Source of the DNA: Bacilli bacterium
GTDB lineage: Bacteria > Bacillota_I > Bacilli_A > RFN20 > CAG-826
Reading direction: 5' to 3'
DNA: 64,000 nt
Assembly: GCA_050952805.1 (NCBI GenBank)
Contig: JBMNLM010000001.1
Span: 285,741-349,740, forward strand
Translations under genes and position numbers: made by a program
Part shown: positions 1 through 64,000 of the stretch, one piece after another
Layout of the letters: every line of letters begins with the position of its first letter
How positions within the stretch are numbered: position 1 is the stretch's first letter
Notes under the pieces: generated by a model
The model's input: only the letters and a program-made list of their open reading frames with translations
Told to the model about the DNA's origin: nothing
Database searches by the model: none

Positions 1-1272
1 TTATCAAGAAAAGATTTAGGGCTTTTAATATCGCTAAATGCACCTTCTCCTTTTCTTATGCTTGCTCCTGAAACTGATCTAAGAGTTAATACTCCTGCCA
101 AAGATTTTTCGCGTTTAACTTATTTACTGACTGGAGCACAAATTAAAAATGTCCGTGCTTTAGATAATGATCGGATTATTAAATTTAATCTTGAACGTAC
201 GACAAAGTCTTTAGATAAAGAAGATATTTCAATGTATGTTGAACTTATTACTTCGCATCCTAATTTAATCATTTGTGATGATGACGATAAGGTAATTTAT
301 GCCTTTCATTATGCATTAGACCCAAGTTTTGCTAGGGTTATCAAACTAAATGAGCAATATCCTTATCCAAAATTTATGCTCGTAAAAAATGATGAAACGC
401 ATTATGAAGAAGATGAATTAATTTATTTAGGAAGAAATTATCTTAATCGTAATTACTATGCGCTTCTAGAAGAAAATAATAGTGATTTATACCAATATCT
501 TTTTAAAGCCTATAGCAAATACTCAAAAATTTATGTTAGGCACGTTAAAGAAATAAATAAACCTAGTAAAGCTGATTTATACATTAAACAAGCTAATTTA
601 CTTCTTACGTATCAACCAAAAATCGAAGGAAGTCGCGTCAAGGTTGAAGATGAAATCATTAAAGTTGATCCGCTTTTAAGTAGCGTTGAAAACGCAAATG
701 TATTGTTTGCTAAAGCAAAGAAAGAAAAAAGAACATTAGAATACACGGTTAATAATCTTCTTCCCCTTCTTGAACAAGAAATTGAATACTATAGCGATCT
801 TCTAAAACGCCTAGAAAAACCAACACAAAAAGATGTCGATTATTTACGAGAAAAGATTAAAAAAGATAAACATAAGCAATTAGATTATTCTACTCCTTCT
901 TTTCAACCGTATTTTGTCGTTTATGATGGCGTAAAGATTGGGTTTGGTAAAAACGCAATTCAAAACGATTTTCTAACTTTTAGAGTCGCAAGTAAAAATC
1001 ATACTTTCCTTCATATTGATGGCTACGCAGGAAGTCACGTAATTGTATTTGATGAAAATCCAAGTGAAGAAATTCTTTATATTGCCGCCTGTCTTGCACT
1101 ACTTCTTTCGAAAAAAGAAACTGCAAAAGTAATTTATACAAAAGTTGCTAATCTTAAACGTAACAAAAAGCCAGGCCTAGTAACGATAAAAGAATATAAA
1201 GAAATTAACGCTGATATTGATAAATGTCCAATTGACATTAAAGAATTACTAGAAAAAGCTGAAAGATTTTAA
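1..1272 (+). CDS. rqcH: NFACT-family (RqcH/FbpA-like) protein, 5'-truncated by window edge
   Basis: Frame is open from base 1 (LSRKDLGLLISLNAPSPFL-M...). NFACT-N-like 'VELITSHPNLIICD' and C-terminal NFACT-R-like 'GKNAIQNDFLTF...FLHIDGYAGSHVIV'. Confidence 0.8.
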   Translation, partial: LSRKDLGLLISLNAPSPFLMLAPETDLRVNTPAKDFSRLTYLLTGAQIKNVRALDNDRIIKFNLERTTKSLDKEDISMYVELITSHPNLIICDDDDKVIYAFHYALDPSFARVIKLNEQYPYPKFMLVKNDETHYEEDELIYLGRNYLNRNYYALLEENNSDLYQYLFKAYSKYSKIYVRHVKEINKPSKADLYIKQANLLLTYQPKIEGSRVKVEDEIIKVDPLLSSVENANVLFAKAKKEKRTLEYTVNNLLPLLEQEIEYYSDLLKRLEKPTQKDVDYLREKIKKDKHKQLDYSTPSFQPYFVVYDGVKIGFGKNAIQNDFLTFRVASKNHTFLHIDGYAGSHVIVFDENPSEEILYIAACLALLLSKKETAKVIYTKVANLKRNKKPGLVTIKEYKEINADIDKCPIDIKELLEKAERF

Positions 1273-1281
1273 TTACAAAAG

Positions 1282-1318
1282 AAAAAAGGATGGATAAAAA
1301 ATACACCATCCTTTTTTT
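1282..1318. terminator. Bidirectional intrinsic terminator
   Basis: AAAAAAGGATGG...CCATCCTTTTTTT hairpin between convergent genes. Confidence 0.8.
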
Positions 1319-1330
1319 CTTACTTTTTAA

Positions 1331-1864
1331 CTATTTATTTTCAAAATGATCTTTATAGTTTTCAATCGATTCCGTAATTAATTTAAGAGCGTAATCACGG
1401 TCTTGGATTTGATGAACAACCGTTTGTTTTCCTTCAAGTGTTTTATAGACTTGGAAAAAGTGACGGATTTCTTGAAAGATGTGTTGCGGTAAGTCATCAA
1501 TTGAATGATACTCTGCAAAAGTGGGGTCATTTTCGCAAATTGCGATTATTTTTTCATCAGCTTCCCCTGAGTCAACCATCTTAATTGCCCCAATTGGACG
1601 ACATCTTACAATTGTAAGAGGAATAATTGGAAGCGAACATAAAATTAAAACATCGAGGGGATCATTATCTCCTGCATATGTTTTTGGAATAAATCCATAG
1701 TTTTGCGGATAGTGAGTTGAAGTGTATAAAACTCTATCTAATATTAGTCGACCGGTTTCTTTGTCAAGTTCATATTTTGCTTGGCCACCTTTTGAAATTT
1801 CAACGACGGCTATAAAACTTTCAGGCGTAACTCGGTCAGAATCGACATCATGCCAAATATTCAT
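1331..1864 (-). CDS. ppa: Family I inorganic pyrophosphatase
   Basis: KYELDK, YPQNYGFIP and D(N)DPLDV motifs. Confidence 0.95.
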   Translation of the reverse strand: MNIWHDVDSDRVTPESFIAVVEISKGGQAKYELDKETGRLILDRVLYTSTHYPQNYGFIPKTYAGDNDPLDVLILCSLPIIPLTIVRCRPIGAIKMVDSGEADEKIIAICENDPTFAEYHSIDDLPQHIFQEIRHFFQVYKTLEGKQTVVHQIQDRDYALKLITESIENYKDHFENK

Positions 1865-2036
1865 AATTTATTTCTCCTAATTCCTTTATTATCATATAGC
1901 ATATATGATTTTTTTTCCACTTTTCGAAAATTTATAACAAAAGCTATTAAAAAATATCATTTAATTTAAAACGTTCATATTTATAAATAGAACATAAATT
2001 TTATGCATTTTTAGTTAAAAAATATATAATGACTAT

Positions 2037-2813
2037 ATGAAAAAATTGTTTAATAAATTTCTTATCTTAATGTCTAGTCTTACGCTCCTTTCGGGCTGTA
2101 ATAAAACAAAAATTAGTCGCTTTTCGGTAAGTTTTGATGAAACTAATCCCCCAGAATCGTATTTAATTCCTATAGACAATGAACGATTAACAGCCTTAAT
2201 GAATGGTCAAGCTGATTTTCTTCTCTATCTTGGCTCACCAACGTGCCCAAATTGTACGAAAGTAACGCCACAATTTGAACGTTATGCCAAAGAAAACAAA
2301 ACGCTAATTTATTATTACAATTCGAAAAATTATACTTCTGATATTGGTGAGAACTTCCCTTATTTATTTAGAGGCACACCATCGTTTTTTGTAATAAATC
2401 GTGGTAGCGTTCTTGAATCATATTTAGGGGCAACTAAACTAGATACCTACGTTAAAGTTTCTAACATTATTAAAAACTACACAGAAAAAACTTCAATTGA
2501 TTTCGTCTATTCTCTTAGTTTACTAGATGAATTAATTAGTAAAGATAACACAATTATTTATGTAGACTTAAAGAACGAAAAACACGTCTTAGATTTCAAT
2601 GCTAATTTAGTAATAAACCTTAGAAATGCAAAGAAAACGCTGCATTTTGTTGATATTTCTAATGATTTTGGAATAACTGAGGAAGAGTTTTTAACGCGTT
2701 ATAATCTAAGTAAAGAAGAAATTACGGCAAAAAAATATCTTGATGGAGTCGAGGACTCATCAAGACAATTTTCGATTAATTCTATTAGTGAATTTATAAA
2801 CTTTGTTAAATAA
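2037..2813 (+). CDS. Lipoprotein with thioredoxin-like CxxC domain
   Basis: Lipobox LLSGC; 'LYLGSPTCPNC' and 'GTPSFF' thioredoxin-fold motifs. Confidence 0.7.
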   Translation: MKKLFNKFLILMSSLTLLSGCNKTKISRFSVSFDETNPPESYLIPIDNERLTALMNGQADFLLYLGSPTCPNCTKVTPQFERYAKENKTLIYYYNSKNYTSDIGENFPYLFRGTPSFFVINRGSVLESYLGATKLDTYVKVSNIIKNYTEKTSIDFVYSLSLLDELISKDNTIIYVDLKNEKHVLDFNANLVINLRNAKKTLHFVDISNDFGITEEEFLTRYNLSKEEITAKKYLDGVEDSSRQFSINSISEFINFVK

Positions 2814-2818
2814 CTTTT

Positions 2819-3646
2819 TTATTTCTTTTCAAATATAGGGGGAACGGTAACAGGAATGATATCGTTCTTTTTAAGTTCTGCAATAATTCGTTCATTAATT
2901 TCAAAAAGTAATGACCAATAATTATCGTTATGAGCATAGAATCTCACGCGAATTTCAAAACCATAATTATTAAAACCATAGACGATAACGTTAGGATCAG
3001 GACTTCTTAAAATTCGCTCATCATTTAAAACAATATCGAAAAGTATCTTTTTGATAACTTCTGGATTATGTTTATAGTCAAAATTAAGTTGAATTTGCGC
3101 TCTTCTTGTAATGTTTCTTGAATAGTTTGTTAGACCATTGTTAATAACAAACTTATTTGGGAGGAGAATATGTTGGTTATCTGGCGTATCTAGCGAGGTA
3201 TGAATAACGCCAATTTGAGTTACTGTTCCTGAGAATTCATCAACTGTAATGTAGTCACCAACAACAAAAGGTTTACTAGAAAGTAGCGTTACGCCAGCGG
3301 CAAAGTTTCCAATTAAGTCTTGGAGCGCTAGACCAATTGCAAGGACCCCAGCAGAAATGATTGAAGCAAGACTACTTAAATTAACGTTAGCGATTAATAA
3401 AACGATAATAGCTAGCGCAAATCTAAGTAAAACAGCAACAAGACTAATTACAAAAGAGCGAACACTTCTTGTTTGCTTTTTTGTGTCAATACGATTAATT
3501 CGTCTAAGAATAAATAAAATAAAGTTAATTAAGTAGTGACCAACGATAATAACAACAATAATAATGACAGTTCGCATTAATATGTCCATACCGTTAGTGT
3601 TAAAGAATTCAACTACATCTTGCCACCATTTTTCAAAACTACTCAT
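2819..3646 (-). CDS. Small-conductance mechanosensitive channel (MscS family)
   Basis: 'GLALQDLIGNFAAG...KPFVVGDYI...G.V..IG' MscS signature; N-terminal TM helices. Confidence 0.9.
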   Translation of the reverse strand: MSSFEKWWQDVVEFFNTNGMDILMRTVIIIVVIIVGHYLINFILFILRRINRIDTKKQTRSVRSFVISLVAVLLRFALAIIVLLIANVNLSSLASIISAGVLAIGLALQDLIGNFAAGVTLLSSKPFVVGDYITVDEFSGTVTQIGVIHTSLDTPDNQHILLPNKFVINNGLTNYSRNITRRAQIQLNFDYKHNPEVIKKILFDIVLNDERILRSPDPNVIVYGFNNYGFEIRVRFYAHNDNYWSLLFEINERIIAELKKNDIIPVTVPPIFEKK

Positions 3647-3811
3647 AGCTATCTTTTTTTAACCTCCGCATTATTCTAGCATAAAAATAACAATTTTAAA
3701 CAAATTTACCCTTTACTTATATATAATATAAATTATAATAAACACCTTGCTATTAAATTAGCCCCCATAATTAAAAAAAGAAAAAACAAAACTAAAACTT
3801 GGAGGTTTTAT

Positions 3812-5455
3812 ATGAGTTTTACAATAACTTATAAAGGGAAAAAGAAAGAATATCAAAAGAAAGTCGCAATCCTTGATATTGTTGGTCCAAGTCATGATAT
3901 CGTTGGCGCTTTAGTTAACAATCGTGTTCGCGAATTAACTTATCAAGTGTATTACGATGCTGAAATTGTTCCTTTAACCCTTGATAGCTCAGAAGCTATT
4001 CGAATTTATCAAACATCGCTTCGCTATCTAATCGCAATGGCGCTTTCGCGCATTCGCCCAGAATTAGAAGTAAGATTTTCTTACAACATTTCGCGATCAA
4101 TCTTTATCCAAATTTTAAATGGACCAATGCGTGCAGATCGCGAACTCGTTAATGAACTACGTACGGAAATGATGCGCTTAGTCGCTCAAGACATTCCAAT
4201 GGTTCGTCGCGTTGTTCCTAACGAAGAAGCCCTAAAAATTTATCAAGAACGTGGTTTTGAAGATAAAGCAGCAATTCTTCAATATCGCCCAGAAAAAACA
4301 GTTCATTTTTATGAATGTGATGGCTATTTAAACTATATGTATGGTTATATGGTCCCTTCAACTGGCTATATTGATAAATGGTTACTTAGAAACTACGCTC
4401 CTGGTATTGTCGTGCAATACCCACGGGCTGAATTAAATGGAGAAATTCCTCCATTTGAAGATGCCCCAACATTTGGAAGAACGCTAAAAAGCTCCCATCA
4501 ATGGGCAAAAGTTACAAATCTAGACAGTGTCGCAAGTATTAATGAAATGATTAAGAAAGATCATGGCGATGTTGAACTTATTAACTTAAGTGAAGCTCGT
4601 CACTATCAACAACTTGCCGAACTTGGTGTCACAATTAGTGAAAACATCGACGATATCCGCCTAATTTGTATTGCAGGCCCCTCAAGTAGTGGTAAAACAA
4701 CGTTTGCAAATAGACTTCGAATTGAATTAATGAGTCGCGGACTTCGTCCAATTCGAATTTCAATTGATGACTACTACCTACCAAGAAGCCAAGCTCCGCT
4801 AGATGAAGATGGCAATCCTGACTTAGAATCAATTTACGCACTCGATATTGAATTATTCAACCAAAACATGCTTGATTTAATTAATGGCGATGAAGTCCAA
4901 CTTCCAAAATTTGATTTTAAACTCGGTAAACGTGTTGATGGAAGAAAATTAAAAGTTGAACACGATCAACCAATTATTATCGAAGGAATTCACGCCTTAA
5001 ATGAAATCCTTACGGAAAATATTCCAAAGCACCAAAAATACAAAATCTTTATTGCCCCACAAGCACAAATTAACTTAGACAATCATAACCCAATGTCACT
5101 TACGGACTTAAGATTATTACGAAGAATCGTAAGAGATAAAAAATTCCGTAACGCAAGTGCTCATGAAACAATCTCCATGTGGCCAAGCGTCCGCAAGGGA
5201 GAATTTACTTGGATTTATGATACGCAAGAAGACGCCGATTACGTCTATAACTCATTCCTTCCTTATGAACTTCCGCTCATGAAGAAAAATGGCTTACAAG
5301 TTCTAGAAGAAATTCAAAGAGATGACGAATATTGGCCAATTGCTGAACGATTAATTCGCATGCTTAAATACTTTGTAGATCTTGATGATACGTGGGTACC
5401 ATCAAATTCACTCCTTCGCGAATTTATCGGTGGAAGCTGCTTCCAAGACGTCTAA
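3812..5455 (+). CDS. Nucleoside/uridine kinase with ThrRS-like N-terminal region
   Basis: Walker A GPSSSGKTT, 'ISIDDYY', 'IIEGIHALN', 'RLLRRIVRD' of the uridine kinase family; RBS GGAGG. Confidence 0.85.
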   Translation: MSFTITYKGKKKEYQKKVAILDIVGPSHDIVGALVNNRVRELTYQVYYDAEIVPLTLDSSEAIRIYQTSLRYLIAMALSRIRPELEVRFSYNISRSIFIQILNGPMRADRELVNELRTEMMRLVAQDIPMVRRVVPNEEALKIYQERGFEDKAAILQYRPEKTVHFYECDGYLNYMYGYMVPSTGYIDKWLLRNYAPGIVVQYPRAELNGEIPPFEDAPTFGRTLKSSHQWAKVTNLDSVASINEMIKKDHGDVELINLSEARHYQQLAELGVTISENIDDIRLICIAGPSSSGKTTFANRLRIELMSRGLRPIRISIDDYYLPRSQAPLDEDGNPDLESIYALDIELFNQNMLDLINGDEVQLPKFDFKLGKRVDGRKLKVEHDQPIIIEGIHALNEILTENIPKHQKYKIFIAPQAQINLDNHNPMSLTDLRLLRRIVRDKKFRNASAHETISMWPSVRKGEFTWIYDTQEDADYVYNSFLPYELPLMKKNGLQVLEEIQRDDEYWPIAERLIRMLKYFVDLDDTWVPSNSLLREFIGGSCFQDV

Positions 5456-5463
5456 ACCCATAC

Positions 5464-5509
5464 AAAAAAGCCTTCAATTTGAAAAACTTCAAACTTGAAG
5501 GCTTTTTTT
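5464..5509. terminator. Bidirectional intrinsic terminator
   Basis: AAAAAGCCTTCAA...TTGAAGGCTTTTTT. Confidence 0.8.
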
Positions 5510-6605
5510 ATTGTAATTTTTCTTGTTCTTTTTTCATGATTTGAATTAAATCAGAACGATATATTTTTCGTAATATTTTATAAGACTCGTGACTTTGTTT
5601 ATCGCTATACTTTACAAAAACTTGATTAAAAATTTCTTCTACGCGAAGGAATGTTTCATAAGTACAAAGGAGCGTGACTCTTCCAAAATATTCTTTATTT
5701 GCGATTAGAGTAAGCGGAGTTGCATGAACAAACTCACTAGCCCGTTGATATAGCTTATTGTAATTACTTAGGCCCGCAACTTTTTCTAAGCCGTCGCGGA
5801 AATTAAGTTTAAAGTTTTCAAATTCGTTAATGTTACTAACTTCATAAAGCCAACCGTATTCAATAAACTTTTTTAAGTCTTTGCTTTTTAAGTCAAGTTC
5901 TTTCATTTTTGCTTTAATCTCGACAAAAAGCATGTCATTTACTTCTTTTTCAAAGAATTTGTTATAGGCAAGGCTATATTGCATATGTCGTAAATATGCG
6001 TTAGCGACCTTTTGATCACTTTTAACAAGAACGCTAAGAATCGCCTCAGTTTCATGAAGCGTTCGCCACGTAACAAAGGCTTCTGTTTCAAAGCCACTTG
6101 TAAGAAGGGAAGTTATCGTTTTACAAAGTAAAAATACTTTTGTAAGTAAGTCGATAATTAAGTTTTTGTGATCGCTAGTTCTATTAAACTGTTCTAATTT
6201 ATTTAAAATAAAATTAATAAAGACGTTAAGCGAAGAAATTGGTGTGTCAAAAAAAGTATAGACTTCTTTTAGACTATATTGGAAGTTAACAAAAGATGAG
6301 TATTTGTCTAAAACGATATTTAAAAGTTGAACTAAGAAATGCTCATCAGTTTGGAGTTTTTTTACGTCGCTATCGCTTAAATCACTCGTGCGATAATAAT
6401 AGTCATTAATTAAAAAGCCTGCTAAAGCACGGTGATCAATGACACTAGTTTCTAAGTCTTCAATATCTTTACCAAAAGATTTATAAGAACTTAGCATTAA
6501 CTCATAATTTTCATAAAGAAAGTTAAAGTCTTCTTCTTTTGCCCCAAAGACTTTCATTAAGTTACGAAACTCTTTTTTTGTTATCTTTCTTCGACTCTTT
6601 TTCAT
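5508..6605 (-). CDS. DUF5677-like hypothetical protein
   Basis: 'AFVTWRTLHE' and 'LYQRASEFVH' motifs resemble DUF5677 as recalled; not searched. Confidence 0.55.
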   Translation of the reverse strand: MKKSRRKITKKEFRNLMKVFGAKEEDFNFLYENYELMLSSYKSFGKDIEDLETSVIDHRALAGFLINDYYYRTSDLSDSDVKKLQTDEHFLVQLLNIVLDKYSSFVNFQYSLKEVYTFFDTPISSLNVFINFILNKLEQFNRTSDHKNLIIDLLTKVFLLCKTITSLLTSGFETEAFVTWRTLHETEAILSVLVKSDQKVANAYLRHMQYSLAYNKFFEKEVNDMLFVEIKAKMKELDLKSKDLKKFIEYGWLYEVSNINEFENFKLNFRDGLEKVAGLSNYNKLYQRASEFVHATPLTLIANKEYFGRVTLLCTYETFLRVEEIFNQVFVKYSDKQSHESYKILRKIYRSDLIQIMKKEQEKLQ

Positions 6606-6629
6606 CTTTTCTTCTATTTATATTTTACA

Positions 6630-8105
6630 TTAATAAAATTGCTGTGTAGCTTTGACTGCTCTTTTCCAATGTCCATATTTTCTTTTACGGTCAACGTCAT
6701 TCATCTTGCTTTTAAATTGTCTATCATAACAATGTATTTTTCTTATATCTTTTAAAGAAGAAAAATACCCAGTTTGTAGACCTGCTAAATAGCAAACTCC
6801 TAAAGCTGTTGTTTCTAAAATATGCGGGACTTTAATTGTACAATCTAAAATATCTGCTTGAAATTGTAGTAAGTAATTGTTTGCAGTAGCCCCTCCATCA
6901 ACTTTAAGTGTCTTAAGATGAATCCCCGTTTCTTGTTGCATTACTTCAAAGACATCTTTACTCTGAAATGCGATAGATTCTAGCGTTGCCCTTACAAAAT
7001 GCGCCTTATTTGCACTTCTTGTAAGACCAAAGACTGCACCACGCGCTCTATCATCCCAATAAGGAGTACCTAGACCAACAAACGCTGGAACAATATAAAC
7101 ATGGTTATTTGTATCAACTGATGTCGCAACATCTTCACTTTCATCTGCTGTAGAAATCATCTTCATTTGATCACGAAGCCATTGAACAGCGGCCCCACCA
7201 ATATAGACAGAACCTTCTAGAGCATAAGTTACTTTCCCATCTATTTGCCAGGCAATTGTAGTAAGTAGACCATTTTTACTAAAGCAAGGTTTTCTTCCAG
7301 TATTGAGAAGCATAAAGCAACCTGTTCCGTATGTATTTTTAGCACTTCCTTTTGTTAGACACATTTGCCCAAATAAAGCCGCTTGTTGGTCGCCTGCTAT
7401 ACCTGCAATTGGGACTGGGACTGGGAAAAATTCGCTATATCCAAAAATACGCGAGGAAGGTTTAACTTCTGGAAGCATTATTTTTGGGATATTGAAAAGT
7501 TCAAGTAACTCATCGTCCCACTCAAGTGTATTTATATTGAATAGTAACGTTCTACTTGCATTACTTACATCAGTCGCATGAACTTTTCCGTTTGTTAATT
7601 TATATAGGACCCACGTATCAATTGTCCCAAACATTAGTTCGCCGTTTTCTGCTCGTTCTTGACCATTTTCAATGTGATCAAGAATAAAGCGAATTTTACT
7701 AGCGCTAAAGTAAGAATTAATTAATAAGCCTGTCTTTTTATGAATAAAATCACGCTTATGATGTAGCTTTTCACAAATATCTGCCGATTGCCGACTTTGC
7801 CAAACAATCGCATTATATACAGGCATTCCCGTTTGTTTATCCCAGACAACTGTTGTTTCTCTTTGGTTAGTAATGCCAATTGAATCAATGTTTTTAAAAG
7901 TTAAGTTTGCTTTAATTAAAACACCGTTTATCGCTGTTAAAACACTTAACCAAATATCAAGAGCGTCTTGTTCAACCCAGCCATCATGAGGATAGCTAGA
8001 AGTTATTTCATGTTGCGATTGCGATACTATTTCGCCTTCTTTATCAAAAAGAATCGCTCTTGTCGAGGTTGTCCCTTGGTCAAGGGAGAGAATGTACTTT
8101 TTCAT
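6630..8105 (-). CDS. glpK: Glycerol kinase
   Basis: [43 protein letters not shown]. Confidence 0.97.
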
Positions 8106-8119
8106 GTATCCTCCAAATT

Positions 8120-9370
8120 TTAGTAATCGATTTTAATTAAAGCTTCTATTTCTTCTATTTCTTTTGGAATTTGTTTACTTAAGTTTTCTGCACCAGTTTT
8201 TGTAACTAAAATATCGTCTTCAATACGAACACCAATGCCGTGCTTTTCAAAATATAAACCTGGTTCAACGGTAATTACGTTACCTTCTTCAAGAGGTAAG
8301 TTATCAATAAAGGCATCGTGCGTATCTAGTCCTAGGTGGTGCGAGATATTGTGGTAGTAATACTTTTCGATTGCTTCGCCTTCACTAAGTAACTCTTCTT
8401 CAAGAAGTTTTGTCGTTAAGTATTGTTTTGTGTAGGCTTGAATTTCTGCAATTGTACGGCCTGGACGAATAAAGTCGATAACGGCTTTATTAGTTGCTAA
8501 AACTATTTCATAAATTTGTCTTTGGAAAGGATTAAAGATGCCGTTAACGGGGTAAGTACGTGAGATGTCAGCTTTGTATTGACCAATACTAGCGCCGACA
8601 TCCATTAAAACGAGCTGACCATCACGCATTCTATGATCTAGGTCAACGTGATGAAGAATTGTCGCATTTTTGCCGCTTGCAACAATCGTATCAAAGGCAA
8701 TATCCCCGTTTTTTGCACGGACAACGTATTCAAAAATGGCACGAAGTTGATATTCGTGAAGACCTGGGTGAATGCCTTCTAAGACACCGCGAAGGGCAAG
8801 ATTAGTTAGCGAAATACTCTTTTTAATTAAATCAATTTCATGTTTATCTTTTTTCATACGCATTCTTACGATGATCGGATAAATATCATGAATTTTAATT
8901 TCCTTATGACCAGTTTCCTTAATAAAATCAATAAATTGATCGTGCGTTTCTTCGTAGCGCAAAAATTTATGATTTTTATCAACATAAACGTTATTAACAA
9001 AGCCGTAAGCTGATTTAGAAATAATTAATTCGCTAATTTTGCTTTTTAGTAGTGAAGTAAAAAGAACGTTATTAATGCCGCTTATTTCTCTTACTTCTTC
9101 AGCGCGAAGCATTTTTCCTGTCCATTTTTCGCGAATTTCCATATATTCTTCAATAAAGAAGTATTCATAAACTTCTTGATCGATTTTTACAAGAATTAAA
9201 GCAACTTCAGGGCGATTAATTCCTGTTAAATAATAAAAGTTTTTATTAACGATAAAAGGATACTTTTCATCACTTGTTGCTAAAACGTGTTCACCAGAAA
9301 ATAAAACGACAATACTATGGTCTTCTATTGTTTCAAATACTTTTTTTCTTCTTTGTTCATAAACGTTCAT
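8120..9370 (-). CDS. pepP: Xaa-Pro aminopeptidase (M24B)
   Basis: AMP_N-like 'NKNFYYLTG'; [31 protein letters not shown]. Confidence 0.9.
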
Positions 9371-9434
9371 ACTTTAATACCTCAATCTATCTAATATATC
9401 TACTTATACTCAAAATTATTATAATCAAAATTAA

Positions 9435-10012
9435 TTAATTTTGGCTCAGTTTTCTTATTTCTGTCTCGTAAAATAACGCTTTAAGTGCTTCTTCGAGTCG
9501 CTCATCTCCCTTAACTCTAATAAGGACCTGTTCGTTTTTAAATTCTGTTTCAAAAGGGACTTTTTCTCTGTTAATGAAATTATAAAACACTGCTAAATCG
9601 GCTTCTTTTATGCAAAACTCGTATATAAATTCAGGAACGACTTCAATAATTTCTGCTAAATCTAGCGCATTTTTTCCGGCGTTAACATAAGTTCTAAGAA
9701 GCCTAGATGCCCCAAGTAAGGTTCCACCAAAATAGCGAACAACGACTAAAAGAACGTTCTCGAGTTCATTATTTTCTAGAAGCGTTAAAAGAGGAATTCC
9801 TGCGGTTCCCTTTGGTTCGCCATCATCGCTAAATCGAGCAATATCATTAATTTTATACGCGTAGCAATAGTGACGTGCCCCAGTGTATTCCTTACGACTG
9901 AATCTAGTAAAGTTAGTGCTTCTTCTTCGCTAGTAAGCGGAAATAATAGAGCGATAAAACGCGACTTTTCTACGATAATTTCATTTTTAACAGGGGCTAT
10001 AATTGTTTTCAT
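9435..10012 (-). pseudogene. yigZ: YigZ/IMPACT family gene with 1-bp deletion frameshift near 9896
   Basis: First frame gives 'EKSRFIA...LDSV'. The shifted frame continues 'KEYTGARHYCYAY...FSDDGEPKGTAGIP...VVRYFGGTLLG' to TAA at 9435-9437. The 578 bp span is one base short of an in-frame gene. Confidence 0.85.
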
Positions 10013-10081
10013 TTTATTAAGTATAGCATATACTATACACGTACCTTTTAATACTCTTTATATATAAAGGAATTGTAAAAA

Positions 10082-10957
10082 ATGAATGAACAAGAAAAAA
10101 AAGATGTAAGTTTACTAGAAGAAGAAAATGTAATTAGCGAAAACGAAGTTATCGTTGATGTTAATTCTAGTGAACCTATTGAACCAACTACCCCTAAAAA
10201 GAAGAAAAAAGATAAGAAACCAGCATTTATCTTTGCCCCAATTGGCATTACGCTTACGTTTCTTCTTCTTGGTACGCTTGGACTTAACTTAATAAGTGAA
10301 ATTACCGTTCTAATTTTAAAAAGCGCGAATAACTTACAAACGCAAGAAGAAATTTTTCACTTTTTTACACAAGCTGACGTAATTACACTAATTAATGGTG
10401 TTCGCTACGTCATTATTTTTGCTGTAATGCTAATAATTCTTTTTGCGACTAAGCAAATAAAAGGGATTTTTTCTAAATTTAAAAACAAAGAAGTTTGGAC
10501 GTGGGCGCCAATCTATCTTCTTATTGGCATTGGCTTTAACTTTTTATTCGGGATGATTAGAACGCTAATTTTTGGCGAAGTTCCTGATAATACTAATCAA
10601 AACATCGTCGTTAATGTAATAACGGCTAATCCAGTTAGTTCTTTCTTCTGGATTGTTTTAATTGGTCCCTTCGTAGAAGAATTTACGTATCGATATGGGT
10701 TATATGGAACATTAAGAAGATGGAATAAATATGCGGCCCTTATTATTACCGCGCTTATATTTGGCTTTATTCACTTTGATTTTTCTGTAATTGGGGGAAG
10801 CGATAAACAATTACTTTATATTGAGCTTCTTAATATTCCTACTTATATCGTTATGGGCTTACTCTTTTCTTATGCTTATGAAAAACATGATATCCAAGTA
10901 CCTCTACTTGCCCATATCTTTAATAACTTACTTTCCTATATCGTTGCCTTTATCTAA
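10082..10957 (+). CDS. CPBP (CAAX/Abi) intramembrane metalloprotease
   Basis: 'GPFVEEFTYR', 'FGFIH', 'HIFNN' motifs; multiple TM helices. Confidence 0.9.
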   Translation: MNEQEKKDVSLLEEENVISENEVIVDVNSSEPIEPTTPKKKKKDKKPAFIFAPIGITLTFLLLGTLGLNLISEITVLILKSANNLQTQEEIFHFFTQADVITLINGVRYVIIFAVMLIILFATKQIKGIFSKFKNKEVWTWAPIYLLIGIGFNFLFGMIRTLIFGEVPDNTNQNIVVNVITANPVSSFFWIVLIGPFVEEFTYRYGLYGTLRRWNKYAALIITALIFGFIHFDFSVIGGSDKQLLYIELLNIPTYIVMGLLFSYAYEKHDIQVPLLAHIFNNLLSYIVAFI

Positions 10958-10982
10958 TAAATTTAAAGAAAGTTTTATATAA

Positions 10983-11831
10983 ATGAGTAAAGACAGTAAA
11001 TATTTAGTTTTTAATCGCACCGTCTTACAAGTCGCTGCGCTAGTTACGATGCTAATTGACCATATCGGCGTCATGTTTGTTGCTGATCCTGGGCTTTATG
11101 AAGTCTTTCGGATCATTGGTCGAATTGCTTTTGTAATCTTTGCTTTTATTATTTGTGAGGGCGTATTTTACACAAAAAGACCTCTAAAATACGCACTTAG
11201 GCTCTTTATACTCTACTTTGTAACACAAATTGTTATTGTCATTAATTTCTATATTGATGGTGGGCCTTTCTTTTATAGCAATATCTTTTTAACGCTCCTT
11301 AGCTCAGCGGCCCTACTAATTTATTTTCATCATAAATTATATAAGCATGTATACTTACTCATACCCTTTTTAGCGCACGCGACGCTTACTACACTTGCGC
11401 TTATTTATCCAAATAACAACAACATCTTAATGTTTACTGGTGACTATATGATTTATGGGACACTTCTTATTGTTGGCTTCTATTTAAGTTCGCTTGTTGC
11501 AAAGCAAATGACAATATATCAAGCACGAAAATATCAAATTCCTGAGGATATGTATTTAGATAGTATTGTCCTCCAATTTAATAAAAATATTGCTTGGTGC
11601 ATATTCCTTTTATTGTTATCGGTTATTTGGTATGTTTTAGGTAGGTGGACAGCATATACTGGCGTAGATCCAATTACGCAGACATATGCGCTACTTGCTC
11701 TACCGTTTCTCTTCTTATATAACGGTAAGAAAGGCTACGACGCAAAGTGGTGGCGAATAACGTATTACTTATTTTATCCCGTTCACCTCATCGTCTTAGC
11801 GGTAATTTATATACTAATATACTTAATTTAG
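10983..11831 (+). CDS. TraX-family membrane protein
   Basis: 'LQVAALVTMLIDHIG...IGRIAF.IFAF...EG...T' and C-terminal 'LYNGKKG...YYLFYPVHL'. Confidence 0.85.
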   Translation: MSKDSKYLVFNRTVLQVAALVTMLIDHIGVMFVADPGLYEVFRIIGRIAFVIFAFIICEGVFYTKRPLKYALRLFILYFVTQIVIVINFYIDGGPFFYSNIFLTLLSSAALLIYFHHKLYKHVYLLIPFLAHATLTTLALIYPNNNNILMFTGDYMIYGTLLIVGFYLSSLVAKQMTIYQARKYQIPEDMYLDSIVLQFNKNIAWCIFLLLLSVIWYVLGRWTAYTGVDPITQTYALLALPFLFLYNGKKGYDAKWWRITYYLFYPVHLIVLAVIYILIYLI

Positions 11832-11843
11832 GAGGAAAAAATT

Positions 11844-12149
11844 ATGTTAATCCAATTAGAAAATGTAAAACAATTTGATGAAGAAATTAAAGAAGGTGTC
11901 GTTTTAGTAGACTTTTTTGCATCTTGGTGCGGTCCTTGTAAAATGCTTGGCCCAGTTTTAGAAGCTGTCGCTAATGAAGTACCAGAAGCAAAAATTGTTA
12001 AGGTTAATGTTGATGAGTTTCCACAACTTGCAAGCAAGTTTTCGGTATACTCAATTCCAACTTTAGTACTCTTTAAAAACGGAAAAGCCGTTGCAACACA
12101 CGTTGGCTTTATTAATAAAGAACCATTAAAGAAATTTATTGCTCAATAA
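11844..12149 (+). CDS. trxA: Thioredoxin
   Basis: WCGPC active site; SIPTL. Confidence 0.97.
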   Translation: MLIQLENVKQFDEEIKEGVVLVDFFASWCGPCKMLGPVLEAVANEVPEAKIVKVNVDEFPQLASKFSVYSIPTLVLFKNGKAVATHVGFINKEPLKKFIAQ

Positions 12150-12204
12150 ATCTCTTAATTCCCTCTTGATAAGTAAAGTAATTACTGATATATTTAACAA
12201 GCAG

Positions 12205-12280
12205 GGACCAGTAGTGTAGTGGTTAACATGTCTCCCTGTCACGGAGAAGATCGCCGGTTCGACCCCGGTCTGGTCCGCCA
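12205..12280 (+). tRNA. tRNA-Asp(GTC)
   Basis: Acceptor GGACCAG/CTGGTCC, anticodon arm TCTCC-CT GTC AC-GGAGA, encoded CCA. Confidence 0.97.
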
Positions 12281-12284
12281 CTAC

Positions 12285-12358
12285 GCAAGTGTAGTTCAAT
12301 GGTAGAACATTAGCCTTCCAAGCTAATTACGCGGGTTCGATTCCCGTCACTTGCTCCA
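12285..12358 (+). tRNA. tRNA-Gly(TCC)
   Basis: Acceptor GCAAGTG/CACTTGC, anticodon arm TTAGC-CT TCC AA-GCTAA, CCA. Confidence 0.97.
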
Positions 12359-12365
12359 AAGAGTT

Positions 12366-12392
12366 AAAAAAGCCCATAAGATGGGCTTTTTT
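12366..12392 (+). terminator. Terminator after tRNA-Asp/Gly
   Basis: AAAAAAGCCCAT-AAG-ATGGGCTTTTTT. Confidence 0.85.
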
Positions 12393-12459
12393 CTTTAAAA
12401 TTTTTGTTTGTTAATCAGCCTTTAAAATACTTACTCTATTTGTTAAACTATAATTAGAA

Positions 12460-12540
12460 GTTATATCGAGTTGTCATTTGATAAAAAACTTCCTTTCTAC
12501 CCCCAGTGATTACCACTTTGTATCATTGGGGTCTTTTTTA
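12460..12540 (+). ncRNA. Candidate small RNA (unassigned)
   Basis: TATAAT at 12449-12454, CU-rich anti-SD-like tract, GC hairpin CCCCA...TGGGG followed by a T-run; no + strand ORF. Confidence 0.35.
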
Positions 12541-12751
12541 TTCTTTAAATAAAAAGGAAGTTTTTCATAAAGGCATAAGAATCAAAAATAGTGCGTTTTT
12601 GCAGAAAATAACTCGTTTTTGCAGGGTTAAGGAAGCAAATTAATCAATATTTTTGTATTTTTATGATTTTATTTTTTAAAAATAAGACGAGAAAATTCGC
12701 AAAATCATAAATTGAAAAGTTAAAGTAATTAGGGTAGAATTATTTTATAAA

Positions 12752-13525
12752 ATGGAAACGAAAAAAATAAAACTTAGAAAAACTATTAACCTCGTTCTCT
12801 CGATTATATCGCTATGTTGCATAGCGTTTATTTTAGTTATTAATACGTATCGTGCTTTTAATCCTGATTTTTGGGATTTTATGCTTAGAGTCCCTGATAC
12901 TTATGTAACGTGTATCGCAGGAATTCTAGTTGTTTTTGCTAAACCTCTCTTAAAGAGATTTAACATCGAAATGAGTTATAACTTATCTAGTATTCTTATC
13001 TTCACAAATATTCTTGCGTCATTCGGGGGAAATATTTTCCATTTATATAAATGGACAACGTGGTACGACACTTTCATTCATCTTCTAACTGGCGTTGTTT
13101 ATTGCTTTTTAGGTGTTGGGTTCTATTACCTACTTAACGGGAAACGTGATGTAAATAGAGTTGTTATTCTTCTTTTTGCTGTCTTTTTCTCAATTACAGG
13201 CGAAGTAATTTGGGAAATTATTGAATATATCATGGACGGGATGTCTGATATTTCGAATATGCAACGCTTTTCTGATCCTGTTACAAGAGAACCATATATT
13301 GGAAGAGAAGCTCTTCAAGATACAATGAAAGACATAATTTTGGCTTTTATCGGTAGTGCTATCTTCTTTGTTGGCGGAATAATTGAATTCTCGTTTAGAA
13401 AAGAAGGCACATTAATTGAAAGCTTCTATATGATGAATACTTCTCCTAGTGGACTTGTAAGTGATGAAGAAGATGATATTAACGAAGAAGAATTACAAGA
13501 CCACAGTAACTATCACATTACATAA
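12752..13525 (+). CDS. Multi-pass membrane protein (DUF2238-like)
   Basis: 'WYDTFIH', 'WEIIEY', 'DTMKDII' motifs; hydrophobic helices. Confidence 0.6.
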   Translation: METKKIKLRKTINLVLSIISLCCIAFILVINTYRAFNPDFWDFMLRVPDTYVTCIAGILVVFAKPLLKRFNIEMSYNLSSILIFTNILASFGGNIFHLYKWTTWYDTFIHLLTGVVYCFLGVGFYYLLNGKRDVNRVVILLFAVFFSITGEVIWEIIEYIMDGMSDISNMQRFSDPVTREPYIGREALQDTMKDIILAFIGSAIFFVGGIIEFSFRKEGTLIESFYMMNTSPSGLVSDEEDDINEEELQDHSNYHIT

Positions 13526-13536
13526 AGAAATTACAT

Positions 13537-14127
13537 ATGAAAAAGAAAATTGTTTTAGCAACAAATAACATTAATAAAGTTAAAGAATTTAAAAGTGCCT
13601 TTGCGCATACAAATTATGAAATTGTAAGTTTGGATGAATTAAATTTAGTCCTTGATGTTGAAGAAACGGGAACAACTTTTGAAGAAAACGCAATTATTAA
13701 GGCTACTTATATTCATAATCTTACTAATTTACCTGTAATTGCTGATGATTCAGGGCTAGAAATAAGAGCACTTGATGGTTTTCCTGGTGTTAATTCTCAT
13801 CGCTTCATGGAAAATTCACCATACACGGAAAAGTGTAAGGCGCTTAGCGAAAAACTTGAACCGTATTCTGATAAAGGCGCACGATTTGTTTGCTCAATTG
13901 CTTTAGTCGGCTTTTCTAATTTTCCTGATGTCTTTAACGGCGAAGTCAAAGGACGCTTTTCAAAAGAATTAAGAGGCGAACAAAGGTTTGGCTATGATCC
14001 TGCTTTTTATATCCCGCAACTTGATAAAACGATGGCAGAACTTAAACAAGAAGAAAAAAACGCGATTTCACATCGCGGTAAAGCTATAGAAAAACTCGTT
14101 ACTTTTTTAGAAAATCACGATTTTTAA
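13537..14127 (+). CDS. rdgB: Non-canonical purine NTP pyrophosphatase (Ham1/RdgB)
   Basis: LATNN..K..E, ADDSGL, FGYDP, ISHRGKA. Confidence 0.95.
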   Translation: MKKKIVLATNNINKVKEFKSAFAHTNYEIVSLDELNLVLDVEETGTTFEENAIIKATYIHNLTNLPVIADDSGLEIRALDGFPGVNSHRFMENSPYTEKCKALSEKLEPYSDKGARFVCSIALVGFSNFPDVFNGEVKGRFSKELRGEQRFGYDPAFYIPQLDKTMAELKQEEKNAISHRGKAIEKLVTFLENHDF

Positions 14128-14543
14128 ATATCTTTAAATAAATTTTCGTCAGCGACGATTTTTTTAATTAATCCTGCATCAGCAGGTAGAAACGGCATTT
14201 CATTTAATGCCTTTTTTGTATAAAATCCCCCGTTTTTGTGGACTTGTAGCGAAATATCTTCACTTACTAGACGACACTTATAAACATTCATATCTAAGAT
14301 GAAAGGCTCATATTCATAGTAGACGCGGTCGTAATAAGCAAGCGGCCCAACTTCAACATTAAGTTCTTCTCTAAGTTCTCTTCTAAGTGCTTCTTCATCA
14401 GTTTCGCCCGCTTCTATTTTTCCCCCAGGAAATTCATATTTTCCTTTGCGAATATCGTTTTCGCTTCGCATTGCAGCAAAAATTTTATCTTCAAAAAGAA
14501 TTATTGCCGCGACAACTTTTTTTGTAATTTTTTCTTTTTGCAT
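14124..14543 (-). CDS. NUDIX hydrolase, MutT-like
   Basis: Nudix box 'EFPGGKIEAGETDEEALRRELREEL'. Confidence 0.9.
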   Translation of the reverse strand: MQKEKITKKVVAAIILFEDKIFAAMRSENDIRKGKYEFPGGKIEAGETDEEALRRELREELNVEVGPLAYYDRVYYEYEPFILDMNVYKCRLVSEDISLQVHKNGGFYTKKALNEMPFLPADAGLIKKIVADENLFKDI

Positions 14544-14698
14544 TATTTTAAATTCCTAAGATAATTTAAAACATTGATAGTTTCACTGGTTTTAATGTTT
14601 TTATTATTACCAACAAAAATCATAACAATATAAAAAACAATAATTAAGAAAAATAGCAGGGCGATATAAAAGCGAATATCTTTAAATATTTTTTTCAT
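14543..14698 (-). CDS. Small membrane protein, 51 aa (not in ORF track)
   Basis: MKKYLKIFAFISPCYFFLIIVFYIVMIFVGNNK...; stop overlaps the NUDIX start as TAATG; TGnTATAAT lies 7 nt before the ATG. Confidence 0.6.
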   Translation of the reverse strand: MKKIFKDIRFYIALLFFLIIVFYIVMIFVGNNKNIKTSETINVLNYLRNLK

Positions 14699-15058
14699 CA
14701 GTTTTATTATAACAACAATTTAGTATTGATTAAAAAAGTTTTTTTAGCAGCTCAACGAACAAATTTTACCTTTACTTTTAGGAATGTGTTCATAATTTTA
14801 AACAACTGATTTTTTTAAAATTCACTACTAGATTCTTGTTATTTTACAAGTTTTTGTTCGAGTGTACACAAAGCGCATTGTAACTATTAATTATTATTCG
14901 TGAAATTTAAGTTTCTTAAATAATATTTAAAAGAAAGCTCTATGCAACCTTATGAAGCAAATTTAAGGCTTGATTTATAAGAAAATTCAATATTATAATA
15001 AAAGTGTGTTTATTATAAACATACCTATAATAATTACTTAACAAAGAAAGGAGTTTTT

Positions 15059-16705
15059 ATGAGTAAAATTATCAAGAGACTTTTTACACCATTTGTGGCT
15101 TTTGCGCTATCAATTGGTGTGAGCGCCTCGTTATCAGGGACTAAAGGGCAAATCCCAGTAGATGTCAAAGCTGCTACGCATAGTGTTACTATCACAAGGG
15201 AAAATTTCCCAGCCGGTTCATTAGCGTACGGAACAAATGATCCTTGGACTGCAACTGGTACTGACGGAACTGTGTTAAATGGTGAATTTGATTTATATTC
15301 ACAGACTAATCAAACTAATATGCAGTCAAGAACAAAAACGCCAATTGGTGATTATTTCCATAATATTTCACCATTCCCTGGCGCAATAACAGAAATCGAG
15401 ATGGTTAAAACCTCTGACACAGGATCAATTCGAAAATGGACACCATACCTAAGTACTTCAACGGTTTTAAAAGCGAGTAACGCAACTACCGCAGGTACGC
15501 CGTTAACAGCACAAGATGTAGCTACTACTACGACATGGCCTGTTTCGGCTTCAGAGAATTATCGATTTGTTTACTTGCAATTGAGTGGCGGTGCTACCAA
15601 CATTGATTCTATTAAGATTACATACGAAGTTTCCGATGAAGAATTTGGGAATTTAGTTGGAATTAATGTTTCAGCCGACAACGCGAAAACATCATTTTTA
15701 ACTGGTGAAACTTTTACTTCAGCTGGTCTAGTTGTTGAAGCTTATGATGATTCAACGCCTGCTTTGACAAAATTTGTATCTGATTACACTACTAACTTTG
15801 ACGGAGTAACTTTTGAATCTTCGCATGTTGGTACAAAGGTAGTAACGGTTACATACCAAGAAAAAACAGCAACTTATACTATTGAAATTGCTGAACCTGT
15901 ATTACTAAACAAAGTTACGACTGAAACGCAATTACAATTCGGAGCAACATATGCAATTGGTGCTGCTGCTAATGAGGTTGCAATGAAAACTGAGGTATCA
16001 AATTTCTTTTCTAAATACGATGCTACTTTTGTTAGCGGATCATTGGTTGAAAGTACCGAAACACAACTCTTTACCTTAGAGATTGGTGCTGTCGCTAACT
16101 CATTTGCGTTTAAATTAATAAACGGACCTAAGGTTAATGAATACATAAATGCACCATTGGCAAGCAGTAATTACATGAATACTACCGCAGAACTTAATGC
16201 CAATTCTTCTTGGACAATTACTTTTAACGGTAGCACAATGAGAGTAACAAATGTGGCCTTAAGTGACAGATATATTCAATATAATTCTGATTCACCACGC
16301 TTTTCCACATATAAAAACCCACAAAAAGAAATTGAATTTTACTTTAAGGCAGAAACAATTTCTGATGAAGTTGCCGTAAGACGTTTAGTCGATGAAATTA
16401 ACACAGGTAGAGGTAATGCTGCCGCTGGTAGTTGTGCTACCTATTTAGCAGTATTTGAAGGTGCATACAATCAATTAACGACTGCTGGTAAGCAATTATT
16501 TGACACCTCAACTGATGCAGACTTTGTAGCGGCACGTGAAAGAATGGCTTATCTACAAGCATGGGTTGCTGCTCATCCAGAAGCTCAAGGTCTTAATTTA
16601 GTGTTAACACAAAACAGCATCACTGTAACAGTCGCAATCGGTGTTGTAGTTGGGTTGACTTTAATACTTGGCTACTACCTTTACAAACGCAAAAAAAGAG
16701 CGTAA
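15059..16705 (+). CDS. Secreted/surface protein with bacterial Ig-like domain and C-terminal TM anchor
   Basis: Signal peptide; 'GINVSADNAKTSFLTGETFTSAGLVVEA' Ig-like repeat; C-terminal TM followed by RKKRA. Confidence 0.7.
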   Translation: MSKIIKRLFTPFVAFALSIGVSASLSGTKGQIPVDVKAATHSVTITRENFPAGSLAYGTNDPWTATGTDGTVLNGEFDLYSQTNQTNMQSRTKTPIGDYFHNISPFPGAITEIEMVKTSDTGSIRKWTPYLSTSTVLKASNATTAGTPLTAQDVATTTTWPVSASENYRFVYLQLSGGATNIDSIKITYEVSDEEFGNLVGINVSADNAKTSFLTGETFTSAGLVVEAYDDSTPALTKFVSDYTTNFDGVTFESSHVGTKVVTVTYQEKTATYTIEIAEPVLLNKVTTETQLQFGATYAIGAAANEVAMKTEVSNFFSKYDATFVSGSLVESTETQLFTLEIGAVANSFAFKLINGPKVNEYINAPLASSNYMNTTAELNANSSWTITFNGSTMRVTNVALSDRYIQYNSDSPRFSTYKNPQKEIEFYFKAETISDEVAVRRLVDEINTGRGNAAAGSCATYLAVFEGAYNQLTTAGKQLFDTSTDADFVAARERMAYLQAWVAAHPEAQGLNLVLTQNSITVTVAIGVVVGLTLILGYYLYKRKKRA

Positions 16706-16726
16706 TAACTACTAAATAGTTAATTA

Positions 16727-16757
16727 GGTTGTGGACATTTGTTCACAACCTTTTTTT
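16727..16757 (+). terminator. Intrinsic terminator
   Basis: GGTTGTGGAC...GTTCACAACC followed by a T-run. Confidence 0.8.
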
Positions 16758-16871
16758 CTCATTATTTGTATTGATATTAATTTTTTTTGTAATTATCGGT
16801 AAAATTATCACAAATTTTATGCTTATATTATTTTATATAAAATAAGCATAGTAAAAGTTGTATAATATTAA

Positions 16872-18197
<1,326 letters not shown>

Positions 18198-18237
18198 GCA
18201 AAATCTAGAAATACGCTGCAAAATAGGCTTTAATTTT

Positions 18238-18270
18238 AAAAAGTGGTCAATTCTTAGTTGACCACTTTTT
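18238..18270. terminator. Bidirectional terminator
   Basis: AAAAAGTGGTCAA...TTGACCACTTTTT. Confidence 0.8.
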
Positions 18271-18277
18271 TATATTT

Positions 18278-18715
18278 TTAGAATAATTTAGTTGGCTTAT
18301 TAAGCATTAAGTCTAAGACTCTTTCAAAGTCAGTAGACAAAGGATATTTCTTGTAATCACTATAGTGAATAAAAAAGACAGGACCTTCTTCGCTACTTTT
18401 TAGTTCACCTTCATAAGTATTCGTACGATATAAAAGTGCAATTTCGCACGTCTTTTTCTTTTCATTTATCCAAACGATTTCATCTACATATTCAACGTTA
18501 TCAATTATCAGATTAGTTTCTTCAAAAACTTCCCTTTTAGTAGCCTCAATTAAATCTTCGCCATCATTAATATGGCCGCCAGGAAACGTAAGTCCAGGCC
18601 AATCGCTTTTAATTCGCTCTTCGACAAGAATTTCCCCGTTTTCTTTATAAATCATACACATGTTTGTGTATATTTTCTTATAATCGCTGTATTTATCTTC
18701 TTTTTTCATAAACAT
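18278..18715 (-). CDS. NUDIX hydrolase
   Basis: 'TFPGGHINDGEDLIEATKREVFEET' and 'SSEEG' motif of the MutX/YtkD-like group. Confidence 0.85.
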   Translation of the reverse strand: MFMKKEDKYSDYKKIYTNMCMIYKENGEILVEERIKSDWPGLTFPGGHINDGEDLIEATKREVFEETNLIIDNVEYVDEIVWINEKKKTCEIALLYRTNTYEGELKSSEEGPVFFIHYSDYKKYPLSTDFERVLDLMLNKPTKLF

Positions 18716-18779
18716 AGTCTAGCACATAGCAAATTAATTTATACTCGTTTTTTTACTCTGTATATATTAATATAAACGT

Positions 18780-19517
18780 ATGCCAAAAAATCTAACAGAA
18801 ATATATATCCTTGCGGGTTCTGCTATTTTTTGTATTGTTTTAAGCATTATTCTTCATTTTGCTTTAATAAATAAAAGCAAAAAAGTTAGAGAAATTCCTT
18901 TACTTATTATTACAATACTTTTAGTTACTTCGGAAATTATAAAGCAAGTTTTAGATATTATTAGAGGCTATGACCCCTTTTCAGTACCACTTCATTTTTG
19001 TTCGCTTTTTATTTATTTATTTCCACTAGCTTATTTTACAAAAGGCAAAGCAAAGGATATTTTTCAGTCTTTAGCATCAATCTTTTCCTTTTTTGTAGGA
19101 ACAATACTTGTTATATTTCCGCCATTAATTGTTAATCATTCAGCATCAAATATATTTTACGACTATTGGACGTTCCATCGCGTGTTCTTCCACTATCTTG
19201 TCCTATTGTATGGTCTACTTTCTCTTACATTAGATATATATGTTCCTTCTAAAAAAGATGATTATTCAAATGTTCTTCTCGCGGTCACAATTTATTGGGC
19301 AATTGCAATCCCAATGGCGTACTTAACAAACATTAATTTTAATAATGTTTTAAAAAGTGGTTTCCCACCACTTGAAAGATGGCATCAAGAAGTTGGTGAT
19401 ACGAGTTATCTAGCATTTATTATTGTTGGATTTAACGCTCTGCTTCTTGTTTTTACTAAAATTTATCACGATGTTTATAAAAAAATTCATAAACCGGAAA
19501 CCGCGCAAATAGCATAA
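18780..19517 (+). CDS. YwaF/TMEM164-like integral membrane protein
   Basis: 'PLHFCS', 'FFHY', 'N.NFNN' motifs; multiple TM helices. Confidence 0.7.
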   Translation: MPKNLTEIYILAGSAIFCIVLSIILHFALINKSKKVREIPLLIITILLVTSEIIKQVLDIIRGYDPFSVPLHFCSLFIYLFPLAYFTKGKAKDIFQSLASIFSFFVGTILVIFPPLIVNHSASNIFYDYWTFHRVFFHYLVLLYGLLSLTLDIYVPSKKDDYSNVLLAVTIYWAIAIPMAYLTNINFNNVLKSGFPPLERWHQEVGDTSYLAFIIVGFNALLLVFTKIYHDVYKKIHKPETAQIA

Positions 19518-19599
19518 AATAGCGTGATTTTGCATTGTTTTAGAGAAAATTGCAAGGTTATGATAAATAAAAAAAAACAACCGCGTTGTCTTTTTTTAG

Positions 19600-19675
19600 T
19601 GGTGGCCCAGACCGGACTTGAACCGGTGACGCACGGATTTTCAGTCCGACGCTCTACCTGCTGAGCTACCGGGCC
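19600..19675 (-). tRNA. tRNA-Phe(GAA)
   Basis: Reverse complement GGCCCGG...TCGGA-CT GAA AA-TCCGT...CTGGGCC ACCA. Confidence 0.97.
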
Positions 19676-19680
19676 AACGA

Positions 19681-19756
19681 TGGCGGACCAGACCGGGGTC
19701 GAACCGGCGATCTTCTCCGTGACAGGGAGACATGTTAACCACTACACTACTGGTCC
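19681..19756 (-). tRNA. tRNA-Asp(GTC), identical to 12205-12280
   Basis: Exact reverse complement of the + strand copy by direct comparison. Confidence 0.97.
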
Positions 19757-19952
19757 TATGCCTAGATATTATTACAAGTTATAAGCGAAAATGCAAGGAG
19801 TTTTTTTGAGATTAATTAGTCGTAATTAGAAAATGATTATTCACTCAAATGTTTTTATAACATTTTTATTTAAAATGTATTTATTTAATAGTAATTGCTA
19901 TAAAAAAACGATTGTTTATTACAATCGTTTTTCTATTTTTAAGATGTAATTC

Positions 19953-20510
19953 TTAGTAGTTTGTTGCTCTTAGTTCAAAGTAAGATTGTTCGTGGGAGCA
20001 AACTGGGCAAATTTTTGGCGCTTCTTTGCTAACTTCAATATTGCCACAAACTCGACACTTCCAAACGACAACATCGTCTTTTTTAAAGACAACACCGTTT
20101 TTGTAGTTTTCTGCGAGTTTTAAATAGCGTTCTTCGTGATGCTTTTCAATTTCGGCAACACGGCGGAATTTATTAGCAATTTCAACGAATCCTTCTTCTT
20201 CAGCTTCTTTTGCCATACGTTGGTACATATCTGTCCATTCGTAGTTTTCTCCAGCGGCAGCGTCTAATAAAACATCAGGCATTGTTCCCTTTGATCCGCC
20301 ATTTAAGTACTTAAACCAAAGTTCAGCGTGTTCCTTTTCGTTTTCGGCTGTTTCAATAAAGAGAGCAGCAATTTGTTCAAAGCCAGCTTTTCTTGCAACA
20401 CTTGCGTAATATGTGTATTTATTACGGGCCATGCTTTCGCCTGCAAAAGCTTCCTGAAGGTTCTTTTCAGTCTTTGTGCCTTTTAGGCGTTTATATTCTT
20501 GTTCGTGCAT
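19953..20510 (-). CDS. rbr: Rubrerythrin
   Basis: AFAGES.A...Y, E..H motifs, C-terminal CRVCG...CPVC; start MHEQ behind AAGGAG. Confidence 0.95.
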
Positions 20511-20662
20511 AATTTCTCCTTTCGTATACACTTATATTTCCTTTATTAATATAGCACATTTACATGTAAACTGATTAATTTTCTTATAGAAAATTTAGCA
20601 AAAGCGCGGTTAAGATTTTATCTTTAACCGCGCATTTTCGCTATTAAGTTTGCAAAATAGGC

Positions 20663-21778
20663 TTATTCTACGCCTTCTTTAATCTCAATCCCCGCTGATA
20701 ATTCTTTTTGTTCTTGTGAGAATTCTTCAGCTTTCCGTTCTTCTTTTTTACTAACGGTTGAAAAGTCTTCATTATCTTCAGGATAGTTAATTGTAATTTG
20801 TGGGAATGGAATCGAAATATTATTATCATCCGCCATAATTTTAAGTTGACGGTTAAGGTCGCGTCTTACCTGATAGACATCGCCTTCATAACACTTAGCA
20901 ACAAAGAGTAAATCAACAGAACTATCGCTCATATCCGTAACACCTTTATAGAAGGGTCCTTCGACAATTGCTGGGATATTTTCCTTAATTTTTGGAAGAT
21001 TATCAGCGATGATTGTTTCAACCTTTTCAATCCTTGCACCGTATTGAATGCTTAATACAGCTTTAGCAATTGAAAGTTCTTTTGTTTGGTTAATAATTGA
21101 TTTAATTTCTGAGTTATTAATAATTTTAACGTTTCCACCAGCATCAACGAGTTTTGTCGTTCTTATACCAATTTCAACGACCGTTCCGCGCCACCCATCA
21201 ATAATAACAATATCATCGACTTGGAAGTCACTTTCAAAAACGATAAAAACACCGGCTAGAATGTCAGCGACGAGTGTTTGTGAACCTAGCCCAATAATTA
21301 GTGTTAGAACGCCAGCACTTGCAATTATCGTTGTTGTATTTGCACCCCAGGCATCAAGAAAGAAGAAAAACGCTGCAAGACCAATAATCCACTTAACAAA
21401 GTTTAGTGTGAGTTTTGCAATCGTTTGCCGTCTTTTTTGCTTAATCGTAATTTTTGTAAATAACTTTAAGATTAAAAATAACGTAACCGAAATAATAATA
21501 ATTTGGACAGTATTAATTATTCCTTTTAAGCCTTGGCTATAAAGCCATTGGACGACAACGTTATTACTTACTTGCTTATCAAAGACACTTTCTACTGGGG
21601 GAACGCTATATATAGGATCTCCTAGCGCATCAGTACCACTAATTACGCCTTTATAACCATAAATATTTTTATGGAAGACAAAGGCAACGATTGTAGCCGC
21701 GGCTAGTACTCCATAAACTACCCACCAAATTATTTTTGAGGTTCTCTCCTTTTGAGCATCTGTTTTCTTTTCTTTCAT
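20663..21778 (-). CDS. MscS-family mechanosensitive channel
   Basis: 'GLGSQTLVADILAG..FQVDDIV...G.V.EIG.RTTKL...N' signature. Confidence 0.9.
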   Translation of the reverse strand: MKEKKTDAQKERTSKIIWWVVYGVLAAATIVAFVFHKNIYGYKGVISGTDALGDPIYSVPPVESVFDKQVSNNVVVQWLYSQGLKGIINTVQIIIISVTLFLILKLFTKITIKQKRRQTIAKLTLNFVKWIIGLAAFFFFLDAWGANTTTIIASAGVLTLIIGLGSQTLVADILAGVFIVFESDFQVDDIVIIDGWRGTVVEIGIRTTKLVDAGGNVKIINNSEIKSIINQTKELSIAKAVLSIQYGARIEKVETIIADNLPKIKENIPAIVEGPFYKGVTDMSDSSVDLLFVAKCYEGDVYQVRRDLNRQLKIMADDNNISIPFPQITINYPEDNEDFSTVSKKEERKAEEFSQEQKELSAGIEIKEGVE

Positions 21779-21801
21779 CGTTTTTTCCTCCTTAATATGC
21801 T

Positions 21802-24513
21802 TTAAGCGATTACTACTGAAAAAGTTGCAACTGTAGTACCATCAAGAAATTCATCAGTAATGACACCAAGTCTTAAATTTATTGTTTCGCCGCTACCTGG
21901 TTCATTAGCTAATGTGCCAAAAATAGCAGCTATATCTACATCTTTTATTTCATAAGGACTAAATAAGAATTCATCACTTATATCAACGCGATCACTTTGG
22001 ATAATTTCGCTATCTAATTCTAAGTACATGCCTGTAAAGAAACTAGCATTGTTTTCAAAATCTAGTTGTAAACTAAACGTTACCGTGTCAACTGCGCCTC
22101 CATCAGGAGTTCTATTTATGGTAGCCTCACTAAAGTACATGACTTCAAAAAACTTACTATAGAGAGTAATTTGAAATGATTCACTAAATACAAGCTTATC
22201 TTGTTCATATTCTCCCCATGTTGAAGTCGCAAAGAGTTCTAATTTAAACGAGTGACGAATGTCTAGTTCTAAGTCTTCAAAGTCAATGTTAACACCTACT
22301 GGGGCGGTAGAATAAAGCGTATCAACAGGGAATTGATACCAAGTAAGTGTTTCTTCATCAGTTATAACAACGTAACCATTTGACCAATAGTTCGCATTTT
22401 CTTCGTTATTTAAATAAAGATAAATATTATAGTCTTCGCTACTTAGGGCGTTATAGGGAGCAGATACATCTAATCCATCCACCCAAGGTCCGTTAACAAA
22501 TGTGACGTTATCTTCGCTATAGATTACTTCAGTGGCCATAACATTTTCAACGATATCGTAGTATCGCATTGTAATTTCCATAGAAAATTCAGATCCAGTT
22601 AGATTTAGGTTTTGGTCATTGAAACTAACTTCCACCATTGTATTAGTTTCATAATTTACTACACTTGCTGAAATGGGGGCAAAAGTATTATCAATTGGGG
22701 TTAATGTAATAATAATTTCGCTTAAGACGCTATTAGAATCTTCGTATTGTGCAAGAAAATGCATTTTGTCGTCATTAGCGTTATATTCATCAAAATCAAA
22801 ACTATAAAAGTAAGGTTTAGGGGCAGAAGGCGTAAAGCCATCTAAGTTAAATCTAACATTTTCAAGACGCGCTCCTGTAACAAGTTGAAAGTTTTGACCA
22901 TTACTATAAATTGCTTCTAAAGTAACAAGCGCCTCTCCTGTTAATAGTTTTTCTTTTAGAGATTCTAAAATCTCGTCACTACTTACATAACTATCATCAC
23001 GAAGATTAATAAACTGACGATAAGACGTTTTTTCTAGGTTATATATATAAATTTCTTCACTATAGAAAAATATATTAAGTCGAAAATCTTCGTAATAATT
23101 ATAATCATCAATAAACACAGCCTGAGCATCAAAGCCATCATTATAAATAGTGCGGTTAAAGAGATTTAAACCATATATTTTTGATATCTTTTCTTTTTTA
23201 AAGACAACCGTTTTTGGAAGAATTAATTCTTCATTAAATTTACTAGTCGATGAATAATACGTTTGAGGATTATAAACAATCTTAAGGGCGACTTTTACTC
23301 CTAAAGAGGAATAAAGATCAAACTCACCATTTGGAGTATGTCTATTTAAGAGTTCTTCACTAACTTCAATAAGCTGATATTCATTAGTCTTTTCTAAATA
23401 TAATTCAGCGTCGTTACCGTTAATGTCTTTTAAATAAAGCATAAAGAACTCAAAGTAGTCATTTGGGTCACTGTAGTCAAGTCTAATCGCCATTTGTGAG
23501 GTTTCCGTGCTTACTTTAAAGTCGCTAATATAGTCGTAAAATTGGCTCTTTACTGAGTTTCTTATAACTACATCGCCAGTGAGTGAGTGCATTTCTATTT
23601 CGTTAGTGGCTAGTCTTTCTTCATACGTAAAAACATAATAAATGTGCGTGTTTAAGAGATTTGTATTATCAACTCTAAGACGTTGTTCCCCGCGTCTTTT
23701 TTCTAAATTTAGACTCGCTATTTGGCTTCCTCTTGCTGGATCATCTAATGTTTCATCAAATAAAAATAATTCTAGATAAAAGGAAGCAAAACTATCGTAG
23801 TCATCGTTATAATCTAGATTTACGATTAATTCATCAGTTTCGACATCATAACTATATTCATCAATGAAGAAACTATAAAATTCACTTACTGCTCTTGTAA
23901 TTATGTTTTCTTTTATAAGAACTTCTTTGTTTTTATTAACTTTTTGAACAACTTGTAATGTGTATTTTTGATTAACTTCTAAAGAAGAGAAAACTCCCTC
24001 ATTTTCACCGTCTTCTAAGGACTTATCTAAATAACGACCATTATTTTCTAAAACAATCGTGTAATTTGCCCCTTTAATCGTATTTGATAAAGAAAGATTG
24101 TAATTTACTTCATTTGCACTTACGCGTAAATAAGAAAAAGAGGCGTCTGCTAGAGGCGTAGGCGTCGTATTACCAAAAACATTAATTCCTGTAACGACTG
24201 CAACGCTAGTTATAACTAGTGTTGCGACCGCTTCTATTGCCCCGACCGAGGATGATGTCGCGCCTGCGACATTTTCGGAAGGTCGGTTTCTAAATGTAAA
24301 TCTTCGTTTTTTTACTAAGCAGTTCTTTTCAACTTCATCGTTAATCGTTGAAGTGTCATTAATCTCTGAGTCGAACTTAATTTCGTTATAGTCAGATTCA
24401 ACGGTTTTGTTTGATGGATACGACAAAAACTCACTAGATTCACCGTGATCTTGTTTTGTTTTGACGTTATTATACTCGTCACTTGGGAGATTATCAAAAC
24501 GTGATTTGCTCAT
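21802..24513 (-). CDS. Large acidic membrane-anchored surface protein (903 aa), repeated beta-rich domains
   Basis: One hydrophobic segment near aa 90-113; recurrent 'FY.F...L.Y.D' segments. Confidence 0.6.
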   Translation of the reverse strand: MSKSRFDNLPSDEYNNVKTKQDHGESSEFLSYPSNKTVESDYNEIKFDSEINDTSTINDEVEKNCLVKKRRFTFRNRPSENVAGATSSSVGAIEAVATLVITSVAVVTGINVFGNTTPTPLADASFSYLRVSANEVNYNLSLSNTIKGANYTIVLENNGRYLDKSLEDGENEGVFSSLEVNQKYTLQVVQKVNKNKEVLIKENIITRAVSEFYSFFIDEYSYDVETDELIVNLDYNDDYDSFASFYLELFLFDETLDDPARGSQIASLNLEKRRGEQRLRVDNTNLLNTHIYYVFTYEERLATNEIEMHSLTGDVVIRNSVKSQFYDYISDFKVSTETSQMAIRLDYSDPNDYFEFFMLYLKDINGNDAELYLEKTNEYQLIEVSEELLNRHTPNGEFDLYSSLGVKVALKIVYNPQTYYSSTSKFNEELILPKTVVFKKEKISKIYGLNLFNRTIYNDGFDAQAVFIDDYNYYEDFRLNIFFYSEEIYIYNLEKTSYRQFINLRDDSYVSSDEILESLKEKLLTGEALVTLEAIYSNGQNFQLVTGARLENVRFNLDGFTPSAPKPYFYSFDFDEYNANDDKMHFLAQYEDSNSVLSEIIITLTPIDNTFAPISASVVNYETNTMVEVSFNDQNLNLTGSEFSMEITMRYYDIVENVMATEVIYSEDNVTFVNGPWVDGLDVSAPYNALSSEDYNIYLYLNNEENANYWSNGYVVITDEETLTWYQFPVDTLYSTAPVGVNIDFEDLELDIRHSFKLELFATSTWGEYEQDKLVFSESFQITLYSKFFEVMYFSEATINRTPDGGAVDTVTFSLQLDFENNASFFTGMYLELDSEIIQSDRVDISDEFLFSPYEIKDVDIAAIFGTLANEPGSGETINLRLGVITDEFLDGTTVATFSVVIA

Positions 24514-24680
24514 TAAATAGCCTAATAATAGTAATTTCTATTACATTATTATAATAATATAAATAAATTGATATATAAACACAGAATTTTAAAAGCAATA
24601 GTTAAAGAATTAAAAAAAGAAAGCCAAATATTGGCTTTCTAATATGAATGTTAATAATAGCGTTAATTAAGTCTTCCTTG

Positions 24681-25061
24681 CTAATACACAATCGGTTCTC
24701 TTGCTTTTACTTCTGATAAAAACATAAATAAAGCAATGATGCTTACGATATTAACAAAGAATCCAACCGCAAATAGCACGGTTATCGCTGTTTTATCTAG
24801 TTTAGCTGCTTGAACAAAAGCAAGCACATAATAGATGATGATGAGAATGCTAACGATAGCTAATAAAATTACGAGCAAGAGTGTTTTTGAGAAAAGTGAG
24901 ACAATAAAATTACTCACTTCTTCATCTGTTGGGGCGCTACTAGTTAGGCCAATTAAGCCATAACGAAATGCCATAACTATAAAGATGATTGTAAGGATTA
25001 CTTTAGTAAGTATTAAATAAAGTGTTGTTCTTGTGTATTTTTTTGCTTTTTTAAAGTCCAT
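24681..25061 (-). CDS. Small membrane protein, paralog 1 of tandem trio
   Basis: 3 TM helices; 'KKAKKYTRTTLYL...AKLDKT...LFAVGFFV.IVSIIAL'. Confidence 0.7.
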   Translation of the reverse strand: MDFKKAKKYTRTTLYLILTKVILTIIFIVMAFRYGLIGLTSSAPTDEEVSNFIVSLFSKTLLLVILLAIVSILIIIYYVLAFVQAAKLDKTAITVLFAVGFFVNIVSIIALFMFLSEVKAREPIVY

Positions 25062-25078
25062 ATGTTTACCTCACTAAA

Positions 25079-25492
25079 TTAGTTTTGAATATAGTTTTGT
25101 TTTGGCTTCTTCGTTAGTTTACTTCCGACGGAAATCGTCGTTATTAGTCCTGCAATATTCACAAGCGGAATAAAGATTCCTACAATTAAAAGAATTTGTG
25201 ATGTTTTCTTTGGAAAACTATCGGAACGGACGATTGTAATAATATAAAAGACAACATAAAGAATAAAAATAATCGAATTAACTAAAAAGAAAAGTGTTGA
25301 AATAAAGCCATGCGTCAATAAGGCTACTAGAAGAGAAGCAAAAGAAGAATTATTAGCTTCGTGTTCAATCGCGTCTTTATTAATTAAGTAAAAGAAAATT
25401 GAAAGAATAGCGATAATAACAAACAAAAGATATAAAATTAAGCTAGTAATTGCCATGTTTTTGGCTTGTTTTGCTCTTATTCTATCTATCAT
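25079..25492 (-). CDS. Small membrane protein, paralog 2
   Basis: 'KQAKNMAITSL...LLIVGIFIPLVNIAGL'. Confidence 0.7.
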   Translation of the reverse strand: MIDRIRAKQAKNMAITSLILYLLFVIIAILSIFFYLINKDAIEHEANNSSFASLLVALLTHGFISTLFFLVNSIIFILYVVFYIITIVRSDSFPKKTSQILLIVGIFIPLVNIAGLITTISVGSKLTKKPKQNYIQN

Positions 25493-25519
25493 ATTATTAT
25501 TGTCCTATAAATTTTGTTT

Positions 25520-25897
25520 TTATTCTAGTGACTCTAATTTTTTTGCTTTGTGAAGTAACATTGCTAAACCAACTATGTTACAAACAGGAACTAATAAACC
25601 AATAATAAGAAGATTACGTTCTTTTCTCGTTTCTAGTTTATTAGCCTCCACGATCGCAATAATATAGACAACTAAATAAACAATTGATAAGACACCAATG
25701 CTAATAACGGCAAGTCCTCCAAATACGCCCATAACACCAAGAAGAGCAAAGAAGTAACTTGTAAAGTTGTCTGTTTCTTCTTCGATTTGTTTACCAGCGA
25801 CTTTAAATAAAATAATAAAGGCAATCGTAATTAAAAGCATTACGCCTAGCATTACAAGACTTGTAATTGCCATATTCTTAGCTTTTTTTGTATTCAT
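25520..25897 (-). CDS. Small membrane protein, paralog 3
   Basis: 'KKAKNMAITSL...LLIIGLLVPVCNIVGL'; start moved to MNTKK behind GAGG. Confidence 0.7.
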   Translation of the reverse strand: MNTKKAKNMAITSLVMLGVMLLITIAFIILFKVAGKQIEEETDNFTSYFFALLGVMGVFGGLAVISIGVLSIVYLVVYIIAIVEANKLETRKERNLLIIGLLVPVCNIVGLAMLLHKAKKLESLE

Positions 25898-26030
25898 ATC
25901 GTCATAACCTCGCTTAATTAGCATATACCTTTTTACGTATAATTCCATAGAAATTACTAAATTTAGTAATTTTTTACCGAATAAACTAATACAAAAAAAG
26001 ACATACAACTCGTATGTCTCTTACTATCTT

Positions 26031-26107
26031 TGGTTGCGGAGGGAGGATTTGAACCTCCGTCCTCCGGGTTATGGGCCCGACAAGCTACCAGACTGCTCTA
26101 CTCCGCG
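26031..26107 (-). tRNA. Initiator tRNA-fMet(CAT), C33 variant
   Basis: C1:A72 mismatch, GGG/CCC anticodon stem, loop CC-CAT-AA, CCA end. Confidence 0.93.
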
Positions 26108-26322
26108 ATGTGCTTGTATTATATATACTTTTACTCTTTTAGGCAAGAAATATATTTTTAAGTTTATTTTGTTTTATACCTTCCTTAATTTCTTTAGCAC
26201 TTGATCTAGGGTGAGTAAAGTAATATTGAGGGCGATTTTGCAAGAAAAAAGTGCGATTTGCTATGGTTTTAGCAATATCGCACTTTTTTAATTTAATACA
26301 TTTTGAACTTCTTCTCTTTAAC

Positions 26323-29235
26323 TTATTCTTCCCAAACTGTAGGAACGCCGTCGACGTAGCGCCAGTGAGCGCCATCATAATTTGCGGTCTCGCTATAAAA
26401 GTATACAGGGCAATTAGAAGCATTCCACTCTTCTTCTAAGGTTTCTGGAAGTGAGGGGGCTAAAGTATAAATACTTAAGCTTGAGCAACCATAAAAGGCG
26501 CGGTATTCAATAGTCGTAACAGTGCTTGGAAGAACAATACTTGTAAGGGCGCTACAATTTGAGAAAGCATATCTTCCAATTCTTGTAATTCCTTCGTTTA
26601 GAACTACTTTATTAAGATTAAAACAGCCAACGAAAACTCCACCGTTAATTTCGGTAACGCCACTTGGTATTTCGATTTCGCTAAGATTACTACAATAGCT
26701 AAAACAATATCCGCCAATCATAGTAACTCCGCTTGGAATTGTAATCTCTATTATACGTGTATCACTAAAGGCATTATCGCCTAGTGTTGTAACTGAGGAT
26801 GGAATAGTAATATTTACTAAACTTCTACATTCATAGAAGCAAAAGGAAGGAATGCTTGTAATTTCTCCTTCAATTATAACTTCACTTAAATCTGAACAAC
26901 GATTAAAGGCACTTACTCCTAGAGTCACGATATTTGCCGGTAATGTAATACTAGTTATACTTGATTCACTAAAGGCAAAGTCGCCTATACCTACGACTGT
27001 TGAAGGAATTGTTGAGTTAGCGCAGCCAATTACAAGCACATTGTTCTTTTTATTAACAATAGCGTTGCAATCATTTCTTGAATCATAGTTTGGATTTAAA
27101 GGATGAACGGAAATTGAAGTTATACTTCCCTTATAAAAGGAATTATGCGATACGCTTAACACGTTTTCACCTAGTGTTAGCGTATCTATTTCCCGACAAC
27201 TTTCAAAGGCAAGCGAGGCAATCACGCGTAATTCAGTGTTAAATTCCGGGTTTCCTAGCTTAACACAACGGCTAAATGCTTTTTTAGCGATATACCTAAC
27301 ATTGGCGCCAAAATTAACAGCGTCTAAAAGATTACATTCAGCAAATGCTTCTTCCTCGATCATAGTAACGGAATCGGGTACTGAAATTTCTTGTAAACTT
27401 CCACAATCAGAGAAAGCACGAAAACTAATGTATTTAAGGTTATTACTAAGCGTGACTCCTTGCATTCCTCCACAATATAAGAAAGCGCTACGACCAATTT
27501 TTGTAACACTATTAGGAATAATAAATGTCGTCATCGGTAGTTTTGAATTACAAAATGCAAAGTCTTCTAACTCTGTAACACTATTAGGAATTGTAATACC
27601 ACTATTAATTAAGTCTTTGTAGGCCAAAGATTCTTCTCCTAGGATTTTTGTTCCTTCGGGAATATAACCGTCTTTTGTACCAAATAGTAGCTTATCGGTC
27701 GCGGTTTCCATGATTGCTTTATTGTTAGATGAATGATATTTAGTATTACCTTCTTCTACAATAAGCGAAGTAAGTTCTCTACACCGAGTTAGAGCTCCTA
27801 GGCCAATACTAATTACTCCTACTGGGATCGTTAGGCTAGTTAATTGCGAGCAACCTTCTAAAGCCTTAGCGGCAATTATCTTAGTATCTCCATGAATATC
27901 AATTGAAGTAATATTAGTTGCTTTGGCTGAAATTAAGACGAAATGTTCATTAGTAGCACTACCTAAATATATACCGTTACCGTATTCGGTGTAACCTATA
28001 ACATTATCTGCACCTAAATAAAAAGATTTTATTCCAACAGAAGTTAACGTATCAGGTAAAACAACATCTGTTAGTAGTTTACAATTAGTAAAAGCATAGT
28101 TGCTAATTTTTTTAAGTTCATTCCCAAAGGTAACATGCGTAAGATTGGAACAGTTACTAAACGCACCAATTCCGATTGTATGTACATTTTGTCCTATTGT
28201 AACACTAGTAATTTTGCTGCCATTGAACGCATTATCTCCAATAATTTTTGTATTATTGTGAATTAAAAGCGGTTCGCTTCCAAGAGTCTCATCTCCTTTA
28301 TATAAGACAAGATATGGATTTTCGCTATTTCCAGCATACATCCCCTTGTTATAAGTAGTTAAACAGTCTTTTGATGAACTCTCTAAGATGGCAGTTTCAA
28401 TAGTTTCAATATTATTAGGTAATTCTAAATTTACTAAGTTTGGACAATTAGCAAATGCTCTATATTTAATCGTTTTAACACTCTCAGGTAAAACAATTGA
28501 TGTAAGACTTTCGCAGTATGCAAACGCCGTACTACCTATTAATTCTAGACCATTACCAAAATTAACTGTTTCTAAATTAATACAATAACTAAAAGCGTTC
28601 TCGCCAATATGAGTAACGGTATCAGGTAAGGTAACTTTCGTTAATGTATCATTTTTATAAAATGCCTCTTTTTGTAAGGCTACAACTGGCAATTCATCGA
28701 TAGTAGCAGGAATGTCAATAACTGGAGCATTCCCGTAATAGCCAACTAAAACGATACCCTCACTTTTTTCACCCCAAACAAAATCTAGAGGATCAACTTC
28801 AGGAGTTTTTTGATGAGCGATATATTTAGCTGTATAACTAGCATCTGCTACTACTCTAACAATTTCAGGAGTCCAGCCATCAAATTCATACGTATTATCT
28901 TCGTCTTCATCGCGAGTTGGTGTTAAGCCTGTGTAAACTGGAATATCTCCTTCTTCATAATTATCCTCTGCAAGTAGTATGTCACCATTCCAATTAAGCC
29001 ATGTGATTGTATAAGTCGTAACAGGTGGCTCGCTTGTTTCATCTTCAGACGATGTTTCATCTTCGGATGGAGTCTCATCTTCCGACGGTGTATCATCTTC
29101 AGAAGGTGTTTCATCTTCTGTCGTAACACTCGTTGGTGGGTCTTCGCTACTTTCACTAGGTTTTGGTTTCCCTCCACATGCGCTAAAAAGTAGCGACATC
29201 AGCGCTAGTAGAAAAATTATCTTCTTGTTTTTCAT
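26323..29235 (-). CDS. BspA-like leucine-rich repeat (LRR_5) lipoprotein
   Basis: Lipobox LFSAC, acidic linker, InlB-B-like repeat (YTITW...FDGW), many 'L..I.IP..V..IG..AF..C' repeats. Confidence 0.9.
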   Translation of the reverse strand: MKNKKIIFLLALMSLLFSACGGKPKPSESSEDPPTSVTTEDETPSEDDTPSEDETPSEDETSSEDETSEPPVTTYTITWLNWNGDILLAEDNYEEGDIPVYTGLTPTRDEDEDNTYEFDGWTPEIVRVVADASYTAKYIAHQKTPEVDPLDFVWGEKSEGIVLVGYYGNAPVIDIPATIDELPVVALQKEAFYKNDTLTKVTLPDTVTHIGENAFSYCINLETVNFGNGLELIGSTAFAYCESLTSIVLPESVKTIKYRAFANCPNLVNLELPNNIETIETAILESSSKDCLTTYNKGMYAGNSENPYLVLYKGDETLGSEPLLIHNNTKIIGDNAFNGSKITSVTIGQNVHTIGIGAFSNCSNLTHVTFGNELKKISNYAFTNCKLLTDVVLPDTLTSVGIKSFYLGADNVIGYTEYGNGIYLGSATNEHFVLISAKATNITSIDIHGDTKIIAAKALEGCSQLTSLTIPVGVISIGLGALTRCRELTSLIVEEGNTKYHSSNNKAIMETATDKLLFGTKDGYIPEGTKILGEESLAYKDLINSGITIPNSVTELEDFAFCNSKLPMTTFIIPNSVTKIGRSAFLYCGGMQGVTLSNNLKYISFRAFSDCGSLQEISVPDSVTMIEEEAFAECNLLDAVNFGANVRYIAKKAFSRCVKLGNPEFNTELRVIASLAFESCREIDTLTLGENVLSVSHNSFYKGSITSISVHPLNPNYDSRNDCNAIVNKKNNVLVIGCANSTIPSTVVGIGDFAFSESSITSITLPANIVTLGVSAFNRCSDLSEVIIEGEITSIPSFCFYECRSLVNITIPSSVTTLGDNAFSDTRIIEITIPSGVTMIGGYCFSYCSNLSEIEIPSGVTEINGGVFVGCFNLNKVVLNEGITRIGRYAFSNCSALTSIVLPSTVTTIEYRAFYGCSSLSIYTLAPSLPETLEEEWNASNCPVYFYSETANYDGAHWRYVDGVPTVWEE
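29041..29118 (-). repeat. 18-bp degenerate tandem repeat encoding (EDETPS)n
   Basis: atcttcagacgatgtttc / atcttcggatggagtctc / atcttccgacggtgtatc / atcttcagaaggtgtttc plus a partial fifth unit. Confidence 0.85.
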
Positions 29236-29381
29236 ATTCTCCTCCCAATTATTTGTACTTGTAGAATATTTAGTTTCATTTTACTTTTAAGTAAAATAAA
29301 AATAATACTCATTTCAAATATTTGTCATAATGTGATTTAAATATGGATAATTTTATGAATATGAAAAAATGGAAGAAAAAG

Positions 29382-29429
29382 AAAATAGTCCGTTTTTGCA
29401 CTCTATTTCCTATAAAAACGGACTATTTT
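29382..29429. terminator. Hairpin with 16-bp perfect stem
   Basis: AAAATAGTCCGTTTTT...AAAAACGGACTATTTT downstream of the Sel1 gene. Confidence 0.8.
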
Positions 29430-29446
29430 AGATTTTTTAATAATAT

Positions 29447-29956
29447 TTAGACAATTCTAGAAAACTTATCGGCGAGGTCTTTTAGGCTTTCGGCTTTCTC
29501 AGGATAGCCTTCTTCATAGATTTGTGCTAGCTTTTCTAGGCCTCTTACACTTTCCTTACATCTTGCCTTCGTTAAATAAGATTCAGCATCTCTTAAACTT
29601 AGTTTAACGCCAATGCCAAATAAATATGCTTCGCCTATTTTACTCATTGCCTTATCAAAGCCTAAGTTTGCACTTCTTTTTAAAAAGGCAATGTATTTAT
29701 GTTCATCAGTTTGAACACTAAAGGCAGGATTAATTAAAAGAAGCGCATAAACATAATAACTTTGTGCGTGTTTATCACGCATACAGTAATTAAGTAATTT
29801 AATTGCCCTTTTATTATCTTTTGGGAAATTATATTTTCCTAGCGCATAAAAAAGCGCTAGAGCGGTAATTGCTTCATAATCTTTTGAGTTTTCGCTATTT
29901 ATGATGCGCTCAAGTTGGTCGTCAGTATAATGTTCTATTTCCCAAAGATACTTCAT
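29447..29956 (-). CDS. Sel1-like repeat protein
   Basis: 'AMSKIGEAYLFGIGVKLSLRDAESY' Sel1 pattern. Confidence 0.7.
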   Translation of the reverse strand: MKYLWEIEHYTDDQLERIINSENSKDYEAITALALFYALGKYNFPKDNKRAIKLLNYCMRDKHAQSYYVYALLLINPAFSVQTDEHKYIAFLKRSANLGFDKAMSKIGEAYLFGIGVKLSLRDAESYLTKARCKESVRGLEKLAQIYEEGYPEKAESLKDLADKFSRIV

Positions 29957-31230
29957 TAATCTTTTGTAATCCTATCAGTTATAGTTTGCGCATTTTTATA
30001 TATTGTTTCTATATCTTCATCTAAATAGAACTTACCATCTTCATAAAGAATCTTGCCATTTATCATCGTTAAGTAAATATTGCTCTTGCTTCCAGCATAG
30101 ACAATATTTTTAACGATGTTATTCATTGGTTGCATATTTGGTTGTTTTAAATCAATCATGATAAGGTCTGCTAGTTTATTTGGAGCTAAAATATCAGCAT
30201 TATCTAAGCCCATTGCTATTGATCCATTAACTGTTGCCATTTTAATAACGTCATATGCATCAACAACACTAGCATCGTTTTCTCTAATTTTTGCTAATCC
30301 TGTTACTAAAAACATTTCCCGAAACATATCGAGACAATTATTACTTGCAGGACCGTCAGTTCCAATTGCAACGTTAATTCCTTCATCTAGATAACGCTTA
30401 ATTGGAGCGATTCCACTTGCAAGTTTTGTATTACTACTTGGGCAAGTAACAATACTTAGATTACGTTTTTTGAATATTTCAAAGTCGATATCTCGGAATG
30501 CAACACCGTGATAGCCGCCTCCTCCGTAGTTAAATAGACCAAGACTATCAAAATAGGCGGCAGGCGTCATTCCGTGTCGACTAATACAACCTTCTACTTC
30601 TTTTTCGGTTTCACTAATATGCGTGAATATTGGTGATTTAGTATCGTTCGCTGCTTTACTTAAATCGCGAAGGATTTCTGGCGTTGATGTGTATTCTGCG
30701 TGAAACCCAAAGTAATACTTAACTAAAGGACTCATAGAATTAATAACGCGATAATTTTCTTTAAGTTCTTCTATAGTTTCGCGGTTTTCGGTAATTGTGC
30801 CAATTAAGACACTTCGAAAACCTGTATCTCTTGCAGCTTTTGCAATTTCTAGAGGATGATAATACATGTCAAATGCCGCGGTGATACCGCTACTTACGTA
30901 TTCGGCAAAAGCTACTTTACTAAGATGATATATATCTTCTTTTAGAAGTTTATCTTCAAGCGGAAAGACTGCTTCGTTTAGCCATCTATCAAGAGGGAGA
31001 TCATCAACATAACTTCTTAAAAATGTCATGGGACTATGAGCATGAGCGTTTTTAAATCCCGGCATTAAGAGATTGCCATTACAATCAATAACGCGGTCAA
31101 ATTTAGTCTTAGTTTCCTTTTTAGGACCGACATAAGTAATTAGATTACCTTCAACCCAAAGTTCGCCAAAAAAGATGTCTCTATCTTCTTCCATTGTAAG
31201 AATTCTTGCATTTATAAACCGTATTTTCAT
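29956..31230 (-). CDS. Amidohydrolase, MtaD/SsnA (MTA/SAH deaminase-like) family
   Basis: PGFKNAHAH, HISET..E, CPSSNTKLASG, GTDGPASNN. Confidence 0.85.
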   Translation of the reverse strand: MKIRFINARILTMEEDRDIFFGELWVEGNLITYVGPKKETKTKFDRVIDCNGNLLMPGFKNAHAHSPMTFLRSYVDDLPLDRWLNEAVFPLEDKLLKEDIYHLSKVAFAEYVSSGITAAFDMYYHPLEIAKAARDTGFRSVLIGTITENRETIEELKENYRVINSMSPLVKYYFGFHAEYTSTPEILRDLSKAANDTKSPIFTHISETEKEVEGCISRHGMTPAAYFDSLGLFNYGGGGYHGVAFRDIDFEIFKKRNLSIVTCPSSNTKLASGIAPIKRYLDEGINVAIGTDGPASNNCLDMFREMFLVTGLAKIRENDASVVDAYDVIKMATVNGSIAMGLDNADILAPNKLADLIMIDLKQPNMQPMNNIVKNIVYAGSKSNIYLTMINGKILYEDGKFYLDEDIETIYKNAQTITDRITKD

Positions 31231-31489
31231 ATCTAATACCTCCTAATTATTATACTTTTATTAAGATAATAAAAAAAGGACGAACTTTTTTGCCAAAAAT
31301 TTGCCCAAACTTTATAAATAGGAAAGATGTTTCACTTTTAGTCCCAAATTGTTTAATTTTTTTAAAAAAAGAAAAACCTCGATCTATCTCGAGGTTAAAA
31401 GTTGTCTATTTCTAGAACAAAAACAAATTTAATAACTAAAAATAAACTTAATTAGTGTTTTGTACTGTTTATAATATAGAAAAAGATAA

Positions 31490-31624
31490 CTATTCTTCTT
31501 CATTATAAGGAACGATGTATTCGCTCGTCGCCCCGCAATACTCGCAGTAGTCAGGGTTATCGATGATCATTCCACAAAGTGTACATAAATAACGTTGTTT
31601 CTTTTCTTCTTTTACTTCACTCAT
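31490..31624 (-). CDS. Rubredoxin-like small protein, 44 aa (not in ORF track)
   Basis: MSEVKEEKKQRYLCTLCGMIIDNPDYCEYCGATSEYIVPYNEEE; two CxxCG motifs; RBS AGAGGT. Confidence 0.75.
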   Translation of the reverse strand: MSEVKEEKKQRYLCTLCGMIIDNPDYCEYCGATSEYIVPYNEEE

Positions 31625-31782
31625 TTTATTTACCTCTACTATTATATTAGTCTAATAGGAGTAAAATTACGAATAAAATCTTATATATCCTTATAAAACT
31701 TATTAAAATTGTCGTAATTAAAGAACTTGGCCTTAAAGCTATTAAAAAAGTCGCGAATGTTCGCGACTTAAGTTAGAGTTCA

Positions 31783-31989
31783 CTAGGACTTACGATTAAG
31801 TAAGAGAAAGCTAGGAAAACCTAACAACAAGGCAATGTAGAAGATAATTGATGCAAGTGTGTATGCACGAACTATCGTAAATACTATGCCTAAGAATACG
31901 AGTAATCCGCTTATAAAGAATACGTGAACTGCTTTGTAATTAAATCTAACTTGTCTAAATTTACGGATTACATTGGTTAATAACATCAT
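31783..31989 (-). CDS. Small two-TM membrane protein
   Basis: RBS GGAGGT before ATG; two hydrophobic helices. Confidence 0.55.
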   Translation of the reverse strand: MMLLTNVIRKFRQVRFNYKAVHVFFISGLLVFLGIVFTIVRAYTLASIIFYIALLLGFPSFLLLNRKS

Positions 31990-32317
31990 AATTATTACCT
32001 CCAATCCTTAATTTTAGGGAGGGAAACCAATATTTTTGATTTCCAAGCCTATTATAATGAAATAATTTAAATTGCAAAATATTTCGCTTATTTTGAAAGC
32101 ACTTTCAAAAAAAGTACGCATATATTCGATACTTTTTTACTCGAAATTTCAAACTTTTACTGTTTTTAGAGTGTATAAATACATGAAAAATAATGTAATC
32201 TAGCCTAAATTTACGTGTTTTTTCCGCTTTTTTTACGAATTTTTTACATTTTTTTACGCATCTATGATTAAAATTAGCCCTCGTTTTAGGTAAAATAAGA
32301 CTTGGAGGTAATCTAAA

Positions 32318-32851
32318 ATGAACGATAAACACATTGGAAAAATAATAATTAACGAAGAACAAATTATTAAAAGATGTAGAGAACTCGGAGAAGAAATAAC
32401 TAATGACTATAAAGATAAAGAGCCTGTAATTGTCGGCTTATTAACAGGTTCTGTTCCTTTTGTTGCAGAACTTATTAAACATATTAATGTCCCAATGACA
32501 ATAGATTTTATGAATGTTAAAAGCTATAGCGGTAACATTCAACAAGATAAACTAGCTTTCATTCATGATGTGACTGTAGATCTTGTTAACCAAGATGTCA
32601 TCATCGTTGATGATATCGCTGATAGTGGTCTTACCCTAACTGCAATAATTGAACACATTAAAAGAAAAGGCGCAAAAACGATTAAAGTATGCTGCCTCTT
32701 AAATAAAAAAGGACCAAAGGCCCATCCTGTTAACGTCGATTATATTGGTTTTAATATCGAATCAGGATTTTTAATTGGCTTTGGTCTAGATTTTCATGGG
32801 TTATATCGAAACTTACCCTTTATTGCTGAATTCAATTTTGATGAAGATTAA
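32318..32851 (+). CDS. hpt: Hypoxanthine phosphoribosyltransferase
   Basis: VIIVDDIADSGLT PRPP loop; F.IGFGLD...YRNLP. Confidence 0.93.
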   Translation: MNDKHIGKIIINEEQIIKRCRELGEEITNDYKDKEPVIVGLLTGSVPFVAELIKHINVPMTIDFMNVKSYSGNIQQDKLAFIHDVTVDLVNQDVIIVDDIADSGLTLTAIIEHIKRKGAKTIKVCCLLNKKGPKAHPVNVDYIGFNIESGFLIGFGLDFHGLYRNLPFIAEFNFDED

Positions 32852-33810
32852 TCTTCTAAAACTTCATACATTGTCGATAAGCTACCATGATTTTCAATTA
32901 AAGTAATTGCTTTAGCAAGAAGCGGGGCAATTGATAAAACCGTAATCTTACGGTTTTTCTTTTCTTCTGGTAGCGTTATAGAATCGGTAATAACGAGTTC
33001 TTTAATGTTGCTATTTGCGACTTTATCGCTTGCGTCTTGACTTAGTACACCGTGCGAGGCACAGACATAAACTTCTTTTGCGCCTGCTTTTAAAAGCATG
33101 TCTGTCGCGGCGACTAGCGTATTTGCCGTATCGATAATATCATCGACTAAAATCGCTGTTTTTCCTTCGACGTTACCGATTAAGTTCATCTTTTCGACTT
33201 GATTAGCATATCTTCTAAACTTATCGATAACAGCGATGTCACGAACTTGAAGTTCATTTGCAAGATTTCTTGCTCGTTGCGTTCCCCCGTGATCTGGAGA
33301 GACAATAACAGTATTCTTTAAATCTATATCTTTATTAGCGCGATAGTGCTTTGCAAAAAGCTTAATCGCACTTAAGTCATCTACTGGGCACGTAAAGAAA
33401 CCTTGGATTTGCGTTACGTGAAGGTCTAGAATCATAACGTGTTGGGCACCGGCTTGTTGAAGCATATCAGCGACAAGACGTGCCGTAATTGGTTCGCGTG
33501 GTTTACTTTTTCTATCTTGTCTAGCGTAGCCATAATAAGGAATAATAACGTTAATCGTTTTAGCACTTGCTCTTCTTAAACCATCAAGAAAGATTAATAA
33601 TTCAAAAAGGCGTTCTGTCGCAGGAGCACACGTTGATTGAATAACATAAACATTTTTCCCGCGCACTGTCGTATAGTTTTCAACAATTATTTCGCCATCT
33701 GCAAAATGTTTAATTTCATTATTTCCAATTGGATAGCCACTAAGGCGGCTAACTTCCTTAGTTAATTCAATATTTGAACTTAAAGAGTACAAAATTGCGT
33801 TGTTTTTCAT
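32848..33810 (-). CDS. prs: Ribose-phosphate pyrophosphokinase
   Basis: FADGE, PYYGYARQDRK, VSPDHGG, DDIIDT. Confidence 0.97.
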   Translation of the reverse strand: MKNNAILYSLSSNIELTKEVSRLSGYPIGNNEIKHFADGEIIVENYTTVRGKNVYVIQSTCAPATERLFELLIFLDGLRRASAKTINVIIPYYGYARQDRKSKPREPITARLVADMLQQAGAQHVMILDLHVTQIQGFFTCPVDDLSAIKLFAKHYRANKDIDLKNTVIVSPDHGGTQRARNLANELQVRDIAVIDKFRRYANQVEKMNLIGNVEGKTAILVDDIIDTANTLVAATDMLLKAGAKEVYVCASHGVLSQDASDKVANSNIKELVITDSITLPEEKKNRKITVLSIAPLLAKAITLIENHGSLSTMYEVLED

Positions 33811-33819
33811 ATTTCCCTC

Positions 33820-34446
33820 CTATTTTGTCCCAAATATACGGTCACCAGCATCGCCTAGGCCTGGGATAACGTAGCCGTGTTCATTTAGCTTTTCATCAAT
33901 ATTTGCTAAATAAATATTAATATCAGGATGTTCGTTTTTGATATTTTCTAATCCGCTAGGAGCAGCGATTAGAGCAATAACAATAATATCATTATAACCA
34001 TCTTTCTTTAAGGCGCTTATCGCATCACATATTGAATTCCCCGTTGCAATCATTGGATCAAGAATGATAATTTTTCCATCTAAACGATTTTGGGGCATTT
34101 TGTAGTAGTAACGTACTGGTTTTAGTGTCTTTTCATCGCGATAAAGACCAATATGACCAACTTTTATCGTTGGAATTAAGTTTGTTAGACCACGTACCAT
34201 ACCTAGACCAGCACGAAGTATTGGAAGAGCAACGACTTCTTTCTCTAATTTATAAATAGGCACAGTGCTGCCGGTTGGTGTTTTTGCTTCTTCGCTAGTA
34301 ATAAGAGAAATATCGCTGAAAGCTTCGTAAGTTAGAAGCATCGTAATTTCTTCTAAAAGTTCGCGAAAGAGCTTATCGTTCGTATTTTCATCTCGAAGTA
34401 ATGATAGTTTTAGTTTAATTAACGGGTGTTTACTCTCATATACCAT
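33820..34446 (-). CDS. upp: Uracil phosphoribosyltransferase
   Basis: PILRAGLGM, LDPMIATG, PGLGDAGDRIFGT. Confidence 0.97.
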   Translation of the reverse strand: MVYESKHPLIKLKLSLLRDENTNDKLFRELLEEITMLLTYEAFSDISLITSEEAKTPTGSTVPIYKLEKEVVALPILRAGLGMVRGLTNLIPTIKVGHIGLYRDEKTLKPVRYYYKMPQNRLDGKIIILDPMIATGNSICDAISALKKDGYNDIIVIALIAAPSGLENIKNEHPDINIYLANIDEKLNEHGYVIPGLGDAGDRIFGTK

Positions 34447-34449
34447 TAT

Positions 34450-35634
34450 TTATTCCTCCTTTTCCCCAAAGTGTGAAAAATAATTTTGTATTAAGACAAA
34501 AGGTGTTCCTTTGTCACCACTTCCCATAACTAAGTCAGATAGTGAGCCAAGAAGGTTAGCAAATCTTCTTGGTGTTGTTCCTAAGTAACTTTGGTTTTTA
34601 GTTGCGTTTTTTTCTATTTCTTCTTTTAAAGCAAGTTCTAATTCTTCACCTTTTAAATCTTTAAATTTATCGTCAAGAAGATTTTTAAGTTTTACTTCGG
34701 TTGGGTAAAGAGCAAGGCGCGGTGTATATGCTAACCCTACGACTGGATCTGCTAGTTCCCAAATTTTTGTTTCTGGATCTTTATAGGCCCCATCTCCAAA
34801 AGCAAGAACTTCAACATCAACGCCAAATTCTTCCCTTATAGCTTTTTGGACACCGTTAACAATTTCCTTACTGTTTCTAGGGAATAATTTTAGGAGATCA
34901 TCGCTTGCTTTATTAGCACCTAAAACGCCAAATTGTTCATTATAGCCGTGTTTTGTTGTGGTTTTGTTTAAAATTTCATCTAATGTTAGTACGTTTGAAC
35001 TAGGTTCAATCTCCTTTAATTCATCTTTTAGTTCCTTACGATTATGTACGCTAGAAATTAGAATATCATTCGTGTATTTTAAAATTGTTTCTACATTATT
35101 TGAGAAAATAATCCGCGGTTTCGCGCCAGCTTTTTTAATTGTTTCTAAATACAAATCAACATAATTAACACCCGTAATAGGGTGAGAACTTTCACCAAAG
35201 AGCTCCTTAAATTCCTCTAATGTCAGTTCATCTCTATATGGATTTATATTCGTTTTTCTTAGCTTATCTTCGCTAAATAAAGCATTTCCTACCTCATCAC
35301 TTGGATAATTTAAGACAAGCGTTACTTCATTTGCACCTAGCGCAATGCCGCGTAAGATCGTTTCAAAACGATTCCTAGAAAAGATAGGAAAACATACTCC
35401 AACATGACCTGATTTAAATTTTTCTTTTACGTCACTTGCGATATTAAAAACAGAAGCGTAATTATTATCGCTTCGTGCGATTACAGCTTCTGTTATACAT
35501 ATAATGTCATTATTTTGTAGTTTATAGTTGTTTTGTAAGGTGTCGCTTTTAATTGCTTCAACGACAATTGAAACAAGATCATCACCAGCCCTTATTAGAG
35601 GGGCTTTAATACCTCTTGCAATTACTCCCGCCAT
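34450..35634 (-). CDS. CofE-like (F420-0:gamma-glutamyl ligase family) protein
   Basis: N-terminal 'GIKAPLIRAGDDL...DIICITEAVIAR'; C-terminal 'GTTPRR..LLGSLSDL..GSGDKGTP..LIQNYF'. Confidence 0.75.
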   Translation of the reverse strand: MAGVIARGIKAPLIRAGDDLVSIVVEAIKSDTLQNNYKLQNNDIICITEAVIARSDNNYASVFNIASDVKEKFKSGHVGVCFPIFSRNRFETILRGIALGANEVTLVLNYPSDEVGNALFSEDKLRKTNINPYRDELTLEEFKELFGESSHPITGVNYVDLYLETIKKAGAKPRIIFSNNVETILKYTNDILISSVHNRKELKDELKEIEPSSNVLTLDEILNKTTTKHGYNEQFGVLGANKASDDLLKLFPRNSKEIVNGVQKAIREEFGVDVEVLAFGDGAYKDPETKIWELADPVVGLAYTPRLALYPTEVKLKNLLDDKFKDLKGEELELALKEEIEKNATKNQSYLGTTPRRFANLLGSLSDLVMGSGDKGTPFVLIQNYFSHFGEKEE

Positions 35635-35766
35635 AATTTTTCCCTTCGTTGTTATTCTAACATAAATTAAGGTAGTTGTAGTGTAAAATTTATGTAAATT
35701 TTATTTACTAAAATAATATCAAAACACTGTGTTGTTGCCGAGAAAACCTTGCAAAATAGGGTTATT

Positions 35767-36027
35767 TTAGTCTAAACGTTCAAAAAGTTGTTCTAATTCT
35801 TCTATCTTACTATCGATGTCACCATCAGTTAGAGAGTTTCGAACACAGTTTTGTAAGTGGTTAGAAATAATTAGGTGATTTGCTTTTTTAAGTAGAGCAA
35901 TCGCGGCCATGATTTGATTTGAAATATCAATACAATATTTATCTTCATCAATCATTTGTTTAATACCGTTAATTTGCCCATTTGCGATATTTAAATAAGT
36001 GTGCAGTTGTTTTTTGTCTTTAAGCAT
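35767..36027 (-). CDS. csoR: CsoR/RcnR-family metal-sensing repressor
   Basis: 'GQINGI..MI.EDKYCIDI..QI.A...HLQNCV'. Confidence 0.9.
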   Translation of the reverse strand: MLKDKKQLHTYLNIANGQINGIKQMIDEDKYCIDISNQIMAAIALLKKANHLIISNHLQNCVRNSLTDGDIDSKIEELEQLFERLD

Positions 36028-38266
36028 GGTGATGATTCTCCTTTATTAATTTATTAAACTTTGTTGCATTTATTGTAGCACTCGTAATGATAATAAAGAT
36101 ACCTGAAAGCGCCATAGCTAGACTTGCAATCATTGGATTAATCTTAAATCCAGTGAATGGATAAAGAACGCCAGCGGCAATTGGTATCATAAGTCCGTTA
36201 TAAAAGAAAGCCCAGAAGAGATTCCACTTAATGTTATTAACGACTTTCTTACCAAAAGCAAATGTGCGATTTATGTCTAATAAGGAATCGCGCATAATGA
36301 TAATATCCGCACTTGCAATTGCTACTTCGGTTCCGTTACCAATTGCAATTCCTAAATAGGCAGTTTCTAGTGCAGGAGCATCGTTAATGCCATCGCCAAC
36401 CATAGCAACTTTTCGACCTTCTTCTTCAAGATTCTTAATGAGTTTTGCCTTATCTCCTGGCAATAACCCTGCAAAAACAGTCTTAATCCCAATATTGTTT
36501 GCGACTTCTCTTGCAACGTCGTCATGGTCACCGGTCATCATAATGACATCTATTCCTACCTTATGAAAATTCGCGACCATTTGTTGTGCTTCATAGTGAA
36601 TTTCATCTTTTAAGACAAAAGTTCCTAAGTATTTACCGTTTTTAGCTATATGAATATATGTTCCTATTTTCTTAGGAGCATTTATTTTTAATTCGTGATT
36701 ATTAAAGAGAACTTCATTACCAATTAAATAGTCATTTTTGCCACTAGTTGCATGTATCCCTTCACCAGGAAAATAGTCAAATACATCGATTTTGCGCGGT
36801 TTAACCGTAAAATGTTCACTTAAATAGTTTTTTAGTGCTGTAGCAAGTGGGTGATTGTTAAGTGATTCAATGCTATATAAATCATCAACAATCTCTGCTA
36901 AATCTTCATCGCTTAATGTAACTTCAGTGACGCTAAGATTACCATAAGTCACTGTTCCAGTCTTATCAAAGACAATCGTGTCGACCTTACTTAGTTTTTC
37001 TATCGCTAAAGCGTTTTTTATTAAAATTCCATTCTTAGCGGCCTTACTTGCCCCACTCATTACGGCAATTGGTGTAGCTAGACCTAAAGAACATGGACAA
37101 GAAATAACTAGTACTGATATAGCCATATTAAAGGCAAGTTCAACACTAGATAGACTCGCCCATAAAATAAACGTAACAATTGAGATCCCTAAAACGATAA
37201 ACGTAAATACTCCAGCAATTTTATCGGCAAGACGCGATAGTGGCGCTTTACTATTACTTGCTTCATGAACTAATTTAATAATTTGTTGAACTGTCGTATC
37301 AGTACTACTTTTAGTAACTACAAAAAGAAACGATCCAGTAAGGTTCATTGTCGCACCAATTACTTCATCGCCTTCTTTTTTAAGAATTAAGGCGCTTTCT
37401 CCAGTAATTGCCGCCTCATCTACTTCTCCATAGCCACTAATGACTTTTCCATCTAGAGGAATTATTTCGCCAGGATTAACGCGAATAATGTCACCAATTT
37501 CAATTTCATCTACTTTTGTTTCAATAAAGTCATCACCAACTTGTTTAAAGCCAGTTTGTGGAACTAAGGCTAAGAGTTCTTCATAACTACTTTTTGTATT
37601 CATTAGAGCAATACTTTCTAAGAAATTACCAAGAGCAACGTGAACGAGAATCATCCCTGCCGCTTCAAGATAGACATTATTAGCAAAGCGATTAACTAAT
37701 TCTTCGTTTCCAGTACTTACACCAACTATTACATTAATATAAGCGTAGAGACCGTATAATATTGAACTCGTAACGCCAATTGTCGTAAGACTTTCCATTG
37801 TCGGTCGTAGTTTTATTAAGTTTTTAAAGCCAATAACAAAATCTTTGTAATAGATTATGGAAATGATAATTACAAAAACAAGTTGAATTGATAATCCTGT
37901 AATTGGACTTTTAAAGATTTTCGGAAGGCCAATCATTTCGCCCATTGCTAAAAACATTACAATTAGTAAAAGGACAGCGGAGACAATTAATTTTGTTAAT
38001 TCTTTCTTATCAAAATTATGATTATGCTCATGCTCATGAGCGTGACTTTTGTCCTCGGTGTTTTTTAGCACTGCCTTAAAGCCTAGGTCTTTTGATACGC
38101 TAACGATTGCATCGTGGTCAGCATCTTTTTTAAACGTAACGTTAAGTTCGTTAGTCATAAAATTAACTTTTGCTTTTTTAACGTTTGGAAGCTTATTAAC
38201 TGAACTTTCTAGGTTATTACTACAGCCAACACAGTGCATTCCGGTAATTTCATAAATATATGTCAT
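36020..38266 (-). CDS. copA: Copper-translocating P1B ATPase
   Basis: HMA GMHCVGC, TGES, CPC, DKTGT, GDGINDAP, YN; start moved to MTYIY. Confidence 0.92.
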   Translation of the reverse strand: MTYIYEITGMHCVGCSNNLESSVNKLPNVKKAKVNFMTNELNVTFKKDADHDAIVSVSKDLGFKAVLKNTEDKSHAHEHEHNHNFDKKELTKLIVSAVLLLIVMFLAMGEMIGLPKIFKSPITGLSIQLVFVIIISIIYYKDFVIGFKNLIKLRPTMESLTTIGVTSSILYGLYAYINVIVGVSTGNEELVNRFANNVYLEAAGMILVHVALGNFLESIALMNTKSSYEELLALVPQTGFKQVGDDFIETKVDEIEIGDIIRVNPGEIIPLDGKVISGYGEVDEAAITGESALILKKEGDEVIGATMNLTGSFLFVVTKSSTDTTVQQIIKLVHEASNSKAPLSRLADKIAGVFTFIVLGISIVTFILWASLSSVELAFNMAISVLVISCPCSLGLATPIAVMSGASKAAKNGILIKNALAIEKLSKVDTIVFDKTGTVTYGNLSVTEVTLSDEDLAEIVDDLYSIESLNNHPLATALKNYLSEHFTVKPRKIDVFDYFPGEGIHATSGKNDYLIGNEVLFNNHELKINAPKKIGTYIHIAKNGKYLGTFVLKDEIHYEAQQMVANFHKVGIDVIMMTGDHDDVAREVANNIGIKTVFAGLLPGDKAKLIKNLEEEGRKVAMVGDGINDAPALETAYLGIAIGNGTEVAIASADIIIMRDSLLDINRTFAFGKKVVNNIKWNLFWAFFYNGLMIPIAAGVLYPFTGFKINPMIASLAMALSGIFIIITSATINATKFNKLIKENHHHA

Positions 38267-38282
38267 AAATGCCTCTTTAAAT

Positions 38283-38299
38283 ACACCCCCACGGGGTGT
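38283..38299. promoter_or_regulatory. Putative CsoR operator
   Basis: GC-rich palindrome ACACCCC-CAC-GGGGTGT between TGcTAAAAT (-10) and the copA RBS; CsoR operators are C/G-tract palindromes. Confidence 0.7.
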
Positions 38300-38356
38300 C
38301 CTACAATATTTTAGCACTTTTAAATAAAATGCATAGAAAAACGATATAATAAATTT

Positions 38357-39568
38357 ATGCAGTCACTAAAAGAATTTTATTTAATTGGACCTGGACCTAG
38401 TAGTTCACATACGATTGGACCATATCGCGCGAGTCAAGAGTTTTTAAAAGAGGCGGAAAATGTAGCCTTTAATCGCGTTGAAGTTACATTATTTGGCTCA
38501 CTTACGTTTACAGGCAAAGGCCATAAAACTGATGACATTATTTTAAAAGTATTTAAAGACTATCCGACAAATATCATTTTCGATTATCAAACAAAGACTA
38601 AGCATCCGAATACTTTTAAAATTAATGCTTTCTTAGATGAATTACTCGTTTTATCAAAAACTTATGTTTCTACTGGTGGCGGAAGTTTTAACGAACTAGG
38701 TAGAGAAACTCCAATTGATAAAAGAATATACCCATTTAAGTCATTTGAAGAAATAAAAACTTATATGAATGAAGAAAACATTGAAACACTCGATAAGTTT
38801 GTGGATAAATTTGAACCTGATCTTAATTCATATTTAGAAAAAGTTCTCGAAGTTATGTTTAATAGCGTTGAACTTGGCATTTCTACTGATGGTTTTCTCT
38901 ATGCTTCTAAAACTCTACAAGTTAAGCGCGTTGCAAAAGACATGTATTTAGAAGCATTAAGCTTAGATGATCTAGAAAAGCAACATCTCTTGCTTGCAAG
39001 TTTTGCTTACGCTGTTGCAGAAGTTAACGCCGCACAAGGTCTAATCGTTACCGCACCTACTTGTGGTAGTAGCGGTATCCTTCCAAGTATTCTCTACTAT
39101 GCCCACAAATATCAAAATATTCCAAAAGAAAAATTAATAAACGCTCTTAAAGTTGCAGGAATTATCGGAAATCTTTTTAAACATAACGCCTCAATTAGCG
39201 GCGCTGTACACGGCTGCCAAGCTGAAATTGGTGTTGCGACAACGATGGGCGCAGTCGCACTTGCTAGTATTAATAACCTTTCGCTTTATGCTCTTGAATA
39301 CGCCGCGGAAGTCGCGCTTGAACACGCTCTAGGACTAACTTGCGATCCAGTTGATGGATATGTTGTCATTCCTTGTATTGAACGAAATGGCGTCTTTGTA
39401 ATTCGTGCAGTTAGTAGCTACCTCCTTGCTAAAAACGTCTCAAAACTCCGCAAAAACAGGGTATCCTTAGATAATATTATTGAAACAATGAAAATAACAG
39501 GTGACGCAATTCATCCTTATTACCGTGAAACGAGTAAAGGTGGCTTAGCAAAAATAATTAAAGATTGA
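38357..39568 (+). CDS. sdaA: L-serine ammonia-lyase, Fe-S, single chain
   Basis: IGPGPSSSHT.GP, TAPTCGSSG, ISGA..GCQAE, LGLTCDP..G.V..PCIERN. Confidence 0.93.
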   Translation: MQSLKEFYLIGPGPSSSHTIGPYRASQEFLKEAENVAFNRVEVTLFGSLTFTGKGHKTDDIILKVFKDYPTNIIFDYQTKTKHPNTFKINAFLDELLVLSKTYVSTGGGSFNELGRETPIDKRIYPFKSFEEIKTYMNEENIETLDKFVDKFEPDLNSYLEKVLEVMFNSVELGISTDGFLYASKTLQVKRVAKDMYLEALSLDDLEKQHLLLASFAYAVAEVNAAQGLIVTAPTCGSSGILPSILYYAHKYQNIPKEKLINALKVAGIIGNLFKHNASISGAVHGCQAEIGVATTMGAVALASINNLSLYALEYAAEVALEHALGLTCDPVDGYVVIPCIERNGVFVIRAVSSYLLAKNVSKLRKNRVSLDNIIETMKITGDAIHPYYRETSKGGLAKIIKD

Positions 39569-39652
39569 TATCTTTTTTACGCTTTTAGAAAAGAAAAATG
39601 TAGCTAAATTTTAGCTACATTTTTTTAATAAATTAGTGACTAAGTATAAAGT

Positions 39653-41011
39653 TTAAAGAGTCAATTCAAGAACCTTTAGTTTTGTTGCATGATAGAAAAG
39701 ACCTACCATTTGCCAACTATCTTCGTAGATTGGCGATATTTCTAGATTTATTTCAATCGCTAAATTAACGTCTCTATCTTCTGATTCATTAATAAAGTAA
39801 ACCATGTCTTCACCGTCTTTAAATAGACGAACATTATTAGGAAGGTTAGTAACGTTTTCATAGACATCGCTAAGATCAATGAAATCTTCATAGAAATCGT
39901 AGTAGGAAACAAATTCCCCATCTTCCTCCCCGTAAGAGTCTGCCCCCATAGAAATTATCATATTCATCGCCGATTTACTTGCAAGTGTTACATTAGTAAA
40001 TTGTACCGTTAGTTTCATTGTTCCATCTTCTTCGATACTGGCGTTTTCAAAACTAGCATAAGGCCCAGATAATGAAGGGGTTTTAATAACAACGGGTTTA
40101 CCGTTTAAATCACTAGTTAAAGCATAACGTTTAGTCCTTGCAGTTTGGGAACCAGAATTAAGATAAAAACTTGGGAAGGTATCGGCAATTTGCTTAGTAT
40201 TCTCGTAAATTGACTTTTCTCCATAAGTAAACGTGATTGTTTCTCTTTCTTTGTCCCTTAATGTAATCTTACTCTTGTTAGTAATCGGATCTTCGCTATA
40301 CATCGAGCGATATTCGTATTCACGTACATAATTTAAGAGTTCGTAATTTTTATTATATTTAGATATGTATCGCGATTTTTTGTAAGTGCTCTCTTTCATG
40401 TAAGTTTCGTAATTAAGTTTTTCGCTAGCTTCAATTAAATAATAATAGCCATCACTTGCAAGCGCTAGTGTCTTAGAATCATAAATATTATCACTAGGAA
40501 AATATTTTTTTAAAATATCATCGAAAACAATATCGTAAAATTCCTCGTCTTCTTCAAGTTCACTTTGCGAATAATGTCTATCTACATCTTCGCCTGAACC
40601 ATTATCATAGTAGTGTTTTCGATAAATGATGCCATTTTCTTCAAAGATAAGGATTTCGCTATTTCCTTTATCTTTAAGTACTACATTATTATCATTAATT
40701 TCGTATTCACTTAATCCTTTATATTCATAAGCATTTTCATAAATTGTATACGTTTTTTTGTATTCGCTTTCGTCTTTATAATGCATGTCAGGATCATGTT
40801 CGTATTCACTTTCTTCGAATTTAACACTATTAATCTCTTTTGCTTTGTCTCTAGCTTTTGTTAAAAACTCAACCGTTTCGATTGGATTTAGTGTTTCCTC
40901 TATCGTGATTTTGTCGGGAACAACGTCTTTTTTAGGACTAAAACTACAACCGCTTAATAAAATTAAAAACGGTAAGATTAGTCCTTTTAATTTATATTTA
41001 TTTCTTTTCAT
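39653..41011 (-). CDS. Lipoprotein of unknown function, paralog A
   Basis: Lipobox LLSGC; shares PDKITIEE, LA.DGYYY and KYNK.YELL with the neighbour. Confidence 0.75.
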   Translation of the reverse strand: MKRNKYKLKGLILPFLILLSGCSFSPKKDVVPDKITIEETLNPIETVEFLTKARDKAKEINSVKFEESEYEHDPDMHYKDESEYKKTYTIYENAYEYKGLSEYEINDNNVVLKDKGNSEILIFEENGIIYRKHYYDNGSGEDVDRHYSQSELEEDEEFYDIVFDDILKKYFPSDNIYDSKTLALASDGYYYLIEASEKLNYETYMKESTYKKSRYISKYNKNYELLNYVREYEYRSMYSEDPITNKSKITLRDKERETITFTYGEKSIYENTKQIADTFPSFYLNSGSQTARTKRYALTSDLNGKPVVIKTPSLSGPYASFENASIEEDGTMKLTVQFTNVTLASKSAMNMIISMGADSYGEEDGEFVSYYDFYEDFIDLSDVYENVTNLPNNVRLFKDGEDMVYFINESEDRDVNLAIEINLEISPIYEDSWQMVGLFYHATKLKVLELTL

Positions 41012-41045
41012 CTTTTTACTCCTAATTTTTGTTAATCTTTACGAC

Positions 41046-42392
41046 TTATTGAATGATATAGGCAGTAATATCACTAACTTCGGTAATTAAGGATTCGCCT
41101 AGAGTTCCGTCTTCTTTTACATCGGCTTGATAATAAACGCTAAAAGCTAGTCGAAGCCACGTGCTGTAGTCACTTTCTTCACTAACGTTAGCAATATAAG
41201 TATCACCTTCTTCATCAGTTAAGATTTGATAATGTTCTGGTAGGCCATTTATATTCTCGATAACTAATACGCCTTCAGGATCACTAGTAACGTTAGCAGG
41301 AACGTTATCTTCAACTTTAAATCGTGTCGCCTCGGAGCTATAAACAAATTTAATTGCGTCTCCATTCCTAATTCTTGAGGTTGAAGTAAAATATGTTTCT
41401 AAAATACTTCCGTCTTCATATATCGTTCTACTTAAATTATCAATCGGATTGAAGAATGGATAATTATCAACGATAATTTTCGGATTACCTTCAGCATCAA
41501 AATCAACATAGTGCCTTTCAAAGTACAAATCCAAGTAAGAGATTTGATAATCGGGGAAACTATTAATTTTTTCATTTAATTTTGGATAGGCATCTTTTGG
41601 CCCATAAGTAAATAAAAGTGTGATATCAGATTCCCTAGTTATTGGAATATCTTTATAGTTTTCAATTACGTTATTAGAATCACGTTCCCGTTTTTCTCTA
41701 ATTTCTTTTGCCCCTAGAAGCTCGTAATCTTTGTTATATTTAATGACTGATTTTTCTTTTGTATAGTAGTTTCTAACGCCATTATATAGATTTGTAACGC
41801 CTTTTTCTTCTTTGACCTTCATTGCGTAGTAATAGCCATCAGTTGCTAAATAAAGGTTATAATCATCTAGATTAAAATATCCATCTAAATATTCTTCGTA
41901 AAAAGCATTAAACGCGTCATTTTCTTCATCAATTGCCGTTAACGTATGTTTTCTGTTATCGAAGTTTTTTGATGACGTAACTCTTTCGTAATACGTTACA
42001 CCTTTATAATCAATGTAATAACTACTAAGTTCCTCGGTTACTTTAAATTTTGCATAACTTTCGTCGAATATATTCTCGTTAGTCATTGCAACTTCAATAG
42101 CTTCAGTGTAAAGATTTGCACTCATTTCTGATTTAAACGTCGTTTTGCCATCTAAATCGACTTCATACATTGTAACCTCATCACTTTCCTTAACTTCTTT
42201 TAAAGTTTCTTTCGCGACTTTTTTAACTTCTGTTAGAAATAGAAGTTTTTCAAAATCATTTAATTCCTCTTCAATCGTGATTTTGTCAGGAATTTTCGGG
42301 CCTTTGTTACCTCCGCCGCTAATGTTACAGCCACTTAACACAAGTAAAAATGGCAACAGCAATGTTGCACCTAAATGCAATTTCTTTTTCAT
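41046..42392 (-). CDS. Lipoprotein of unknown function, paralog B
   Basis: Lipobox VLSGC; same shared motifs. Confidence 0.75.
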   Translation of the reverse strand: MKKKLHLGATLLLPFLLVLSGCNISGGGNKGPKIPDKITIEEELNDFEKLLFLTEVKKVAKETLKEVKESDEVTMYEVDLDGKTTFKSEMSANLYTEAIEVAMTNENIFDESYAKFKVTEELSSYYIDYKGVTYYERVTSSKNFDNRKHTLTAIDEENDAFNAFYEEYLDGYFNLDDYNLYLATDGYYYAMKVKEEKGVTNLYNGVRNYYTKEKSVIKYNKDYELLGAKEIREKRERDSNNVIENYKDIPITRESDITLLFTYGPKDAYPKLNEKINSFPDYQISYLDLYFERHYVDFDAEGNPKIIVDNYPFFNPIDNLSRTIYEDGSILETYFTSTSRIRNGDAIKFVYSSEATRFKVEDNVPANVTSDPEGVLVIENINGLPEHYQILTDEEGDTYIANVSEESDYSTWLRLAFSVYYQADVKEDGTLGESLITEVSDITAYIIQ

Positions 42393-42535
42393 ATATTATT
42401 CTCCTGTTTAGAGTAAGTTTTAACTTAGTTAAAACGCCTCCCTTGTTATAAACTTATAGTAGCATACTTTCTTTTATTTTAAAAATACCCCTCAAGATAG
42501 TAAGAGGGGTATTATTTCTAAATGTTTGTTTTTTT

Positions 42536-43078
42536 CTAATTATAAGTAACTTTAAACGATATATTTTGAATTTGCTTAGCAAACTTTGTTGTTTTTGAGG
42601 CCTTTTCTGTATAACTCATTAAAAACAAATGTTCATCGTATTTTGCGGTGCCTTTACTTTTCATCGTGTAAGATTCACCGTTTTCTAAACCTTCTTTAAA
42701 CATTGATGAGTGAATTTCAAAGCCGCCATCATTTAAATAATAATTAACTTTAACGTCACTAGCGGGCTTATAGTATTTTATGTTTGCATTTAGACTATGC
42801 ATGACAAAGGTATAAAGTTGGCTTTTAATTTCTTTATCAGGACTCCAAACTTCAAAGAAATCATCATAGGTAAAACTTATATTAATTTTCGTGTTCATTT
42901 CTCGCCCAAACGCGTCTTTTGTATAAGCTTTTCCTTCGACAATTGCTTTTTCGTATCTTTTTTCTTCCGCCTTATTTACTTCTTGTTGAAATTCGCGATA
43001 CGATACTTCCTTTTTGCAACCGGTAAGAAGGGAAAGCGATAGAACTCCGACAATAATTTTGGAAAATCTCTTTTTCAT
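42536..43078 (-). CDS. Small lipoprotein
   Basis: Lipobox LLTGC; start MKKRF behind GGAGG. Confidence 0.7.
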   Translation of the reverse strand: MKKRFSKIIVGVLSLSLLTGCKKEVSYREFQQEVNKAEEKRYEKAIVEGKAYTKDAFGREMNTKINISFTYDDFFEVWSPDKEIKSQLYTFVMHSLNANIKYYKPASDVKVNYYLNDGGFEIHSSMFKEGLENGESYTMKSKGTAKYDEHLFLMSYTEKASKTTKFAKQIQNISFKVTYN

Positions 43079-43258
43079 TTTTGGCCTCCATCTATAATAC
43101 TTTACCACTATTTAGCAATACTTTCATTAGCCAAAAAAGCCGGCAATTTTAGGATTAAATGATAAAAGAGGCGGAAAATGTAGAATAAACGCTATAAATT
43201 ACATATAAAATCAACGCGACGGTTTTGTCGCGTTGATTTTTTAAGTGTGTTCGTGACC

Positions 43259-43552
43259 TTAAATAAATGTAGTTGCCTTTAAGTTATATTTACTTATTAG
43301 ATTACCAAGTTCCTTTTCATAGCGATCTAACATTCGATTCTCTTTTAGTCCTTTATTATAGGTAACACGCCAGATAATAAGCGGGATTAATCCAGGAATA
43401 ATACATAAACATAAACCAAAAAATGTCCAATATTTTAGATGATGTAATTTCCTTTGCTTTTTAAGAAGGCTTTTTTGAAGGCGCGTTATTTCCTTAACAA
43501 GAAATTTTACACGCGGTCTTTCTTTTTCTGGAAAATGCTCTTCAACACTCAT
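43259..43552 (-). CDS. Small membrane protein
   Basis: One hydrophobic segment (WTFFGLCLCIIPGLIPLIIW); 5 nt downstream of the Sel1 gene. Confidence 0.6.
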   Translation of the reverse strand: MSVEEHFPEKERPRVKFLVKEITRLQKSLLKKQRKLHHLKYWTFFGLCLCIIPGLIPLIIWRVTYNKGLKENRMLDRYEKELGNLISKYNLKATTFI

Positions 43553-43557
43553 TTACT

Positions 43558-44442
43558 TTATTCTTTCTCTAGTTCTCTTACTCTGTTATACCAAAGCTCT
43601 GCTGCTACAGCGTTTTGTGTTACGCCTAGACCATGTTCATAGCAATACCCAACTGCTTGCATCGCAGGAATAAAGCCTTGTTTTGCAGCCTTATCTAGTA
43701 AAATGAACGCTTTTTCATAGTTTTGCTCGACTTTAAAACCATTTAAATAAGCTAGACCTAAAATCGCTCGCGATTCAGCATCGCCAAAGTCAGCAGCTTT
43801 TCTTGTCCAATAAACAAATTGTTCGCCATCTTCTTTTACACCAGTGCCATTTAAATAACATTGCCCAAGAAGGCGCATCGATGGTGCATCACCTTTTTTA
43901 GCGGCTAATGTAAGATATTCAACAGCCTTCTTATAGTCTTGAACGATAATTGTTCCATCATAAAAATGTCTTCCTAGCGCGCGAAGTGCTCCTATTTGAC
44001 CTAGACTTGCCGCTTCAAAATAAAGATTAAAAGCAATTTGATAGTTTTGTTCAACGACTTCACCTTCTTCAAAATAGGTCGCTACAATATACTTAGCATC
44101 AGCATTTCCTAAGTCACTTGCTTTTATAAAATAGTTAATCGCTTCTATATAGTTTTTTTCGCTTTCATAAATTAGACCAAGATTTGCCGCGGCTAAAGCG
44201 TGATCTTTTGCGGCAGCTTTTTTATACCACTCTTTTGCTTTATCTATGTCTTTTGTAACTTTAATCCCGTGATGATAAAAATAACCAAGCATAAATTCAG
44301 CTTCATCGTTTTCGTTATTAGCAGCTTCTTTAATCCACTGATAAGCTTCTTCGACTTTACCTTCTTTTAATAAGAGTTTTGCTAAGGAAACTTGGGCTAA
44401 AACGTCACCGTTTCTTGCTTCATTTAACAATTTTTCTTCCAT
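43558..44442 (-). CDS. Sel1-like repeat (SLR) protein
   Basis: About seven 'A...LG..Y..G.GV..D...A..W...AA..G' repeats; start MEEKL behind GGGG. Confidence 0.92.
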   Translation of the reverse strand: MEEKLLNEARNGDVLAQVSLAKLLLKEGKVEEAYQWIKEAANNENDEAEFMLGYFYHHGIKVTKDIDKAKEWYKKAAAKDHALAAANLGLIYESEKNYIEAINYFIKASDLGNADAKYIVATYFEEGEVVEQNYQIAFNLYFEAASLGQIGALRALGRHFYDGTIIVQDYKKAVEYLTLAAKKGDAPSMRLLGQCYLNGTGVKEDGEQFVYWTRKAADFGDAESRAILGLAYLNGFKVEQNYEKAFILLDKAAKQGFIPAMQAVGYCYEHGLGVTQNAVAAELWYNRVRELEKE

Positions 44443-44662
44443 ATTATTACCCCCATACATTCTTGATTTTTTTAACTTTTGCATCAAATTTTGGCAATAA
44501 GAAATAAATCTAATACCTAAGCCGATATCTTTTGTAAATTTGAGAAAAATCTCCCTAAGAAAACAACTTTAGGGAGATTTTAGATTAATTTCTTAAACAT
44601 TATCATAGTCTTTTTAATTAATTCGAATAATGTTTAGCAAAAACATAAATTAGTTATTAACT

Positions 44663-45094
44663 TTATTGAGCTTGGGGAAGGTTCTTAAATTCTTTGTTAA
44701 GCATCGAAAAGCCGATAAAAATAAGAATTGGAACGAATATTCCAACTGTTGTTAGAATTGCAGGTGTTTTATTATCAAGTTTATAACCATCCATTAGAAC
44801 AAAGATGACATAAACTAGGGCAGCAATTCCTAACGGTGTAGCGATTATAGCGACTATAGTGTAGGCAGTATATAATTCTGCGATCGAAAAGGGAATCATT
44901 AATCCTAAACTTATAACGTAACCTATTATCATTAAAATAAGTGCAGTTTTAAGATTCTTCTTCGCTTTTGCTACATTAATCGTTTCGCTTTCACTTACTA
45001 CTTGCTTTCTTGATCCTTCAACCTCACATCCACATTTTGGGCAAATTACAGCTTCATCGTGAAGCTCATTTCCGCATTTTGAACAATATTTCAT
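44663..45094 (-). CDS. Zinc-ribbon + membrane domain protein
   Basis: KYCSKCG...ICPKCG; membrane domain resembles the trio at 24681-25897. Confidence 0.8.
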   Translation of the reverse strand: MKYCSKCGNELHDEAVICPKCGCEVEGSRKQVVSESETINVAKAKKNLKTALILMIIGYVISLGLMIPFSIAELYTAYTIVAIIATPLGIAALVYVIFVLMDGYKLDNKTPAILTTVGIFVPILIFIGFSMLNKEFKNLPQAQ

Positions 45095-45175
45095 ATTTTC
45101 TCCTTTCATATATAAAATTTATAAATTATTGTTTTTACTCTTAAAGCAACTATTAATAGTTCTATAAATCGACTA

Positions 45176-46288
45176 TTAGGAAAGGGCTCTGTACTCTACT
45201 GCGATTGTTTCTTCGCTTCCTTCTTCTTTATAGTTCCAAAACTCTTGGAACCCAGAGTGGACACTTTCTGATCCACTACTTGAAGCGATGATGAGTTTTG
45301 TAATCCCTGTTTTTCCAAAGGCGTAATTACCGACGAAATCAATTTCGTTTTTGTTTATTTCAAATTCGCCTGTTAAGTTAGTTCTGCCGTAAAAGACTTT
45401 TTCACCTAGTTCTTTTAAAGTTGCTCTACTTGTTGACGCTAAAGTTAGCGAAAAACTTGGGGCAAGGTTACTTGCTTCACTTACACTAAAGGCACCTTCT
45501 TTAATTTTTTTAACACTTGGAATGATAACTTCACTAAGTTTCTTACAATCTTTAAAGGCATTTTCGTCAATTTCATATGCCTTATAGTGTTCAAACTTAG
45601 TTAAACCAGTATTTTCAAATGCACTTTCGTTAATGTATAACTCAACCGTTTCAGGGATATCAATTGTTGTTAAACTCGTACATCCTTTAAACATTTCTTT
45701 CTTAATCCAAAGAACACTGCCACTCATAACATATCTATCAGATATAACGGCTTCTTTTAAATTAATGCAATCTTTAAACGCTCCAATACCAACACTAACG
45801 TGGTATGGAGTTACTAATTTTTCAATTGCACTACAGCCTTCAAAGGCATTAGTGGCAATATGCGTTGAATCATATTGTCCAATCTTTTCATCACTAATAT
45901 AGAGAAGCTTATCTTTAAGCGCTTGCTTGTAGCCAGTAATAGACGTATACCTATCAACATGATTATCTTCCCAAACTAATACTTTTGAGTAATCATACTT
46001 CATTTGGGCACTAAGCGTGATGTCTTCAGTAATTGGTGTATTAAAATCAAATATTTGATGATCTAATACAAAGTTTTCAACGCTCGCATATGAAGGTAAG
46101 ACATCACTTAGATCAGGTTTCTTCATCGTTTTGTTTTTAAATACTTCGATAGGTTTAACTTCAACATGACCTTCCATCACTTCAAATTTAACAGTACATT
46201 TCTCTATCCCTAGTAGAGAACATCCTGTTAACATTGAGCCAACAAAGAAGCTCACAAGCGGAACGAGTAAAAGCTTTCTTTTTTTCAT
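45176..46288 (-). CDS. BspA-like LRR_5 lipoprotein with InlB-B-like repeat
   Basis: Lipobox MLTGC; 'FDFNTPITEDITLSAQ'; LRR_5 repeats. Confidence 0.8.
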   Translation of the reverse strand: MKKRKLLLVPLVSFFVGSMLTGCSLLGIEKCTVKFEVMEGHVEVKPIEVFKNKTMKKPDLSDVLPSYASVENFVLDHQIFDFNTPITEDITLSAQMKYDYSKVLVWEDNHVDRYTSITGYKQALKDKLLYISDEKIGQYDSTHIATNAFEGCSAIEKLVTPYHVSVGIGAFKDCINLKEAVISDRYVMSGSVLWIKKEMFKGCTSLTTIDIPETVELYINESAFENTGLTKFEHYKAYEIDENAFKDCKKLSEVIIPSVKKIKEGAFSVSEASNLAPSFSLTLASTSRATLKELGEKVFYGRTNLTGEFEINKNEIDFVGNYAFGKTGITKLIIASSSGSESVHSGFQEFWNYKEEGSEETIAVEYRALS

Positions 46289-46355
46289 AAATTATTTTCC
46301 TCCTTAATTTGTAAAAAGTGTTGCCTTTCTCTTCACAATTTCATTATATTTTAGA

Positions 46356-46545
46356 AAAACTGATAACTAAACGTAATCAGGAGGGCAGGAAAACAAAAAT
46401 GCATACATGTTGTAAAAAAGGTCGCATTGTAAAGGTGGAAATGCGCTAATGACAACAGAGCGCGTTATGACAAATATTTGAAATGGAGGACAATATAACA
46501 AAAAAATGTCGTTTTGTTAGAGCAAATTTTCAAAACGACATTTTT
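46356..46545 (+). ncRNA. Candidate structured RNA (unassigned)
   Basis: TTGCCT-18-TATATT promoter at 46321-46350, internal hairpins, hairpin with 15-bp stem at 46502-46545; no long ORF. Confidence 0.3.
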
Positions 46546-46598
46546 AAATTTTATTGGAAATAAACACGCCTCCTATTCTAGGATTTGCGGTTCATTTT

Positions 46599-47900
46599 CT
46601 ATTCAGTTGGTGGTTCTTCGTAATTTCCGGGTTCGTTAGACATTAACCAACTATAAGCATCAGGGAATCTTCTACTCCACGAGGCTTCGTTATGGCTGCC
46701 GTTTTCATCAATTAAAGTAAAGATGTTTTCGGCAGGATAACCAGCATTAAAGAGCTCATCAGCGACGGGGTTAACGTAGGTCCAAAGGGATTCGTTTTTA
46801 CCGCTATCTAGGTAAATTCGCGACAAATCCGCTGTTAAATCCAAAGATTCAATAAATTCTTGTCTTGCCGCGGCAGAATTTATTTGGAACGAGGAAGAAA
46901 AGCAACCAAGCATTCCAAATGTGTCTTTATGTTTTAGACCTGCATAAAAACTAATTAAGCCACCCATTGAACTACCAGCGATCATCGTGTGTTCTCTTTC
47001 TGGTTTTGTGTTGTAGTGACTATCAATATAAGGTTTAAGTGTTTCTACAATAAACTTAGCGTACAACCCGCCTTCTGCAGTTGGTTTATCGGATAAGTCT
47101 GGAGTGTACTCTTCCATTCTTCTTGGGCTATTGTCGATACCGACGATGATCGCGACTTGTTTTCCTTGTTCCAGGAACCTTTCCATCGTTTCATCTACTT
47201 GCCACTCTCCTGCAAAACTAGTTACATTATCAAATAAGTTTTGACCGTCATGCATATAGATAACAGGATATGTAACACTTTTATTGTTTGGGTCGTAATT
47301 ACTTGGTGTCCATACTCTTATTGTTCTTTTTCTACCATCACTAAACTCAGGCATATCCATATTTTCAATAATGTCTAGATTACCTACGACTGTAGGTTCG
47401 TTTGGCTTATTATAATCTGCAAAGTTTTTAACAGTATCATTAACTACTGTTACTTTTGGACTATCTTCTTTAATTGTAACGACTCTATTTTCAATTTCGC
47501 TCACGCCATCAGCCTCCTTTTCTACACCTGCCCACATTGTTTCGCTTGTCATAGAAGGTGTTTGGATTGTCCATTTATATTGAATGTTATAGGAACTTCT
47601 TTCGCTTATATCAAAGTCAAGGGTTAAGCGATAGTTAAGATCATCAACTTTACTAGCTTCGTAGCTTAGATCATTTGGTCTCCAAGAGTTAAGGTTAGAA
47701 CCTATTGTTAGACGTTCATTTTCACTTAGGGTATAAGGTAATTTAACGTTTAATTCTAAAACACGGACATTTTCAGGAATTGAAGATTCCGTCGGAATAC
47801 TTGAAGAATCTTCGCCTGGTTTAGAGGAATTGTCTCTAGGTCCACATCCTACTAACATAAGTGCTCCTGTTAACATTAATAAACTAAATTTTTTCTTCAT
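46599..47900 (-). CDS. Lipoprotein alpha/beta-hydrolase (putative esterase family) with CBM20-like N-domain
   Basis: Lipobox LVGC; YMHDGQNLF, GSSMGG nucleophile elbow, HNE..W. Confidence 0.85.
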   Translation of the reverse strand: MKKKFSLLMLTGALMLVGCGPRDNSSKPGEDSSSIPTESSIPENVRVLELNVKLPYTLSENERLTIGSNLNSWRPNDLSYEASKVDDLNYRLTLDFDISERSSYNIQYKWTIQTPSMTSETMWAGVEKEADGVSEIENRVVTIKEDSPKVTVVNDTVKNFADYNKPNEPTVVGNLDIIENMDMPEFSDGRKRTIRVWTPSNYDPNNKSVTYPVIYMHDGQNLFDNVTSFAGEWQVDETMERFLEQGKQVAIIVGIDNSPRRMEEYTPDLSDKPTAEGGLYAKFIVETLKPYIDSHYNTKPEREHTMIAGSSMGGLISFYAGLKHKDTFGMLGCFSSSFQINSAAARQEFIESLDLTADLSRIYLDSGKNESLWTYVNPVADELFNAGYPAENIFTLIDENGSHNEASWSRRFPDAYSWLMSNEPGNYEEPPTE

Positions 47901-47994
47901 ATAATGCTCCTTTCATTTAATTATTTCTTATTACTTACTGCCATATTTATTTTAGCATATTAATAAGTACAAAATTAGATTATAAGGAAGAAAA

Positions 47995-48051
47995 AAAGAC
48001 GTTATCGTGTTTCGTTAAGTGTATAACGAAATAGGAGGCGATAACGTCTTT
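47995..48051. terminator. Long hairpin at island left edge
   Basis: AAAGACGTTATCG...TTTCGTTA/TAACGAAA...CGATAACGTCTTT. Confidence 0.7.
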
Positions 48052-48121
48052 ATTTATAATCAAATTTATATTAAAAAGAAACAAGAAAAGTAGAAATAAC
48101 GTTGCAAAACCTTTGTCTTTT

Positions 48122-49981
48122 TTATTTTTTCTCTATTAAATTAGAAACTATAATTCTTCCAGTTTCTTTTGATGGTTGTTCTAGTAGAGCATCATTCCAA
48201 AGTCTAATAACATTATGATATGTTGTGTATTGCAATTTTTTAATTATTAAGGAAACTCTATAAATTTCAGTACTTGTGACATGTGTTACTCTTCTTTTTG
48301 AAAAATGCTTCTTATCGTAAAGAATAAGGGAACTATTATCACCTTGTTGAGTTACTAATTCCTTGTAATTTCGATAGATATCGGGTGCTCTATCTTTTAA
48401 TAAATTAGGGAACTTATTATAAACATATTTATCGACCATAGAGTAAGCAAAATAAGGCGTTATTGAACGATCTATGGGATTTATAAATAGATGGTTATAA
48501 TAGTCAATATCAACTATACAGCCATGAATATTTCCCGTTCCTCCAATGCGCCTAATTTCTTTAGATATACGTTCTTGAAACTCTAGATAATCTGAAAGAT
48601 AAACTTTAATAGAAATCGAATAATTTAGCATATTATCGTAATAATAATTTAGAGATTTATGTGTTAATGTTCGGCGATTACCACCATCTAAAAGCAGTAA
48701 TTTACCTTTATCATTTTCGATAATAAACATATATACATCATTGCGTTTTAACATATATAACTTCGAATAATCAGTATTGAAAGAAATATATTTCCTCATG
48801 CCATGATAAAATTTTATATATTCGTTTCTTGTTATTTCATGTATGCCGTCATCATAGTTACGAAATGGAACAAAATCACTATTTAACCAAAATTTTTTTA
48901 AGTTAAAGTTTTTGCCCTTGTATCCACTTTGATTATTAGCTAAAACTCTTGTTACAGAATCATCATAAGCGTAATTTTGGTGATTATGACCACTAACATA
49001 AACGATTCGTTCTTTATGTTTATAGTCTTTTCCCGCCCAGTCTTCAAGAGGCATATGAGTTAAAACTATTAAATTTTTATCATAAAGAGCACTCGTCACC
49101 TTTTCATATAAATTAAGAATTTTTTCACTTTCTTGCTTTTCTTGTTCTCTACTTATTACATCTTTATACATGCCAACAGTTGCATTAAACGTTTCGTTAT
49201 TGCCGGCAAAACCAATTCCGCCAAAAATAATTGTTTCTGCTACTCTCATCCTTTGTCTTAATTGTTCGGGTGGTATTCTCTCTAGTTCAGTCTCGGAAAT
49301 CTCCTTCCAACCATTATTTTCATAGTAAAAAAGGTTGTTTTGAACTAGATGTAATCTGCCTTGTCCATATTCTTCTAATATTTTACGATAGGTCGAAACT
49401 ATATATTCAAATGACTGATTAGCAAACGGCCATAATTCATGGTTTCCTAAAGTTATAAAAAAATGCCCAAAATGGTTCATTTTACTTAGTTTCTTTATAA
49501 ATTGCTTGTAGATTTCAAAATCACTACATATATCACCACCGATGAGATTTGCTCGTGTTGTAGCTTGTCCTGCAATCGTACTTGCTATTAAATCAAGAAT
49601 CCGATTGGTATCTTCAAACGTTTTACATTTGTACTCATTAAGTTTGTATAAAAGATGAATATCAGTTATATATGATATCGCATCAGAAAAATCATCTTCG
49701 CTGATTGACTTTATTAAACGACTAATAGCGCTAGTTTCTCCTTTTATTCCTGATTGGTCATTAGAAGGCGTAAATAAAGGTGCTTGCCTTCTACTACCTC
49801 TATTCTTTGGAAGGCTAAGCGAATCGTTATATTTGAATTTATCTTTTTTTACCCCTTTCTTATTTTTACTAGAAGGTTTACTTGCATTTTGACTAATAAC
49901 AAAAATCATCACAATGAAAATGAGTAAAACTATTAGAACTACAATAGGTACAATAATCTCCACATTCATATAATAACTCAC
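48122..49981 (-). CDS. Membrane-anchored calcineurin-like metallophosphoesterase with NERD-gene-derived N-terminus
   Basis: TDIH, GGD, LGNHE, THMP, SGHNH metal motifs; N-terminal TM; first 89 aa align with the ORF starting at 59454. Confidence 0.8.
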   Translation of the reverse strand: MSYYMNVEIIVPIVVLIVLLIFIVMIFVISQNASKPSSKNKKGVKKDKFKYNDSLSLPKNRGSRRQAPLFTPSNDQSGIKGETSAISRLIKSISEDDFSDAISYITDIHLLYKLNEYKCKTFEDTNRILDLIASTIAGQATTRANLIGGDICSDFEIYKQFIKKLSKMNHFGHFFITLGNHELWPFANQSFEYIVSTYRKILEEYGQGRLHLVQNNLFYYENNGWKEISETELERIPPEQLRQRMRVAETIIFGGIGFAGNNETFNATVGMYKDVISREQEKQESEKILNLYEKVTSALYDKNLIVLTHMPLEDWAGKDYKHKERIVYVSGHNHQNYAYDDSVTRVLANNQSGYKGKNFNLKKFWLNSDFVPFRNYDDGIHEITRNEYIKFYHGMRKYISFNTDYSKLYMLKRNDVYMFIIENDKGKLLLLDGGNRRTLTHKSLNYYYDNMLNYSISIKVYLSDYLEFQERISKEIRRIGGTGNIHGCIVDIDYYNHLFINPIDRSITPYFAYSMVDKYVYNKFPNLLKDRAPDIYRNYKELVTQQGDNSSLILYDKKHFSKRRVTHVTSTEIYRVSLIIKKLQYTTYHNVIRLWNDALLEQPSKETGRIIVSNLIEKK

Positions 49982-50375
49982 CTTGCAAATGTTGACAAAA
50001 TGTATCGCATAGTGAAAAAAACTCTAAAAAATATATTTTAAAGATCTATATCAACGCATCACGCACCTAGCCAATTTCATTTGCCCATTGGCTTCGAACA
50101 CATATTATTTAATACCAATTGGTCAGATTTTCAATATAATAAAGCTCGAGTGCAATGGGCGTTTAAATACCAAATTTAATAATGTTTTTATATATATGTA
50201 AACCTAAAAATTTCGTGAGAAAAGACGCAAATTGATGATATTTAACATTTCTCTTAAGTTATGTAAATAAATTTTTACGTGTCCTAGATAAAATTTTAGA
50301 AAATTTTCAATTTGTAATCGTTCCTACACATAAAACAATACAATGAAAAAATTTTAAATAAGATGCAGTAATACT

Positions 50376-52334
50376 TTAATTTACTAATTTACTTTTTAAA
50401 AAGTCACGAAGTTTTTCGTCTTCGCAATAAACAAATGTACCTCTTATTCCTCTTGTAAGTAAAACATAATACGTGTTCTTAATCCAGGTCTCTGCATCTT
50501 GGTCACTTGCAGTTCTTATGCCTGCATAGTCTGTCTTAGCGTGAGCTTCTTTATTGAATACAATCCGACCATTTTCATATGTCATATCTTTTCCAATTAT
50601 CACTCCGCAATAATCTAAATCGATTCCCTGACAAGTGTGAATACAACCTATTTCGTCAATTGATAAAGGATCATCGGCCCAGGAGTAAGCACTTAATCCA
50701 CTTCCGTATCTTAAATTCCATTTTTTTGCAAAATTGTGCTTTTCAATAATCACGTCATTAACTCCATCACGAACACTTGGATCAGACACCCATTCATAGC
50801 AATAACCAGCAACAACCCTGCAATTTCCATTGTAATCGTGAATTGCAAAGGGAAATTTACCGTCATTTACAGCCTGTCTTCTTCGTGACTCTGTATCTAG
50901 TTCTTTTATTTTATTAAACATTTCATTTGGATCATCGAATATCTCAAATTCATAAGAATTATCTTTATTAAATTTGACATCTTCATCAATCAATCCTAAA
51001 AACGACTTAATAAATTGTATGTACTCTGCGCCTCCTTGGACACGATATTGCCCAGTTAACTCAAGTTCACTACCCATTACAACCATTGAACGGCATTCTT
51101 CGGCAATTTCTTTAATTAGTTCAACTGTCGCATAATCATCTTTTGTAACAGCTTGATTATCATCAATAAAGAAAACACTAACTTGAGCAACATTAATTAA
51201 TTCTCTTAGCATATTCGTGCCTTTTTTTAAGCCAACGCCACCTTTCATCTTAAAAATCCGATGGGCCTCGTCAATTAATAGACAAGGTACCTCGTTTTTA
51301 GGACGATTAGCAAATGAAGTTGGGTATTTAAATAAAGATTGTAAACTGGATTTTGAAAACTTCTTATCTTTTGTAAGACCGTTATACAAAACTTTCTTAG
51401 GTGCAGCGTTTACAGTCACATACATTGTAGTTATCCTGTCTTCTTTTCTCTTAGGACTATTTAATAACCCAAGAGCATTAATCGCAATTACTGATTTACC
51501 AGTTCCTGCGCCACCTTTAATAATGATTGTTTTCTTTTGTCCGTAGTAATAAGCTTCTCTTACAGAATCAACAATCGTTTAAAGTGCATTAGATTGACTC
51601 GAGTCAAGAGAATACATTTGATTACCACTTAAGGCATCTCGCATTAATTTTGCAAAGTTATCACTAGGAATTGTTCTTGCTCTATTAATTTCATACAAAA
51701 TTTCATGACAACTTTTACTAACATATTGTTCAACAAACTCTCTTAATCTTCTACCTTCATTTTCAAGAAAAGAAGGTGATTCGCTAATAAATGGGAAAAG
51801 TGATATATCATCCATTAATGGTTTATAACCAATATCGAGATTATGACAAAATGAACATGATTTAATGCCCATTTTTTCGACTTGGACATATTCATTAAAC
51901 GATTGTAATTGCCCACTATAATTATAAGCTTGATATGAGGGGTGAAAATGATCTTCAAAATATCCTTTTGCGACCATTGTATGTAACTTATTAAGTGAAC
52001 CAGTTCTGCTAACTTCTGACCACTGTTTTAATTCAACAATAACCATGTTTTTTTGATTGTTTTTGTCGACTCCATAAATTAAAAAGTCTAGTCTTTCTAG
52101 ACTATGTTTAAGTCGATACTCGACTGCTACATCTACATCATCATCAATTAAGCTGTTTTGTAGTGCTTTAGCAATTTCTGGTAATGAGTTTTGCCAAGAT
52201 GTTTCCCAATTTGGCATAACATGTGTATAGCCAGCATTAAGCATCCCAAATTTAACTTTATTTGCGATGTCTTTAGATAATAAACAATCATGTATAAATG
52301 TTTTTAGAGTTTCTTGATAAATAATTTGTTGCAT
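50376..52334 (-). pseudogene. DUF2075 (Schlafen group 3-like) nuclease-helicase with one in-frame TAA at 51579-51581
   Basis: 1959 bp, one frame. N-terminal 'EY...RLDF...IVELKQW' nuclease motif; Walker A GGAGTGKS just after the stop; LIDEAHR, QYRVQGG, IGCIHTCQGIDLDY, VLLTRG. Confidence 0.85.
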
Positions 52335-52400
52335 GTTTTTTCCTTAAACTGTATATAGAACATTCATTTAGAATAAAAGTAAGTTGATTTCATTTTTTTA

Positions 52401-53327
52401 TTATTCTCCGCTTGCCCAATTGATAAAATCATCAGAACTTAAATTTTCAGCTGTCGTTAAATTAGAATCATACTCTATGTTAAAGATACCTTCATCATTT
52501 TTTTCAGAAATTCTGGGGATATTTAATGCATCAAAAACTTTTATGTTGTCAATAATATAATTCTCATTGTATGCTGTTAATTTCAATTCATCTATACTGA
52601 TGCTTTTTTTAATTTTTTCGATATATATTTGAATAAGAAAGTTATTACTAAAAGCAGTTTTACATCTCTCAATTAAATCATATAATGTTAACCCTCTATC
52701 ATCAGCAAGCAATAAAATTGAAACAATTTTTATATCATATCTTAATGTATTTAGTTGCTCATTTTTAAAATGATGTATTCTTTCTTCTTTCGTTGTGCTC
52801 TTAACATCTATTTTTCGTTTACTATCAATAGAAAAATCAAATTTCATTTTACTTTTAGATTGATAATAGTTAGAAAGGTCGAAATCGTAATATTCCTTAA
52901 AATAATAAATTGTATAAAGTTCTGCATACAATCCTTGTACTTGAATGCTACCGCTTTTCGCATCATAACTAAATAAATCTTTCAAATACATAAAAAATTG
53001 TAAAAACGAGTATTTTTCCTTGTTTAAGTTATAAACCTCAGTTAAGTTTATGAAAATATCCAAATATTCTGTCTTTTTTAATATGATAATATTCAATCTT
53101 TCAATACTTGTATTATTATTTTCAACAACTTCACAGTAAGCGTTTAAGTAAAGTGTAAGAGATTTGGTGGACTCAATAATCGCGCGCGGATTGTCCACAG
53201 CCTTGTCACCATAAACGACAAAACCTTCAGAATTTCTTCCCCAGTATTCGTCATTTATCTTTCGAAAAACCATACCACTTTCTGGTATGTCAAGAACATC
53301 TAAAACTTCTTTTATTCTATTATTCAT
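52401..53327 (-). CDS. PD-(D/E)XK motif protein (DUF4420/MzaD-like)
   Basis: 'QGLYAEL', 'KFDF...IDVKSTT', 'H.F..EQL'; directly downstream of the Z1 gene with 8-nt overlap. Confidence 0.75.
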   Translation of the reverse strand: MNNRIKEVLDVLDIPESGMVFRKINDEYWGRNSEGFVVYGDKAVDNPRAIIESTKSLTLYLNAYCEVVENNNTSIERLNIIILKKTEYLDIFINLTEVYNLNKEKYSFLQFFMYLKDLFSYDAKSGSIQVQGLYAELYTIYYFKEYYDFDLSNYYQSKSKMKFDFSIDSKRKIDVKSTTKEERIHHFKNEQLNTLRYDIKIVSILLLADDRGLTLYDLIERCKTAFSNNFLIQIYIEKIKKSISIDELKLTAYNENYIIDNIKVFDALNIPRISEKNDEGIFNIEYDSNLTTAENLSSDDFINWASGE

Positions 53328-55530
53328 CTCTTCTACTCCGCGTTACTATATTTAGTGCAAACTCTTCTGGAATATACATGCATATTGCTGGGGAATAATA
53401 ATCGTTATCTGCTAAATTTCGCGCTTTTACATAGTGAATTTGAATTTGAATTTTATTTGGCCTTTCATCACATGTACTTCTATCTCCGTAATAGTCAAAT
53501 TCATTATTTTCATTTTGTTTTATATCGCGGCCTCTAAATAGTTGTTGTATTTTACCATCATCATTTAATTTTCTAACTTCATAATCGTCAATTCGAAGCC
53601 ACATTAAATCAATGGTGTCAACGATATTATTAACCAAAAATATATTAAATATCTTTTCTAAAACTTCATTATTTAGTGTGTCTCTTGGATCTAAATATAA
53701 ATTACTTAAAACGTTGTCCATAAAATCATCAATTGGATAATCCTTAACTAAATAGTGCTTGTTAATACCTTTATAATCCCTAATTTCGCCCTCTGTCTCA
53801 TTCCGTAAGTTTTCAAGTAAATTAAAGTTATTTATTGCATTATCACCTTTAACGTAATATTGTTGACTTTTCCATTCTGTATATGAAATATCTTCAGTCC
53901 TAGCTACACTAGGTCTAGTAAGTTTTAACTTATGAATAACGTCATATTGTAATTCAAAATATCTTGGTAACTCCTTGAAGGGTTTCCCGAGTTTTATATT
54001 TCTTTCTATACTAGCCCACATTTCTTCATCACTGTCATTAATGGCTGCAAAATCTTTTTTTATAGCACGGGTAGCCCAAACACGACAAATATCAATATAA
54101 TCACTCTTATATCCAAACCATCGAGCTCTTTGTTCTGTTGTATCAACATTAGAATAACCTTTTGCCCTTCTAATAATATAAGTTATTGCTAAACCCTTTA
54201 TTGTTAACCCGCGTTCCAAAATATTACCACCCAAATATATTCTCGTATTAAAGTTTTCAGCATCAGAACGAGAGTCGGCGGAATCAGAATTAAAAATTAT
54301 AACATCTGATGATTTCAAGATACAATTTAGGATTTCTTTTTCATAATACGAAAATTCACGAAGTTTAACATTTTCGTCTTTATAGCCATTATATGCACTT
54401 AATAATATCGGCTTTAGGTCTTTAACATAAGCCATTTCATCAGTGCCGCCTAGCGCGTACAACTTCCAAATCCTTAGAACATTATCAGCCTTTTCTTTTA
54501 CCTTATTATGATCGATTTTTTTCTGACTAGGATGTATTAACATCGAGTGAACACCATTATCACCTCTTGCCTTTCTTATTGCATTACTCACATAGAATCT
54601 AGCAAGTGCATCGTAAAACGATTCAGGAATTTCATTAATATCATCCAACAAGGAAACTTCCTCTTCTGGAATTTCCTTAACATAAGTATCTTCATCATCA
54701 CCATGAAACGTAGATAAACCACAATATCCTTCGCCAGGATAAATAAGTGCTCCAAAATCAGGCGATAGTACATCTGATGTTTTGATTAATATATTAGCTT
54801 GTGGAGTTGCAGTTATTGACAAGAAGCAGTGTCTGTTTATTTTACTTTTTATATCTGTTGCAACTTTGTAGGTTTTAGCAATAGCATTTTTCTTAGAATA
54901 AACTTTTGAATTTAGTGTTGCTTGATCGCCTTCATCATCAATAATAATCGTGGTTTCATTTGCAAGTACTGGATCATCAAAAAGATCAGAAACTCTACTC
55001 ATATGCTTTCCAGTATGTACTTGTGGCGATTTCAAAGTAACGATAATTACTTTAGTACCGTTACGAATCCAGTTTTTCACTTGTTCTGGTGTTATTTGGT
55101 TATAGTTCTTCTTTGAATGAAGTACAACTAAATTATCAACATTCGTATTAAATGCAGTCTTTATCCTATTAACATTTTGTGTTAATAATTCATTAGTATT
55201 GCCACCAATTACAACTGCAATATTATAGCCGTTGTCAAATGCAAGAGCTATTAGTGCAATAAAATTAGATGTCTTTCCACTTTGAACTTTTCCGATTAAT
55301 ATTCCGGTTTTCTTAAATTCTTGATTGTAGTTAGGATTGGGACAATAATTTAAAACGTTAATTGCGTTTGCAAAAATATTATCAACAATTTCTCTGTTCA
55401 TTGAAGGGTCACTAATACACATATTAGTTTTAACTTCATTTACAAAAAAACCATCTGTCTTAATATTTCCAAACGTATCATCATTATGGCGTTCTATTAC
55501 ATTAACGTAGATGTTATCTCTTTCTGTCAC
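53320..55530 (-). CDS. Z1-domain protein (SF2 helicase-like + Z1)
   Basis: GKVQSGKT, IIDDEGDQA, ITATPQAN, SMLIH, GGNILERGLTI.GL..TY, QRARWFGY. Confidence 0.88.
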   Translation of the reverse strand: MTERDNIYVNVIERHNDDTFGNIKTDGFFVNEVKTNMCISDPSMNREIVDNIFANAINVLNYCPNPNYNQEFKKTGILIGKVQSGKTSNFIALIALAFDNGYNIAVVIGGNTNELLTQNVNRIKTAFNTNVDNLVVLHSKKNYNQITPEQVKNWIRNGTKVIIVTLKSPQVHTGKHMSRVSDLFDDPVLANETTIIIDDEGDQATLNSKVYSKKNAIAKTYKVATDIKSKINRHCFLSITATPQANILIKTSDVLSPDFGALIYPGEGYCGLSTFHGDDEDTYVKEIPEEEVSLLDDINEIPESFYDALARFYVSNAIRKARGDNGVHSMLIHPSQKKIDHNKVKEKADNVLRIWKLYALGGTDEMAYVKDLKPILLSAYNGYKDENVKLREFSYYEKEILNCILKSSDVIIFNSDSADSRSDAENFNTRIYLGGNILERGLTIKGLAITYIIRRAKGYSNVDTTEQRARWFGYKSDYIDICRVWATRAIKKDFAAINDSDEEMWASIERNIKLGKPFKELPRYFELQYDVIHKLKLTRPSVARTEDISYTEWKSQQYYVKGDNAINNFNLLENLRNETEGEIRDYKGINKHYLVKDYPIDDFMDNVLSNLYLDPRDTLNNEVLEKIFNIFLVNNIVDTIDLMWLRIDDYEVRKLNDDGKIQQLFRGRDIKQNENNEFDYYGDRSTCDERPNKIQIQIHYVKARNLADNDYYSPAICMYIPEEFALNIVTRSRRDE

Positions 55531-57073
55531 TTGGAAACTCCTCTAATATTTGTCCCATTTTCATACGTATAGCAGAAGAGCCGGCATTAGCTGGTGTTTC
55601 TAACTCTGCTAAAATCAATGCAATACAAAATTTAATTAAAATTATCAAAAAATCTTTTTTCTGTATATAAGGTTCGAAAAAAGGAAATAAGGAATTTATG
55701 GTTAACCGATATTTTCCTTCTTCTTCGCTCAATACTGAACACTTAAACCAATTATTCATTTCGCTTGAATCATCAAGAACAACATTAAAACAGTATGATT
55801 TACCATTATGTATAAAATTAATATCGATTGGTTTATTATCTTCAATATCAACGCCAACGCCAACACTTTCTGAAAGATCAGGTTCCTCATACTCAGGAAA
55901 TACATCTTTTTCTTCTTGTACAAGGCTTTCAGTGCTCTCCGTATTTTCATCGGAAAGTTTTATATTTACATCTGTAAAACTTTCATTGGGCTTAAACGAT
56001 TTACTTAGACTATTTGCAATATCTGATGATGATACTTTTTCTCTTACTCGAATTTCATCAGCTTTCTTTCTAAGTTCCGCAGATAATTCCTTTAGTTTTT
56101 CAATAAATTTTGATTCTAAATCATCATTACTCCAATCAAATGCATCTTTTGCCTGTGTAACTGGCCAGTTATCCATATGTAATTCACCAAATATTCTTTG
56201 ATAACAATAGGAGTTTGATGCGCCAAAAATTTCATAAGGTCGGTAATTTTTATTTGGCCCACCAACAATTACACGACCTCTTCTTACCAGTGTAAGACCA
56301 GCATTTGTAGGGCTTCCTGGAATTCTAATACCAATAAAGCCCTTTACTCTTAATTCTGTACCTTCGTGCGGGATTATAAAATCAACTTCTTTTTTCCATT
56401 CTTTATTATCTTCATCAACGTAAGGTTGAACTTCTTCAAACATTAATTGAATTCCATTGTAGAAGATTTTTATATCTCCTGATCTTAGGTCTACTCGATA
56501 AATACTTGATAGTAACTCTTTTACTTTTCTTTCAATTCTCTTACCTTTGATCTTACGATTTAAGTTTTCAATTGTAATGATTGTGTAGTGCTCTTTTCGA
56601 TTAGCATGTTCCTCTGTTACATCAATTTCTTCATTTTTGTACTTAACTAACATCTCAACATCAACAACAGCTTTATATTTAACGTTACTATTCAACTCCG
56701 TAGACTCAACAGTCCATTTATTCCCAAACCAGCAAGCAGCAGTTTTAAGACCCATTCCAAATTCATTTCGTCCAGATGTATCTAATGGAGGTCTATCTAA
56801 AATAATTGCACGTTTAAAATCAGAATAATTCATTCCATATGCATTATCAATAATAACAATTCGATCACCATTTACTGAATCTTCATAGTAGTTTATTTGA
56901 ATTTCAAGCCCATTCCAATATTTAGTTTCCTCGAGCGCTTCTTTATGATCGTAATAGCTTTGAGTTGAATTATCAACAAACTCTGCTAATGCTGTCCATG
57001 GCTCATAACTAACTCTTTTATACGTACCATAAACACCAGTATCTGGTCTTATATTTAATTTTCTTACGCTCAT
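55514..57073 (-). CDS. MORC/MutL-like GHKL ATPase (HATPase_c_3)
   Basis: ALAEFVDNS, IIDNAYGM, FGMGLKTA; ATGA overlap with the methylase stop. Confidence 0.88.
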   Translation of the reverse strand: MSVRKLNIRPDTGVYGTYKRVSYEPWTALAEFVDNSTQSYYDHKEALEETKYWNGLEIQINYYEDSVNGDRIVIIDNAYGMNYSDFKRAIILDRPPLDTSGRNEFGMGLKTAACWFGNKWTVESTELNSNVKYKAVVDVEMLVKYKNEEIDVTEEHANRKEHYTIITIENLNRKIKGKRIERKVKELLSSIYRVDLRSGDIKIFYNGIQLMFEEVQPYVDEDNKEWKKEVDFIIPHEGTELRVKGFIGIRIPGSPTNAGLTLVRRGRVIVGGPNKNYRPYEIFGASNSYCYQRIFGELHMDNWPVTQAKDAFDWSNDDLESKFIEKLKELSAELRKKADEIRVREKVSSSDIANSLSKSFKPNESFTDVNIKLSDENTESTESLVQEEKDVFPEYEEPDLSESVGVGVDIEDNKPIDINFIHNGKSYCFNVVLDDSSEMNNWFKCSVLSEEEGKYRLTINSLFPFFEPYIQKKDFLIILIKFCIALILAELETPANAGSSAIRMKMGQILEEFPSDRKR

Positions 57074-58410
57074 AGATTCCTCCAATCTTCAACGGCAAAA
57101 CTAATAAGTTTTTCAAAAACTTTCTCGACAATTTTTACATTCACAGCGTTTCCAAGGAATTTGTACGTCGCTTGATCGCTTGGCAATTTATAATTTTTAT
57201 CAAAATTTTGTAAATTAGCAGCTTCCCTTGGAGATATTTTTCTTAAAATTTTATTATAATTATCATAAATAATCGGTGTGTTGTTTATTGCAACTAATGT
57301 TGGAAAATAATTATTTGGTTTTACTCTAATACCTGATTGTCTAAATTGAATAATTGTATCTTTATAATCGAAAATATCCTCCGAATTACAATTCCATTCA
57401 AATTTCTTATACACTTTTGGGTTATTTAACATATCATGTTTTACAATCCACTTATCTATTTGTTTTTTATGTTTTAGATAAAAATCGCGATTTTTAGTGA
57501 TAAACCTAATCTTCCATTCAGGCATTTTTCCAATTTGTGATTTAGTTTTTACTTGTTTTCCTTCTTCATTAATCAAAATATGATGAAATTTTTTGCTCAT
57601 AAATTCAGAATCAGACATGTTATAACCAAAAAAATCTAACCAAATTGGAACCCCAACAGTTTCAAAGTTGGTAATTTTTTTAAATTCAAGCCACGCATCT
57701 AAAATTTCAATTTCCTTCTTGGATAATAAGCAGTGGCTTGGAAATTCTTTTTCTAGAATTTTATTGGCATCTCCTAGAGCACAACCTTCTCTATTTTTAG
57801 GCAAATCATTAAAATCTCCTAAATCATCCATATGTATATAACTATTTGTAAGTTTTAGAGGATTGCTTATATCTTTTCTAATCCCTAGAATATAAACTCT
57901 TTCACGAAATTGAGGAATATTGAATTGAGTAGGCGACAAAATCAATGGTTCTTCTGTTATATAAAAATTAAGTTTTTTTAATTCAGATGTAATTATGTCC
58001 CAATTCTCAGTTTTGTCAGCAAGATTCTTAACGTTTTCTAAAATAACCAGTTTACATTCAGGGTGAGCTTTTAATATTTCAATGACTCGATAAAATAAAT
58101 TCCCATCACTTTTATCGTTAAATCCTTGCTGTTTGCCCGCTTTACTAAAAGGTTGACAAGGAAATCCACCACAAAGAACATCAAAATTTGGTAATTTTTC
58201 CCATTCCTTATTAATATCTCCAAATATGGGGGTGTTCGGAAAATTATCTTTATAAATCTCAATAACCTGTTTATTAATATCTGATGCACCAACACATACA
58301 CCACCAAATTTAACTAAGGCCTGATGAAACCCTCCCAGGCCCGCAAATAGGTCTACAAACGTAAATTTCCTTTCATTATTATTCATAAACATTGCAATTC
58401 TTTCATACAA
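57070..58410 (-). CDS. DNA (cytosine-5)-methyltransferase
   Basis: DLFAGLGG (motif I), GFPCQPFS (IV), ENV (VI), PQ.RERVY (VIII), GNAV (X). Confidence 0.96.
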   Translation of the reverse strand: MYERIAMFMNNNERKFTFVDLFAGLGGFHQALVKFGGVCVGASDINKQVIEIYKDNFPNTPIFGDINKEWEKLPNFDVLCGGFPCQPFSKAGKQQGFNDKSDGNLFYRVIEILKAHPECKLVILENVKNLADKTENWDIITSELKKLNFYITEEPLILSPTQFNIPQFRERVYILGIRKDISNPLKLTNSYIHMDDLGDFNDLPKNREGCALGDANKILEKEFPSHCLLSKKEIEILDAWLEFKKITNFETVGVPIWLDFFGYNMSDSEFMSKKFHHILINEEGKQVKTKSQIGKMPEWKIRFITKNRDFYLKHKKQIDKWIVKHDMLNNPKVYKKFEWNCNSEDIFDYKDTIIQFRQSGIRVKPNNYFPTLVAINNTPIIYDNYNKILRKISPREAANLQNFDKNYKLPSDQATYKFLGNAVNVKIVEKVFEKLISFAVEDWRNL

Positions 58411-58683
58411 ATAAAATTCAAAATTTTATATACCGATCTCAGTCAAAGATATATCAAAATAAACTTATTTTGAAACCTAATTAATTTTACCATATATTTG
58501 ATCTATACACCATTTATGCAAAGTATTTACTTTTTGGACTTTTAAATTCAAAATTTAATAGCAAAAACATACTTGATATTTATTACTTAAAAATGAGTTT
58601 TAATAACATGTTGTTAAAAATAAAAAAAGACTGTATTTTTAGACCTATTAAGGAAATGTAAGATAAATTTAAAAATATACAAA

Positions 58684-59454
58684 CTAATCTTTAAATTTCT
58701 TTTGCATATATTCCTTATGCTCTCTTAGTTCTTCTTCACTAGCGACATACGGACTAAGTTTTGTAAAAAGAAAATGAAGTGGACCTTCAAAATCTTCATC
58801 ATTTTCTAAGGTAGAGTAATATTCTTCAAATTCACCTATAGTAAAGACAAAATCTGAATCAATATTAGACCCTTCCTCTAAAGAGGGAAAAATAACAACA
58901 TTATCGACAAAAAACTTCTTATCTAGAAAGTCTTCAAGTATTTCGCAATGTTTTTCGTTTTGGGAAACTGGATTTCTTTGCTTCCGATTTTCCATATAGT
59001 AATCGCGGTACTCTTGTAACCAAAATTCACTTTCATCATCACCGCTTATTCTTCCAATCCAATTTTTAATTTCAACACAAAATATACCTTTATGCGTAAT
59101 TAAAATACAATCTAATTCTGTTTTACGTCCGTTATAAAGTGGCAAAAGGACACCTTCTAATATATATTCATCGTTTTCCAATAATTCCTTTAGGCGTGAA
59201 ACGACATATCTCTCTCCTTCTATACCTGCTTGATCATTAGGAGGCGTAAAAAAGGGAGCATGTCTTCTACTAACACGATGTTTTGGTAGACTAGCCGAAT
59301 CATCATATTTTATATTGTCTTTTTGAGATTCATTTTTATCTTTTTTTGAAGGAATACTTGTTTTTTTACTAATAAGATAAGCAATAATAAAAACGAGTAT
59401 GACTAATAAAACTACAATAGGAGCAATAATCCACATATAAATATAATAACTCAC
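58684..59454 (-). CDS. Membrane-anchored NERD-domain nuclease
   Basis: GTG start matching its paralog; TM helix; 'GIEGE...TELDCILITHKGIFCVEIKNW...NPVSQN..H' NERD motif. Confidence 0.85.
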   Translation of the reverse strand: MSYYIYMWIIAPIVVLLVILVFIIAYLISKKTSIPSKKDKNESQKDNIKYDDSASLPKHRVSRRHAPFFTPPNDQAGIEGERYVVSRLKELLENDEYILEGVLLPLYNGRKTELDCILITHKGIFCVEIKNWIGRISGDDESEFWLQEYRDYYMENRKQRNPVSQNEKHCEILEDFLDKKFFVDNVVIFPSLEEGSNIDSDFVFTIGEFEEYYSTLENDEDFEGPLHFLFTKLSPYVASEEELREHKEYMQKKFKD

Positions 59455-59540
59455 GTAATTAATGAATACAAAAAAGGTGTTAAAGAGCCGAAAGAAAAAT
59501 CCCCCTAAACGCAAGATTTAGAGGGACATTTCACGCATTT

Positions 59541-59617
59541 TGGGGCGACTGATGGGACTTGAACCCACGAGTGTCTGGTTCACAGCCAGATGTGTTAACC
59601 GCTTCACCACAGCCGCC
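59541..59617 (-). tRNA. tRNA-His(GTG)
   Basis: G-1, GCGGCTG/CAGTCGC acceptor, TCTGG-CT GTG AA-CCAGA, CCA. Confidence 0.97.
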
Positions 59618-59627
59618 AGATAGAGAT

Positions 59628-59656
59628 ATTTTAAAGTTTATATAATAATTTGTCAA
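59628..59656 (-). promoter_or_regulatory. Sigma-A promoter of tRNA-His
   Basis: TTGACA-17 nt-TAAAAT on the minus strand. Confidence 0.8.
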
Positions 59657-59760
59657 AATGTTTATTTTTATTGTTTAAATAGAGAGAAATGAAGACATCG
59701 AAAAATGTTCAATGTGATGAAAATTGTTTTTCATATATGACTTTATAGTTATATTTTTAT

Positions 59761-62094
59761 CTAAGAATAAACAATCTCTACGGTTCCTATGCTTTCGGTA
59801 AAAAGTTTTTCCCCTGCTTCGTTAGCGAAAAAGAATTCCATTGTATAACTAAAACCATTTGTTTCTTCTTTAAATGTTAACGACCACCAAAATAGTATTT
59901 CATTATCTGGCTCGTTATATGCTTGGCCATCTAATTGAAATTGAAAATCAAGACCAGCAACAGGTGATACAAATTCGTATTGTTCCGTTTCGGGATTATA
60001 GAAATCAGCCATATCGTCAGAATTATCTAAATATTCGCGAACATTTAGGGAATATTCAATTGGGTCATAAGAATAAAAAACAGAAAAATAGAACATATAT
60101 TTAGTTTCATCATTATATTCATATGTAACATCGTCAAAAAGGACATTAACCTTGCCTTCTTCTAGTGTATTTGCAACAAAACTCTTTGTTTCATTAATTG
60201 AAGTCCAATCTGGATGATTAGATAAATCAATGAATTGTGTTGAATTTGCATAAATTGTCCACCCTTCAGGGAAAGTTAAAGGAGGTTCTACGTAAGCGCT
60301 AAATATAGCCCCATCTAAATCTAAAGTATCCGTTTCAAGATTATGAGTAAGAATAATATCACCACTAGACCCGCCATGATATTTAAAAGTTAAAATGTTG
60401 TTTTCATCATCAATATCTATAATTTCAAAATAGCGACCCCATACGTAAGTAGAATCTTCGTTTTCGTCATTGTGAAGTTCGACATAAATTTCCACTTTAT
60501 TAGGTTCGGCATTTAATTTGAGGAAATAATTATTTTCACCCACATACTTTTTCCAATCAATCTCATAATTTTCCGGGGTTCTTAAAACATCTTCCCCAGG
60601 TTCAATATTGATATCATCAAAATAGCGAATTTCTTTATAAACGTTATTGCCTAAAAGATCTTCTTTATAAGAAAGTAGGATTGAATAATATCCCCATGGT
60701 AGACTTGATAAATCAATAGTATCAACAGCATTTGCATTAATATCAAATTTTTCATTAGTTCTATAATTGTAAAAAGTTAGTAAGTATTCACTTACTTCAC
60801 AATTTGAATTAATATTTACGCTAAATTCCTTTTCTTCTTCATTAAAACTACCCGAGAATGTAAATTTGAGTGTTTCGAAAACAAAATATGTTTCATCTGA
60901 GATAATTGTAAAATCACCCCAAACGATAGGAACTACTTTGATTTTTAAAGTAATTTCAGTTTCAGTTACATCATCATAGCTTATAATGTAGTCCCTGAAA
61001 TAATCATAATAATATAAATCAAACACTTGATTTGAATAATAGAATTCTTCACTACAGATATACAAATCTTGAGAATTATAAACTTCGTAAATTTCAACAC
61101 GCGTTGAAATACCTTCTGCGCCTATTACATCATAATCGACTTGAATATTCATTCTTGTTTGTGTAACAGAATTAATTTTTGTTTTGATAGTGCCTTCTTC
61201 AATTGTTTCTTCTCTTGTTATTACTACATCAGTTTTTATATATTCTGAATCTGAGTAATTAATATCATCACCAAGACTTTTGATATAAAGGTCATAAAGT
61301 CCTAGTTCAAGACTGTTTATTAGGTCACTAATATTACTAGGACCGGTAAGTTCCTCTTCTATAAATAAAGATGCATCACTTTGACTAACGATTTTGATTT
61401 TATAACCTGAAGAATTTTCTATAAGTGTAAAGGAAAGGTAGTTTTCATCATCTAAACTAACATTACTAGGCGCTAGTAATTGCTCCGTTTCCCCTGTACC
61501 AGGGTAAGGCGTAGCTTCACATCCTCCATCTTCACTTCTAAATTGGATGATCATTTTTTGAAATGAAAGTTCAACGTTTTTTGTTAAAAGAGATAATTTA
61601 AAAAACGAAGGGTGGTAAGAAGAAAAAATAATATCATGTGAAGGTGTACTACTAACGATTTTTTCTTCTGTAATTTGAGGGACACCTTCTTCCCAATAGT
61701 AATCATATTTAAGCGTTACTTGTTCGTCGTTAGCAATTGTTAAGTTAATTAATGATATTTTTTGGATTGAACCAATAATAAGATTCGTATTTGCAATATA
61801 GGCATCAAGCGTATCGCTACTTTGCATATAATAACGATTGTTTTCAAACCTTAATTGCTGAAACATAAAGTCACGCGTACTGCCTTCTTGTGTGTTTATC
61901 GTTTTTTGGCCACTTGTATAAGTTACTGAGTTAGTTAAACTATTGTCTTTATCAATAATAATTTTATGCATTTCATTTTCTCCTCTTATTAAAGAGAAAG
62001 AGTTAATATTACTAACTAAGGCTATAGTTGCAGCAAAAAGAGCGCTACTAATGAGCGCAAATGAAAATAATTTATTAATTCTTTTATTTTTCAT
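59761..62094 (-). CDS. Large secreted acidic protein of unknown function
   Basis: Signal peptide MKNKRINKLFSFALISS...; 'LLAPSNVSL' beta-sandwich-like segment. Confidence 0.65.
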   Translation of the reverse strand: MKNKRINKLFSFALISSALFAATIALVSNINSFSLIRGENEMHKIIIDKDNSLTNSVTYTSGQKTINTQEGSTRDFMFQQLRFENNRYYMQSSDTLDAYIANTNLIIGSIQKISLINLTIANDEQVTLKYDYYWEEGVPQITEEKIVSSTPSHDIIFSSYHPSFFKLSLLTKNVELSFQKMIIQFRSEDGGCEATPYPGTGETEQLLAPSNVSLDDENYLSFTLIENSSGYKIKIVSQSDASLFIEEELTGPSNISDLINSLELGLYDLYIKSLGDDINYSDSEYIKTDVVITREETIEEGTIKTKINSVTQTRMNIQVDYDVIGAEGISTRVEIYEVYNSQDLYICSEEFYYSNQVFDLYYYDYFRDYIISYDDVTETEITLKIKVVPIVWGDFTIISDETYFVFETLKFTFSGSFNEEEKEFSVNINSNCEVSEYLLTFYNYRTNEKFDINANAVDTIDLSSLPWGYYSILLSYKEDLLGNNVYKEIRYFDDINIEPGEDVLRTPENYEIDWKKYVGENNYFLKLNAEPNKVEIYVELHNDENEDSTYVWGRYFEIIDIDDENNILTFKYHGGSSGDIILTHNLETDTLDLDGAIFSAYVEPPLTFPEGWTIYANSTQFIDLSNHPDWTSINETKSFVANTLEEGKVNVLFDDVTYEYNDETKYMFYFSVFYSYDPIEYSLNVREYLDNSDDMADFYNPETEQYEFVSPVAGLDFQFQLDGQAYNEPDNEILFWWSLTFKEETNGFSYTMEFFFANEAGEKLFTESIGTVEIVYS

Positions 62095-62240
62095 GGCAGA
62101 ATCCTCTCGCACTAATTTAGTTTAAAATTATATTATCATATAACAATAAAAAGTTCCCCTTTTCATAGGAACATAGATATTAGTAGGTTATGCTAAGTAC
62201 TTTTACACTCATGTAGTAACTTGACTGTAAAATTATTTAT

Positions 62241-62780
62241 TTATTTTGTGTCAAATAAAATTGTTTTAGTTAATTGTAAAATTGGTAGTTCTCTTCGTTT
62301 TACAAGTATCGAGACACCAAAATCATCTTGCTCAGTCATGTATCTAATTGCTTCATCAATTGTTACGTAAACTATCTTATCAATTAAGCGACTTTCTCTC
62401 TCTTCGAGATGTTTTTCCTTCTCTTCTTCTATCTTAAAAAGATAGTAATGAGAATAGTTTTCTTGCTTAATTAAATTGTAGTAGTCTTTTACAATTCCTA
62501 GTTTAGTTACAATTTGCCCAGTAACACCAAGTTCTTCTTCCATTTCACGAACTAAGGCTTCTTCTAATGACTCGTTATCTTTTTTTCCACCACCTGGAAG
62601 TTCGTAATAGTTTCTTTTTCCAAAACCATCGGTCGCAAAAAGGTGAGTAAGAGCAATCTTACCTTCTTTATTTACGCACACAGCGCGCGCAGCGTGCCTT
62701 ACGTGCGTAATACTAGTAAAAGGATATTGATCATCATCTAGTTCTAAGTAAATTTGTTCAAATTCAGGTAGTTTTTGCAT
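62241..62780 (-). CDS. NUDIX hydrolase
   Basis: 'ELPGGGKKDNESLEEALVREMEEELG'. Confidence 0.88.
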   Translation of the reverse strand: MQKLPEFEQIYLELDDDQYPFTSITHVRHAARAVCVNKEGKIALTHLFATDGFGKRNYYELPGGGKKDNESLEEALVREMEEELGVTGQIVTKLGIVKDYYNLIKQENYSHYYLFKIEEEKEKHLEERESRLIDKIVYVTIDEAIRYMTEQDDFGVSILVKRRELPILQLTKTILFDTK

Positions 62781-62854
62781 AATAAACCTCGATTTTGCAT
62801 GGTTTTGATATTAAATAAAAGAAAAGTCGCTTCCAAGCGACTGATATATATTAG

Positions 62855-62946
62855 TGGCGGAAGCATAGAGATTCGAACTCTAGCGGGGCTTGCACCCCCT
62901 ATCGGTTTTCAAGACCGACCCCTTCAGCCAACTTGGGTATGCTTCC
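62855..62946 (-). tRNA. tRNA-Ser(TGA)
   Basis: Long variable arm; TCGGT-CT TGA AA-ACCGA; CCA. Confidence 0.96.
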
Positions 62947-62955
62947 TTCTTTCGT

Positions 62956-63031
62956 TGGTGGACCCTATAGGATTCGAACCTATAACCGACCGGTTATGAG
63001 CCGGGAGCTCTGACCGTTGAGCTAAGGGTCC
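62956..63031 (-). tRNA. tRNA-Ile2(CAT)
   Basis: GGACCCT acceptor as in Bacillus tRNA-Ile2; CT CAT AA loop; position between Met and Ser. Confidence 0.88.
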
Positions 63032-63038
63032 GTTTAGA

Positions 63039-63115
63039 TGGTAGCTGCGGAGGGATTTGAACCCCCGACCTAACGGGTATGAACCGTGCGCTCTAGCCAA
63101 CTGAGCTACGCAGCC
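63039..63115 (-). tRNA. Elongator tRNA-Met(CAT)
   Basis: TT CAT AC loop; body resembles Bacillus elongator Met. Confidence 0.9.
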
Positions 63116-63130
63116 ATCTCTCTATAAAGT

Positions 63131-63206
63131 TGGTGGAGCCAAGGAGGATCGAACTCCCGACCTCCTGGTTGCAAACCAGGCGCTCTCCCAGCTGAGCTAT
63201 GGCCCC
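63131..63206 (-). tRNA. tRNA-Ala(TGC)
   Basis: GGGGCCA acceptor with G3:U70; TT TGC AA loop. Confidence 0.97.
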
Positions 63207-63216
63207 ATAAAATAAA

Positions 63217-63293
63217 TGGTCGGGATGACAGGATTTGAACCTGCGACCTTCTGGTCCCAAACCAGACGCACTGCCAAGCTGTGCTACATCCCG
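63217..63293 (-). tRNA. tRNA-Pro(TGG)
   Basis: CGGGATG acceptor; TT TGG GA loop. Confidence 0.97.
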
Positions 63294-63409
63294 TTAGCGT
63301 AAATAATGTTATCAAAAGTTATTAAAGTAAGCAATAAAAAGAACAATTTATTTGTTTGATTATCATAAAAAGTTTGTATTACCTTTAAATTTAGAGTAAA
63401 TACCTGAAA

Positions 63410-63595
63410 TTAAACTAATTCTGTATCAATTATTAATGAGTCTTCTTCTACCTCAGATGTATCTTCTTTTGGTTTTGAAAATCTCGTTTTAAAATCTTCA
63501 TACATTTCTTTTGCTTCATCTGAATATACTACTCCTACTGAAAACGTGCCAATACCAAAAGCAAGCACGAGTAATCCCTTTAAAATCTTTCCCAT
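63410..63595 (-). CDS. Small single-TM protein, 61 aa
   Basis: RBS AGGAG; N-terminal hydrophobic helix, acidic tail. Confidence 0.65.
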   Translation of the reverse strand: MGKILKGLLVLAFGIGTFSVGVVYSDEAKEMYEDFKTRFSKPKEDTSEVEEDSLIIDTELV

Positions 63596-63727
63596 AATAC
63601 TACTTCTCCTTTTAAAGTGATTAAAAAATTGTTTAGATTAATCTTACTTGTATTATACACATTACTAAGTTTAAAGGGAGAACAAAAAGGCCTTGAGACA
63701 CTTTCTCAAAGCCTTTTTATTATAATA

Positions 63728-63804
63728 TGGCACGCCCGACAAGAATCGAACTCGTAGCCTCTAGATTCGAAGTCTAGCGCTCTATCCAGTTGAGCTACGG
63801 GCGC
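63728..63804 (-). tRNA. tRNA-Arg(TCG)
   Basis: GCGCCCG acceptor; CTAGA-CT TCG AA-TCTAG; CCA. Confidence 0.95.
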
Positions 63805-63870
63805 ATATAAATGTAAAGCGTAATATTTTTAATTACGCTTTACTATTATAAACAAAACTTAAAAAGTTTG

Positions 63871-64000
63871 TTAATTAAAGATTGACTTATCATAGTCGCG
63901 TTTCTTATTAAGTTCTTTATCTTCATCCGTGAGCGGTGGATGATAAAACTTCTTTCGTATAGAAGTTTTTTCAATTGGTTTATCAAAGATGTAAAGAAGT
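63871..64000 (-). CDS. 3' end of unidentified CDS truncated by window edge
   Basis: Open frame LLYIFDKPIEK...DKSIFN* followed by a hairpin at ~63813-63841. Confidence 0.55.
   Translation of the reverse strand, partial: LLYIFDKPIEKTSIRKKFYHPPLTDEDKELNKKRDYDKSIFN

Follow-up and report, generated by a model that had tools for sequence, protein, structure and literature searches.

Two genes on the minus strand of a 64,000-nucleotide stretch of a Bacilli bacterium genome (the whole stretch analysed, here called the window) raise the question of how two different enzymes came to begin with the same N-terminal piece. One ORF (48122-49981) encodes a calcineurin-like phosphoesterase and the other (58684-59454) a NERD protein; both can be read from GTG AGT TAT TAT, as the first-pass annotation had pointed out from the sequence alone. 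That annotation offered three ideas: the 5' end of a NERD gene had been duplicated and fused to the phosphoesterase, one anchor module was being reused on different enzymes, or the two copies acted as repeats for the gain or loss of the DNA between them.

The shared module and the parts of the two proteins

Pairwise alignment of the two proteins (BLASTP with compositional matrix adjustment) confirmed the N-terminal match: over the first ~90 residues 52 of 98 aligned amino acids are identical, with 73% positives, a single 1-aa gap and an E value of 2e-30. At the DNA level, codons 1-89 are 70.4% identical, with 69%, 83% and 60% identity at first, second and third codon positions, the pattern that coding homology would give. 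The top direct repeat returned by a repeat search (49913-50000 and 59386-59473) is 76% identical at a spacing of 9473, and the longest identical DNA run between the module copies is 14 nt. No significant homology between the two copies was found upstream from the GTG. Public assemblies' gene callers start both genes at downstream ATG codons, which gives a phosphoesterase of 615 aa and a NERD protein of 250 aa. Both start codons are uncertain; the ATG at 49969 (phosphoesterase) and the ATG at 59436 (NERD) are likely the true ones, and the 14-mer GTGAGTTATTATAT common to both genes may be a ribosome binding site or a -10 sequence rather than coding sequence.

The copy at the 5' end of the phosphoesterase gene (49700-49981, minus strand), delimited by BLASTP, DNA identity and AlphaFold, opens with a membrane helix (residues ~5-30, numbered from the GTG) and a basic linker (31-49); the conserved motif KYNDSLSLPKNRGSRRQAPLFTPSNDQSGIKGE spans residues 50-82, and what is left of the first NERD helix, now an orphan, covers 83 to ~92. 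The copy at the 5' end of the NERD gene (59164-59454, minus strand) comprises a membrane helix, linker, motif and first NERD helix, and is followed by the NERD nuclease-related domain and C-terminal helices (58684-59163, minus strand; NERD E 7.9e-25). The NERD protein passes the PF08378 gathering score (88 bits against 22.1, residues 77-190), and its residues E107, D109 and K124, which are PD-(D/E)XK-like core residues, are invariant in 11 homologues. When PF08378 was compared with residues 1-118 of the phosphoesterase, no NERD match was obtained at E values up to 10; some 15 residues of the first helix are left. The shared part ends where the first-pass annotation had placed its end, inside the first helix of the Pfam domain (which starts at residue 77 of the NERD protein), and the DIH motif of the phosphoesterase lies ~17 residues further on.

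The fusion junction was assigned to codons 83-94 (49700-49735, minus strand). Sliding DNA identity between the two genes, the NERD-derived similarity, falls to ~40% past codon 82; the family HMM of the phosphoesterase aligns weakly from residue 83 and strongly from ~93, and confident homology to that family begins at about codon 93 (EDDFSDAISYITDIHLL). Residues 83-98 weakly resemble both parents, and the junction can be placed no finer.

The remainder of the phosphoesterase gene (48122-49699, minus strand) encodes a calcineurin-like catalytic domain (Metallophos, 39 bits against a cut-off of 21.5) and a ~270-aa C-terminal domain. All PF00149 metal motifs (DxH, GD, GNHE, H, GHxH) are present: in ATG numbering, D103 and H105 are nearly invariant among homologues, and G145-D146, G175-N176-H177-E178, H305 and G327-H328-x-H330 are invariant. 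Foldseek matched the model to PptH (6unc) and Mre11 (4tug, 5dny, 3auz) with E values of 2e-5 to 2e-4 and probability 1.0, at the level of the generic fold only (TM-score below 0.3 on the query). No relative of the phosphoesterase was found in the PDB at the sequence level.

In the AlphaFold model of the NERD protein a helix at residues 4-24 is followed by a disordered segment (26-60) and by a helix (66-85) packed on the core, whose beta-sheet has pLDDT above 90. The phosphoesterase model has a helix at 3-28, pLDDT below 50 for residues 29-93, and the core from residue 97. In these models the module takes the form of a membrane helix with a flexible tether of ~65 residues. The predicted topology, a single N-out/C-in membrane helix, is inferred from hydrophobicity and the positive-inside rule alone.

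Direction of the transfer

NERD relatives from other Bacilli and Mollicutes, among them P0122, the genes at loci L020 and L022, those of Metamycoplasma hyosynoviae and those of MAGs labelled Bacillales bacterium UBA4855 and Bacilli bacterium RGIG3356, show the same membrane helix and basic linker, followed by 'F(F/A)(T/A)PxN(D/E)(Q/R)xGxxGE' running into the NERD fold. With its helix, basic linker, 'G..GE' first helix and PD-(D/E)XK-like core, the upstream gene of the window is a regular member of these membrane-anchored NERD (PF08378) proteins, and the shared module is the N-terminus of that subfamily. The phosphoesterase has the anchor, the tether and the first-helix stub only; without the nuclease core it is not a NERD protein. 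Its copy contains an extra segment, 'KY(N/D)DSxSLPK'; among the NERD sequences examined, this segment is confined to the allele group of the window's NERD gene, and the phosphoesterase copy thus nests within that NERD clade.

The phosphoesterase belongs to an uncharacterised calcineurin-like (PF00149) family of gut and rumen Bacilli and Clostridia, whose members likewise occur among restriction-modification and other defence genes. Over ~520 residues (query ~95-616) its core and C-terminal domain share 40-50% identity with more than 100 proteins, mostly of ~1000 aa; one of these homologues, P0005, is labelled 'Candidatus Enterosoma sp.'. Homology to the family begins only at residues ~93-98 of the window protein. 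Among the best 120 of 534 homologues, most have a soluble N-terminus of 430-500 aa, about a dozen are short and soluble, and one other form with a membrane helix (P0101) is unrelated in sequence; homologues of this phosphoesterase do not, then, routinely carry the shared N-terminus. No membrane-anchored phosphoesterase was present in 84 further loci. Compared with its family, the window protein has a NERD-derived anchor in place of a ~450-aa N-terminal region. That region, with its 'FxxFLxGDLSxADL...CDGxENI' segment, is absent from the protein, and no relic of it was found in the whole genome.

The duplicated and fused NERD 5' end is therefore borne out, the module being native to the NERD lineage and foreign to the phosphoesterase family, and the pair appears to be a clear case of domain shuffling between two neighbouring defence-island genes, an ordinary type of event and a good example of it. 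On this reading, the start of a NERD gene took the place of the phosphoesterase's usual front end, and for that reason the two genes would have the same N-terminal piece in diverged copies. Reuse of the anchor across different domains found no support: among other proteins, a profile search of 1.84 billion representatives returned this phosphoesterase only, plus one helix-only match, and a search of 400 genomes from the same family found the full module in this genome alone, in its two copies. NERD genes lie near the phosphoesterase at only 3 of 84 phosphoesterase loci, so that the two families are not regular partners. An arrangement that could plausibly have preceded the fusion is nevertheless found in other genomes: at L050 a NERD gene and a long-form phosphoesterase gene share a strand, the second beginning 4 nt after the first, and at L170 the order is NERD, another gene and a short-form phosphoesterase.

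Two other accounts of the similarity were considered. Membrane helices and basic linkers are known to give spurious matches, and P0123 as well as many genome matches cover positions 1-60 only. Still, there is next to no chance that a hydrophobic helix and a lysine-rich linker created the likeness by composition or convergence: with the membrane helix removed the match persists (30 of 54 residues, E 2e-21), which shows that it is not an artefact of composition, 25 of the 33 motif residues are identical in the two copies, and the 70% DNA identity has its excess at second codon positions. Transfer in the opposite direction, or from a free-standing anchor cassette into the NERD gene, could be read from BLAST extensions of some phosphoesterase family members, which reach residues 50-57 of the window protein through a linker of similar length ('LGLPxK...K.E..T...L'). 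This resemblance is at chance level, however, since an HMM of the family's pre-catalytic linker scored the module no better than it scored 600 shuffled sequences. The motif is carried by NERD homologues of distant taxa and not by phosphoesterase homologues, and no third protein type has the module in the searches above. A source other than the NERD gene is thus highly unlikely.

The tRNA-His locus and the module copies as repeats

A tRNA-His gene (59541-59616) and a terminator hairpin (59499-59527), both on the minus strand, lie directly upstream from the NERD gene. Along the direction of transcription the order is the membrane-anchored NERD gene, a strain-variable cassette, a DUF2075 helicase gene and the metallophosphoesterase. 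The cassette (52343-58683, minus strand) is of restriction type and lies between the two module copies; some strains have it and another lacks it. It encodes a Dcm methyltransferase (57070-58410), a GHKL/HATPase_c_3 protein (55514-57085), a Z1/helicase protein (53320-55530) and a 308-aa protein (52401-53327). It resembles MZA (MzaABCDE) and Dcm-linked GHKL-ATPase/Z1 systems in having Dcm, a MzaB-like HATPase_c_3 protein and a MzaC-like Z1 protein, with similarity at the domain level only (MzaB 22 bits against an equivalog cut-off of 850, MzaC 128 against 1500). The DUF2075/Schlafen-group-3 helicase gene (50376-52334, minus strand; SLFN-g3_helicase E 8.5e-76) is similar to Nhi-type nuclease-helicases through weak Nhi (E 6e-5) and PDC-S41 matches; in the window it is broken by one in-frame TAA (51579-51581), and in other strains it is intact (652 aa). 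Both the MZA-like and the Nhi-like genes are context, outside the duplicated module.

Synteny with related lineages, including a genome of the same genus (G001), ends at the 3' end of the tRNA-His, and variable gene content starts exactly there. A NERD-Dcm segment with 97% identity sits beside the same tRNA in a lineage that shares only 69% identity in the flanking core gene; the contig of locus L016 may have been assembled as a chimera across the identical tRNA. The region just downstream from the tRNA-His is a defence-gene hotspot. Like tRNA-linked integrative islands it has a tRNA at one boundary; unlike them it showed no integrase domain among the 10 ORFs scanned (46599-62112), no direct repeat of the tRNA-His 3' end and no GC anomaly in the stretch.

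The first-pass annotation had regarded the DNA between the copies as a bracketed island of ~9.5 kb, which RecA-mediated recombination could add or remove by an integrase-free route. The two module copies do exist, but the DNA between them is not one unit: the sole structural variant found, at locus L013, is without the Dcm/HATPase/Z1 cassette only (window ~52343-58684), so that the helicase comes straight after the 3' end of the NERD gene. The copies point the same way at a distance of 9473 bp, the ORFs include no integrase and gene content between the copies varies among strains, all of which would suit functional repeats. For RecA to recombine two sequences efficiently, some 25 or more identical bases are needed, and against this requirement stand the 70% identity and the 14-nt longest run. 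The synonymous divergence of the copies (dS ~0.7) implies no recent homogenisation, and the predicted recombination product would wreck the NERD gene. None of the 21 contigs with the phosphoesterase shows the predicted repeat-mediated deletion, and the helicase lies upstream from the phosphoesterase on all of those that have upstream sequence. The L013 breakpoints lie outside the repeats, one at the stop codon of the NERD gene and one where the helicase begins, and come with a 280-nt spacer of unrelated sequence. Excision or capture through the copies is therefore very improbable. From their sequences the copies appear too diverged to be recombination substrates, and the polymorphism among strains appears to be the exchange of a restriction cassette between the NERD and helicase genes; the copies lie 9.5 kb apart only because that cassette sits between the two genes in this strain.

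Origin, age and function of the chimera

Taken as a whole, the best explanation, which we consider quite probable, is a tRNA-His hotspot in which a NERD 5' end became part of a phosphoesterase chimera by an old fusion, with copies that are not recombination substrates. The ~450-aa soluble N-terminal region of the phosphoesterase would have been swapped for the first ~85-92 codons of a NERD gene, bringing the membrane helix, basic linker, conserved juxtamembrane motif and first-NERD-helix stub, and maybe the NERD promoter or ribosome binding site too. We infer a non-homologous in-frame fusion; judging from the layouts in other genomes, the most likely course would be a deletion that joined a NERD paralogue to a long-form phosphoesterase gene next to it on the same strand. 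The dS of ~0.7 suggests that the event is old. As a consequence, the catalytic core would be held in the cytoplasm on a flexible tether of ~65 residues from one N-out/C-in helix, as in the NERD protein.

The possibility that the chimera is a functionless, decaying by-product of rearrangement, its sensor domain lost, was also weighed. The large N-terminal region of the family is wholly missing, the adjoining helicase is a pseudogene in this strain, and the orphan NERD helix is not packed on the core in the AlphaFold model. The 615-aa ORF is intact, however, and identical on 21 contigs from several samples; every metal-binding column is kept, some other members of the family are short by nature, and one, P0101, is independently anchored in the membrane. 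The dN/dS ratio between the copies is also below 1: 0.37 over residues 1-82 and ~0.18 in the motif, values that come from only 81 codons and are not assignable to one copy. We therefore regard decay as unlikely.

For the functional chimera, this ratio suggests that the tether motif is under selection in both proteins and is probably more than a spacer. A shared anchor that co-localises the NERD protein and the phosphoesterase is possible. A more specific idea, offered tentatively as a rather long shot, is that the disordered juxtamembrane motif (SLPK.R.SRR.AP.FTP.NDQ.GI.GE) is a docking or regulatory peptide, retained in both proteins because one common partner or signal acts through it to assemble, activate or release the two enzymes at the membrane.

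As in other cases of domain shuffling in defence islands, where effectors or sensors are swapped, an N-terminal module has moved from one defence-type gene to another that lies a few kb away in the same tRNA-linked hotspot. It is rare for a single locus to show the donor, the recipient and the junction of such shuffling. Unlike the usual case, parent and recipient are both present here, side by side, so that one can read directly which gene was the donor, where the junction falls (codons 83-94) and how old the event is (dS ~0.7). The comparison also corrects an attractive idea, in that the diverged repeats are not mediators of island gain or loss. For the phosphoesterase family, whose members usually have ~1000 aa, the finding means that a membrane tether is tolerated in place of a large N-terminal region, and it singles out a short, conserved, disordered motif. 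If that motif is indeed a docking peptide, the fusion would have put a second effector under the same control as the first and so created a membrane defence module with two effectors.

The shared N-terminal module and its gene neighbourhood

Eight ORFs, all on the minus strand, lie downstream of the tRNA-His gene (59541-59616, minus strand). In the direction of transcription they encode a NERD protein (58684-59454; Pfam NERD, 88 bits), a Dcm methyltransferase (57070-58410), an HATPase_c_3 protein (55514-57085), a Z1/ResIII protein (53320-55530), a 308-aa protein (52401-53327), a DUF2075/SLFN-group-3 helicase split over two ORFs (51579-52334 and 50376-51425) and, last, a metallophosphoesterase of 619 aa (48122-49981) with a Metallophos domain at residues 105-335. 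The helicase (50376-52334, minus strand) is a single 652-codon gene cut by one in-frame TAA at codon 252 (51579-51581); contigs L013 and L043 of other strains carry it uninterrupted. The esterase gene downstream of the phosphoesterase (46599-47900) codes for 433 aa in the window versus 766 aa as called in some strains (L008:4366-6666 and L012:3003-5303), the additional sequence of approximately 1.1 kb having no match in the window.

The first-pass annotation had proposed that the NERD protein and the phosphoesterase share an N-terminal module of about 90 residues. In the present analysis its two copies are placed at 59164-59454 and 49700-49981, respectively (both minus strand). With compositional adjustment the two N-termini aligned with 52/98 identities (E 2e-30), and after removal of the membrane helix 30/54 residues were still identical (E 2e-21). 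The DNA of the two copies is 70% identical across codons 1-89, with 83% identity at second and 60% at third codon positions and a longest perfect run of 14 nt; past codon 82 it drops to background. The protein and DNA similarity of the N-termini therefore confirmed that the observation was correct.

In the public gene calls both proteins begin at a downstream ATG (phosphoesterase, 615 aa; NERD, 250 aa), and the start codons used here are putative. The 14-mer common to both copies, GTGAGTTATTATAT, overlaps a promoter-like TTGTCA-17-TATTAT element and a Shine-Dalgarno-like GGTGA word, and may have a regulatory role instead of encoding protein. The part of the repeat with the best DNA conservation (49970-49998 and 59443-59471), which holds this sole 14-nt run just before the ATG starts, coincides with the same elements; the duplicated fragment may have brought its own expression signals along. 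A MAFFT alignment hinted at further homology before the start codons, with a possible remnant of the tRNA-His 3' end near 50090, but the resemblance was at chance level.

The NERD gene as probable source of the module

A total of 534 homologues of the phosphoesterase were detectable. In the best 120 of these, homology to the window protein starts at approximately residues 80-100, and the HMM of the family gave a confident alignment no earlier than about residue 93, at EDDFSDAISYITDIHLL. Upstream from this point most of the 120 carry a soluble region of 430-500 aa and about a dozen a short soluble N-terminus; the sole other one with a membrane helix, P0101, has a sequence unrelated to the module. 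Another 84 loci, taken from metagenomes and assemblies, yielded no membrane-anchored phosphoesterase, and a search of the window and of the whole genome turned up no remnant of the long N-terminal region. Some BLAST extensions back to about residue 50 suggested that the pre-catalytic linker of the family ('LGLPxK...KxExxT..L..EDDDYS') might be akin to the module, but the linker HMM scored real sequences within the range of shuffles.

P0101 (702 aa, on a contig of 2331 bp) gives the family another membrane-anchored protein, of independent origin: neither its helix nor its linker is related in sequence to those of the NERD module. It ends in a C-terminal zinc ribbon, and the same ribbon is present in several long forms, the proteins of about 1000 aa with the large soluble N-terminal region (PF05265/CapR-like matches).

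Relatives of the NERD protein, among them P0122 and the proteins of genome loci L020 and L022, carry the layout of the module: a membrane helix, a basic linker and a 'PFFTPxND(Q/R)AGxxGE'-type motif leading into the NERD fold. The same layout occurs in NERD proteins of Metamycoplasma hyosynoviae and of MAGs labelled Bacillales bacterium UBA4855 and Bacilli bacterium RGIG3356. An extra 'KY(N/D)DSxSLPK' segment is found in the phosphoesterase copy and, among the NERD sequences examined, in the allele group of the window's own NERD only. Judged from these comparisons, the module is native to NERD and the phosphoesterase copy nests inside that NERD clade; the direction of transfer would therefore be from NERD to phosphoesterase. 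The proposal that a duplicated NERD 5' end was fused to a phosphoesterase gene is thus supported, since NERD relatives carry the module layout whereas phosphoesterase homologues do not, and the phosphoesterase is probably a chimera with a NERD-derived N-terminus.

When 1.84 billion representative proteins were searched with a profile of the module, this phosphoesterase was the only match apart from one further protein, which matched through the helix alone. In 400 genomes of the taxonomic family to which this genome belongs, scanned in all six frames, the full module occurred in this genome only, in two copies. The phosphoesterase family was not found in 60 relatives, a scan of genome contigs with the single phosphoesterase as query gave no match, and nothing specific to this architecture was found in the literature searched.

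Age of the duplication, proposed origin of the fusion and variation of the island

DNA similarity derived from NERD stops at about codon 82 and homology to the phosphoesterase family starts at about codon 93, which places the junction in codons 83-94 (49700-49735). For residues 1-82 the two copies gave a dS of 0.68 and a dN/dS of 0.37, and for the motif (residues 50-82) a dN/dS of 0.18 (Nei-Gojobori). On these estimates the duplication dates far back, and purifying selection has acted on the motif.

In locus L050 (Bacillales bacterium UBA2450) a long-form phosphoesterase begins 4 nt after a NERD gene on the same strand, and the pair may be an operon carried by a mobile element. The gene order there (L050:86-8536) is a tyrosine-recombinase-like gene, a 356-aa gene, NERD, the 1207-aa long-form phosphoesterase and a UvrD-like helicase, and the NERD protein is soluble, with a C-terminal zinc ribbon. 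Elsewhere, NERD is separated by one other gene from a short-form phosphoesterase, which is devoid of the large N-terminal region (L170), or a membrane-anchored NERD lies 1.5 kb downstream of a long form (L173). Starting from a layout like that of L050, one in-frame deletion that began near codon 85 of a NERD paralogue and ended in the pre-catalytic linker of the phosphoesterase would suffice to give the observed architecture, and the fusion may have arisen by such a deletion between adjacent genes. NERD is not a regular partner of the phosphoesterase family: it was nearby at only 3/84 phosphoesterase loci, so that the two families meet occasionally in islands and do not form an obligate pair.

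The first-pass annotation had also suggested that the diverged repeats could serve RecA in the gain or loss of the ~9.5 kb between them. RecA requires a minimal processing segment, and two copies that are 70% identical and share no run longer than 14 bases are poor substrates for it. Contigs from other samples were compared with the window. Two of them, L006 and L009, are 99.99% identical to it from NERD through the phosphoesterase. In L013, a 280-nt spacer unrelated to the window lies between the NERD 3' end (92% identity) and the 652-aa helicase, which is intact and is followed by the phosphoesterase (99% identity). The spacer (L013:441-723) stands in place of the restriction cassette of Dcm, HATPase_c_3, Z1 and 308-aa genes (window ~52343-58684), and the breakpoints coincide exactly with the NERD stop codon on one side and the helicase ribosome-binding region on the other; the flanks differ, the NERD allele being 92% and the helicase-phosphoesterase side 99% identical. 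Among 21 contigs with the phosphoesterase, the helicase is upstream wherever upstream sequence exists, and none carries a hybrid module. In view of the low identity, the lack of a hybrid in these contigs and the position of the L013 breakpoints, the RecA route is not supported. The 9.5-kb spacing is a by-product of the cassette inserted between NERD and helicase. No GC anomaly, integrase or tRNA-derived repeat was found in the stretch.

Synteny with the same-genus genome G001 stops at the tRNA-His 3' end. The search for an empty site in related genomes, proposed in the initial reading, showed an identical tRNA-His in G001, but unrelated genes follow it there and no informative empty site was obtained; none of these genes was located nearby in the present genome. 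In contig L016, a NUDIX gene and a tRNA-His that resemble those of G001 (97.4% identical to G001, L038:14989-15653, and 69% to the window) run directly into NERD-Dcm sequence 97.4% identical to the window. Comparison of L016:1-3045 with window 57160-59618 placed the identity switch exactly at the tRNA-His 3' end. Either the island was transferred horizontally between species into one and the same tRNA hotspot, or L016 is a chimera produced in assembly at the identical tRNA. In the window a 783-aa ORF (59761-62112) with no Pfam match separates the NUDIX gene from tRNA-His; it is missing at that position in G001 and L016, where tRNA-His directly follows the NUDIX gene.

Predicted topology and probable defence context

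AlphaFold models of the NERD protein and the phosphoesterase had a mean pLDDT of 82 each. In the NERD model, a membrane helix (residues 4-24) is followed by a disordered segment (26-60) and by helix 66-85, which packs against the confident NERD core. In the phosphoesterase model, the membrane helix spans residues 3-28, residues 29-93 are at pLDDT <50, with a low-confidence orphan helix at 73-86, and the confident core starts at residue 97. The strongly conserved motif sits in the disordered part of the module. According to the positive-inside rule, lysine-rich segments lie on the cytoplasmic side of membrane helices; from the lysine-rich segment after the helix, the catalytic parts of both proteins are predicted to be cytoplasmic. 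Models and topology thus suggest that the module would act as a membrane anchor plus a tether of about 65 residues. The phosphoesterase core has a generic calcineurin-like fold (Foldseek matches to PptH and Mre11, E ~1e-5, low TM-scores), and the family profile found no sequence relative in the PDB.

The cassette proteins match MzaB and MzaC at domain level, although far below the equivalog cut-offs; the helicase gave weak matches to Nhi and PDC-S41, and the NERD domain of the window protein resembles the N-termini of PglW, MkoA and MAD6. Phosphoesterase homologues elsewhere adjoin methyltransferases, restriction enzymes, DUF4143 ATPases and DUF2075 helicases. Because of these domain matches and neighbours, the whole stretch likely has a role in defence, by association.

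The phosphoesterase chimera would be a case of domain shuffling in a defence hotspot, a kind of event already known. Both proteins keep a conserved motif within a disordered tether, and the common anchor could possibly co-localise the NERD nuclease-related protein and the phosphoesterase.
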